Assembly: GCA_011051475.1 (NCBI GenBank)
Contig: DRLE01000267.1
Coordinates: 1-32,816 of the forward strand
Source of the DNA: Gammaproteobacteria bacterium
Lineage (GTDB): Bacteria; Pseudomonadota; Gammaproteobacteria; SZUA-229
DNA length: 32,816 nucleotides
Reading direction: 5' to 3'
The first letter of the stretch is position 1, and each line of letters opens with the position of its first letter. The notes under the pieces were generated by a model, which had not been told where the DNA came from, searched no databases, and saw only the letters and a program-made list of their open reading frames with translations. Made by a program: the position numbers and the translations under genes. Below, in pieces: positions 1 to 32,816 of the stretch.

Positions 1-2684
1 GCAATGTCTTCATGACCGCCATCGGCAAAGTCATTGCCGGCATCACCTACCGGGTGCATGCCATGCGGGCCGTCCAGAGTAATGCCCATATCGCCGGTAT
101 GGCAGGTGCTGCATTCACTGATGACGCCGGCATGTCCCTGCAGCTGCATCGAGGCTACATTGTCGTTGGCGTTCGGGTTGGCGTTGGGGAAGATGGCATG
201 CGTGGCGCCGTGGCAGGATTCACACAGTACACCTTCATGGCCGGTACTCACGCGGTACAGCTGTGGATTGCCGGTCGCTGCTACCACCGGTTCGGCAAAG
301 CGCTTGTTGCTCGGCACGATCGGTGTTGCTTTGGCGTCGCCAATGCGCCATGCCTGCATCAGGCGGATGCCGTCATCGGGCTGGGCAATGGTGTCGGCTG
401 CGCCGGCCAGGTTATCCATAGCGTCACCGGTGTGGCAGGCGCCGCAGCCCGGCTCATTGGCCCAGGGTACACGCGGGGTGTTCGGATTGGTGTAGAAGTC
501 ATCCGCCAGCTCGAAGGCGCCGGGATTGTCTTTGCTGACATTGCGTGAGAAGTCGTTACCCACCTGTGCCATATCGCCGTGGCAATCCTGGCAGAGCATG
601 CCGCCACTGGCCATGGCGCCGCGCAGGCAGTTGGTGCGACGCCCCGGGTGACACTGGTAGCAGGTCTGCTGCAGTATGTCATCGGCCGCGAGCGGGTCAC
701 GGAATTTGCCATTGGCATCCACCGGTGGCGGCATGGACGGGAACAGCGGCTTGCCGTCCTGGTCGGTAACCGTGGCGTGGTGACTGTGCATGACATTGGA
801 CATGGACTTGTTGACCACCTGGTCACGGCCGTTGGACGGGTCGCCGGGTGCGGTGTCGTTTTCAGGGCCGCGCGGGCCGACATGGGCCAGGTCAAGCGCC
901 GGGGTGTAATGACAGCTCTGGCAGACCACCGGGGTGGAGCCTTCCAGCATGGTGCCGTGTTTCTGGTCATGCAGGCGCAGGATATTGATATCGGCGGCGT
1001 ACTCCTTGCTGACTTCCAGCGGGATATCACCCAGTTGCGGGTCGTCCAGCGTGGTGGCAACATCTGTCAGATCCTTTGTAGCCGAACCATTACCGCCGTC
1101 GACCGGTGCGCCGTGACAGCCCTTGCAGTTGGCCTCACCGGAGATAGGCGCGACCGTATCGACGGAAGCCAGCAGGGTGCCGCCGGCATCATGTGCCTGC
1201 ACCCGGAACAGCGGGTAGGGGTTTTCACGACCGGCATCATCAAAAGCGGCGACCGGCACACCGGCGGCTTCAAACCAGTTGACCTTCTTCACGGTATAGC
1301 CGAAAGGGAAATTGATAAAGAAGGGCAGGTCGCTGACATACTGGCCGAAATGCTGGCCGTCATTGACGATATACGGGTCGAGTATGCCGGGCATGGACTG
1401 CTGGTCTGCCGCCAGCACGCCGTCACCCAGGTAAAGACGTTCAACATCAGGCATGGGCAGTCCCTGGTCGGCGACCGGTGAGAAGGCATCGAGAATGCCC
1501 GGCGGGTAGAAGGGACGGTAGGCCTTCAGGGCAATGGATTCGTTTGAACCCATGGCCAGGTCCCAGAAGTTGGTTTTATAGACATTGCCCTTGGTCAGGC
1601 TGGACAGCAGAGGCTGCCCCGACGGGCTGGTGCCGCCCAGAATGGGGTCGTTGGGGTTGGCGCTGGCCGTGTATGTCAGCCGGGTACCCGTGGCCTCATC
1701 CAGTATTTTCGGTTCTGCGCCTTTCTGTATTACCTGCGCGTGCAGCACATTGAACGGTGGCAGGATGCTGGAAATACGGGTATCGAAGTCACCGCAGTGC
1801 ATGCCCAGGTCGTTGACTGCGAACACGGAATAATCAATCAGACCGATTGCCGGCATTTCGGGAACCGGGCTGTTTTGCAGCGGCCCGTTCTGGCTGGTTG
1901 AGTTGATCGAGGTGGCAGGTGCGACCGGTGTGTCGCTGACGGTAATGCTGACACTGGCATTGCGGCTGAATTCACCGTCATTGGCGGCGTAGCTGAAACT
2001 GTCGCTGCCGGTGAAGTCCGTATCGGGGGTATACTCAAAGGAGCCGTCCGGGTTCAGCGTCAGGCTGCCGTGGCTGACATCGCTGACCAGGCTGGCGGTC
2101 AGTGGCTGCAGTTTGCCGTCATCCGTATCATTGCCGAGTACGCCGGGCGCGGCAATGCTCAGTGTGGTGTTTTTCACGACACCGTAGGCATTATCATTGG
2201 CGACCGGTGGCTGATTGTTGCCGCCGTTATTGCCATCGTCACAGTCAGCTGGTGCATCCTTTACGTCCATCTCGGCAGACTGGCCGTCTGACTGCTCGGC
2301 GCGAATCCGGCAGGGAACGGACGCCAGGTGCCTGGCCTTGACCTTCCATTTGTCATCATCATCAACCTTGTCGTCACCAATAACACCGCCGGTAGCGGCA
2401 TTGCTGACGGTAACGGTCTCATCTTCCGTACCCTTGCCTTTGACTTCCAGTTTGTTATCTCCCGATTCCCATTTGGCTTCCTTTATCTTGAATGTGGTGG
2501 CGGAGTCTTTTGAATGATCGTCATCACTTTTGTTTTTGCTGGCTGCAATGCCGGGTACGGTAGTGGCAGATGTCGTTCCCGAGTCGCTACAGGCAGTAGC
2601 CGAAAAAATAAGGAAACCGGAAATGGCGGCAAAACCGATAACGCGCAGGCCTTGCCGGCGCAAATGGTCAATATTCGTTTTCAT
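1..2684 (-). CDS. Large multiheme c-type cytochrome lipoprotein with Ig-like domain (3' end outside window)
   Basis: Manual translation of the minus strand is open from ATG 2684 (AGAGGG RBS 6 nt upstream; in-frame alternative ATG 2690) to position 1. It starts MKTNIDHLRRQGLRVIGFAAISGFLIFSATA-C (lipobox-like). An Ig/cadherin-like segment NQPPVANDNAY...GSLTLNPDGSFEYTPDTDFTGSDSFSY lies at ~2216-1935, and NDLGMHC at 1814-1794. Seven CxxCH motifs: CKGCH 1127-1113, CQSCH 923-909, CYQCH 662-648, CQDCH 593-579, CGACH 446-432, CESCH 224-210, CSTCH 113-99. Confidence 0.92.
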   Translation of the reverse strand, partial: MKTNIDHLRRQGLRVIGFAAISGFLIFSATACSDSGTTSATTVPGIAASKNKSDDDHSKDSATTFKIKEAKWESGDNKLEVKGKGTEDETVTVSNAATGGVIGDDKVDDDDKWKVKARHLASVPCRIRAEQSDGQSAEMDVKDAPADCDDGNNGGNNQPPVANDNAYGVVKNTTLSIAAPGVLGNDTDDGKLQPLTASLVSDVSHGSLTLNPDGSFEYTPDTDFTGSDSFSYAANDGEFSRNASVSITVSDTPVAPATSINSTSQNGPLQNSPVPEMPAIGLIDYSVFAVNDLGMHCGDFDTRISSILPPFNVLHAQVIQKGAEPKILDEATGTRLTYTASANPNDPILGGTSPSGQPLLSSLTKGNVYKTNFWDLAMGSNESIALKAYRPFYPPGILDAFSPVADQGLPMPDVERLYLGDGVLAADQQSMPGILDPYIVNDGQHFGQYVSDLPFFINFPFGYTVKKVNWFEAAGVPVAAFDDAGRENPYPLFRVQAHDAGGTLLASVDTVAPISGEANCKGCHGAPVDGGNGSATKDLTDVATTLDDPQLGDIPLEVSKEYAADINILRLHDQKHGTMLEGSTPVVCQSCHYTPALDLAHVGPRGPENDTAPGDPSNGRDQVVNKSMSNVMHSHHATVTDQDGKPLFPSMPPPVDANGKFRDPLAADDILQQTCYQCHPGRRTNCLRGAMASGGMLCQDCHGDMAQVGNDFSRNVSKDNPGAFELADDFYTNPNTPRVPWANEPGCGACHTGDAMDNLAGAADTIAQPDDGIRLMQAWRIGDAKATPIVPSNKRFAEPVVAATGNPQLYRVSTGHEGVLCESCHGATHAIFPNANPNANDNVASMQLQGHAGVISECSTCHTGDMGITLDGPHGMHPVGDAGNDFADGGHEDI

Positions 2685-3102
2685 AATCATCCCTCTTTGG
2701 TGTTGTTCATTTGCAAGCCCCGTAGTAACCACGTGCCGGCGCCAGCGCTTTTTATGCTGATTCATTTAAGATCAATGTATTAGCGGAAATAACCTGTCCA
2801 ACTCCCGGTATTTACAATTCCGCATAACATCAAACACGATAGAAAAGGGCAAAGGGTTCCATAAAAAATAAAAAAATTCGCTTGCTCCCTGAAAAAAAAG
2901 AAAAGGCGCTGTTTTGAGAAAGCAAACAGCTGGAATGACTCGGGTAGACCTGTATTTTCTGCAGGAGCAGTCTGTAATAATACGCCCGTGCAAGGTGCGC
3001 ATAAAATGTCAAAATGTCAGGTTATCGATATGGTTTTTCGCCTGTGCGTTCTGTTTCAGGCCTGCTGGGTGGATTTGCTGGCCGTTCTCTCTGATGGGCT
3101 CT

Positions 3103-3144
3103 TTGATTCAGGTCATACCGCGCTCCGGGCTTTACTGCTAAGCT
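3103..3144 (+). promoter_or_regulatory. Putative FNR/Crp-family class II promoter of the hemerythrin operon
   Basis: TTGAT-TCAG-GTCAT (3103-3116) versus the FNR consensus TTGAT-N4-ATCAA. An extended -10 TGcTAAGCT (3136-3144) is positioned so that the box centre falls at about -41.5. Confidence 0.6.
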
Positions 3145-3203
3145 CCGTTTTCCCGACGGCACGGGTATGTCCGGCCGGCAATCCAGAATAATGAGGTGAA
3201 GGT

Positions 3204-3644
3204 GTGGGTATCAAGAATTTAATGGCGCAGGACCATCGTGATTGCGACCGGCTTTTTTCTGAGGCGGAAAATGCGGCTTCCACGCAGGACTGGGAAAAGG
3301 CCCGGCAGGCTTTTCAACAGTTTGTGCAGGCCATGGATCGTCATCTGGGCATCGAGGAGCAGGTGCTTTTCCCGGCATTTGAGCAGGAGACCGGTATCGT
3401 CACCGGCCCGACCGAGATGATGCGCATGGAGCATGAGCAGATGCGCGCCCTGTTTGACGAAATGGCCGCCGCGCTTGAGCGCGAAGAGGCGGATGATTAC
3501 CTGGGCGAGGCGGAAACCCTGCTGATTCTTATGCAGCAGCATAATATGAAAGAAGAGCAGATTCTCTACAGCATTATGGATCAGCGTCTGGATGCGGATG
3601 TCGACAACTGGCAGCAGAAATTCCAGGAATGGAACAGGGCCTGA
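3204..3644 (+). CDS. Hemerythrin/HHE cation-binding domain protein
   Basis: Paired HHE motifs DHRDCD, HLGIEEQVLFP, EHEQMR, HNMKEEQILY. GTG start with GAGGTG upstream. Confidence 0.9.
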   Translation: MGIKNLMAQDHRDCDRLFSEAENAASTQDWEKARQAFQQFVQAMDRHLGIEEQVLFPAFEQETGIVTGPTEMMRMEHEQMRALFDEMAAALEREEADDYLGEAETLLILMQQHNMKEEQILYSIMDQRLDADVDNWQQKFQEWNRA

Positions 3645-3645
3645 T

Positions 3646-3921
3646 ATGACGGCAGAGGTTTTACTGGATGTCAGTGACCTGGAGCCGCCCGAGCCGCTGG
3701 TGCAGACACTGGAGGCCGCCGAGCAGTTAACACCGGGGCAGTATCTGCGTATGCTGCACCGGCGTGATCCCTGCATGTTGTTCGGCAACCTGGATGAGCG
3801 TGGCTTTAGCTACCAGCAGCGTGAAGGCACCAGCACCGCGGTCGAAGTGTTTATCTGGCGGCAGGGCGATGCCGAGGCCGAGTCACGGGTACGGCAGGTG
3901 TTAAGCGATGGAAGGCCATGA
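3646..3921 (+). CDS. DUF2249 (SirA/TusA-like fold) domain protein
   Basis: ATG 3646 lies 1 nt after the hemerythrin stop. LDVSDLEPPEPL...LHRRDPCMLF matches the DUF2249 pattern (LDVRxLxPPEP...HxREPxPL). Confidence 0.8.
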   Translation: MTAEVLLDVSDLEPPEPLVQTLEAAEQLTPGQYLRMLHRRDPCMLFGNLDERGFSYQQREGTSTAVEVFIWRQGDAEAESRVRQVLSDGRP

Positions 3922-3942
3922 TAGCGGCTATAATAACTGACC

Positions 3943-5247
3943 ATGCACGCTAACCTTTCCCTGCAACAGGCGCCGCCTTTCTCGGTGCCGGCGCGTTTTC
4001 TTGTTAGCGCACCGGTCTTCGGTTTGCTGGCGGCCCTGGTACTGCTCTGGCACGGGCCGGATATTATCAGCTCGCGCTGGAACCCGCCGATGCTGGCCGT
4101 CACCCATCTGCTGACCCTGGGCTTTCTGGCCATGAGCATGCTCGGGGCCATGCTGCAACTGATGCCGGTACTGATGGGCATGGTGATTCCTCGCCCGGTG
4201 CTGTTCAGCAGCATTATTCATACCCCGCTGGTTCTCGGATCGCTGTCACTGGCGGCGGCCTGGCTGCTGCAGTATCGCTGGCTGTTCCTTGTCGCCATGT
4301 TACTGCTGGGCTTTACCTTTGCGGTTTTTGTTATGGTGGCCGCCGAACGCCTGCTGCGCTCCGTCAGCCGTCATATTACCCGCACCATGATGCTGCTGGC
4401 GCTGCTGGCCCTGCTGCTTACCGCCGGTCTGGGTATTTACCTGGCCGCGGGTTATGTCGGCGAAACCTTCGCCGTGGCCCGGCAGTTGACTGACCTGCAT
4501 TTAAGCTGGGGTCTGCTGGGCTGGGTTTTTATGCTGGTGATGGCCGTGGCCTATCAGGTTATTCCCATGTTTCAGATCACCGATGACTACCCGAAATGGC
4601 ATCAGCGCTGGCTGGGCTGGCTGCTGTTCGTCCTGTTACTGGCCCTGAGCCTGACCTGGTTTTATCCGCTGGCAGGTCTGCAGGCCCTGCTGGGCGTACT
4701 GCTGGCGGCCTGCCTGCTGGTTTTCGCGCTCAATACCCTGTGGTTGCTGCACCGGCGCCGGCGAACCCTGCCCGATACCACCATGAAGTTCTGGCAGCTG
4801 GCCATGGCCAGTCTGATCGCGCTGGTGTTCATCCGTGGTATTGCCATGCTTGCAGGCATCGAGCTGCCGGCATTGCTGACAGGCGTGCTGATGATTGCCG
4901 GTTTTGCCATGACCGCCGTGAACGGCATGATGTACAAGATCATTCCGTTTCTGATCTGGCTGCACCTGAGCGCGCGCAACAAGGATCTGCGCGATGCCGG
5001 CCGGCGTGAGCAACAGGTAAAGGTACCGCACATGCGCAAGATTATCCCGGAGAATGCCGGGCTGTGGCAGTTTCGGATACATTTTGCCGCCCTGGTTCTG
5101 CTGGCTCTGGCAACATGCTGGCCGGCATGGTTCTTTTATCCGGCCGTGCTGCTGTTTGCCCTGGCGCAGGGCTTTTTGCTGTATAATCTGCTGAATGCGG
5201 TGCGTTTCTATGGCGCGAAGCGGACGGCATTGCAGGCTGTGCTTTAG
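3943..5247 (+). CDS. Polytopic membrane protein with conserved intramembrane His (family found with hemerythrin/DUF2249 genes)
   Basis: 434 aa with many hydrophobic segments. Motifs THLLTLGF...GAMLQLMPV, HLSWGLLGW...YQVIPMF, GMMYKIIPFLIWLH. Confidence 0.75.
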   Translation: MHANLSLQQAPPFSVPARFLVSAPVFGLLAALVLLWHGPDIISSRWNPPMLAVTHLLTLGFLAMSMLGAMLQLMPVLMGMVIPRPVLFSSIIHTPLVLGSLSLAAAWLLQYRWLFLVAMLLLGFTFAVFVMVAAERLLRSVSRHITRTMMLLALLALLLTAGLGIYLAAGYVGETFAVARQLTDLHLSWGLLGWVFMLVMAVAYQVIPMFQITDDYPKWHQRWLGWLLFVLLLALSLTWFYPLAGLQALLGVLLAACLLVFALNTLWLLHRRRRTLPDTTMKFWQLAMASLIALVFIRGIAMLAGIELPALLTGVLMIAGFAMTAVNGMMYKIIPFLIWLHLSARNKDLRDAGRREQQVKVPHMRKIIPENAGLWQFRIHFAALVLLALATCWPAWFFYPAVLLFALAQGFLLYNLLNAVRFYGAKRTALQAVL

Positions 5248-5271
5248 GCTGTATTTAATTGCACCATTGCC

Positions 5272-5307
5272 TTGCAATTTACTGAAAAATTCCGTATTAT
5301 CCGCGTC
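5272..5307 (+). promoter_or_regulatory. Sigma70 stable-RNA promoter of tRNA-fMet/nusA operon
   Basis: TTGCAA (5272-5277), 17 nt spacer, TATTAT (5295-5300), then a GC-rich discriminator CCGCGTC. Confidence 0.75.
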
Positions 5308-5314
5308 TTGTTGT

Positions 5315-5391
<77 letters not shown>

Positions 5392-5551
5392 GTTTTTTTA
5401 CGGACTTTTGATTTACCTGTCAGAGGCATTTCATAAAGACCGAAGTAGTCAAACTTATGGCTGAAAGCGATAAGAAGGCATGGAACCTATCCGGCCTGAC
5501 TACCATACAAGTTATCCTGGTAGCGTATATGCGGCTAGCCAGGAATTATAC

Positions 5552-5578
5552 AAAGGCTCCGTTTACGGGGCCTTTTTG
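5552..5578 (+). terminator. Intrinsic terminator/attenuator between metY and rimP
   Basis: AAAGGCTCCG-TTTA-CGGGGCCTTT followed by TTG. Confidence 0.7.
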
Positions 5579-5612
5579 TTACTACCGGAAAAAAACCGGA
5601 AGAACGGGCCAG

Positions 5613-6068
5613 ATGAGACGAGATCAGACACATTTATGGGAATTATTCGAGCCGGTGGTTAACGGCATGGGCTACGATCTGATCGAGATCGAGCACTTTC
5701 CCAACCCGAAGCACGGAGTGTTGCGGCTTTATATCGACAAGGAAGGCGGTATTACCATTGATGACTGTTCCGACGTGAGCCGTCAGATCAGTGCCCTGAT
5801 CGATGTTGAGGACCCGGTTCGCGGCCAGTTCAACCTGGAGGTATCATCGCCGGGAATGGATCGGCCCTTGCGCAAGGTAAAGGACTTTCAGCGTTTTTGC
5901 GGGTCAAAGGTAAAGCTGAAAACCGCGATGCCGCTGGACGGCCAGCGTAATTTCAGCGGTCGTCTGCTGGAGGCGGACGAGGAAAAAGTGGTGATTGAAA
6001 CCGATACGGAGGAAATCACCCTGCCCATGGCGGCAATTGAAAAGGCACGCATAGTGCCGGAATTTTAG
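5613..6068 (+). CDS. rimP: Ribosome maturation factor RimP
   Basis: LRLYIDKEGGITIDDCSDVSRQIS...LEVSSPGMDRPL. The likely start is ATG 5613; the longer ORF-track start at 5457 runs through the terminator. Confidence 0.95.
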   Translation: MRRDQTHLWELFEPVVNGMGYDLIEIEHFPNPKHGVLRLYIDKEGGITIDDCSDVSRQISALIDVEDPVRGQFNLEVSSPGMDRPLRKVKDFQRFCGSKVKLKTAMPLDGQRNFSGRLLEADEEKVVIETDTEEITLPMAAIEKARIVPEF

Positions 6069-6147
6069 AACAGACAATTCAGACAGATAACAAGCAGTGA
6101 GCCGGCGGGGCCGGATACAGAATGAAATTTAATGAGGGTTTAACACT

Positions 6148-7689
6148 ATGAGCAAGGAAATTCTCTACGTTGCAGATGCCGTTTCCAATGAAAAAGGCGT
6201 CGATAAAGAGATTATATTCGAGGCGATTGAAGCCGCACTTGCCAGCGCTACACGCAAGAAACACGGTAAGGATATCGAAGTGCGTGTTGATATTGACCGT
6301 GAAACCGGTGACTACGATACCTACCGCCGCTGGCTGGTAATCGACAATGATCAGCCCATGGAAAACCCTCTGGGTGAAATCACCCTGGAAGCCGCGCAGA
6401 TGGAAAACCCCGATATCCAGGTGGGTGACTATATCGAAGAGCAGATCGAATCGGTTGAGTTCGGCCGTATTGCCGCGCAGACCGCCAAGCAGGTTATCGT
6501 TTCCAAGGTACGTGAAGCCGAGCGTGAGCGTGTTGTCGAAGCCTACCAGGGCCGTGAAGGCGAGCTGGTTATGGGTACCGTCAAGCGTGTTGAACGCGGC
6601 AATGTCTACCTCGATCTGGGCAGCGGTGTTGAAGGTTTTATTCCCAAGTCCGATATGATTCCCCGCGAGGCGGTGCGCCCCGGCGACCGCCTGCGCGGTT
6701 ACCTCAAGGAAGTACGCTCGGAAACCCGCGGCCCGCAGCTGTTTATCAGCCGTACCGCGCCGGAGTTCCTGGTCGAACTGTTCAAGCTGGAAGTGCCCGA
6801 AGTCGATCAGGGTTTGCTGGACATTCTCGGCGCTGCCCGCGACCCGGGTTCACGCGCCAAGATTTCGGTGAAGGCTCTGGACAGTCGCATTGACCCCGTT
6901 GGCGCCTGTGTCGGCATGCGCGGTTCGCGTGTGCAGTCGGTTTCCAATGAGATCGGTGGTGAACGTGTTGATATTATTCTCTGGGACGAAGACCCGGCGC
7001 AGTTCGTTATCAACGCCATGTCACCGGCGGAAGTGCTTTCCCTGGTGGTCGATGAAGACAACCACAGCATGAATATTGCGGTTGATGAAGACAAGCTGGC
7101 GATGGCCATTGGCCGTGGCGGCCAGAATATCCGCCTGGCATCCGAGCTGACCGGCTGGGAACTGAATGTAATGACCGAAGAGGAAGCCGAGGCCAAAAAT
7201 GCCGAGGAAAGCGCCAAGTACCTCGATGTCTTTATCAAGAGCCTGGATGTGGATGCCGAAGTGGCCGAGATCCTGGTTTCCGAAGGCTTTACCACCATTG
7301 AAGAAGTGGCCTATGTGCCGGAAGAGGAACTGCTGGCCATCGACGAGTTTGACGAAGATATCGTTACCGAGCTGCGCAACCGCGCCAGTGACTATCTGCT
7401 GACCCAGGCCATTATGATGGAAGAGGTGCTTGAAGAGCACAAGCCGCAGGAAGACCTGCTGGCAATGGAAGGCATGGATACCGAGCTGGCCTACCAGCTG
7501 GCCGCGAAGGGCGTCTGCAGCATGGAAGATCTGGCCGAGCAGTCGGTTGATGAGCTGATGGAAATCGAAGGCATGGACGAAGAGCGTGCCTCCGCGCTGA
7601 TTATGACGGCGCGAGCGCCCTGGTTTGCCGAGGCCGAAGAAGCCGAGAATACAGAAGCCGAGAAGGCGGAAGCTGCGAAGGCAGAATAA
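6148..7689 (+). CDS. nusA: Transcription elongation factor NusA
   Basis: MSKEIL...FGRIAAQTAKQVI, S1/KH domains (DPVGACVGMRGSRVQ) and C-terminal AR repeats. Confidence 0.98.
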   Translation: MSKEILYVADAVSNEKGVDKEIIFEAIEAALASATRKKHGKDIEVRVDIDRETGDYDTYRRWLVIDNDQPMENPLGEITLEAAQMENPDIQVGDYIEEQIESVEFGRIAAQTAKQVIVSKVREAERERVVEAYQGREGELVMGTVKRVERGNVYLDLGSGVEGFIPKSDMIPREAVRPGDRLRGYLKEVRSETRGPQLFISRTAPEFLVELFKLEVPEVDQGLLDILGAARDPGSRAKISVKALDSRIDPVGACVGMRGSRVQSVSNEIGGERVDIILWDEDPAQFVINAMSPAEVLSLVVDEDNHSMNIAVDEDKLAMAIGRGGQNIRLASELTGWELNVMTEEEAEAKNAEESAKYLDVFIKSLDVDAEVAEILVSEGFTTIEEVAYVPEEELLAIDEFDEDIVTELRNRASDYLLTQAIMMEEVLEEHKPQEDLLAMEGMDTELAYQLAAKGVCSMEDLAEQSVDELMEIEGMDEERASALIMTARAPWFAEAEEAENTEAEKAEAAKAE

Positions 7690-7762
7690 GCCTTCTCCGC
7701 ACAGAATGAAAAGGCCTGCCTGGCAGGCCGCAATATGAAACAAACACGACTGAGAATAATTA

Positions 7763-10276
7763 ATGGCTGAAGTAACAGTAAAACAACTTGCAAGTGTTGT
7801 CGGCGCGCCGGTCGAACGTTTACTTGAACAGATACAGGACGCGGGTCTGACCGATATCACGTCACCGGATTCACTCCTGTCTGACAAGGATAAACTGCAC
7901 CTGCTGAGCTATCTGCGTGGACAGCACGGTAAGGGCGGCGCAGAAACAACGACGGCCAAACCGCTGAAGGTTGCCCCCAAGCGCAAGAGCGAAATCAAGG
8001 TCGGTGGCAGCAAGACGGTTGAGGTGCGTCGCAAGCGCACCATTACGCGTCCCCCGGTAACCGAAACGGTTGCGGCTGAAACACCCGCGGGTGAAGAGGT
8101 CAAGCCGAAAGAACTGACCGAGCTGGAAAAGCTGCGTGAAGAACAGAAGCGTCGCGAGGAAGAGCGTGAACGCGAGCGCAAGCTGAAAGAAGAGCGTGCC
8201 CGTGCGCGCGAGCTCGAACAGCAGGAAGAGGAGAAGCGTCGTGCCGAAGCCAGGGCCAGTGCCGAGAAAGCGGCCAGTGCTGACAAGGCCAAAGCAGAGG
8301 TGGCAACACCGGATGTGCTCCAGGCCACCGAGGTTCGCAGCCAGAAAACCCAGTCGAAGAAGCACAAGGACCACAAGGACAAGGATACCCTGTACGGTCG
8401 CAAGGAGCTGCATGTATCCAGCGACCAGAGCGGCCGACGCAAGAAACGCAAGGGCAAGCAGGCCCGTGTTGCGTCTTCTGTCGACACCAAACACGGTTTC
8501 GAGAAACCGGTTGCCGCCATCGTGCGCGATGTTACCGTGCCCGAAACCATTACCGTCGACGAGCTGGCAAAACGCATGTCGATGAAAGCCGGCGAGCTGA
8601 TCAAGGCACTGATGAAGATGGGCGTTATGGCCACCATCAACCAGGTGATTGATCAGGATACCGCGGTGCTGGTGGTCGAAGAGCTGGGGCATAACCCGAT
8701 CGTGGTCAATGAGGATGATTTTGAAAAATCGCTGCTGGCGCGTGATACTTCCGGCCTGGAAGAAAAGCCGCGGCCACCGGTGGTTACCATTATGGGCCAT
8801 GTCGACCATGGCAAGACCTCGCTGCTCGATTACATCCGCAAGTCCAAGGTGGCGGCCGGCGAAGCCGGCGGTATTACCCAGCACATCGGTGCCTACCATG
8901 TGGAAACCGACAAGGGCGTGATCACCTTCCTCGACACACCGGGCCATGCCGCCTTTACCAGCATGCGTGAGCGTGGCGCCAATGCTACCGATATCGCGAT
9001 TATTGTTGTGGCCGCCGACGACGGTGTCATGCCGCAGACCATTGAAGCCGTGCAGCATGCCAAGGCTGCCGAGGTGCCGATTATTATTGCGGTCAACAAG
9101 ATCGACAAGGAAGGCGCCGATCCCGATCGCGTGAAAAACGAGCTGGGTAATTACGAGATTATTCCGGAAGAGTGGGGCGGCGAGAATATTTTCGTCAATG
9201 TTTCCGCGCTGACCGGCCAGGGCATTGACGAACTGCTCGACGCCATTTCCCTGCAGGCCGAACTGATGGAGCTGAAAGCGCCGGTTGACGGTCTGGCCAA
9301 GGGTGTTGTGCTGGAGGCCTCGCTGGACAAGGGCCGTGGTGTTGTCACCACCGTGCTGGTACAGGAAGGCACACTGAAAAAAGGCGACATTATGCTGGCC
9401 GGTGAAGACTTCGGTCGTGTGCGCGCCATGTTCGACGAATTCGGCCACAGTATAGAAAGTGTTGGCCCATCCATGCCGGCAGCGGTTATTGGTCTGTCCA
9501 GCACACCGAATGCCGGTGATGAAATGCAGGTGCTGGCCGATGAGCGCACCGCACGTGAAGTTGCCCGCAACCGTCAGGAAAAAGCCCGCCAGGCACGCCT
9601 GGCCGCGCAGCAGGCGAACAAGCTCGAATCCATGTTCGACCAGATGCAGTCCGGTGAAGTGAAGAAGCTGAACATCCTGCTCAAGGCCGATGTGCAGGGT
9701 ACCCTGCATGCAATTTCCGACGCGCTGCTGAAACTGGCCGAAGACAATGACCAGGTTGATGTGCGCATCGTCGGCTCCGGCGTTGGCGGTATCAATGAAA
9801 CCGATATCAGTCTGGCGGCAGCATCCGATGCCATCGTTATCGGCTTTAATGTGCGAGCTGACGCAGCGGCGCGTCGCGCTGCCGCCGAGCGTGGCGTCGA
9901 GCTGAACTACTACAGCGTTATCTATGAACTGATCGACGAAGTCACCAAGGCCCTCACCGGTATGCTCAAGGCGGAATACCGCGAGCAGATTATCGGCATG
10001 GCCACGGTACAGGAAGTCTTCAAGTCACCCGAATACGGCCAGATTGCCGGCTGTCTGGTGACCGAGGGCGTGGTGCGCAAGGACGCACCGATCCGCGTAC
10101 TGCGTGACAATGTCGTGGTGTTTGAAGGCGAGCTGGAATCGCTGCGTCGCTTCAAGGACAATGTCAACGAGGTGACCTCCGGTACCGAGTGTGGCATTGG
10201 CGTGAAGAACTACGACGTGAAAGTGGGCGATCAGATCGAGGTCTTCGAGCGCGTCGAGCTGGAACGTAAACTGTAA
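7763..10276 (+). CDS. infB: Translation initiation factor IF-2
   Basis: GTPase motifs [22 protein letters not shown]-terminus [11 protein letters not shown]...ECGI. Confidence 0.98.
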
Positions 10277-10300
10277 TCATTCAGACAAGCTTTACTGTCA

Positions 10301-10744
10301 ATGCCTAGAGAGTTTACACGTAGTCAGCGTATGGCGGAGCAGCTCCGCCGTGAGCTGGCTGAAATCGTACGCGATGAAATCAAGGACCCGCGCCTGGGTT
10401 TTGTTTCCTTTACTGAAGTGCGCATGAGCCGTGATCTGAGTCACGCCGTGGTGTACTGCTCGTTCCTGGAGAATGAAAAACAGGACGAGAGCATGGAAAT
10501 TCTCAACCGGGCCGCGGGCTTTATCCGCCGTGAAATCGGCAAACGCATTCGCGCCCGTATTGTTCCCACCATCAAGTTCGTTGTCGATGACAGCGCCAGT
10601 CGTGGCGCCGTTATGGATGAATTGATACGTGAGGCGAGGGAAAAAGACCGCCTGAGTGAGCATGACGACGTGGATATGGAAGGCAGGGGAACGGATGAAG
10701 GCCAGGGCGATAATACGCAAGACGGGCCCTTAACCGACAAATAA
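10301..10744 (+). CDS. rbfA: Ribosome-binding factor A
   Basis: MPREFTRSQRMAEQLRRELA...IKDPRLG...SRDLSHA; position in the operon. Confidence 0.97.
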   Translation: MPREFTRSQRMAEQLRRELAEIVRDEIKDPRLGFVSFTEVRMSRDLSHAVVYCSFLENEKQDESMEILNRAAGFIRREIGKRIRARIVPTIKFVVDDSASRGAVMDELIREAREKDRLSEHDDVDMEGRGTDEGQGDNTQDGPLTDK

Positions 10745-10785
10745 ACAACACGCCATAGCGAACAGTACCGGACCGGCGGCAGGCT

Positions 10786-11742
10786 GTGGCAAGCATCAAG
10801 AGTAAGAGTAAAGTGGCAAGACGTAAAAACAAGGGGCGTAATATCAGCGGCGTACTGTTGCTGGACAAACCGTCCGGCGGCAGCTCAAACCACGCGCTGC
10901 AGCGGGTAAAGCGCCTGTTCGGTGCGGCCAAGGCCGGGCATACCGGCAGCCTTGATCCGCTGGCCACCGGCATGCTGCCGGTGTGCCTGGGCGAGGCGAC
11001 CAAGATTTCCGCCTTTCTGCTCGACGCCGACAAGACCTACCGACTCAAGTGCCGGCTAGGGGTGACCACCGACACCGGTGATGCCGAGGGCGAGGTGCTT
11101 GAAACACATGATGTTTCCGGCATAACGCGGGATGACATCGAAAAGGTGCTGCCGGCCTTTATCGGTGAAATCGAGCAGGTGCCGCCGATGTATTCGGCGA
11201 TCAAGCACAATGGCGAGCGCCTCTACAAGCTGGCGCGCCAGGGCATCGAGGTCGAGCGCAAGGCGCGTAAGGTCACGATTTACGATATCAAATTGCTCAG
11301 CTACGAGCAGGATATTCTCGAACTGGAAGTCAGCTGCTCAAAAGGCACCTATGTGCGCACCCTGGTGGAGGATATTGCGAGCAGACTCGGCCCCGGCGAT
11401 GAGTCCGTCGGCGCGCATATTACCGAGCTGCGCCGCCTCAGCGTCGGTCCCTACGAGGGCAATATGCTGACCATGGAACAGCTGGAAACCCTGGCCGAGC
11501 AGGGCTTCGATGCCCTGGATGCCGTGCTGCAGCCGGTTGACAGCGGCGTGGCCGACTGGCCGGACGTTCATCTGGGCGCCGATGCCGCCTTTTATGTGCA
11601 GCAGGGTCAGCCGGTAATGGTGCCTCACGCCCCGACCCACGGCTGGGTAAGAATTTATGACCAGAGCCATTTTCTCGGGATCGGTGAGATCCAGGACGAT
11701 GGCATGGTCGCACCACGGCGTATGATCAGGCAGTGTGCCTGA
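10786..11742 (+). CDS. truB: tRNA pseudouridine(55) synthase
   Basis: KAGHTGSLDPLATG, QVPPMYSAIK, CSKGTYVRTL. Alternative GTG start at 10813. Confidence 0.97.
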   Translation: MASIKSKSKVARRKNKGRNISGVLLLDKPSGGSSNHALQRVKRLFGAAKAGHTGSLDPLATGMLPVCLGEATKISAFLLDADKTYRLKCRLGVTTDTGDAEGEVLETHDVSGITRDDIEKVLPAFIGEIEQVPPMYSAIKHNGERLYKLARQGIEVERKARKVTIYDIKLLSYEQDILELEVSCSKGTYVRTLVEDIASRLGPGDESVGAHITELRRLSVGPYEGNMLTMEQLETLAEQGFDALDAVLQPVDSGVADWPDVHLGADAAFYVQQGQPVMVPHAPTHGWVRIYDQSHFLGIGEIQDDGMVAPRRMIRQCA

Positions 11743-11746
11743 AAAA

Positions 11747-11840
11747 AGTTGGTCGTTGACAGTCGGCAGTTGACAGTTAAAAACATGGCCGCAAAGCGGC
11801 TACGCTTTTACTGTCAACTGATGACTACCTACTGCCAACT
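11747..11840. repeat. Inverted repeat built from 7-nt tandem units (AGTTGRC-like)
   Basis: Left arm AGTTGGT CGTTGAC AGTCGGC AGTTGAC AGTTAAAA. Reverse complement of the right arm AGTTGGC AGTAGGT AGTCATC AGTTGAC AGTAAAA. Central GCCGC-AAA-GCGGC hairpin. Confidence 0.8.
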
Positions 11841-11903
11841 GGTTTTTTTTATGATAAAATCGCCATCCTTTTAATATAGTCAAAATCAAGTTTCGGAGTA
11901 TTC

Positions 11904-12173
11904 ATGGCTTTATCGACCGCAGAAAAAGTCGAAGTTGTTGAAAAATATCAGCGTAAAGAAGGAGATACCGGTTCTCCAGAAGTACAGGTTGCGCTGCTGA
12001 CAACTCGCATCGTGCAATTAACTGAGCACTTTAAAGATCACAAACATGACCACCATTCCCGTCGTGGTCTGTTACGCATGGTTAACCAGCGCCGCAAGCT
12101 GCTGGATTATCTGAAAGCGAAAAACGTTGATCGTTACAAAGAACTGATCAGCAGCCTCGGTTTACGTCGCTAG
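11904..12173 (+). CDS. rpsO: 30S ribosomal protein S15
   Basis: [13 protein letters not shown]...[25 protein letters not shown], 89 aa. Confidence 0.99.
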
Positions 12174-12228
12174 AAAAACACCTTCGGTACTGCCGGCACG
12201 GTTCGTACCGCGGGTGTTTTCTGTTTTT
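12172..12228 (+). terminator. Stem-loop/terminator after rpsO
   Basis: AGAAAAACACC...GGTGTTTTCT stem followed by GTTTTT. Confidence 0.55.
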
Positions 12229-12345
12229 GCAGCGCCGGTTTTTCCGGCGGGCAACTAAACAGCGGCGGTGTTTATTATTAGTGTTTAATATTAATGCGCA
12301 GCAGCTCCGGGTTTCGGCCCAGGGTCATAATCAGGAAACAGAAAA

Positions 12346-14445
12346 GTGAAACCTACAGCAATCAAGAAAGAATTTCAGTACGGCGACATTCCCGTTATTC
12401 TGGAAACCGGTGAAATCGCCCGCCAGGCAACCGGTGCGGTCAAGATCAGCATGGCGGATACTGTCGTCCTGGTGACCGTGGTAGCGTCCAAGGAATCGGA
12501 AGAGGGCAGAGACTTCTTCCCGATGACGGTTAACTACCAGGAGCGCACCTACGCTGCCGGCAAGATTCCCGGTGGTTTCTTCCGCCGCGAGGGCCGCGCC
12601 TCCGAGGCCGAAACCCTGACCTGTCGCCTGATCGACCGTCCGATTCGCCCGCTGTTTCCCAAGGGTTTCAATAACGATGTGCAGATTATCGCTACCGTGA
12701 TGTCTGTCTGTGATGAAGTCGACCCCGAAATCCCCGCCATTATCGGCGCTTCTGCCGCCCTGAGTGTTGCCGGTGTGCCGTTTATGGGTCCGCTGGGCGC
12801 CGCCCGCGTTGGTTATAAAGACGGCGAATATCTGCTTAATCCGAGCAGTGAAGCGCTGGAAACATCCGATCTGGACCTGGTTGTTGCCGGTACCGCCAAT
12901 GCCGTGCTGATGGTTGAATCCGAGGCCAAACTGCTGTCCGAAGAAGTCATGCTGGGTGCGGTGATGTACGGCCATGAGCAGATGCAGGTGGTGGTTAATG
13001 CCATCAACGAATTTGCCGCCGAAGTAAACACACCGAAATGGGACTGGACCCCGCCGGTTGCCGACGAAGCCCTGGCTGCAAAAATCGCCGAAGTCAGCAC
13101 CGAAGCGCTGACCGCTGCCTACCAGATTGCTGACAAGCTGGAACGCCAGGATGCGGTAAAGGCCGTTAAGAAAGCGGCGGTGGAAGCCCTGGTTTCCGAT
13201 GATGAAGATGGCTGGAACGAAGGCGATGTGGTTGCCGCCTTTGGCAAGCTGGAGAAAAAGATTGTTCGTGGCCGCATTATCGCCGGTGAAAAACGTATCG
13301 ATGGCCGTACCACCTCCGATGTGCGCGACATTACCGTTCGTACCGGCGTACTGCCGCGTACCCACGGCAGCGCCCTGTTCACCCGTGGCGAGACCCAGGC
13401 GCTGGTGGTAACCACGCTGGGTACCGCCCGTGACGCGCAGATTATCGACGCGCTCAGCGGTACCTACCGTGAAAGCTTTATGCTGCACTACAACTTCCCG
13501 CCATACAGCGTCGGCGAGACCGGCATGGTCGGCTCACCCAAACGCCGTGAAATCGGCCACGGCCGCCTGGCCAAGCGCGGTGTGCTGGGTGTAATGCCCA
13601 GTGAAGAAGAATTCCCGTACACCATTCGCGTGGTTTCTGAAATTACCGAATCCAACGGTTCCAGCTCCATGGCTTCCGTCTGTGGCACCAGCCTGTCACT
13701 GATGGACGCCGGTGTGCCCATCAAGGCACCGGTAGCCGGTATCGCCATGGGTCTGATCAAGGAAGGCGATGACTTCGCCGTACTCTCCGATATCCTGGGT
13801 GACGAAGATCACCTGGGTGATATGGACTTCAAGGTAGCCGGTACCGAAGAAGGTATCTGCGCCCTGCAGATGGATATCAAGATCGACGGTATTACCCGCG
13901 AAATCATGGAGCAGGCGCTGGCGCAGGCCAAAGACGGCCGTAACTATATTCTCGGTGAAATGAACAAGGTGATCTCCGAGCCTCGCACCGAGATGTCACA
14001 GTACGCCCCGCGTTACCTGAACATCAAGATTCATCCGGACAAGATCCGTGATGTTATCGGCAAGGGCGGCGCGGTTATCCGTCTGCTGACCGAGGAAACC
14101 GGCGCTGCCATCGATATCGACGATGAAGGCAATGTAAAGATTTCCTCCAGCGATCTTGCTGCAGCCGAGGAAGCGCGCAAGCGTATCGAGCAGATCACTT
14201 CCGATGCCGAGGTTGGTGTTGTCTACAACGGTACCGTGAAGAAGATCATGGACTTCGGCGCCTTCGTCGAAATCCTGCCCGGCAAGGACGGGCTGGTGCA
14301 TATTTCGCAGATCTGTGAAGAGCGCGTCGAAAATGTCAGCGACAAGCTGGCTGAAGGCGACACCGTCAAGGTCAAGGTACTGGAAATCGACCGCCAGGGA
14401 CGTATCCGCCTGAGCATGAAAGAAGCCGACGATATTACCGCCTGA
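12346..14445 (+). CDS. pnp: Polyribonucleotide nucleotidyltransferase (PNPase)
   Basis: [50 protein letters not shown] and S1 domains. GTG start. Confidence 0.98.
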
Positions 14446-14480
14446 TTCAGTATCAACTGATTCGCGATTACTGTTCGGTT

Positions 14481-14506
14481 AAAAAAGGAGCTTCGGCTCC
14501 TTTTTT
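14481..14506 (+). terminator. Intrinsic terminator after pnp
   Basis: AAAAAAGGAGC-TTCG-GCTCCTTTTTT. Confidence 0.9.
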
Positions 14507-14654
14507 ATTGCCTGACTTGTTTTTCCTGTATGCAGTCGTTTTTTATGTGCCAATATGCCAGTGAAAAAAAAGCAGGGAAAGCTGACAAATCAGTAATTTG
14601 AGCTAGACTCATAAAAAATATTATCCGATTCTGTATTCGAACCTGGGGGACATC

Positions 14655-15230
14655 ATGGATATAACAATAAAAAACATCCGAACTCTTACTTTAGGCAGCT
14701 GCCTTGTGGCTCTGACGGCCTGCTCAAGCTCACCAGCGCCATGGACCCAGGAAGATCCCTGGAGCTCCAAGCGTGCAGCCGAAGAAGAAAGCCTGCCGCC
14801 TGATGAAGCCGTAGCAGATACTTCATTGAACGATCCCGTGTTACTTGCTGACGAGACGGTAGTTGCTGAACCCGAACCTATTTATATGCAGGAACCCGAA
14901 GCCGAACCGGCACCCGAGGTAATTGTCGAGGTTGTCGCCGAGGAGCAGACGCCCGAACAAACAATCCTGTCCCTGCCGGGTAGTAACTATGCCGTACAGG
15001 TTTATGCCAGTAAAACCCTGTCCAGCATAGAGAAATACAAGGCGGATAATGAGCTTAATGAATATATGATCGTCAAAACCGATCGTAACGGTGAGACGGT
15101 ATACGTGCTGGTGGATGTTTATCCTGACCGCGCCACCGCCAGGGCCGCGGCTGCTGACATCGAAGCGAAAACAGGTTCCAAGCCCTGGGTTCGCTCTGTT
15201 GCCGGCCTGCAGAAGATCGTCGCTCAGTAA
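14655..15230 (+). CDS. SPOR-domain lipoprotein
   Basis: Lipobox LTAC, acidic/Pro-rich linker, and a C-terminal SPOR-like segment YAVQVYA...YVLVDVYPDRATARAAA...KPWVRSV. Confidence 0.8.
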   Translation: MDITIKNIRTLTLGSCLVALTACSSSPAPWTQEDPWSSKRAAEEESLPPDEAVADTSLNDPVLLADETVVAEPEPIYMQEPEAEPAPEVIVEVVAEEQTPEQTILSLPGSNYAVQVYASKTLSSIEKYKADNELNEYMIVKTDRNGETVYVLVDVYPDRATARAAAADIEAKTGSKPWVRSVAGLQKIVAQ

Positions 15231-15248
15231 AACCTGGCTTGCCAGATT

Positions 15249-15277
15249 AAAAAAGGCCGGTTTTTCCGGCCTTTTTT
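15249..15277 (+). terminator. Intrinsic terminator
   Basis: AAAAAAGGCCGG-TTTTT-CCGGCCTTTTTT. Confidence 0.88.
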
Positions 15278-15440
15278 ATGCCTGCCTGGAGCCTGAGTGA
15301 AAACCCTTTCCACGAAAAATAATGCTGCCGGGTAAAGACCATACCGGTATTTTGTTGTAGTATCACGCTGTTAAACTTACCTGAATCAGCCTTTGGAATC
15401 TGCCTTTGTCGTGTCGTATTTCAGTCCCGGAGAAACAGCC

Positions 15441-16313
15441 GTGTTGAAGACCGGAAGTTTTCGCCTGTTGCAGTATTGTGTTTTTATTGTCCTGCTGATT
15501 GCTGCAACAGGTTGCAGCCAGGTTGTGTCCAACGCCAAGAAGGCGTTTTCCGAGGACCTTGCCGCGACCATTCTGAGCTTTGATGACCCGGAAACCATCG
15601 GCAAAGCAGTGCCTTCCTACCTGATTCTGGTCAGCAGCATGATCAAGGGTGACCCGGAGAATGCGGGTCTGCTGAAAACCGGTGCGCAGTTATACAGCGC
15701 TTATGCAGGCAGTTTTACCGACAGCCCTGAAAGCAAACTGGCGCTCAGTCGCCGGGCGTTCGACTATGGCAGCCGGGCCATGTGCCTGCGCAATGAAAAC
15801 CTTTGTGACGCGGCATTACAGCCTTTTTCCGAGTACAGAGAGCACCTGGCCAGTGTTGATATCGAGCAGGTCGATTTTCTTTTTGTTTTTGCCACCAGCT
15901 GGGCCGGTCTGATCGAGGCCAACAGCGCTGACTGGAACGCGGTTGCCGACCTGCCCAGGGTGCGTGTTGCGCTTGAGCGGGTGCTGGAACTGGATGAAGG
16001 CATCAGTAACGGCAATGCACATCTGTATCTGGCCGTACTGGACTCATTGTTACCGCCCGCACTCGGCGGTAAACCGGAGCTGGCAAAGCAGCATTTTGAA
16101 AGAGCTATTGAGCTTTCCCACGGCAGCAACCTGATGGCCAGGGTCCTGTACGCTGAAAAATACGCGCGCCTGCTGTTTGACCGCGAGCTGCACGACCGTC
16201 TGCTGGAGGAGGTGCTGGCCGCCGATGTCGGTGAGGGCGACGAGGTGCTGGCAAATACGCTGGCAAAACAGAAGGCGGCCGAACTGCTGGCTGATGGCGA
16301 TGATTATTTTTAA
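15441..16313 (+). CDS. TRAP-associated TatT (TPR-like) lipoprotein component
   Basis: Likely GTG start at 15441 (GGAG upstream). Lipobox ATGC. Motifs DPETIGKAVPSYL, LPPALGGKPELAKQHFERAI, YARLLFDRELHDRLLEEVL. First gene before dctPQM homologs. Confidence 0.85.
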   Translation: MLKTGSFRLLQYCVFIVLLIAATGCSQVVSNAKKAFSEDLAATILSFDDPETIGKAVPSYLILVSSMIKGDPENAGLLKTGAQLYSAYAGSFTDSPESKLALSRRAFDYGSRAMCLRNENLCDAALQPFSEYREHLASVDIEQVDFLFVFATSWAGLIEANSADWNAVADLPRVRVALERVLELDEGISNGNAHLYLAVLDSLLPPALGGKPELAKQHFERAIELSHGSNLMARVLYAEKYARLLFDRELHDRLLEEVLAADVGEGDEVLANTLAKQKAAELLADGDDYF

Positions 16314-16325
16314 GGTAATAAAGCA

Positions 16326-17336
16326 ATGACTGAACAGAGAAAACATACCACCTTGATAAAACTGCTGTGCATTGGCCTGGTGCTGGTCTTCGCTCCCCTG
16401 GCCGCCCTGCAGGCAAAAACAATAAAAATTGCCACCCTCTCGCCGGAAGGTACCTACTGGATGAAACAGATGCGGGCCGGGGCTAAGGAAATAAAGGAAA
16501 AAACCGGTGGCCGCGTCAAGTTCAAGTTCTATCCCGGTGGCGTTATGGGTAATGACGAAAACGTCCTGCGCAAGATGCGTGTCGGTCAGTTGCAGGGTGG
16601 CGCGATTACCATCGGCAGTCTGGCAGCGGCTGTTCCGGACAGCACGATATATGGCCTGCCGTTTCTCTTTTCCAGCCTGGAGCAGGCAGAAAAAATCCGC
16701 AAAACCACGGACCCGATGCTGATCGATGAAATGGCGAAAAAAGGCTATATCAGTTTCGGTATCGCCCAGGGCGGGTTTACCTACCTGATGTCGGTTAACG
16801 AAATTCACAACTTTGATGACCTGCGCAAGCAGAAATCATGGGTGCCGGAAAACAGTGATGTTGCTCTCGCAGTTTATGATTATATCGGCATTACGCCTAT
16901 CTCACTGCCCTTGTCTGACGTGCTCACCGGCTTGCAGACCGGCCTGATCAATACTATTTTTACCTCGCCCATCGGCGCGCTGGCATTGCAATGGCATACG
17001 CATATCAACCATGTTGTCGATATGCCGCTTAACTACCTGAGCGCAACCATGATTATCGACAAAAAGGTTTTCGACAGCCTCAGTGAAGCCGACCAGAAAA
17101 CCGTGCGGGAGGTTATGGGCAAGGTATACAGGAATATTGACAGCCAGAACAAGAAAGACAATATTGCCGCGCGCGAGGCATTGATAAAAAAAGGCGTGAA
17201 ATTTCACAAGCTGGCTGATGCCGACCGGGCCGAATGGAAGAAAGCCGGCGACGTTGTCATCGAACAGATGCGCAGGAAATACCAGTATACGCCGGCCCTG
17301 TATAATGCGGTTACGGCAGGCAGGCACCCTGAGTAA
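16326..17336 (+). CDS. dctP: TRAP transporter substrate-binding protein (DctP/TatP family)
   Basis: Signal peptide; IKIATLSPEGTYW...TGGRVKFKFYPGGVMG...LRKMRVGQLQG; DVLTGLQTGLI. Confidence 0.92.
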   Translation: MTEQRKHTTLIKLLCIGLVLVFAPLAALQAKTIKIATLSPEGTYWMKQMRAGAKEIKEKTGGRVKFKFYPGGVMGNDENVLRKMRVGQLQGGAITIGSLAAAVPDSTIYGLPFLFSSLEQAEKIRKTTDPMLIDEMAKKGYISFGIAQGGFTYLMSVNEIHNFDDLRKQKSWVPENSDVALAVYDYIGITPISLPLSDVLTGLQTGLINTIFTSPIGALALQWHTHINHVVDMPLNYLSATMIIDKKVFDSLSEADQKTVREVMGKVYRNIDSQNKKDNIAAREALIKKGVKFHKLADADRAEWKKAGDVVIEQMRRKYQYTPALYNAVTAGRHPE

Positions 17337-17426
17337 CAGTGACTTTCACCGGGCGGGCGGTAATACAGGAACAATGCGTATTAAAACAGGTGTTGCTTCC
17401 TGCTGTCATTGCAGCCTGAATTTTTC

Positions 17427-17948
17427 ATGAAGAAACTGATCGCCTTTATCAACAAACTTGAAGATACGCTGCTGGTGCTTATCCTGAGCACCATGATTGT
17501 ACTGGCTATCTACCAGATTATTGCGCGCGATATTTTTTCCGAGGGTGTGGTCTGGATTGATCCTTTTTTGCGTATGCTGGTGCTGTGGGTCGGTCTTGCC
17601 GGCGCGGTAGTGGCTACCCGTACCGACAATCATATCCGCATTGATATTCTCACCCGTCACCTGCCGAAAAAGCTTCAGTTTTATACGCAGCGATTTATCT
17701 ACCTGTTTACCCTTTCCATCTGCCTGTTAATTGCCTGGCATGCCGGTCGTTTTGTGCTCAGTGAATACGAATACCACACCATGGCGTTTTCCGGCATGCC
17801 CGCCTGGATAAGTGCACTGATAATTCCCGTGGCCTTTTTTCTTATTGCCCTGCGTTACCTGGTGCTGCTGTTTGCACCGGTAAAACTGCCGCCGGTGCCT
17901 GTGCCGGTACAGGATATCGATGAAATTGATAAGGATGTGAAGTCGTGA
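17427..17948 (+). CDS. dctQ: TRAP transporter small permease (DctQ)
   Basis: About four TM segments; LWVGLAGA...HIRIDIL. ATG 17427 is preferred over TTG 17409. Confidence 0.9.
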   Translation: MKKLIAFINKLEDTLLVLILSTMIVLAIYQIIARDIFSEGVVWIDPFLRMLVLWVGLAGAVVATRTDNHIRIDILTRHLPKKLQFYTQRFIYLFTLSICLLIAWHAGRFVLSEYEYHTMAFSGMPAWISALIIPVAFFLIALRYLVLLFAPVKLPPVPVPVQDIDEIDKDVKS

Positions 17949-19222
17949 TCAGCAGCCTGATTCTGCTGATACTGGTTGTTCTGGGCACGCCGTTGTTTGC
18001 GATTATTGCCAGCAGTGCGCTTATTGGTTTTTACAGCGAGGATATCGACCTGTCGGTGATTGCCATCGAGATCTACCGTATCGTCGATACGCCGGTGCTG
18101 CTGGCCATTCCCCTGTTTACCTTTGCCGGCTATGTACTGGGAGAAAGCAATGCCTCACAGCGCCTGGTGCGTCTGACCGACGCACTGCTCGGCTGGATGC
18201 CCGGTGGCCTTGCCGTGGTATCCCTGTTTGCCTGCGCCTTCTTTACCGCCCTGACGGGTGCTTCAGGCGCTACCATTATTGCCCTGGGTGCCATTCTGTA
18301 TCCGGCGATGAAGCAGGCCGGCTATAATGAGCGCTTCAATCTCGGCCTGATTACCTCGTCCGGCAGCCTGGGTCTGCTGTTCCCGCCCTCTATCGCCCTT
18401 ATCCTGTACGGTGTTATCGCCCAGCAGATGGATCTTGACGAAACCGTCGCCATCGACCAGCTGTTTATTGCCGGTCTGCTGCCGGGGCTGTTAATGCTGG
18501 TTTTGCTGGTGCTGTGGAGCATGTACAGAAGCGTCGGTGACAAAATCGAAACCAAGCCTTTCGATGCCGCAAAACTGAAAAGCGCCATGCGTGAGTCACT
18601 CTGGGAGATTCCCCTGCCGATTATTCTGGTCGCTGGTATCTATACCGGTTATTTCGCGGTATCAGAGGCGGCTGCCGTGGCGGTTATGTATGTGCTGATA
18701 GTGGATGTACTGATTTTGCGCGAGGTCAGCTTTAAGCAGCTTCCGGCCATTATGCGCGATTCCATGATACTGGTCGGCGGGGTGCTGATTATCCTGTCGG
18801 TATCACTGGCATCAACCAATTATCTGATCGATACCGAAGTACCGACCAGGCTGTTCGACTTTATCCGTGAACATATCGACAGCAAGCTGACCTTCCTCAT
18901 GCTGCTCAATATTTTTCTGCTGCTGCTTGGCATGATCCTGGATATCTTCTCGGCACTGGTGATTATTGTGCCGCTGACACTGCCGATAGCCGTCGGCTAC
19001 GGTATTCATCCCATACATTTCGGCATTATCTTCCTGGCCAATATGCAGATCGGTTACTTCACACCGCCGGTCGGCATGAACCTGTTTATCGCCAGCTATC
19101 GCTTTAACAAGCCGATCAGCGAACTGTATATGGCGACCATACCCTTTATGCTGATTCTGTTCCTCGCCGTGCTCATTATTACCTACTGGCCGGCATTGAC
19201 CATGGTGCTGGTTGAGGGTTAG
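17945..19222 (+). CDS. dctM: TRAP transporter large permease (DctM)
   Basis: LLAIPLFTFAG, SGSLGLLFPPSI, GIHPIHFGII...IGYFTPPVGMNLF. GTGA overlap with dctQ. Confidence 0.95.
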   Translation: MISSLILLILVVLGTPLFAIIASSALIGFYSEDIDLSVIAIEIYRIVDTPVLLAIPLFTFAGYVLGESNASQRLVRLTDALLGWMPGGLAVVSLFACAFFTALTGASGATIIALGAILYPAMKQAGYNERFNLGLITSSGSLGLLFPPSIALILYGVIAQQMDLDETVAIDQLFIAGLLPGLLMLVLLVLWSMYRSVGDKIETKPFDAAKLKSAMRESLWEIPLPIILVAGIYTGYFAVSEAAAVAVMYVLIVDVLILREVSFKQLPAIMRDSMILVGGVLIILSVSLASTNYLIDTEVPTRLFDFIREHIDSKLTFLMLLNIFLLLLGMILDIFSALVIIVPLTLPIAVGYGIHPIHFGIIFLANMQIGYFTPPVGMNLFIASYRFNKPISELYMATIPFMLILFLAVLIITYWPALTMVLVEG

Positions 19223-19231
19223 GTAAGGCGT

Positions 19232-19413
19232 AAAAGCTGAACCGCGGAGGCGCAGAGAAAAGCTTTTCTTTGTTTTCTGTCATTGATGGCGTTGTGGAGT
19301 CATACCAGAATGTACTACTGTTCACGGCCTTATCGAGATTGCTTCGCTACGCTCGCAATGACCGACCGCCAGTAAAAAACTCTGCGCCTCTGCGCCTCTG
19401 CGGTTCAGCTTTT
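19232..19413. repeat. Periodic-arm palindromic element A
   Basis: Left arm AAAAGCTGAACCGCGGAGGCGCAGAG (19232-19257) and right arm CTCTGCGCCTCTGCGGTTCAGCTTTT (19388-19413) match at 25/26 as inverted repeats. Internal GAGATTGCTTCGCTACGCTCGCAATGAC at 19335-19362. Confidence 0.9.
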
Positions 19414-19419
19414 TATGTT

Positions 19420-20004
19420 TCAGGCACTGCTCTTGCGAGCCTCGAAATCCTGCTCGCGCCATTTATTGACATGATAGCGCTTTAGGGTCACATCATCGTG
19501 CCAGAAATCCGCCGGCAGACCGGCTTTCAGTTTCAGGTGGGCCATAAACTCGGCCGGTTTCGGCAGCTGCTCCCAGACCTGGGGCAGAAAGGTGCTGCGA
19601 TAGGGGCCGTACTCAAAAACAATACCATCAACACCGGGTTGCAGTTGTGCCAGAGCGTCGGCTTCGCTGCTGAAGGTCATTTTTTCTGGCGGCGACAGCA
19701 GGGAAACCTCGATGTCGATATCATCAAATTCTGCCGCACTCAATGGCGGAAAACGCGGGTCGCCGAAGGCGGCGGATCGGGCATTTTCGACCACATCTTC
19801 CAGCAGGCTGCGCCTGGCTTCCAGCGAGCCGATGCAGCCGCGCAGTTCACCGTGTTTCGTCAGGGTGACAAAGGTGGCGGCCCGCTCCTGCAGCCAGTCA
19901 TCATTATCATCGATGTCTACCGCTGGCCAGTCCAGACCAAGGCGCTCGGCAATGGCGGCGCGAGCCAGCTGTAGCAGTATTTTTGCACGCTCCTTATCGA
20001 TCAT
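19420..20004 (-). CDS. amrA: AmmeMemoRadiSam system protein A (AMMECR1 family)
   Basis: ATFVTL...LRGCIGSL, AAFGDPRFPPL, IEVSLLS, TFLPQVWEQL...LKLKAGL. Confidence 0.93.
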   Translation of the reverse strand: MIDKERAKILLQLARAAIAERLGLDWPAVDIDDNDDWLQERAATFVTLTKHGELRGCIGSLEARRSLLEDVVENARSAAFGDPRFPPLSAAEFDDIDIEVSLLSPPEKMTFSSEADALAQLQPGVDGIVFEYGPYRSTFLPQVWEQLPKPAEFMAHLKLKAGLPADFWHDDVTLKRYHVNKWREQDFEARKSSA

Positions 20005-20819
20005 GATCGAGTCTCATTATCGTCTTCTTCATAGAAGGCAAAAGCGGCATAGCCGACGACACGGCTTTTATCACCCGATGTGTCACCGGAATTGCACAGA
20101 TTCAGCAGTTCGGGCTTGAGGTGGTGACGCCGGGCAGCCAGCAGAAAACCGTTGATCGGCGTGCCACCACAGGCCTGCTCATGGCTGAGCGAACTCTGCA
20201 TGGCCAGTATGGTTTTCACGGTCTGGGAGTCGACCTGGCGTGCGTTTTCATACGGCAGGAAATGAGACAGATCGGAACTGATCACGATCAGCGTTTCCGG
20301 CCCATCCCAGAGGATATCCAGTACCTCGGCAATTTCCGATGGCGTGGCGTCACCCACTGCCAGTGGCAGCAGGCTGAAGTCATCCAGCACTGCCTGCAGG
20401 AACGGCAGCTGGACCTCCAGAGAGTGTTCACGCTCATGCGCCTGCGGACTCAGTACCACCTGGGGCAGGTGGGCGATGGCCTGTATGGCTTCCTGGTCGA
20501 TATTGATTTCACCCAGCGGTGTGGCAAAGACATCGGCGCCGGGCAGCGCCAGTCCCCGCACCGGGACATAATGCACCGGGCCGAGCAGGATCACGCGTTT
20601 GATTATATGACTCCAGTTCTGAAGTTGTGCATAGGCGGTTGCCGCGGTTGAACCGGAATAGATGTAACCGGCATGCGGTACAATCAGCGCCTTGGGTGGC
20701 GTGTGGTGCGTTGTACGGGGTTCTGCCAGTTGCAACAGAGTGTTAACATCACTGAGCAGCTGTTGCCTCTGGCCGTTATAGAAGGCCCCTGCGACAGCGG
20801 GTGGACGTATCTGATGCAT
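20001..20819 (-). CDS. amrB: AmmeMemoRadiSam system protein B (MEMO1 family)
   Basis: RPPAVAGAFY, PHAGYIYSG, EHSLEVQLPFLQ, ISSDLSHF, ACGG, VVGYAAF. Confidence 0.94.
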   Translation of the reverse strand: MHQIRPPAVAGAFYNGQRQQLLSDVNTLLQLAEPRTTHHTPPKALIVPHAGYIYSGSTAATAYAQLQNWSHIIKRVILLGPVHYVPVRGLALPGADVFATPLGEINIDQEAIQAIAHLPQVVLSPQAHEREHSLEVQLPFLQAVLDDFSLLPLAVGDATPSEIAEVLDILWDGPETLIVISSDLSHFLPYENARQVDSQTVKTILAMQSSLSHEQACGGTPINGFLLAARRHHLKPELLNLCNSGDTSGDKSRVVGYAAFAFYEEDDNETRS

Positions 20820-20903
20820 AATAATCTCCTCTGAGAATAGATAAACCGGCCAGAAACCGTAGTTTTCTTATATCTATAATGAGGATTTGAAGCAGAATAT
20901 CAA

Positions 20904-21155
20904 GTGAAAGATCGGGAGAGCAATGTGGAAGACTACCAGCCAATCGCCTGTGCCCTGCATGATGAATATGAAATAGCGATTATGCATAAAAGCATTCTGC
21001 AGCTGCAATGGCATGACGAGGATGGCAGCCTGCACAGGAGCCGGGTGCTGCCGGTTGATATCAGGGCGCAGGACGGCGCGGAGTATCTGCTGGTAAAAGA
21101 GCCGGGAGATGAGGCGGTGCAGTGGATTCGGCTGGACAGGATCAAGGTTTTATAA
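20904..21155 (+). CDS. rof: Rho-binding antiterminator Rof (YaeO family)
   Basis: YQPIACALHDEYEIA...AEYLLV...IRLDRI. Alternative GTG start at 20925. Confidence 0.85.
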   Translation: MKDRESNVEDYQPIACALHDEYEIAIMHKSILQLQWHDEDGSLHRSRVLPVDIRAQDGAEYLLVKEPGDEAVQWIRLDRIKVL

Positions 21156-21173
21156 ATCTGCAATCGGGGAAGT

Positions 21174-21339
21174 TTTTCTCTGTAAAGGCGCAGAGAAACG
21201 TTTCCTGTTTTTTTGTAGGAGCGGCATTCATTCCGCGAATATCAGCCTGAGCCAGAGGTATGCTCGTGGAATTGCCCACTCCCACAAAGCAATAAAACAA
21301 AAAGCTTTTCTCTGTGTTCTCTGTGTCTCTGTGGTAAAT
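21174..21339. repeat. Periodic-arm palindromic element C with nested GTAG REP-like doublet
   Basis: The right arm reverse complement is ATTTACCACAGAGACACAGAGAACACAGAGAAAAGCTTTT. The left arm is degenerate: AGGCGCAGAGAAACGTTTCC. Internal TTTGTAGGAGCGG...CCACTCCCACAAA at 21212-21288. Confidence 0.8.
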
Positions 21340-21371
21340 TGTTGTAAGCTTTCCCTTCGCGAAACTGGCGG

Positions 21372-22148
21372 CTAAAAAGCCCGCTGCCACCACGTCGGCA
21401 GCTCAGCCACCGAGTCCAGCACTTCATCGGGACGGATGCCCAGATCCAGGTCGCTTTCCCTGAACTTGCCGGTGCGCACCAGTATGGCCTTCAGTCCGGC
21501 CTTTTGCGCCGCTTCAATGTCGCCGCGAATATCATCACCGATCATGACCAGTTCATCCATGCCCAGCAGCTGTCTGGCCGCATTGAAGAAGGTTCGCGCC
21601 GGTTTGCCGGTTACTACGGCTTCACGGTCGCTGGCGTATTCAAAAGCCTTTACCATGGGGCCGACATCAAGTTGCAGCTGGCCGCTGGCGGTTTGCCAGT
21701 AACGGGTCATGCCCAGGGCAATGAGTTCCGCCTGCGGGTTATTAACCAGCAGGTGGAAGACATGATTCATGGTTGTAAAGTCCCATTGCTCGCCAAGGTC
21801 GCCAATGATGACGGCATCGACCGTATCGTTCTCATTGCTGTGCAGTTCGAAGCCGGAAAACTCTCCCGCTGTTTGCTCGGGAACGAACAGGGCAATGCGC
21901 TTCAGTTTTTTTTCCTGCAGCCACTGGCAGGCTGCAACCGGCGGGGTCAGGAAATCGTCGCTTCGGCTATGAATGCCATAGCCGGCAAGCCTGTCCACCA
22001 GGGCGCTGCGGGGTCTGGATGTGGTATTGGTGAGAAACAGGTGAGGAATATTGTTGTCGACAAACCAGCGTACCGCGTCAGCAGCGCCGTCAATGGCCCT
22101 GTCGCCTTCATAGAGTACGCCGTCGAGGTCAAACAGCATGGCCGGCAT
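21372..22148 (-). CDS. HAD-IIA family hydrolase (LHPP-like)
   Basis: FDLDGVLY, FLTNTT, GKP, MIGDDIRGDIEAAQKAGL...VRTGKF. Confidence 0.9.
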   Translation of the reverse strand: MPAMLFDLDGVLYEGDRAIDGAADAVRWFVDNNIPHLFLTNTTSRPRSALVDRLAGYGIHSRSDDFLTPPVAACQWLQEKKLKRIALFVPEQTAGEFSGFELHSNENDTVDAVIIGDLGEQWDFTTMNHVFHLLVNNPQAELIALGMTRYWQTASGQLQLDVGPMVKAFEYASDREAVVTGKPARTFFNAARQLLGMDELVMIGDDIRGDIEAAQKAGLKAILVRTGKFRESDLDLGIRPDEVLDSVAELPTWWQRAF

Positions 22149-22230
22149 AACAGGCTTCTCCGGGTTTTATATAACACCTGCAAATAGTGTACTGATATAA
22201 CCCCGGGCGGACAAGCCCGTTGCCAGCAGT

Positions 22231-23964
22231 CTACGATTCACATTCCTTGAATATAAGTACGTTACAGTCTTCACAAATGTCTTTATCAAGACGTTTGTAT
22301 ATTTCATGTATGGCTTCGCTCTTTGAATCAAAGAAATGGTCGGGACCGATTTCCTTGATAAAGCAGGTACGGGCGGCGAATTCGTAGACGGTGGATTTGA
22401 GTGCGACAAAGTACAGTCCACCACCTTTCTTTTTAAGCTGATTGTTTTCCTCGACCAGGCCTTCGGCGCCGGCAAGGTCGATAAAGTTAATACCGCTGGC
22501 GACAATCAGGATATGGTAGATGCGCTCATGTTCAACGATCTGTGCAATGCGCTTCTGGATATGGTTGATGGAGCCAAAGTACACCGACATGTCAATGCGG
22601 ATGATTTTCAGCTGCGGGCACTGGTTGATCGGTTTCTTGTCGATATTGATCAGTTTGCGGGCACCGGTTTGCGGATCAACATCGACGGACAGGGTAGGAA
22701 TCCTGGGTGTTGATGTTTTTGACAGAAAGAAGACCAGGGAAAGAATCACGCCGGCATAGATGGCAAATTCCAGTTCCAGGGTCAGGGTGGCAATGAACGT
22801 AACGGTCAGAATTGCGGCTTCAGCCTTGCTGAATCTGAAGGTGTTTCTGATATGGTGGAAATCAATCAGGTTATAGGCCACCAGCAGAATAACGCCGCCC
22901 ATGGCGGCAATCGGCAGATAGGCGGTAAGCGGCGCGATCAGCAGCACAATCAGCATCAGCGAGATGGCCGCAAAGATGGCCGACAAGGGCGTTTTTGCAC
23001 CGGCTTCATAGTTAATGCCGGAGCGGGTAAATGAGCCGGAACCGGCATAGGCGGAGAAGAAACTGCCGACCATATTCGACAGACCCTGGCCGATAAACTC
23101 CTGGTTGGCGTCTATGCGCTGGCTCGACTTGGTCGCAACCGCACGGCTGATGGACACCGCTTCGATCAGGCCGAGCAGGGAAACCGCAAAGGCATCCGGC
23201 GCCAGATCGCGTATGGTGTTGTAGGAGAAATCAGGCATTGAAGGCGGCGGCAGTTGCGCGGGAATCTCGCCCACCAGTTTGATACCATCGGTAAAGTTAT
23301 CCAGGTACAGAGCAATAAGACTGCCAACGATCATGCCCAGCAGCAGGTTGGGAGATCTTGGCATCAGGCGTTTAGTCACAATTGCGGTAATCAGGGTGGC
23401 AACAGCGATAACCACCAGGTAAATATTGATCTGGTCGAATTCGGTGGCTATGTCATACCAGGTATGGGCAAAAGACTCACCCTTGGGAATGGTAATGCCG
23501 AGTACGTGTTTCATCTGGCTGGTGGCAATGAGTATGGCTGCGCCGGCGGTAAAGCCGGCAACCACATTGTGTGAAACAAAGTTAACCAGTGAGCCCAGGC
23601 GAGCAATACCGAAGCCCAGCTGATAGGCCCCGGCAAGGAAGGTCAGAGTCAGGGCCATCTGGATATATTCCGGTGTACCGGGTTCGGCATGGCCGCTTAC
23701 CGTGGAAAAGACCACAATCGAAATTGCTGTCGTCGGACCGGAAATCAAATGGTGCGAGGAGCCAAACAGAGCGGCAATAATCGGCGTGACCATTGCGGTG
23801 TAAAGGCCGTATTCTGGAGGCAGGCCGGCGATGGTGGCAAAGGCCACGCCCTGAGGCAGAACGATTACCGCGCCGGTAAAGCCGGCGATAAGGTCGTCTT
23901 TTATAGTTGACGCATTGACTAATTTAAACCATTGTAGAAAAGGGAGGAACCTGGCTACCTGCAT
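22231..23964 (-). CDS. SulP/SLC26 family anion transporter with STAS domain
   Basis: DLIAGFTGAVIVLPQGVAFATIAGLPPEYGLY, NQEFIGQGLSN, GSFTRS, STAS INFIDLAG. Likely start is ATG 23964. Confidence 0.95.
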   Translation of the reverse strand: MQVARFLPFLQWFKLVNASTIKDDLIAGFTGAVIVLPQGVAFATIAGLPPEYGLYTAMVTPIIAALFGSSHHLISGPTTAISIVVFSTVSGHAEPGTPEYIQMALTLTFLAGAYQLGFGIARLGSLVNFVSHNVVAGFTAGAAILIATSQMKHVLGITIPKGESFAHTWYDIATEFDQINIYLVVIAVATLITAIVTKRLMPRSPNLLLGMIVGSLIALYLDNFTDGIKLVGEIPAQLPPPSMPDFSYNTIRDLAPDAFAVSLLGLIEAVSISRAVATKSSQRIDANQEFIGQGLSNMVGSFFSAYAGSGSFTRSGINYEAGAKTPLSAIFAAISLMLIVLLIAPLTAYLPIAAMGGVILLVAYNLIDFHHIRNTFRFSKAEAAILTVTFIATLTLELEFAIYAGVILSLVFFLSKTSTPRIPTLSVDVDPQTGARKLINIDKKPINQCPQLKIIRIDMSVYFGSINHIQKRIAQIVEHERIYHILIVASGINFIDLAGAEGLVEENNQLKKKGGGLYFVALKSTVYEFAARTCFIKEIGPDHFFDSKSEAIHEIYKRLDKDICEDCNVLIFKECES

Positions 23965-24112
23965 TATTTTTCCAGTATGAATGTAAGTTATTGAAAATAA
24001 GGGTCTAAAAAACAAATTATTTTATAAGGATATTCTGTTTTAGACTATATACCAATCTGAATAGAGTGGCTTTAAAGGCTGTGTCGGGGCGATGCATTCC
24101 CGAAAATCGAGT

Positions 24113-24385
24113 TTATCCTTCAGCCGTCAGGTCTCTTAGTTTTTCGTTCAGTTCGACGGAATTATGCGTATCGATTTCCAGGGTTTTACGTGATGCTGTC
24201 AGCCCGCTGGCGATGGAAATACTGCCTTTGGGCAGTTGCAGTGCTTTTTCCAGAAATTTAATCACGGCCTTGTTGGCCCGGCCTTTTTCCGGCGGCGCTT
24301 TTACCTTGATCTTCAGGGTTTCACCCAGCCAGCCGGCAAAGGCGTCGCGTGATGATGAGGGAATAACCTTGATCTGCAGTTTCAC
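24113..24385 (-). CDS. DUF167/UPF0235 (YggU-like) protein
   Basis: LQIKVIPSSSRD...LKIKVKAPPEKGRANKAV...GLTASRK. Confidence 0.9.
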   Translation of the reverse strand: MKLQIKVIPSSSRDAFAGWLGETLKIKVKAPPEKGRANKAVIKFLEKALQLPKGSISIASGLTASRKTLEIDTHNSVELNEKLRDLTAEG

Positions 24386-24393
24386 GGGAGTTT

Positions 24394-25368
24394 TCAGCCT
24401 GTGCTGTCATCCTGCTGCCCGGACTCATCGACACGCTGCCAGTTTTCATCCACCAGCACCACCTCGTGTTTGGCCCAGCGGGAAAATTCGTTCTTGCTCA
24501 TGACGCCGGAACTGCGTCGCCCGGCGCCGGCCACGGTCTTGTAGATCAGTTGTTCCTCGCCGCTGTCATCGTCTGCCTCTGACCAGTCTACGATCTGGCG
24601 GACCGACCACAGCTTGCCGTATTCACCGTTACTGTAATAATGACCGTTTTTGAGCTGGTGATGCGCAAGAGGGCGGGTATGGTGGTGTTTGATAACCAGG
24701 TCATAAATGGTCAACAGATCGCTTTCGGTAATGTCGAGGAAGGAGTCGAACTCGCTAAGGGCATAGACAAAGTCTTCATGCGTAATGGTTTCACGCGTGG
24801 GTGCTTCCTCATCCGGCTCGGGTTCGGCCTTCGGCAGTTTCGCCAGGTAGGCGGGATAGCGCCGCCACCTGAACAGGTAATTAAAGGCGATGGCAATGGC
24901 CAGAATCGTGACGACATTGATCATGGCCGGGGTCAGCACATACTGGTAGCCGAGCGCATGCACCGACTCACCGCCGACAACGGCCGACAGCGCCGTGGCG
25001 CCACCGGGCGGATGCACACAGTTAAGGTAGTACATGGTCGAAACGGCAATGCCTACGGCCAGTGGGGCCGCAATAAAAACATCCGGAATGTATTTTGCGC
25101 AGCTCACGCCGACAATGGCCGAGAAAAAATGTCCGCCGATCAGCGCCCAGGGCTGGGAAAGTGGCCCATGCGGCACGGCAAACAGCAGTACCGCAGAAGC
25201 GCCCATGGAGGCGACAATAATATAGGTGGCCACGCCCTCGACGAAAAAGCTGCTGGTATAGAACACCGCGAAAATCCCGAAAAACGCGCCCAGGCCGGAG
25301 ATCAGTTTTTCGGTATGACCGGTGCGGTATGGCGGCAGGCCGAGGAAGTTGATCAGGGTTTTGTGCAT
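24394..25368 (-). CDS. HPP family membrane protein with extra C-terminal domain
   Basis: ASMGASAVLLFAVPHGPLSQPW, CVHPPGGATAL, then a soluble C-terminal region. Confidence 0.9.
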   Translation of the reverse strand: MHKTLINFLGLPPYRTGHTEKLISGLGAFFGIFAVFYTSSFFVEGVATYIIVASMGASAVLLFAVPHGPLSQPWALIGGHFFSAIVGVSCAKYIPDVFIAAPLAVGIAVSTMYYLNCVHPPGGATALSAVVGGESVHALGYQYVLTPAMINVVTILAIAIAFNYLFRWRRYPAYLAKLPKAEPEPDEEAPTRETITHEDFVYALSEFDSFLDITESDLLTIYDLVIKHHHTRPLAHHQLKNGHYYSNGEYGKLWSVRQIVDWSEADDDSGEEQLIYKTVAGAGRRSSGVMSKNEFSRWAKHEVVLVDENWQRVDESGQQDDSTG

Positions 25369-25401
25369 ATTTCAAAGTGTTGTGGTGGTCGTGTCGGAGT
25401 G

Positions 25402-25593
25402 TTTTTTTGAACCACAGAGGACACAGAGGTACACAGAGGAAAAGCTTTTTATTGTTTTTTCCTTCATTGCGAGCGCAGCGAAGCAATCTCGAAATGGTTG
25501 CTGCGGAGCGAGATTCATCGTTAGGTTCGTAAACGGTACATCCCTAAAAACAAAAACTCTGTGTACCTCTGTGTCCTCTGTGGTTCAAAAAAA
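25402..25593. repeat. Periodic-arm palindromic element B (perfect 37-bp terminal inverted repeat)
   Basis: TTTTTTTGAACCACAGAGGACACAGAGGTACACAGAG (25402-25438) is the exact reverse complement of 25557-25593. Internal TCATTGCGAGCGCAGCGAAGCAATCTCGA at 25464-25492. Confidence 0.95.
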
Positions 25594-25614
25594 TATATCA
25601 ACCAGACCCAGACC

Positions 25615-27579
25615 TCAGGCCTTACCCTGCAACTGCGCAATCACCGCCTCGTTCTCCAGCGTCGAGGTATCCGAGGTGATTTCCTCACCGGCGGCGATGG
25701 TGCGCAGCAGGCGGCGCATGATCTTGCCTGAGCGGGTTTTGGGCAGGCCTTCGGCAAAGCGGATGTCATCCGGCTTGGCGATGGGGCCGATCTGTTCGCC
25801 GACCCAGTCGCGAAGCTCCTTCGCCATTTTCTCTGCCGCTTCGCCGGTCGGACGTTCGCCCTTGCAGATAACAAAGGCAACAATGGCTTCGCCCTTGACC
25901 TCATGCGGGCGACCCACGACGGCGGCTTCGACCACGGCATCGTGTGCCACCAGCGCCGACTCGACTTCCATGGTACCGAGGCGGTGCCCGGAAACATTCA
26001 GCACATCATCGATACGGCCCATAATCCAGAAATAGCCATTCTCGTCGCGCCGCGCACTGTCGCCGGCGAGGTAGTACTTGCCGCCGAACTTGGGGTAATA
26101 GGTATCGGCATAACGCTGGTCATCGCCCCAGACGGTGCGCAGCATAGAGGGCCAGGGCTTTTTGATCACCAGATAGCCACCGGTATTGGCCTCGGTGATG
26201 GATTCGCCTTCCTCGTTGACCACGTCCGCCATCATGCCGGGCAGGGGCAGGGTGCAGGAGCCGGGCTTGGTCGCAGTGACGCCGGGAACCGGGCTGATCA
26301 CATGGGCGCCGGTTTCGGTCTGCCACCAGGTATCAACGATCGGACAGTTCTCCTTGCCGATCACCGTGTGATACCACATCCAGGCCTCCGGATTAATCGG
26401 TTCACCCACGGTGCCCAGCAGGCGCAGCGAGGACAGGTCATAGCTGTTGGGGAAATCATCGCCCAGTCTCATCAGGGCGCGGATGGCCGTCGGCGCCGTG
26501 TAGAAAATGGTCACCTTGTGTTCTTCCACCATTTTCCAGAAACGCCCGCCATCGGGAATGACCGGCGCGCCTTCATACATCACAATGGTGCTGGCGGCTG
26601 CCAGCGGGCCATAGGCGACATAGGTGTGGCCGGTGATCCAGCCGACATCGGCGGTACACCAGAATATGTCTTCATCGCGCAGGTCGAATACCCACAGATT
26701 GGTGGTAATGGCGTTAAGCAGATAGCCGGCACTGGCATGCTGGATGCCCTTGGGCTTGCCGGTTGAGCCGGAGGTATAGAGCAGAAACAGCGGGTGCTCG
26801 GCATTGACCCAGACCGGTTCACATTCGTTGCTCTGGCCGGCAATCGCGTCAGACCACCAGATATCACGGCCTTCCTGCATGGCGATATCATGGCCGGTGC
26901 GTTTCAGTACGATAACGTTCTTGATACAGTCACAACCACTGCTCAGTGCCTTGTCGGCCGCTTCCTTCAGCGGTACGATCTTGCCGCCGCGAGTGCCGCC
27001 ATCGGCGGTAATCAGCATCACCGCCTGCGCGTCTTCAATACGGTCACGCAGTGACTCGGCGGAAAAACCACCAAACACCACGGATTGAACCGCGCCGATA
27101 CGCGCGCAGGCCTGCATGGCAATCACCGCCTCGGGCACCATCGGCATATAGATCACCACGCGGTCACCTTCCCTGATGCCATGAGCCTTAAGAGCATTGG
27201 CAAATTCGCAGACTTCATCGTGCAGCTGCTGGTATGTCAGCTTGCGCACATCACCGCCTTCGCCTTCAAAGATAATCGCGGTTTTATCAGCGTGTTTTGC
27301 CAGATGGCGGTCGATGCAGTTATAGCTGACATTCATCTCACCATCGCTGAACCATTTAAAATGCGGTGCGTTGGATTCGTCCAGCGTTTGCGTGAACGGC
27401 TTCTGCCAGTCAATCAGTTCCCTGGCCAGGTCGGCCCAGAAACCCTCGTAGTCTTCTTCCGCGCGTTTATGCAGGGCGGCGAGGTCATCGGGCTTGATAC
27501 GAGCCCTGGCGGTAAATTCCGCACTGGGTTTGAACAGACGGTTTTCGATTAAAACAGAATTGATTTCAATGCCGGACAC
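25615..27579 (-). CDS. acs: Acetyl-CoA synthetase (acetate-CoA ligase)
   Basis: [58 protein letters not shown]. Confidence 0.97.
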
Positions 27580-27683
27580 GGTGGAATTCCTCTTGTTTTT
27601 GGCTTTGTTATTAGGGGTTTAGCATACACTGTGTGGGGCGAAAGTTCTATTGCCGATGTGAGCGCCGGGGAAAGCGCTTTGGG

Positions 27684-27942
27684 TTCGCAAATAACGCAAA
27701 AGACGCGAAAAAAGCTAAAAGCAGTTCACCACAGAGACACAGAGGCCACAGAGTTATAGTAATGTCGCCCTGAGTGGAACGCAGTAAAGTCGAAGGGGCT
27801 TATACTATTGTGTTTTCAGTAGTAGGCCGGCATAAGGAACGTTGCCGGCTTTTTTCATCCATTCGCCGGCAACGTTCCTTATGCCGGCCTACGAATATAT
27901 TATGTCTGAGCCGGGGTGTTTTTTTGCGCCTTTCGCGGCTAA
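27684..27942. repeat. Periodic-arm compound element D
   Basis: Left arms TTCGCAAATAACGCAAAAGACGCGAAAAAA (27684-27713) and TTCACCACAGAGACACAGAGGCCACAGAG (27725-27753). Right arm TTTTTTTGCGCCTTTCGCGGCTAA (27919-27942). Confidence 0.8.
27822..27892. repeat. GTAG-family REP doublet (REPIN-like)
   Basis: Perfect 28-bp inverted pair GTAGGCCGGCATAAGGAACGTTGCCGGC / GCCGGCAACGTTCCTTATGCCGGCCTAC. Each unit is GTAG followed by its own GCCGGCA...TGCCGGC hairpin. Confidence 0.9.
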
Positions 27943-28817
27943 ACAATCATTTTCGATTTCTGCGGTACCCGGCCAATATCCCAGTGCGTTAGCGACCACA
28001 GCCATATATCCTCCAGGCTGCTGCCGGCAAGTTCGCTCGGCGGCTGCTGGCCAAGAAAATCCAGTGCCCTGATCAGTAATTTTTCTCTGTCTTTGATATC
28101 TACCCGGCTGGCACCTTCCGACTTGCTGATTTTATTGCCATGCGCATCCACCGCCAGTGGCAGGTGCGCATATTGCGGTGTCGGGTAGCCCAGTTTCTGT
28201 TGCAGATAGATCTGTCTTGCGGTGGAATCGAGCAGATCGGCGCCACGTACGATCTCGGTCACACCCTGCAGGGCATCATCGACCACCACCGCCAGCTGGT
28301 AGGCAAACAGGCCATCGCGACGTTTGATAATAAAGTCACCGCATTCACTGGCCAGTGCCTGCTGTTGCTCGCCCATAATAATGTCGTTAAAGCGGATCGT
28401 AACTGCCTCTGTACACAGACGCAGTGCATGTTCATTCTGTTCCGGCATTGATCGCTGGCGACAGGTGCCGGGATAAACGGCCAGGCCGGCCAGCTGCTTG
28501 CGTGAACAGGTGCAGGGAAAGACAAGTTTCTGTGACAGCAGGCTGTCTAGCGCCTGCTGGTAAAGCTCGGTGCGCTGTGATTGATAAAGTACATCGCCCT
28601 GCCACTCAAAGCCAAAGGCTTCCAGTGTTTTCAGTATATCCGTATCCGCGCCTTCCACCCTGCGCGTGGTATCCACATCCTCCATACGCAATAACCAGTC
28701 GCCGCTGTTCGCTTTAGCCTGCAGATAACTGCCGACCGCGGCCAGCAACGTACCGAAGTGGACAGGGCCGGTGGGTGAGGGGGCGAAGCGGCCGATGTAG
28801 GTGGATGGAATGTGCAT
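27939..28817 (-). CDS. gluQ: Glutamyl-Q tRNA(Asp) synthetase
   Basis: GRFAPSPTGPVHFG, LRMEDVD, CTCSRK...YPGTCR, YQLAVVVDD, VRGADLL, KISKS. 292 aa with no anticodon-binding domain. Confidence 0.95.
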   Translation of the reverse strand: MHIPSTYIGRFAPSPTGPVHFGTLLAAVGSYLQAKANSGDWLLRMEDVDTTRRVEGADTDILKTLEAFGFEWQGDVLYQSQRTELYQQALDSLLSQKLVFPCTCSRKQLAGLAVYPGTCRQRSMPEQNEHALRLCTEAVTIRFNDIIMGEQQQALASECGDFIIKRRDGLFAYQLAVVVDDALQGVTEIVRGADLLDSTARQIYLQQKLGYPTPQYAHLPLAVDAHGNKISKSEGASRVDIKDREKLLIRALDFLGQQPPSELAGSSLEDIWLWSLTHWDIGRVPQKSKMIV

Positions 28818-28827
28818 TATGCGGTTA

Positions 28828-28866
28828 TTTTAGCCGCGAAGAACGCGAAGTGCGCAAAAAAAAGCA
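28828..28866 (+). repeat. Periodic arm E (left boundary of VPLPA-CTERM cassette)
   Basis: TTTTAGCCGCGAAGAACGCGAAGTGCGCAAAAAAAAGCA; inverted partner at 30303-30343. Confidence 0.8.
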
Positions 28867-28870
28867 CTTG

Positions 28871-28899
28871 AAAAAAAGAGCCTGATCAAGTCAGGCTCT
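28871..28899 (-). terminator. Intrinsic terminator of VPLPA-CTERM gene
   Basis: AGAGCCTGA-TCAAG-TCAGGCTCT with an A-tract on the left (a U-tract on the minus strand). Confidence 0.8.
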
Positions 28900-28924
28900 G
28901 TTGGTTGGTAATACGTGTAACCGT

Positions 28925-29779
28925 TCAGCAGGTTGCGCAGTTTTTCCGCCTTTTCTGAATACCAACCAGTCCGACCAGACCTGATGCAAACAACCACAGT
29001 GAGGCAGGCAAGGGCACGGCAGAAACATTACTTGTATAGCCGGGGTCAAGATTGAAGCCATTGAAGGAAAGGCTGGCGCTGATGGCGGCATCAGCGCTGG
29101 CCTGATTTGTTGTGTACCAGAACTCAAAGGTGTAGGGAGTGTTGAGCAATACGCTGATACTGCTGGTTGTCAGATTGGGTGCAACACTGATGTTATCGCC
29201 ACCAGGCGCGGAATTGTAGCTTTCCTGCTGAAAGTAATAACTACCTCCACGACAGTTATAGGAACAGACATCAGTTGGCTGATACAGGCTCATGCCGCCA
29301 CCAATGGCAATGCTGTAACTGGGGGTGGTGCTTGGTGTTCCCAGTTTGGCGTTCACCAGGGTTGTCACTAGCGTGCTGCTGCGGGTGAAATTGGCGCTAA
29401 CATTGATCCAGCCAGTATCCGTTCCGTTGATTGACGAGAAGATGACATCTTCCATGATGATGCGCCCCGTGACTTCAGGTATTTCGTAGGAGCCGAAAAA
29501 CCAGGCATCCGGGTTGTGCACGACTTCGATATAATTCTGGATGGTATTGCCGCTGGCGCTGGCCTCACCATAAATCTTTACATCGCCGCGACTGACCGTA
29601 TAAGCTGCGGCAGTGGCTCCTGCATTACCCGTATTATAATCAAAAACGGGTCCTGAGCCGACCTGGCCGACGCCAGCGCTGTAAATCGTTGCGGCATTAA
29701 CCGTGCCGGCAAGCAGGAGCATGGCCAGAGCGCTTGTTCCGGTGATCCTGGCAGAGAGTGATAAGTGTTTTCTGTTCAT
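28925..29779 (-). CDS. Exosortase-sorted surface protein (VPLPA-CTERM / PEP-CTERM class)
   Basis: Signal peptide ending VNA-A, Ser/Thr/Asn/Gly-rich body, C-terminus VSAVPLPASLWLFASGLVGLVGIQKRRK. Confidence 0.9.
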   Translation of the reverse strand: MNRKHLSLSARITGTSALAMLLLAGTVNAATIYSAGVGQVGSGPVFDYNTGNAGATAAAYTVSRGDVKIYGEASASGNTIQNYIEVVHNPDAWFFGSYEIPEVTGRIIMEDVIFSSINGTDTGWINVSANFTRSSTLVTTLVNAKLGTPSTTPSYSIAIGGGMSLYQPTDVCSYNCRGGSYYFQQESYNSAPGGDNISVAPNLTTSSISVLLNTPYTFEFWYTTNQASADAAISASLSFNGFNLDPGYTSNVSAVPLPASLWLFASGLVGLVGIQKRRKNCATC

Positions 29780-30024
29780 GAGCTTATCTCCTTATAAATC
29801 GGGGCAATGTAGCATTGCTTACATCGGTGCCAGCTGATTTGGTACATAGCTTCGGTTGTGTCGAAGCCAAATGTGTGACGTTCTAGCACGGAGTTAAGTA
29901 TGGTGTATTGGAGTCCGGTATTCTATCCCATATTTATGGGATGCAGATTCAATGTGTCGGATGGTATGCCCGGTTAATGAATAACCACCTTTAACAGCGC
30001 AAGACAGACTGGGCGGTAAACAGA

Positions 30025-30118
30025 AAATATATCATTCTCCTGATCGAGGACGATGACATTACCCGCCAGCGCTGCCATGGCACACCAGTTGCTCAAGCGT
30101 TCTCACATTGAATCGTAG
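30025..30118 (+). pseudogene. Possible response-regulator receiver-domain remnant
   Basis: Reads KYIILLIEDDDITRQR, like receiver beta1-alpha1. There is an in-frame TAA upstream (29992-29994) and the frame ends after about 28 codons. Confidence 0.35.
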
Positions 30119-30258
30119 GGATGGAAAAAGATCTCGCTCCTACAATGTTTTTTCGCTTTAGCCAGGATTGGCAGGATGATTAACTTTTGTGAGTGCTATT
30201 CCAGTATGAAGTGGCATAAGACCTCTTCGGCTACGCACAGAGTGACAAACTAAAAATA

Positions 30259-30343
30259 TTTGCGTTTATTCGCGTTCATTTGCGGAAAAAAAAACCGGCT
30301 TTTGCTTTTTTTTTTGCGCCTTTCGCTTTCTTCGCGGCCAGAA
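30259..30343 (-). repeat. Periodic arms F1 and F2 (right boundary of VPLPA-CTERM cassette)
   Basis: F1 reverse complement: TTTTCCGCAAATGAACGCGAATAAACGCAAA. F2 reverse complement: TTCTGGCCGCGAAGAAAGCGAAAGGCGCAAAAAAAAAAGCA. Confidence 0.8.
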
Positions 30344-30344
30344 A

Positions 30345-30374
30345 CAAAAAAGCCGGCAGAAACGACCGGCTTTT
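30345..30374 (-). terminator. Intrinsic terminator after dksA
   Basis: AAAAGCCGG-CAGAAACGA-CCGGCTTTT with an A-tract on the left. Confidence 0.7.
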
Positions 30375-30397
30375 CGTTAAACACAACAGCGCAAAAG

Positions 30398-30832
30398 TTA
30401 CTTCCCGCGCGTCTGCTTCTCCTTGATTTCATCCAGGCTCTTGCAGTCGATGCACTGTGTTGCGGTAGGACGTGCCTCCATGCGGCGCAGGCCGATTTCG
30501 ACGCCGCAGGTTTCGCAGTAGCCGTACTCGCCGGTGTTCATCAGGGCGAGAGTATCGTCGATTTTCTTGATGAGTTTGCGTTCGCGGTCGCGGGTGCGCA
30601 GTTCGAGGCTGAATTCTTCTTCCTGGGTAGCGCGGTCAGCGGGGTCGGGAAAGTTGGCGGCTTCGTCTTTCATGTGGTCCACGGTGCGGTCGACTTCCGA
30701 CATCAGCTCCATTTTCCAGGCATTGAGGATTTCCCTGAAGTGCTTGAGCTGCGCTTCATTCATGTATTCTTCACCTTTTTTCTCTTTATAAGGCTTAAAG
30801 GTGTGGTTTGTAATTGGCGCTGTATTTGCCAT
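30398..30832 (-). CDS. dksA: RNA polymerase-binding transcription factor DksA
   Basis: NFPDPADRATQEEEF (DxxDxA tip) and a 4-Cys zinc finger CETC...CIDC. Confidence 0.98.
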   Translation of the reverse strand: MANTAPITNHTFKPYKEKKGEEYMNEAQLKHFREILNAWKMELMSEVDRTVDHMKDEAANFPDPADRATQEEEFSLELRTRDRERKLIKKIDDTLALMNTGEYGYCETCGVEIGLRRMEARPTATQCIDCKSLDEIKEKQTRGK

Positions 30833-31047
30833 CTAGAACTCCAGTGTTTCTTGGTGTGTATTTTCTGGATTAAATAAAATCAATAACTTAGGTGTATCTT
30901 TTTCGGTATAAATTTTTGCGAGCGACTATTTACCATAAATTTGCGGCCTATTGCAAATAAAGTGGCTGAATGGCGCCGCCCGATATGCCATTAAATTCAA
31001 TGCCTGTTCTGTCATTATCGCACCAATGTTCGGGGCGAAAACAGTAA

Positions 31048-32816
31048 TTATAGCGGGTTTTTCTGGCTCTGCCCGTTGCCGCTCTGATCGTTGACAAACA
31101 GACGAAACAGCAGGGGGATGGCGAACAGGGTGAGCAGGCTGGAAAACGCCAGCCCCCAGACGATGGCGGTAGCCACCGGTCCCCAGATCAGGGATTTGCC
31201 GCCCAGGCCCAGGGCCAGTGAAGACAGGCCGGCAATGGTGGTCAGGGTGGTGATCAGTATCGGAATAATACGTCGGCGCGCCGCGTATATAGTGGCGTGG
31301 GTGATTTTCATGCCCCGGCGCAGGCGCTCGTTGGCAGCGGAAATCAGCACGATGGCGGCATTAACCGCGATACCGGCCAGGGCCACTACGCCATAAAGCG
31401 TGTACAGGCTGAGCGGGTTGCCGGTAATCAGCAGGCCCAGGGTAACACCGGTAAATGCCATGGGAATGGTGGAGATAATAATCAAGGGCTGGAAATAGCT
31501 TTTGAACTGCGTGCCGAGGATGGCGTAGATCAGCAGTGTGCCGAACAGCAGCAGGGTGAGCATGGAATTCATGCTTTCCTTGATGTCGTCCAGCTCGCCG
31601 CTGAAGTCGAGATCGTTATCGGGGAAGCGGTGGGCAATGGCATGCCAGCGCTGCTGGATCAGTTCATTGGCCTCGACCGTGTTCATGACGCTCTTGTCGA
31701 GATCGGCTTCGATAGTAATGGCGCGACGGTAGTTATAGTGGCGGATATTGCCCGGCCCGGTATCCCGGCTGTCATCAAGGAAAAAGGACAGTGGCCGGCT
31801 GCTGCCGTCGGGCAGGCTGATCTGGGTATAGAGCAGGCTTTCAATGGTGTGCAGGTCACGCGGTTCGGCACGTACGCGAATGTCCAGGGTTTCGCCCTGG
31901 TGCTGCATGGAAGCGACGACCTCACCGTCGACCAGCAGGCGCAGGTTGCGGGCGATCAGGGCAGGACTGATACCGCTCTGCTGAATGGCATAGCTGTCGA
32001 ATACCAGGTTCAGCTCATTGCGGCCTTTGGAGGCATCATCGGAAATGTCCTTGATGGCCGGGATACTGTGCAGAATGCCTTTCAGGGCATCGGCCGCCTG
32101 CTGCAGCTGTTCAAGTTTGTCACCGCGTATCTTGACACTGACCGGTTTTTCTACCGGCGGGCCGCCGGCGAGACGGAAGAAGGAAATGTTCAGCGGTCCG
32201 GGGTAGTCGCTGACCGCGCTGCGGATTGCGTTGAGCACCGTGTCAACATGGCGGAAGCGGTTGTCGTCATCGGGCTTCAGGCTGACCATGATCTGCCCGT
32301 ACTGGTTGCCGAAGAACGGCTCCTTCTCGGTAAACATCTGGCCGGCATAACTGACCAGGGCGCGGGTTTCGTCCTTGTGCAGGATGCTGCGGGCTATGGA
32401 CTCGATTTCGACCGTGGTTTTCAGGGTCTGCTGCAGCGGCGTGCCCGGCGGCATTTCCACATTGATATAGAACTTGCGGATCGGGTCGCTGGCAAAAAAG
32501 TTAAACTCGACCATCTGCGCCGCAATGGCGCCGACTGCCAGAATAAAGGGCAGCACAATAACCACCATGGCGCGTAGCGGATAGCGCATGACCCTGATCA
32601 GGGCGCGCACATAGGCAATCTGCAGTTTGTGGGTATAGCGATGGCGCCACTGCTGGATTTTCGAGGGCTGATTGAAATCGGTTTTCGAGGCGATAACGTG
32701 CGCCGGCAGCATCCAGTAGGCTTCTACCAGGCTGATGGCCAGGGCAATGGAGACCACCAGCGGCACCACCATCATAAACTTGCCCATAATGCCGGGCATC
32801 AGCACCAGCGGCAGGA
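31048..32816 (-). CDS. AcrB/RND-family efflux transporter (5' part outside window)
   Basis: The frame is open to the right edge. Motifs VEAYWMLPAH, GTQFKSYFQPLII, GIAVNAAIVL, RIIPILITTLTTIAGL. Confidence 0.93.
   Translation of the reverse strand, partial: LPLVLMPGIMGKFMMVVPLVVSIALAISLVEAYWMLPAHVIASKTDFNQPSKIQQWRHRYTHKLQIAYVRALIRVMRYPLRAMVVIVLPFILAVGAIAAQMVEFNFFASDPIRKFYINVEMPPGTPLQQTLKTTVEIESIARSILHKDETRALVSYAGQMFTEKEPFFGNQYGQIMVSLKPDDDNRFRHVDTVLNAIRSAVSDYPGPLNISFFRLAGGPPVEKPVSVKIRGDKLEQLQQAADALKGILHSIPAIKDISDDASKGRNELNLVFDSYAIQQSGISPALIARNLRLLVDGEVVASMQHQGETLDIRVRAEPRDLHTIESLLYTQISLPDGSSRPLSFFLDDSRDTGPGNIRHYNYRRAITIEADLDKSVMNTVEANELIQQRWHAIAHRFPDNDLDFSGELDDIKESMNSMLTLLLFGTLLIYAILGTQFKSYFQPLIIISTIPMAFTGVTLGLLITGNPLSLYTLYGVVALAGIAVNAAIVLISAANERLRRGMKITHATIYAARRRIIPILITTLTTIAGLSSLALGLGGKSLIWGPVATAIVWGLAFSSLLTLFAIPLLFRLFVNDQSGNGQSQKNPL

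Follow-up and report, generated by a model that had tools for sequence, protein, structure and literature searches.

Intergenic palindromic elements of a gammaproteobacterial genome as probable gene-less members of a GxxExxY-associated family

The window (the whole 32,816-nt stretch analysed) holds five intergenic palindromic loci that probably belong, as non-autonomous (MITE-like) forms without a gene, to a pan-bacterial group of small palindromic elements associated with GxxExxY genes. A connection between such arms and GxxExxY genes, raised in the initial annotation, holds: arms built of CRCRRAR units flank these genes in many phyla.

Palindromic loci of the window

The annotation had described about 12 related arms in five intergenic regions. 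All five loci were recovered, with 12 arms counted, including a solo arm at 30260–30285. Their features are as follows.

Element A, left arm: 19232–19268, plus strand; AAAAGCTGAAC, then 2 units (CGCGGAGG, CGCAGAG), then inner AAAAGCTTTTC
Element A, right arm: 19380–19413, minus strand; 3 CGCAGAGG units, then GTTCAGCTTTT
Element B: 21173–21339, unstranded; degenerate left arm, interior and right arm
Element C: 25402–25593, unstranded; perfect 37-bp arms (25402–25438 and 25557–25593), 3 CACAGAGG units in each
Element D: 27686–27939, unstranded; CGC-type outer arms at 27686–27710 and 27922–27939
Element E, left arm: 28833–28863, plus strand; GCCGCGAAGAACGCGAAGTGCGC, then an A-run; gluQ start codon 15 nt away
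PEP-CTERM ORF: 28925–29779, minus strand; between the element E arms, with its own terminator-like hairpin
Solo arm: 30260–30285, minus strand; 10-nt units of CGCAAATGAA type, as found around the carA–carB GxxExxY gene of congeners
Element E, right arm (degenerate): 30304–30343, minus strand; T-run, then GCGCCTTTCGCTTTCTTCGCGGC, read from the sequence

The arms of element A agree at 25/26 positions, as first reported. The dctM stop codon (ORF 17945–19222) lies 9 nt upstream of the left arm and that of the AMMECR1 gene (19420–20004, minus strand) 6 nt beyond the right arm; the whole element folds as DNA to −46.4 kcal/mol (z −6.5). Element B has the degenerate left arm already noted, reduced to one CGCAGAG unit (21188–21196) followed by AAACGTTTCC; its interior contains a tgtaggagcgg-type module and its right arm (21300–21339) is good, with AAAAGCTTTT ahead of 3 CAC units. 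The inverted repeat of element C is indeed perfect over 37 bp, with an inner GAAAAGCTTTTT at 25439–25450 and a gtcattgcgagcg module in the interior, and its RNA fold reaches −102 kcal/mol (z −12.85). The outer arms of element D enclose a lone CAC-type arm (27730–27753) and an unrelated REP-like palindrome (27822–27892, 28-bp perfect). Its right arm, said to abut the gluQ stop codon, shares one base with it.

The element E arms (28833–28855 and 30316–30338) are true partners 1.45 kb apart, the right one having been missed by the genome-wide arm pattern. The ORF between them matches PEP-CTERM weakly (20.3 bits versus a cut-off of 20.7), and the listed congener gluQ–dksA spacers (111–365 bp) are too short to hold it. 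An Rfam search of the window brings tRNA alone to gathering score, with no rRNA; at E ≤ 1 there are only sub-threshold miRNA-hairpin matches, four at the palindrome 27820–27894 and one at 20718–20779.

Abundance, pairing and placement across the genome

Scanning the 2.24-Mb draft genome (G000, 79% complete) with a simple pattern, as had been proposed, finds 324 arms, compared with 36 in the reversed, uncomplemented genome used as a control. The word AAAAGCTTTT occurs 62 times, versus 1–9 for nine other AAAANNTTTT words counted. Adjacent arms at most 600 bp apart are mostly head-to-head (113 '+-', against 6 tail-to-tail '-+', 7 '--' and 6 '++'), and 108/113 head-to-head pairs share a unit type, which agrees with the claim that both arms of a locus carry the same unit. 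Partner arms are also more alike than same-subfamily shuffled partners: 0.94 versus 0.891 for the CAC type (highest of 200 shuffles 0.901) and 0.853 versus 0.81 for the CGC type (highest 0.846).

The arms are intergenic, as proposed: 15.8% of arm bases fall in called genes in a genome that is 87.5% coding, and a median of 23.5 nt separates an arm from the neighbouring stop codon. Pairs are over-represented in convergent spacers (35 pairs, with 48 in tandem spacers, 7 in divergent ones and 23 at contig edges; the background comprises 300 convergent spacers, 1161 tandem ones and 291 divergent ones). The interiors of head-to-head pairs (4–334 bp) contain no gene; a search for distant arm pairs with cargo returned four, each with 1–3 long called ORFs inside. 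Arms break the draft assembly at 41/558 contig ends. When contigs from four DNA runs were compared with positions 19000–30900, ends again fell at arms and depth rose in most arm-holding bins; the listed joints at arms skip interiors only or reach other copies, giving no empty-site or excision signal.

Intrinsic terminators were considered and rejected: a T-run precedes the hairpin and an A-run follows it on both strands, the reverse of terminator order. Where the two arms mismatch, there is no G:U bias toward the transcribed strand (13 versus 14 and 9 versus 13), which lends no support to selection on RNA.

The earlier inference of a non-autonomous mobile family stands in part. Paired, intergenic, gene-less palindromes occur genome-wide, copy number varies and a congener carries target duplications, but searches for such marks of mobility in G000 itself came back negative. 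With offsets of 0 to 39 all tried, G000 showed no 8-bp target duplication (2/68 elements at most), and the only pair of near-identical whole elements is most likely one locus assembled twice. Interiors have a likeness of 0.62 versus 0.54 when shuffled, with arms at 0.92; interiors this close to the shuffled level indicate that the G000 copies are old, or were not produced by whole-element copying. A coding parent with common ends, as expected of MITEs, is present in congeners and was not found in the 79%-complete G000.

Association with GxxExxY genes and transposition in a congener

In other gammaproteobacterial families, CRCRRAR arms flank GxxExxY genes at 19/21 loci. Within the genus most of the 17 loci have them, with both arrays in the same direction at L108 and poor arrays at L119. 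In a set of 79 loci spanning more than ten phyla, an inverted repeat of at least 16 nt brackets the gene at 51, and 38 of those 51 carry at least two cores in both arms. The CRCRRAR core and an outer (T/G)NAC-C junction recur beside the genes across these phyla, and the window arms share the family's features: inverted orientation, 2–4 tandem 8–10-nt CRCRRAR units and the (T/G)NAC-C junction. The arm of an alphaproteobacterial locus (L192) is almost identical to window arm 25405–25438, and the arms of L083 and L192 nearly match G000 subtypes. The annotation's view that pairing and periodicity, rather than exact sequence, are conserved was therefore too strong; with core and junction kept across more than ten phyla, sequence matters as well as pairing.

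The GxxExxY protein is PD-(D/E)XK-like (TIGR04256, 145.6 bits), with D63 and E73-x-K75 invariant in 12 sequences. A confident structure model has weak fold matches only, every one a PD-(D/E)XK nuclease; sequence searches against solved structures and phage records gave no match, and PADLOC only faint Cas4-like ones (E ≥ 0.001). The protein tree follows arm type, CAC or CGC (6 changes; shuffles mean 10.7, minimum 7), and tail type (8 changes; mean 16.1, minimum 10). The genes are stable at orthologous sites of the genus, for example carA–carB in 9 loci. The PF13366 profile finds no GxxExxY gene in the 79%-complete G000, where the carA–carB site, gene-bearing in congeners, lies unassembled. Together with the gene-free interiors, this makes the window elements gene-less members at most. 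Our literature search found no paper describing the association of arms with GxxExxY: papers naming GxxExxY had nothing on repeats, those on PF13366, PDDEXK_3, TIGR04256, TIGR02436 and PF05635 nothing on flanking repeats, and six arm strings matched only eukaryotic papers on unrelated topics.

The distribution of the arms among relatives is patchy. The CAC pattern has 0 to 260 matches per genome across the 19 searched in the genus, G000 among them, and outside the family it is present in 1/12 other families of the class. Comparing filled and empty sites, as had been suggested, we found orthologous spacers that are filled in G000 and empty in some congeners. The HPP–acs spacer (element C site) is 11–78 bp and arm-free in L025, L041, L044, L030 and L043; the acs–gluQ spacer (element D site) is 88–94 bp and arm-free in L021, L025, L027 and L032. 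The gluQ–dksA site (element E) is occupied in most congeners, with a unit type that differs between species, and arms covary at the orthologous murA–hisG and carA–carB sites.

Real transposition is documented in congener G045, which has both full-length elements and derivatives lacking the gene, with 8-bp target duplications. Three GxxExxY elements with a near-identical 490-bp core occupy unrelated loci, and the terminal repeat has 65 matches (controls 1 and 1). The gene-less copy that was aligned still has ~65 nt from the 3' end of the gene. In 5 copies the AT-rich 8-bp duplication has no mismatch, and 6 more match at 7/8 positions. This transposon has extra outer terminal repeats of ~37 nt (GGGTCTATG...) that are missing from G000. 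The G045 assembly (97% complete) has no IS-sized pair of terminal repeats among the places listed, and its sole coding members bear GxxExxY.

A second type of arm accompanies a different gene. Heptamer (7-nt unit) arms border the genes for four-helix-bundle '23S IVS proteins' in the genus and, in a family search across the class, at 18/29 loci; the units are AGGGAAT at L210. The heptamer AGTGAAT, also found around four-helix-bundle genes, occurs at 27 gene-less loci in G000.

Mechanism, alternatives and significance

On this reading, the two inverted arms of a full-length member enclose a single gene, that of the GxxExxY PD-(D/E)XK nuclease-like protein, and each arm comprises 2–4 tandem 8–10-nt units with the core CRCRRAR. 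The tandem units may act as repeated binding sites for this protein, which could work in trans on copies lacking the gene. Each element is predicted to fold into a single long hairpin whose pairing is maintained; one lying downstream of a gene would be co-transcribed as a long double-stranded stem and make a would-be RNase III substrate, by analogy with 23S rRNA intervening sequences that have four-helix-bundle cargo. Mobilisation by GxxExxY itself is conceivable, and we advance it only tentatively. We know of no route to strand transfer for a ~120-residue nuclease, which counts against this role. It is rather doubtful, at a similar level, that GxxExxY elements form a new class of ~0.5 kb transposons in which the sole ~120-residue PD-(D/E)XK protein recognises CRCRRAR units and moves both itself and gene-less copies, with the heptamer-armed four-helix-bundle elements, including 23S rRNA intervening sequences, as a sister class.

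Several known systems resemble these elements in part. The 23S rRNA intervening sequences with an S23p/four-helix-bundle ORF (Coxiella, Leptospira) are likewise small, with one small ORF and inverted arms that yield a long stem; the Coxiella sequence (PMC4990558) has 2–3 tandem heptamers (GACAGAT) in its 5' arm region and a stem cut by RNase III. The window elements, in contrast, lie between protein genes rather than in rRNA, have no ORF, and are built of 8–10-nt CRCRRAR units that accompany GxxExxY rather than a four-helix-bundle gene. Like MITEs, they are small, intergenic and of high copy number with terminal inverted repeats, and the gene-less copy aligned in G045 looks like a coding parent that has undergone a deletion, the copies there having 8-bp target duplications. 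Unlike MITEs, the G000 copies lack a target duplication or conserved interior, their arms are tandem short units, and the parent's sole gene encodes a PD-(D/E)XK-like protein, no known transposase. With REP, BIME and REPIN sequences they share extragenic palindromes enriched 3' of genes, species-specific yet often in the same spacer in relatives; they differ in that the arms are tandem unit arrays and that RAYT genes in G000 have other flanking repeats. The Xanthomonas GGGAATC heptamer arrays (Rehm et al. 2015, PMC4692102) are intergenic, conserved in position, species-variable in length and of unknown function; X. campestris has 70 convergent inverted pairs, and the authors treat the arrays as G-quadruplex motifs without a cargo-gene link. 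Their unit resembles that of the four-helix-bundle-type arms (AGGGAAT, L210) rather than CRCRRAR. In Beggiatoaceae and cyanobacteria, TAACTGA repeats (MacGregor 2015, PMC4679880) are described as abundant intergenic tandem heptamers common to distant phyla, forming direct arrays just 5' of start codons with 1/170 sets inverted; this direct, start-codon-proximal layout is unlike that of the window arms.

It is unlikely that the elements are standard MITEs mobilised in trans by a transposase of the conventional DDE type, with GxxExxY and its arms as a passenger module. The AT-rich duplication and ~37-nt outer repeats of G045 are marks of standard transposases, these outer repeats are absent from G000 whereas the unit arrays are universal, and on general knowledge a minimal nuclease makes an improbable sole transposase. 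Yet no IS-sized terminal-repeat pair appears among the places listed in G045, GxxExxY is the only cargo of coding members, and a random passenger would not retain the same adjoining arm core in more than ten phyla. We give still less weight to host-maintained structural or regulatory hairpins (mRNA 3'-end stabilisers, RNase III sites or protein-binding arrays) that are vertically inherited, homogenised by gene conversion and no longer mobile here. Such a role would suit the position just past stop codons and between convergent genes, the conserved arms (0.92) around interiors that drift yet remain hairpins, the lack of target duplications and recent copies in G000, the widely occupied gluQ–dksA site with its species-dependent unit types, the arm covariation at murA–hisG and carA–carB, and RNase III cutting of the heptamer-armed Coxiella intervening sequence, as described in PMC4990558. 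It fits poorly with the reversed terminator order of T-run, hairpin and A-run, the lack of G:U strand bias, the range of 0 to 260 matches within one genus and the arm-free spacers of congeners. Host-maintained hairpins can be compatible with a mobile origin.

REP or REPIN sequences moved by RAYT (a Y1 HUH transposase) are very improbable, for all that the repeats are intergenic, palindromic and in inverted pairs and that G000 has three Y1_Tnp matches. RAYT genes are present in G000 but are bordered by other repeats: the C15 Y1_Tnp gene by GTAGGCCGGCATAAGG... and the C179 gene by ctcaggtgtcggagtc palindromes, neither by tandem-unit arms. The arms are arrays, unlike single 20–40-nt GC-rich palindromes.

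Read as gene-less members of the GxxExxY-associated group, the window loci link repeats of very high abundance to a specific gene family whose function is unknown; the arm-plus-gene module is present in more than ten phyla. In metagenome assemblies, fragmentation at such arms is to be expected, and arms with and without GxxExxY offer a concrete, cheap test system. If the nuclease is the mobilising enzyme, the few transposition mechanisms of prokaryotes would gain a further class. If the sister-class reading is also true, the origin of 23S rRNA intervening sequences, unexplained for 30 years, and orphan repeats such as Xanthomonas GGGAATC would come under one mechanism, as presumably would the cyanobacterial heptamers, another orphan repeat family.

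Palindromic loci in the window and across the genome

The draft genome containing the window (G000; the window is its contig C267) comprises 2.24 Mb in 279 contigs, with 79% completeness and 54.7% G+C. Relatives of its gluQ place the source among uncultured gammaproteobacteria. Genes across 17.9–32.8 kb are dctM, AMMECR1, Memo, a HAD hydrolase, SulP, an HPP-domain protein, acetyl-CoA synthetase (acs), gluQ, a PEP-CTERM protein, dksA and acrB; a tRNA gene at 5315–5388 is the sole Rfam match in the window at gathering score. All five palindromic loci described in the initial annotation are present in the sequence, with their arms re-read here. Arms are built of tandem 8–10-nt units (core CRCRRAR) and are typed by unit as CAC, CGC, CGCAGAG or 10-nt.

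Palindromic loci of the window
19232–19413: element A, arm-to-arm match 25/26
21173–21339: locus with a degenerate left arm
25402–25593: element C, a perfect 37-bp inverted repeat
27686–27939: CGC-type arms; between them, one solitary CAC arm plus an unrelated perfect palindrome of 28 bp
28833–28855 and 30316–30338: split element, true partner arms (GCCGCGAAGAAnGCGAAGnGCGC then an A-run) spaced by 1.45 kb

The family extends genome-wide: scanning for at least two repeats of (CRCRRAR N1-3) returned 324 arms in G000 versus 36 in the reversed-genome control, divided between CACAGAGG (167), CGCAAAG/CGCGAAA (139) and CGCAGAGG (18). The inverted pairing seen in the window recurs among adjacent arms up to 600 bp apart (113 ‘+-’, 6 ‘-+’, 7 ‘--’ and 6 ‘++’), with arms of the same type joined in 108 of the 113 ‘+-’ pairs. 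The interiors of these 113 pairs span 4–334 bp and none holds a gene. Arms lie within 300 bp of 41 of the 558 contig ends. Partner arms resemble one another beyond their type, CAC-type identity being 0.94 versus 0.891 in same-type shuffles (200 shuffles, top 0.901), with 12 perfect CAC pairs (shuffles: mean 1.6, maximum 6); CGC-type identity is 0.853 versus 0.81 shuffled (maximum 0.846).

The intergenic bias suggested by the window also holds, judged with a crude ORF caller: called genes cover 15.8% of arm bases in a genome that is 87.5% coding. Arm pairs (n = 113) fall in 35 convergent, 48 tandem and 7 divergent spacers and at 23 contig edges (background spacers: 300 convergent, 1,161 tandem, 291 divergent), and arms lie a median of 23.5 nt from the neighbouring stop codon.

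An element opens with a T-rich run ending (A/C)AC or GC, followed by 2–3 units, (G)AAAAGCTTTT and a T-rich stretch; beyond a centre formed by a GC hairpin or nested palindromic modules come an A-rich stretch, the complementary units and GT(T/G), then A-rich sequence. AAAAGCTTTT occurs 62 times versus 1–9 for each of nine other AAAANNTTTT words counted. By computed folding, the whole element forms a single long hairpin (RNA of element C, −102 kcal/mol, z −12.85; DNA of element A, −46.4 kcal/mol, z −6.5). We considered intrinsic terminators and rejected them, as the order is reversed, with a T-run 5′ and an A-run 3′ of the hairpin on both strands. We infer that the stems may act in RNA. Arm-to-arm mismatches in G000 show no G:U bias toward the transcribed strand. 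Among 24 simple CAC elements, arms are 0.92 identical and interiors 0.62 (0.54 shuffled), with about two thirds of the interiors adopting a common T-rich/GC hairpin/A-rich shape from differing stems. Nested palindromic modules are frequent in G000 (gtcattgcgagc, 52 half-sites; gtcatcctgagc, 78; gtaggagcgg, 25) and often sit inside tandem-unit elements, in the window at 19334–19362 and 25466–25494.

GxxExxY genes as cargo of the arms

A link raised in the initial annotation, between such arms and GxxExxY genes (TIGR04256/PF13366, PD-(D/E)XK-like), is borne out: CRCRRAR-unit arms surround the gene in 19 of the 21 best gammaproteobacterial loci, and no such arms were found around it in the other two (L085 and L089). 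With gammaproteobacteria sampled at one genome per family, 30 of the 201 genomes have a PF13366 gene; within the genus, GxxExxY genes occur in 23 of 33 congeners (other genomes of the same genus), including all 13 of high quality. Nine genus loci place the gene in the carA–carB spacer with 10-nt units; a second orthologous site uses CGCAGAGG units, and CACGAAGG or CACAGAG units are seen elsewhere. No GxxExxY gene was found in the 79%-complete assembly of G000, from which, however, carA and carB are missing.

A search over more than ten phyla matched at least 600 stretches, 596 of those 600 encoding a relative. From the best 80 of these matches, 79 had usable flanks; 51 of the 79 carry an inverted repeat of at least 16 nt, with at least two cores in each arm in 38 of the 51. 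One alphaproteobacterial arm (L192) is almost identical to window 25405–25438. Arm type tracks the GxxExxY protein tree better than 300/300 shuffles, a result inflated by kinship. Residues G20, E23, Y26, D63 and E73-x-K75 are conserved across 12 sequences, and the confident structure model (pLDDT 95.7) resembles known folds only weakly, every match being a PD-(D/E)XK nuclease. The NCBI description of TIGR04256 may itself refer to repeats on the flanks. Our literature search returned no paper tying GxxExxY genes to flanking repeats, and PF13366 is entered as ‘unknown’ in the relevant extract of PMC3424549.

Mobility and orthologous spacers

The initial annotation proposed a non-autonomous mobile or recombinogenic element family. 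The family is mobile in G045, a congener with full-length GxxExxY elements: three GxxExxY copies, each at an unrelated locus, have a near-identical core of 490 bp in common, the mobile unit reaching out to outer terminal repeats GGGTCTATGYCAT, a motif with 65 matches in G045 and 1 and 1 in controls. Gene-less copies (15 examined, about 110–250 bp) all have CAC units inside the terminal repeats, bar L244. The interior of L245, the one copy aligned, matches ~65 nt of the GxxExxY gene 3′ end, marking it as an internal-deletion derivative. AT-rich 8-bp target duplications match at every position in 5 copies, with 7/8 matching in 6 more. No IS-sized pair of these terminal repeats is visible among the places listed. 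GxxExxY itself is a tentative candidate for the mobilising enzyme.

G000 shows no recent element copies and lacks the G045-type outer terminal repeat; its elements show no target duplication, none having been clearly visible in the window either. RAYT-like genes exist in G000, but other repeats flank them. One, a Y1_Tnp gene (C15:841–1182), has a GTAGGCCGGCATAAGG-type repeat on either side. The 28-bp perfect palindrome at window 27822–27892 (GTAGGCCGGCATAAGG... type) belongs to a separate REP family with 34 half-sites genome-wide.

The CAC pattern is present in 17 of 18 searched congeners (0 to 171 matches each; 260 in G000); of 12 other families sampled from the class, one has it. Controls with the pattern reversed gave 0–4 matches. 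Congener coding DNA is about 66–83% identical (acs about 75–79%) and the order dksA–gluQ–acs–HPP is conserved. Three spacers were compared. Two are arm-filled here and arm-free in some congeners: acs–gluQ (359 bp here; 88–94 bp without arms in four) and HPP–acs (246 bp here; 11–78 bp without arms in five). In the third, gluQ–dksA, most congeners have an element beside the gluQ start, of varying unit type (CAC, CGC, 10-nt); here its arms are parted by the 1.45 kb bearing the PEP-CTERM gene. This PEP-CTERM-like ORF (28925–29779, with its own terminator-like hairpin) sits within the arms of one element, and the congener spacers listed (111–365 bp) leave no room for it; element interiors may therefore be insertion hotspots.

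The motif TAGCATACAC(T/G)GTGT...AAA(A/G)TTC, 40–70 nt upstream of the acs start (window about 27619–27652), is kept in most of 28 listed congener loci despite coding identity of ~75%, and probably serves regulation. In most congeners (L022, L024, L027–L029, L031, L033, L034, L036, L039, L040 and L042) an additional ~450 bp, apparently a small gene, separates HPP from acs; the window lacks it. Neisseriaceae loci near gluQ, Vogesella included, contain CACGAAA/CACAAAA inverted pairs (L016 10447–10547; L018 11852–11952), extending the arm family to Betaproteobacteria.

Four-helix-bundle genes and heptamer arms

The single four-helix-bundle gene of G000 (‘23S IVS protein’; PF05635, TIGR02436 94.7 bits) lies between murA and hisG, flanked by inverted arms of GTGAATAG units, then GAAAAGCGTTTTT. 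At this orthologous site the unit varies by species (GTGAATAG, ATGAATAA, GTGAAAAA), both arms changing together. Tandem 7-nt units flank the 27 genus loci above cut-off (15-nt units in one; upstream flank incomplete in one), with 9-mer seeds common to both flanks in 22. Class-wide, 18 of 29 loci (a set omitting one further locus, whose genome is flagged unpublished) have an inverted repeat of at least 16 nt across the gene, with period 7 in 18/18. Gene-less counterparts abound in G000: 27 inverted loci of the same AGTGAAT heptamer and about 23 more of other heptamer and decamer families. In the TTCGTCG/TTCGTCA family (C124:13617–13748, C123:11456–11583, C258:5978–6147) the 5′ arm is pyrimidine-rich, a polarity opposite to the purine-rich 5′ arms elsewhere.

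Published extracts describe a Coxiella intervening sequence whose 28-bp stem is an RNase III substrate, with its four-helix-bundle ORF preceded by 2–3 heptamers in tandem and an origin termed unclear (PMC4990558, in part), 70 inverted pairs of Xanthomonas GGGAATC arrays, function unknown (PMC4692102, in part), and similarity of PF05635 to Avd of diversity-generating retroelements (PMC10053308, in part).

Judged by arm anatomy, family membership of the window loci is well supported, and we consider it likely that they are gene-less members of a GxxExxY-type family of tandem-unit palindromic elements.

What the first reader, a model, noticed from the sequence alone, without database searches (positions are those of the whole stretch)
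28828..30343. A 1.5-kb cassette carrying a complete VPLPA-CTERM gene is bracketed by inverted periodic arms and splits dksA-gluQ
Seen: arm E (GCCGCGAAGAACGCGAAGTGCGCAAAAAAAA) and the reverse complement of arm F2 (GCCGCGAAGAAAGCGAAAGGCGCAAAAAAAA) match at 28/31 positions. They lie about 10 nt upstream of the gluQ start and immediately after the dksA terminator. Between them are the surface-protein gene, its own terminator, its upstream region and repeat debris. Established: dksA and gluQ (yadB) are directly adjacent in E. coli and many gammaproteobacteria. Inference: the arms can capture or mobilise protein-coding cargo, or they mark a hotspot where accessory genes are inserted without a local transposase or integrase.
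Basis: partly seen in the sequence, partly recalled or inferred. Interest (0 to 1): 0.8.

Follow-up and report, generated by a model that had tools for sequence, protein, structure and literature searches.

The report
Surface-protein gene nested inside a split repeat
A rare secreted-protein gene sits in the normally short gap between dksA and gluQ, inside a common palindromic repeat element whose two halves now lie 1.4 kb apart; the repeat halves most likely were there first and did not carry the gene in.

Summary
Arm E (28833-28863, +) and arm F2 (30308-30338, -) match at 28/31. They bracket a 284-aa VPLPA/PEP-CTERM gene with its own terminator, between dksA and gluQ.

The arms are not special to this site. 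They belong to a genome-wide family: 127-162 nhmmer hits in 2.24 Mb. Members occur almost only as convergent inverted pairs 2-330 nt apart, so the family is MITE/REPIN-like.

In 26 other species of the genus with both genes on one contig, the dksA-gluQ spacer is 111-482 nt in 23. Most of these carry a palindromic periodic-arm element at the same place, from just after the dksA terminator to 13-19 nt before the gluQ ATG. Its interior ranges from 18 to about 340 nt.

Three other species carry 3.6-5.2 kb of unrelated genes in this spacer. None is bounded by arms, and none of the three genomes matches the GCCGC arm pattern anywhere.

The cargo gene has no full-length relative in 33 genus genomes. 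It has only two relatives among 5.8 billion proteins. It is single-copy, with no transposase or integrase among the eight large ORFs scanned on either side.

Best reading (0.6): a foreign 1.3-kb gene module was inserted into the interior of a resident repeat element in a real intergenic hotspot. Arms acting as cargo-mobilising ends is not excluded (about 0.1-0.2). Interest is modest.

The parts
27686..27943 (.). Second arm-bounded element of the same family. It has 207 nt of interior holding a CACAGAG-type inner arm and a perfect 28-nt REP-like palindrome pair (27822-27892). Its right arm abuts the gluQ stop codon.
   Evidence: nhmmer arms at 27686-27713 (+) and 27921-27943 (-). Palindrome is I2. 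Interior printed.
27939..28817 (-). gluQ (tRNA glutamyl-Q34 synthetase), 292 aa.
   Evidence: TIGR03838 368.8 bits against cut-off 276.7. PF00749.
28828..28863 (+). Arm E, the outer periodic arm on the gluQ side. It starts 15 nt from the gluQ ATG.
   Evidence: nhmmer E=1.3e-9.
28877..28899 (-). Intrinsic terminator of the PEP-CTERM gene: 9-bp stem followed by T7.
   Evidence: dG -18 kcal/mol for the 80-nt stretch, z=-5.2.
28925..29779 (-). Cargo gene: a 284-aa secreted VPLPA/PEP-CTERM protein. The Shine-Dalgarno AAGGAGA lies at 29787-29793 (-).
   Evidence: Relatives of 73-75% identity, aligned.
29780..30150 (-). Upstream region of the cargo gene. It is unique in this genome, has about 44-51% GC, and no promoter was recognised by the simple scan.
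   Evidence: blastn against the whole genome finds no other copy of 28877-30209 apart from the tag. GC. Promoter scan.
30150..30250 (-). Degenerate nested hairpin repeat of the GTCATCCTGAGCG type. One half is well preserved (about 30210-30250) and the other is decayed.
   Evidence: Alignment to paralogs C264, C13, C210, C212 and C258. Repeat coverage.
30255..30290 (-). Arm F1, an inner periodic arm of the CCGCAAATGAACGCGAATAAACGCAAAT type, in the same direction as F2.
   Evidence: Word depth of 1957/435/2414 in the bin 30214-30300 that holds it, in three metagenome runs, shows a very high-copy repeat.
30308..30344 (-). Arm F2, the outer periodic arm on the dksA side. It ends 8 nt after the dksA terminator stem.
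   Evidence: nhmmer E=2.6e-7.
30347..30375 (-). dksA intrinsic terminator.
   Evidence: A comparable hairpin plus T-run is visible after dksA in the relatives' printed spacers.
30398..30832 (-). dksA, 144 aa.
   Evidence: TIGR02420 169.1 bits against cut-off 115.5. PF21157 and PF01258.

Best explanation
The spacer between the dksA terminator and the gluQ start codon is, across this genus, the home of a palindromic MITE/REPIN-like 'periodic-arm' element. In this genome a foreign module of about 1.3 kb was inserted into that element's interior. The module comprises an upstream region, a secreted VPLPA/PEP-CTERM protein gene and an intrinsic terminator. The insertion replaced the inner half on the gluQ side. 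As a result the element's two outer arms, F2 and E, now lie 1444 nt apart and appear to bracket a cassette.

The arms are the split halves of the resident repeat. They are not the vehicle.

The spacer as a whole is an integration hotspot that works without the arms.

Shown: family membership of the arms; their positional equivalence with relatives' elements; uniqueness and rarity of the cargo; absence of mobility genes among the scanned neighbours; cargo in arm-free relatives.

Inferred: the order of events, and the integration mechanism. The likely mechanism is illegitimate recombination, or homologous recombination through the conserved flanking genes. dksA is about 85-92% identical in protein across the genus.
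For: 1. The arm is one member of a dispersed family. nhmmer with a profile of 60 copies gives 127 hits at E<=1e-3 and 162 at E<=0.1 in 2.24 Mb. A degenerate pattern gives 95 matches against 0 for the reversed control.

2. Of 82 adjacent same-contig arm pairs, 57 are convergent (+ then -). 52 of those 57 have gaps under 500 nt: 25 under 30 nt, 5 of 30-100 nt, and 22 of 100-500 nt. The unit is therefore a hairpin-forming element with a variable interior. The interiors hold other nested repeats.

3. Orthologous site. I classified the printed spacers of 23 short-spacer species by eye. 15 show a complete palindromic periodic-arm element and 3 show a remnant. In each it runs from the T-run of the dksA terminator to 13-19 nt before the gluQ ATG, exactly where F2 and E lie. 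G014 has the same arm type with an 18-nt loop, folding at -37.4 kcal/mol with z=-10. G010 has a 116-nt interior. G021 has about 340 nt.

4. The F side (outer arm, inner arm, nested hairpin) is the standard composite seen in cargo-free paralogs C258, C36, C264 and C13. Only the gluQ side lacks the inner arm. One insertion-plus-deletion event therefore explains the layout.

5. The cargo is foreign and unique.
- No listed match in 33 genus genomes reaches N-terminal of residue 173. Only the sorting tag matches.
- Only 2 relatives (75% and 73% identity) exist among 5.8 billion proteins.
- No relative was found in the JGI metagenome contigs. In the GTDB genome contigs the only hit was a 17-residue match in a Bacteroidota MAG.
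- 28877-30209 has no second copy in the genome.

6. The interior of such elements does receive insertions. The C271 pair (gap 1531 nt) holds an IS110-family IS (PF01548 + PF02371) inside its nested hairpin. The empty paralog is at C181.

7. The hotspot does not depend on the arms. G004, G006 and G024 hold 3626, 4627 and 5251 nt of other genes in the spacer. All three gave 0 matches to the GCCGC arm pattern genome-wide.
Against: - The two-gene tree (quick method; the careful search did not finish) does not place G000 with G014/G010. Arm type at this site is not clustered on the tree. Vertical inheritance of this particular arm pair is therefore not shown. The site may instead be re-colonised repeatedly.
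- In G014 about 70 arms are nearly identical, which points to a recent burst. That fits re-colonisation.
- About a third of arms in G000 have no detected partner. Convergent solo arms do bracket core genes at C18 and C207. Two independent solo arms are therefore possible.
- Partner arms are barely more alike than random family pairs (mean 6.7 against 7.3 differences). The 28/31 match is only weak evidence that E and F2 were once one element.
- No empty-site strain of the same species was found.
- The F1/F2 junction rests on the MAG assembly alone.
Confidence: 0.6

Rival explanations
1. The arms are the terminal inverted repeats of a non-autonomous, trans-mobilised element carrying a passenger gene, similar to a mobile insertion cassette. 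Alternatively, arm-to-arm homologous recombination exchanged the interior. In either case the arms delivered or captured the gene.
For: - The orientation is the family's normal convergent one.
- Relatives have the same arms at the same site with different interiors.
- E and F2 are each other's joint-nearest family members.
- The family is evidently mobile: about 70 near-identical arms occur in G014, many at contig ends.
Against: - The cassette is single-copy.
- No direct target duplication is seen. The flanks GTTTCTG and TAAAATA differ.
- 0 of 10 other PEP-CTERM tags are bracketed by arms.
- 52 of 57 convergent pairs in G000, 25 of 25 in G014, and 22 of 26 adjacent convergent pairs in G046 are about 500 nt or less (the last two counted by eye).
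- The only pair of 0.5-5 kb in G046 is two complete elements flanking genes found in 16 of 34 genus genomes.
- The element is asymmetric, with an inner arm on one side only.
- No transposase tied to these arms was found. The RAYTs on C15 and C179 are flanked by other repeats.
Confidence: 0.15
2. The gene arrived in the spacer first. Two independent solo arms, or two elements that each lost a partner, later landed on either side of it. One landed after the dksA terminator and the other after the new gene's terminator.
For: - Roughly a third of arms have no detected partner.
- Convergent solo arms bracket core genes at C18 (gap 2263 nt) and C207 (gap 2581 nt).
- Arms commonly follow T-runs: T predominates at -5 to -1 in 60 copies.
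Against: - It needs two insertions plus two partner losses.
- It needs both arms to land at exactly the positions that the intact element's ends occupy in relatives.
- The F side is a normal left half (outer arm, inner arm, nested hairpin) with no right half of its own.
Confidence: 0.15
3. Assembly artefact: the contig joins the cassette to dksA through the high-copy F1/F2 repeat, and the cassette really lies elsewhere.
For: No listed Logan contig bridges 30271-30310. The bin holding F1 has word depth of 1957/435/2414 against about 13-25 beside it in X1, with many loose ends.
Against: - The gluQ side is bridged by contigs in two studies.
- The join restores the genus-wide dksA-gluQ order and strand, which a random chimera would rarely do.
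- Paralogous copies of the repeat are only 68-84% identical over 60-140 nt, so assemblers using long k-mers can cross it.
Confidence: 0.05

Closest known systems
REPINs (REP doublets forming hairpins) mobilised by RAYT transposases (Bertels & Rainey 2011, PMC3116915; abstract read)
   Same: High-copy short repeats organised as inverted doublets with a spacer, predicted to form hairpins. They persist at fixed sites in a lineage. A classical REP/RAYT system also exists in this genome: on C15, a Y1_Tnp gene is flanked by GTAGGCCGGC doublets.
   Different: A single periodic arm is not itself a palindrome. Instead it is three units of about 9-10 nt of the form CGCRAA or CACAGAG. No RAYT flanked by these arms was found. 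Interiors vary from 2 to 330 nt and host other repeats.
MITEs and mobile insertion cassettes (TIR-bounded, transposase-less elements, some with passenger genes; term recalled, no paper read)
   Same: Inverted terminal arms, small size, many copies, subfamilies defined by interior, and bursts of near-identical copies in one genome. The window's layout resembles a passenger-carrying version.
   Different: No target-site duplication was seen. No cognate IS with the same ends was found. The gene-carrying form is single-copy and asymmetric.
Chromosomal integration hotspots between conserved core genes (concept recalled; only search listings were seen)
   Same: The same core-gene-flanked interval holds different accessory genes in different species, without local integrases.
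   Different: The hotspot splits a conserved gene pair and coincides with a resident palindromic repeat. In Shigella that pair is co-transcribed (Caballero 2012, PMC3542578; abstract read).
REP sequences as targets of IS elements, including IS110/IS1111 types (Tobes & Pareja 2006, PMC1525189, and 2024 bridge/seekRNA papers; search listing only)
   Same: In this genome an IS110-family IS sits inside a nested hairpin repeat within an arm-bounded element (C271). The empty paralog is at C181.
   Different: The window's insert has no transposase and no IS ends. Its breakpoint is in or near the nested hairpin's decayed half, not at the IS110 target seen in C271.

Membership tests
REPIN/RAYT system | Two inverted copies of a repeat separated by a short spacer, forming a hairpin. 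| tested here: met
   52 of 57 convergent adjacent pairs have gaps under 500 nt. The G014 copy at this site folds at -37.4 kcal/mol, z=-10.
REPIN/RAYT system | Each REP unit is itself an imperfect palindrome. | tested here: not met
   The arms are periodic, not palindromic. The F2+F1 stretch folds no better than shuffles (z=0.36; 122 of 200 shuffles fold as well).
REPIN/RAYT system | A cognate RAYT (Y1 transposase) gene flanked by the same repeats. | tested here: not met
   There are 3 Y1_Tnp loci. C15 is flanked by GTAGGCCGGC doublets, C179 by CAGGTGTCGGAGTC hairpins, and C278 by none. The genome is only 79% complete, so a missed gene is possible.
MITE / mobile insertion cassette | Terminal inverted repeats bounding a short element without a transposase, present in many copies. 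| tested here: met
MITE / mobile insertion cassette | Direct target-site duplication at the ends. | tested here: inconclusive
   No direct repeat flanks E and F2. In G014 the flanks are themselves inverted, so the true ends are unclear.
MITE / mobile insertion cassette | The passenger-carrying unit is found at more than one site, or with a cognate IS sharing its ends. | tested here: not met
   28877-30209 is single-copy in the genome. The gene is absent from 33 genus genomes. No relative was found in the JGI metagenome contigs; the GTDB genome contigs gave only a 17-residue match.
PEP-CTERM / VPLPA-CTERM exosortase substrates | C-terminal motif, transmembrane helix and basic cluster recognised by the family HMM. 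| tested here: inconclusive
   TIGR03370 24.4 bits against cut-off 25.35. PF07589 20.3 against 20.7. The motif VPLPASLWLFASGLVGLVGIQKRRK is read directly and is conserved in both relatives.
PEP-CTERM / VPLPA-CTERM exosortase substrates | An exosortase is encoded in the same genome. | tested here: not met
   PF09721 gives 0 matches in G000, which is 79% complete. 19 of 34 genus genomes have one above the cut-off. Absence is not shown.
dksA-gluQ conserved gene pair | dksA immediately upstream of gluQ on the same strand, with a terminator between them. | tested here: met
   Both genes are above equivalog cut-offs. The spacer is -11 to 114 nt in 5 genomes of other families and 111-482 nt in 23 genus genomes. 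Terminator. Literature: Caballero 2012, abstract.
Integration hotspot | Different accessory content at the same core-flanked interval in related genomes. | tested here: met
   4 of 27 genus genomes carry genes there. The content differs, although G004 and G024 share a remnant.

The most novel reading that the evidence does not exclude
The periodic-arm palindromes act as integrase-free landing pads or cassette holders. Their interior is a preferred entry point for foreign DNA, and arm-to-arm recombination or trans-mobilisation can move whatever lies between the arms. On this reading the PEP-CTERM module is the first caught example of a gene-sized cargo in a family that otherwise carries only small nested repeats.
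Probability: 0.12. Interest if true: 0.65.

Novelty: new member of a known kind. Interest (0 to 1): 0.3.

Why it matters
This is a clean example of how a very conserved gene pair can be split by an accessory surface-protein gene with no mobility gene among its scanned neighbours. In Shigella that pair is co-transcribed.

It also shows how a resident palindromic repeat can make such an insertion look like a transposon-style cassette.

For annotation, inverted 'arms' around a gene in repeat-rich genomes should be checked against the repeat family's normal architecture, and against orthologous sites, before mobility is inferred.

The wider repeat system may deserve its own study. It has three arm types with an 8-10-nt period, nested hairpins, the same site occupied by different types in different species, and bursts in single genomes. 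No paper in the searched library holds the four arm motifs tried, and Rfam has no family for the arms.

Tried and rejected
- Structure of the cargo protein. AlphaFold2 on the 3-sequence alignment gave mean pLDDT 31.6. This is unusable, so no fold search was run.
- Rfam at E<=1 over 27400-31100. Only chance miRNA-like hits on the REP palindrome, and nothing on the arms.
- Relatives of the cargo gene in contigs. Two scans of the JGI metagenome contigs found none. One scan of GTDB genome contigs found only a 17-residue match in a Bacteroidota MAG.
- Read evidence for excision, inversion or circles. Only Logan contigs were available, not raw reads. The joints 28793->30397 (X3) and 28705->30642 (X4) come from contigs about 90% alike, with 24-26 nt on the shorter side and unknown letters between. 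I read them as other species with short spacers, not as excision. Uncovered parts in X2-X4 carry no weight.
- Integron-like reading. There is no integrase among the 8 neighbouring ORFs scanned, no cassette array, and the arms do not resemble attC sites. The attC comparison is from recall and was not tested with a model.
- GC content. The cassette is 44-55% against 55-60% for neighbouring genes. The shift is too small to prove foreign origin.
- Enrichment of arms near PEP-CTERM genes. 1 of 10 tags lies within 100 nt of an arm and 3 of 10 within 1 kb, against 1.4% and 8.7% of random positions. Two of the three are adjacent genes, and gene ends are near intergenic DNA anyway, so this is not meaningful.
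- Two-gene tree. The careful search did not finish in 288 s. The quick tree left 18 of 29 inner branches open.
Full report
**Layout.** The window is contig C267 of a 2.24-Mb, 279-contig genome estimated 79% complete. All relevant genes are on the minus strand. Read in the direction of transcription:
- dksA, 30832-30398
- its intrinsic terminator, 30375-30347
- outer arm F2, 30344-30308
- inner arm F1, about 30290-30255, same direction as F2
- a degenerate nested hairpin repeat, about 30250-30150
- about 370 nt of unique upstream DNA
- a 284-aa ORF, 29779-28925, preceded by AAGGAGA
- its own terminator, 28899-28877
- arm E, 28863-28828
- 15 nt of spacer
- gluQ, 28817-27939

dksA and gluQ are both above NCBIfam equivalog cut-offs. 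The ORF has a signal-like N-terminus and a VPLPA + hydrophobic + KRRK C-terminus, read directly from the sequence. Its HMM scores fall just under the curated cut-offs: 24.4 against 25.35 and 20.3 against 20.7.

**The observation.** Arm E and the reverse complement of F2 match at 28 of 31 positions. No shuffle of the window gives any match. The inverted repeat extends to 36 nt at 86%.

**What the arms are.** Arm E is not a local oddity.
- Fuzzy matching finds 89 copies in the genome within 7 mismatches.
- A profile built from 60 copies finds 127 hits at E<=1e-3 and 162 at E<=0.1.
- The consensus is T5-GCCGC-RAAG-RACGC-AAAR-NGCGC-RAAAAAAA, a roughly 9-nt period.
- Of 82 adjacent same-contig pairs, 57 are convergent. 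52 of those have gaps under 500 nt, in two classes: 2-30 nt and 72-330 nt.

The basic unit is therefore a hairpin-forming element with two arms and a variable interior. Those interiors contain other repeats:
- an inner arm type (CCGCAAATGAACGCAAATAAACGCAAAT, called 'F1', and a CACAGAG variant)
- GTCATCCTGAGCG-type hairpins
- classical GTAG-headed REP doublets, which also flank a Y1-transposase gene on contig C15

Rfam has no matching family. Four arm motifs searched as text occur in no paper of the library.

Within the family, 28/31 is only in the top 5% of random pairs. True partners are hardly more alike than non-partners.

**The orthologous site.** I located dksA and gluQ in the genus (34 species genomes including this one) and in outgroups.
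- In five genomes of other families the spacer is -11 to 114 nt.
- In the genus, 26 other genomes have both genes on one contig. The spacer is 111-482 nt in 23, and 3626, 4627 and 5251 nt in G004, G006 and G024. In this genome it is 1580 nt.
- G003, G012 and G016 could not be measured because of contig ends. One search suggests about 340 nt for G003.
- G043's contig ends about 200 nt after dksA, so its spacer could not be measured.
- G047, G049 and G008 gave no dksA match at the threshold used.

I classified the printed short spacers by eye. They show one recurring design: the dksA terminator, then a palindromic periodic-arm element, then 13-19 nt, then the gluQ ATG.
- GCCGC/CCGCGAAG type: G014 (18-nt loop), G010 (116-nt interior), G009 (decayed)
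- F1 type: G002, G013, G021 (about 340-nt interior), G046
- CACAGAG type: G005, G018, G048, G011, G017, G007, G044
- Remnants: G042, G023, G015
- Not recognisable: G019, G045, G041, G022, G001, G020

F2 and E lie exactly where the two ends of these elements lie.

**But the arms are not what makes the hotspot.**
- G004, G006 and G024 carry unrelated genes in the spacer. These are a 7TMR-DISM histidine kinase with a LuxR-type regulator and a 538-aa protein; a DUF5666 protein and others; and a metallophosphoesterase and others.
- These three genomes gave no match to the GCCGC arm pattern anywhere.
- In G024 a small complete palindromic element sits next to the dksA terminator, and the cargo lies beyond it. 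G004 and G006 have no arms at either junction. G004 and G024 share a remnant of the regulator's 3' end before gluQ.

**The cargo.**
- Only the last ~110 residues of the 284-aa protein (mostly the sorting tag) match anything in the 33 other genus genomes. No listed match starts before residue 173, and 105 weaker matches were not listed.
- In 5.8 billion clustered proteins it has two relatives, at 75% and 73% identity, on very short ENA contigs.
- Scans of the JGI metagenome contigs found no relative. The GTDB genome-contig scan gave only a 17-residue match in a Bacteroidota MAG.
- The stretch 28877-30209 has no other copy in the genome. Only the two ends, 28801-28876 and 30210-30358, are repeated, with up to 14 and 115 copies.
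- GC is slightly lower than in the neighbours.
- No transposase or integrase is among the 8 large ORFs scanned from 17.9 kb to the window's end. The only tRNA is 23 kb away.
- The AlphaFold model was unusable.

**Is gene cargo between arms a pattern?**
- In this genome, only 5 of 57 convergent pairs exceed 500 nt.
  - C271 (gap 1531 nt) contains an IS110-family IS inserted into the nested hairpin. The empty paralog is on C181.
  - C18 and C207 enclose ordinary chromosomal genes, so they are independent solo arms.
  - One pair is over 3 kb.
  - The fifth is the window's pair.
- In G014, 25 of 25 same-contig convergent pairs are 41-502 nt start to start. The 502-nt one holds no ORF of 50 aa or more wholly inside it (counted by eye).
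- In G046, 22 pairs are 206 nt or less. The only one between 0.5 and 5 kb (3564 nt) is really two complete elements flanking a lipoprotein gene pair found in 16 of 34 genus genomes.
- None of the 10 other PEP-CTERM tags in this genome is arm-bracketed.

**Boundaries of the insert.**
- On the gluQ side, the unique DNA starts 13 nt from arm E.
- On the dksA side, it starts 100-160 nt inside F2, after F1 and the nested hairpin.
- That F-side composite is the same as in cargo-free paralogs such as C258, which has the full symmetric form: outer arm, inner arm, hairpin, inner arm, outer arm.
- The simplest history is one insertion into the interior, with loss of the inner arm on the gluQ side.

**What remains open.**
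- The two-gene tree is poorly resolved and does not group G000 with G014/G010. Arm types are scattered on it.
- In G014 about 70 arms are nearly identical, and many sit at contig ends.
- The family is therefore mobile, and the site may be re-colonised rather than simply inherited.
- This keeps alive two other readings: that the arms arrived with the gene, or that they arrived separately on either side of it. I put these at about 0.15 each.

**Independent sequence support.**
- Logan contigs bridge gluQ, arm E, the terminator and the gene in runs from two studies.
- The F1/F2 junction is not bridged, because F1 is an extremely abundant repeat in these hydrothermal-vent metagenomes.
- The only joints that skip the cassette come from contigs about 90% alike, which I read as other species.
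- Contigs cannot show rare excised forms.

**Comparison with known systems.** The arms behave like REPINs or MITEs. However, they fail two REPIN criteria tested here: the unit is not palindromic, and no RAYT is flanked by them. The window's layout resembles a passenger-carrying MITE (mobile insertion cassette), but it is single-copy, asymmetric and has no visible target duplication. The dksA-gluQ pair and the terminator between the two genes are known from Shigella (Caballero 2012; abstract read). REPINs are described by Bertels & Rainey 2011 (abstract read). REPs as IS targets, and IS110 targeting, were seen only as search listings. Supplementary files were not consulted.

**Verdict.** The feature is real and correctly described, and the hotspot is real. 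The mobilising role proposed for the arms is not supported. The most likely event is a foreign PEP-CTERM gene module inserted into a resident palindromic repeat.

Noticed in passing
Spacers of relatives: loci L003-L024 and L058-L064 (printed): The same orthologous site, from the dksA terminator to the gluQ ATG, is occupied in different species by palindromic elements of three different arm types (GCCGCGAAG, CCGCAAATGAACGC, CACCACAGAGGCACAGAG). All have an 8-10-nt period. The types are not clustered on a dksA+gluQ tree. This suggests turnover, homing or concerted evolution at a fixed site.
   Followed up: partly
G014 genome-wide; loci L072-L083: About 70 arms in G014 are nearly identical (TCCGCGAAGAACGCAAAAGACGCGAA), and many lie at contig ends. 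This looks like a recent burst. In many copies the arms are flanked by a further layer of about 75 nt of inverted repeat. Interiors fall into subfamilies found in both orientations.
   Followed up: partly
G000 contig C271:57-1638 (L087) and C181:14949-15177 (L088): An IS110-family IS (342-aa transposase, PF01548 + PF02371) is inserted inside a GTCATCCTGAGCG-type hairpin, between CGCTCA and AGGATGAC. That hairpin is itself nested in an arm-bounded element. C181 is the uninterrupted paralog, 97-100% identical on both sides.
   Followed up: yes
window 27822-27892; G000 C15:600-690 and 1250-1325: A perfect 28-nt palindrome pair in the window (GTAGGCCGGCATAAGG...) belongs to a classical REP family. 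Doublets of this family flank a Y1-transposase (RAYT-like) gene on C15. A second Y1 gene on C179 is flanked by a different hairpin (CAGGTGTCGGAGTC).
   Followed up: partly
window 30214-30300 (holds F1, about 30255-30290): This 87-nt bin has summed word depth of 1957, 435 and 2414 in three vent-metagenome runs, against about 13-25 for neighbouring DNA in X1. Dozens of different loose ends flank it. This arm type is very abundant in those communities.
   Followed up: no
window 27921-27943: The right arm of the second element begins at the gluQ stop codon (TAG|CCGCGAAAGG on the minus strand). gluQ is therefore hemmed in by family members at both ends.
   Followed up: no
G000 whole genome; genus: No exosortase (PF09721) was found in G000, which is 79% complete, although it has at least 9 PEP-CTERM tags. 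19 of 34 genus genomes have one above the cut-off.
   Followed up: partly
L006 (G020) dksA-gluQ spacer, printed: The G020 spacer (365 nt) holds about three and a half tandem copies of a roughly 62-nt unit (…ATATCGCAAAGAGCCAGGGATGGCGGTGCGAATATGGTCAGGATGTAC…) in place of a periodic-arm element.
   Followed up: no
L090 (G046:C34:27800-33500): Two copies of a composite repeat of about 230 nt, 85-89% alike and in inverted orientation, flank a 3.35-kb block. The block holds two lipoprotein genes, a Gly/Asn-rich repeat protein and a 194-aa protein. The lipoprotein pair is found in 16 of 34 genus genomes, so the block looks resident rather than mobile.
   Followed up: partly
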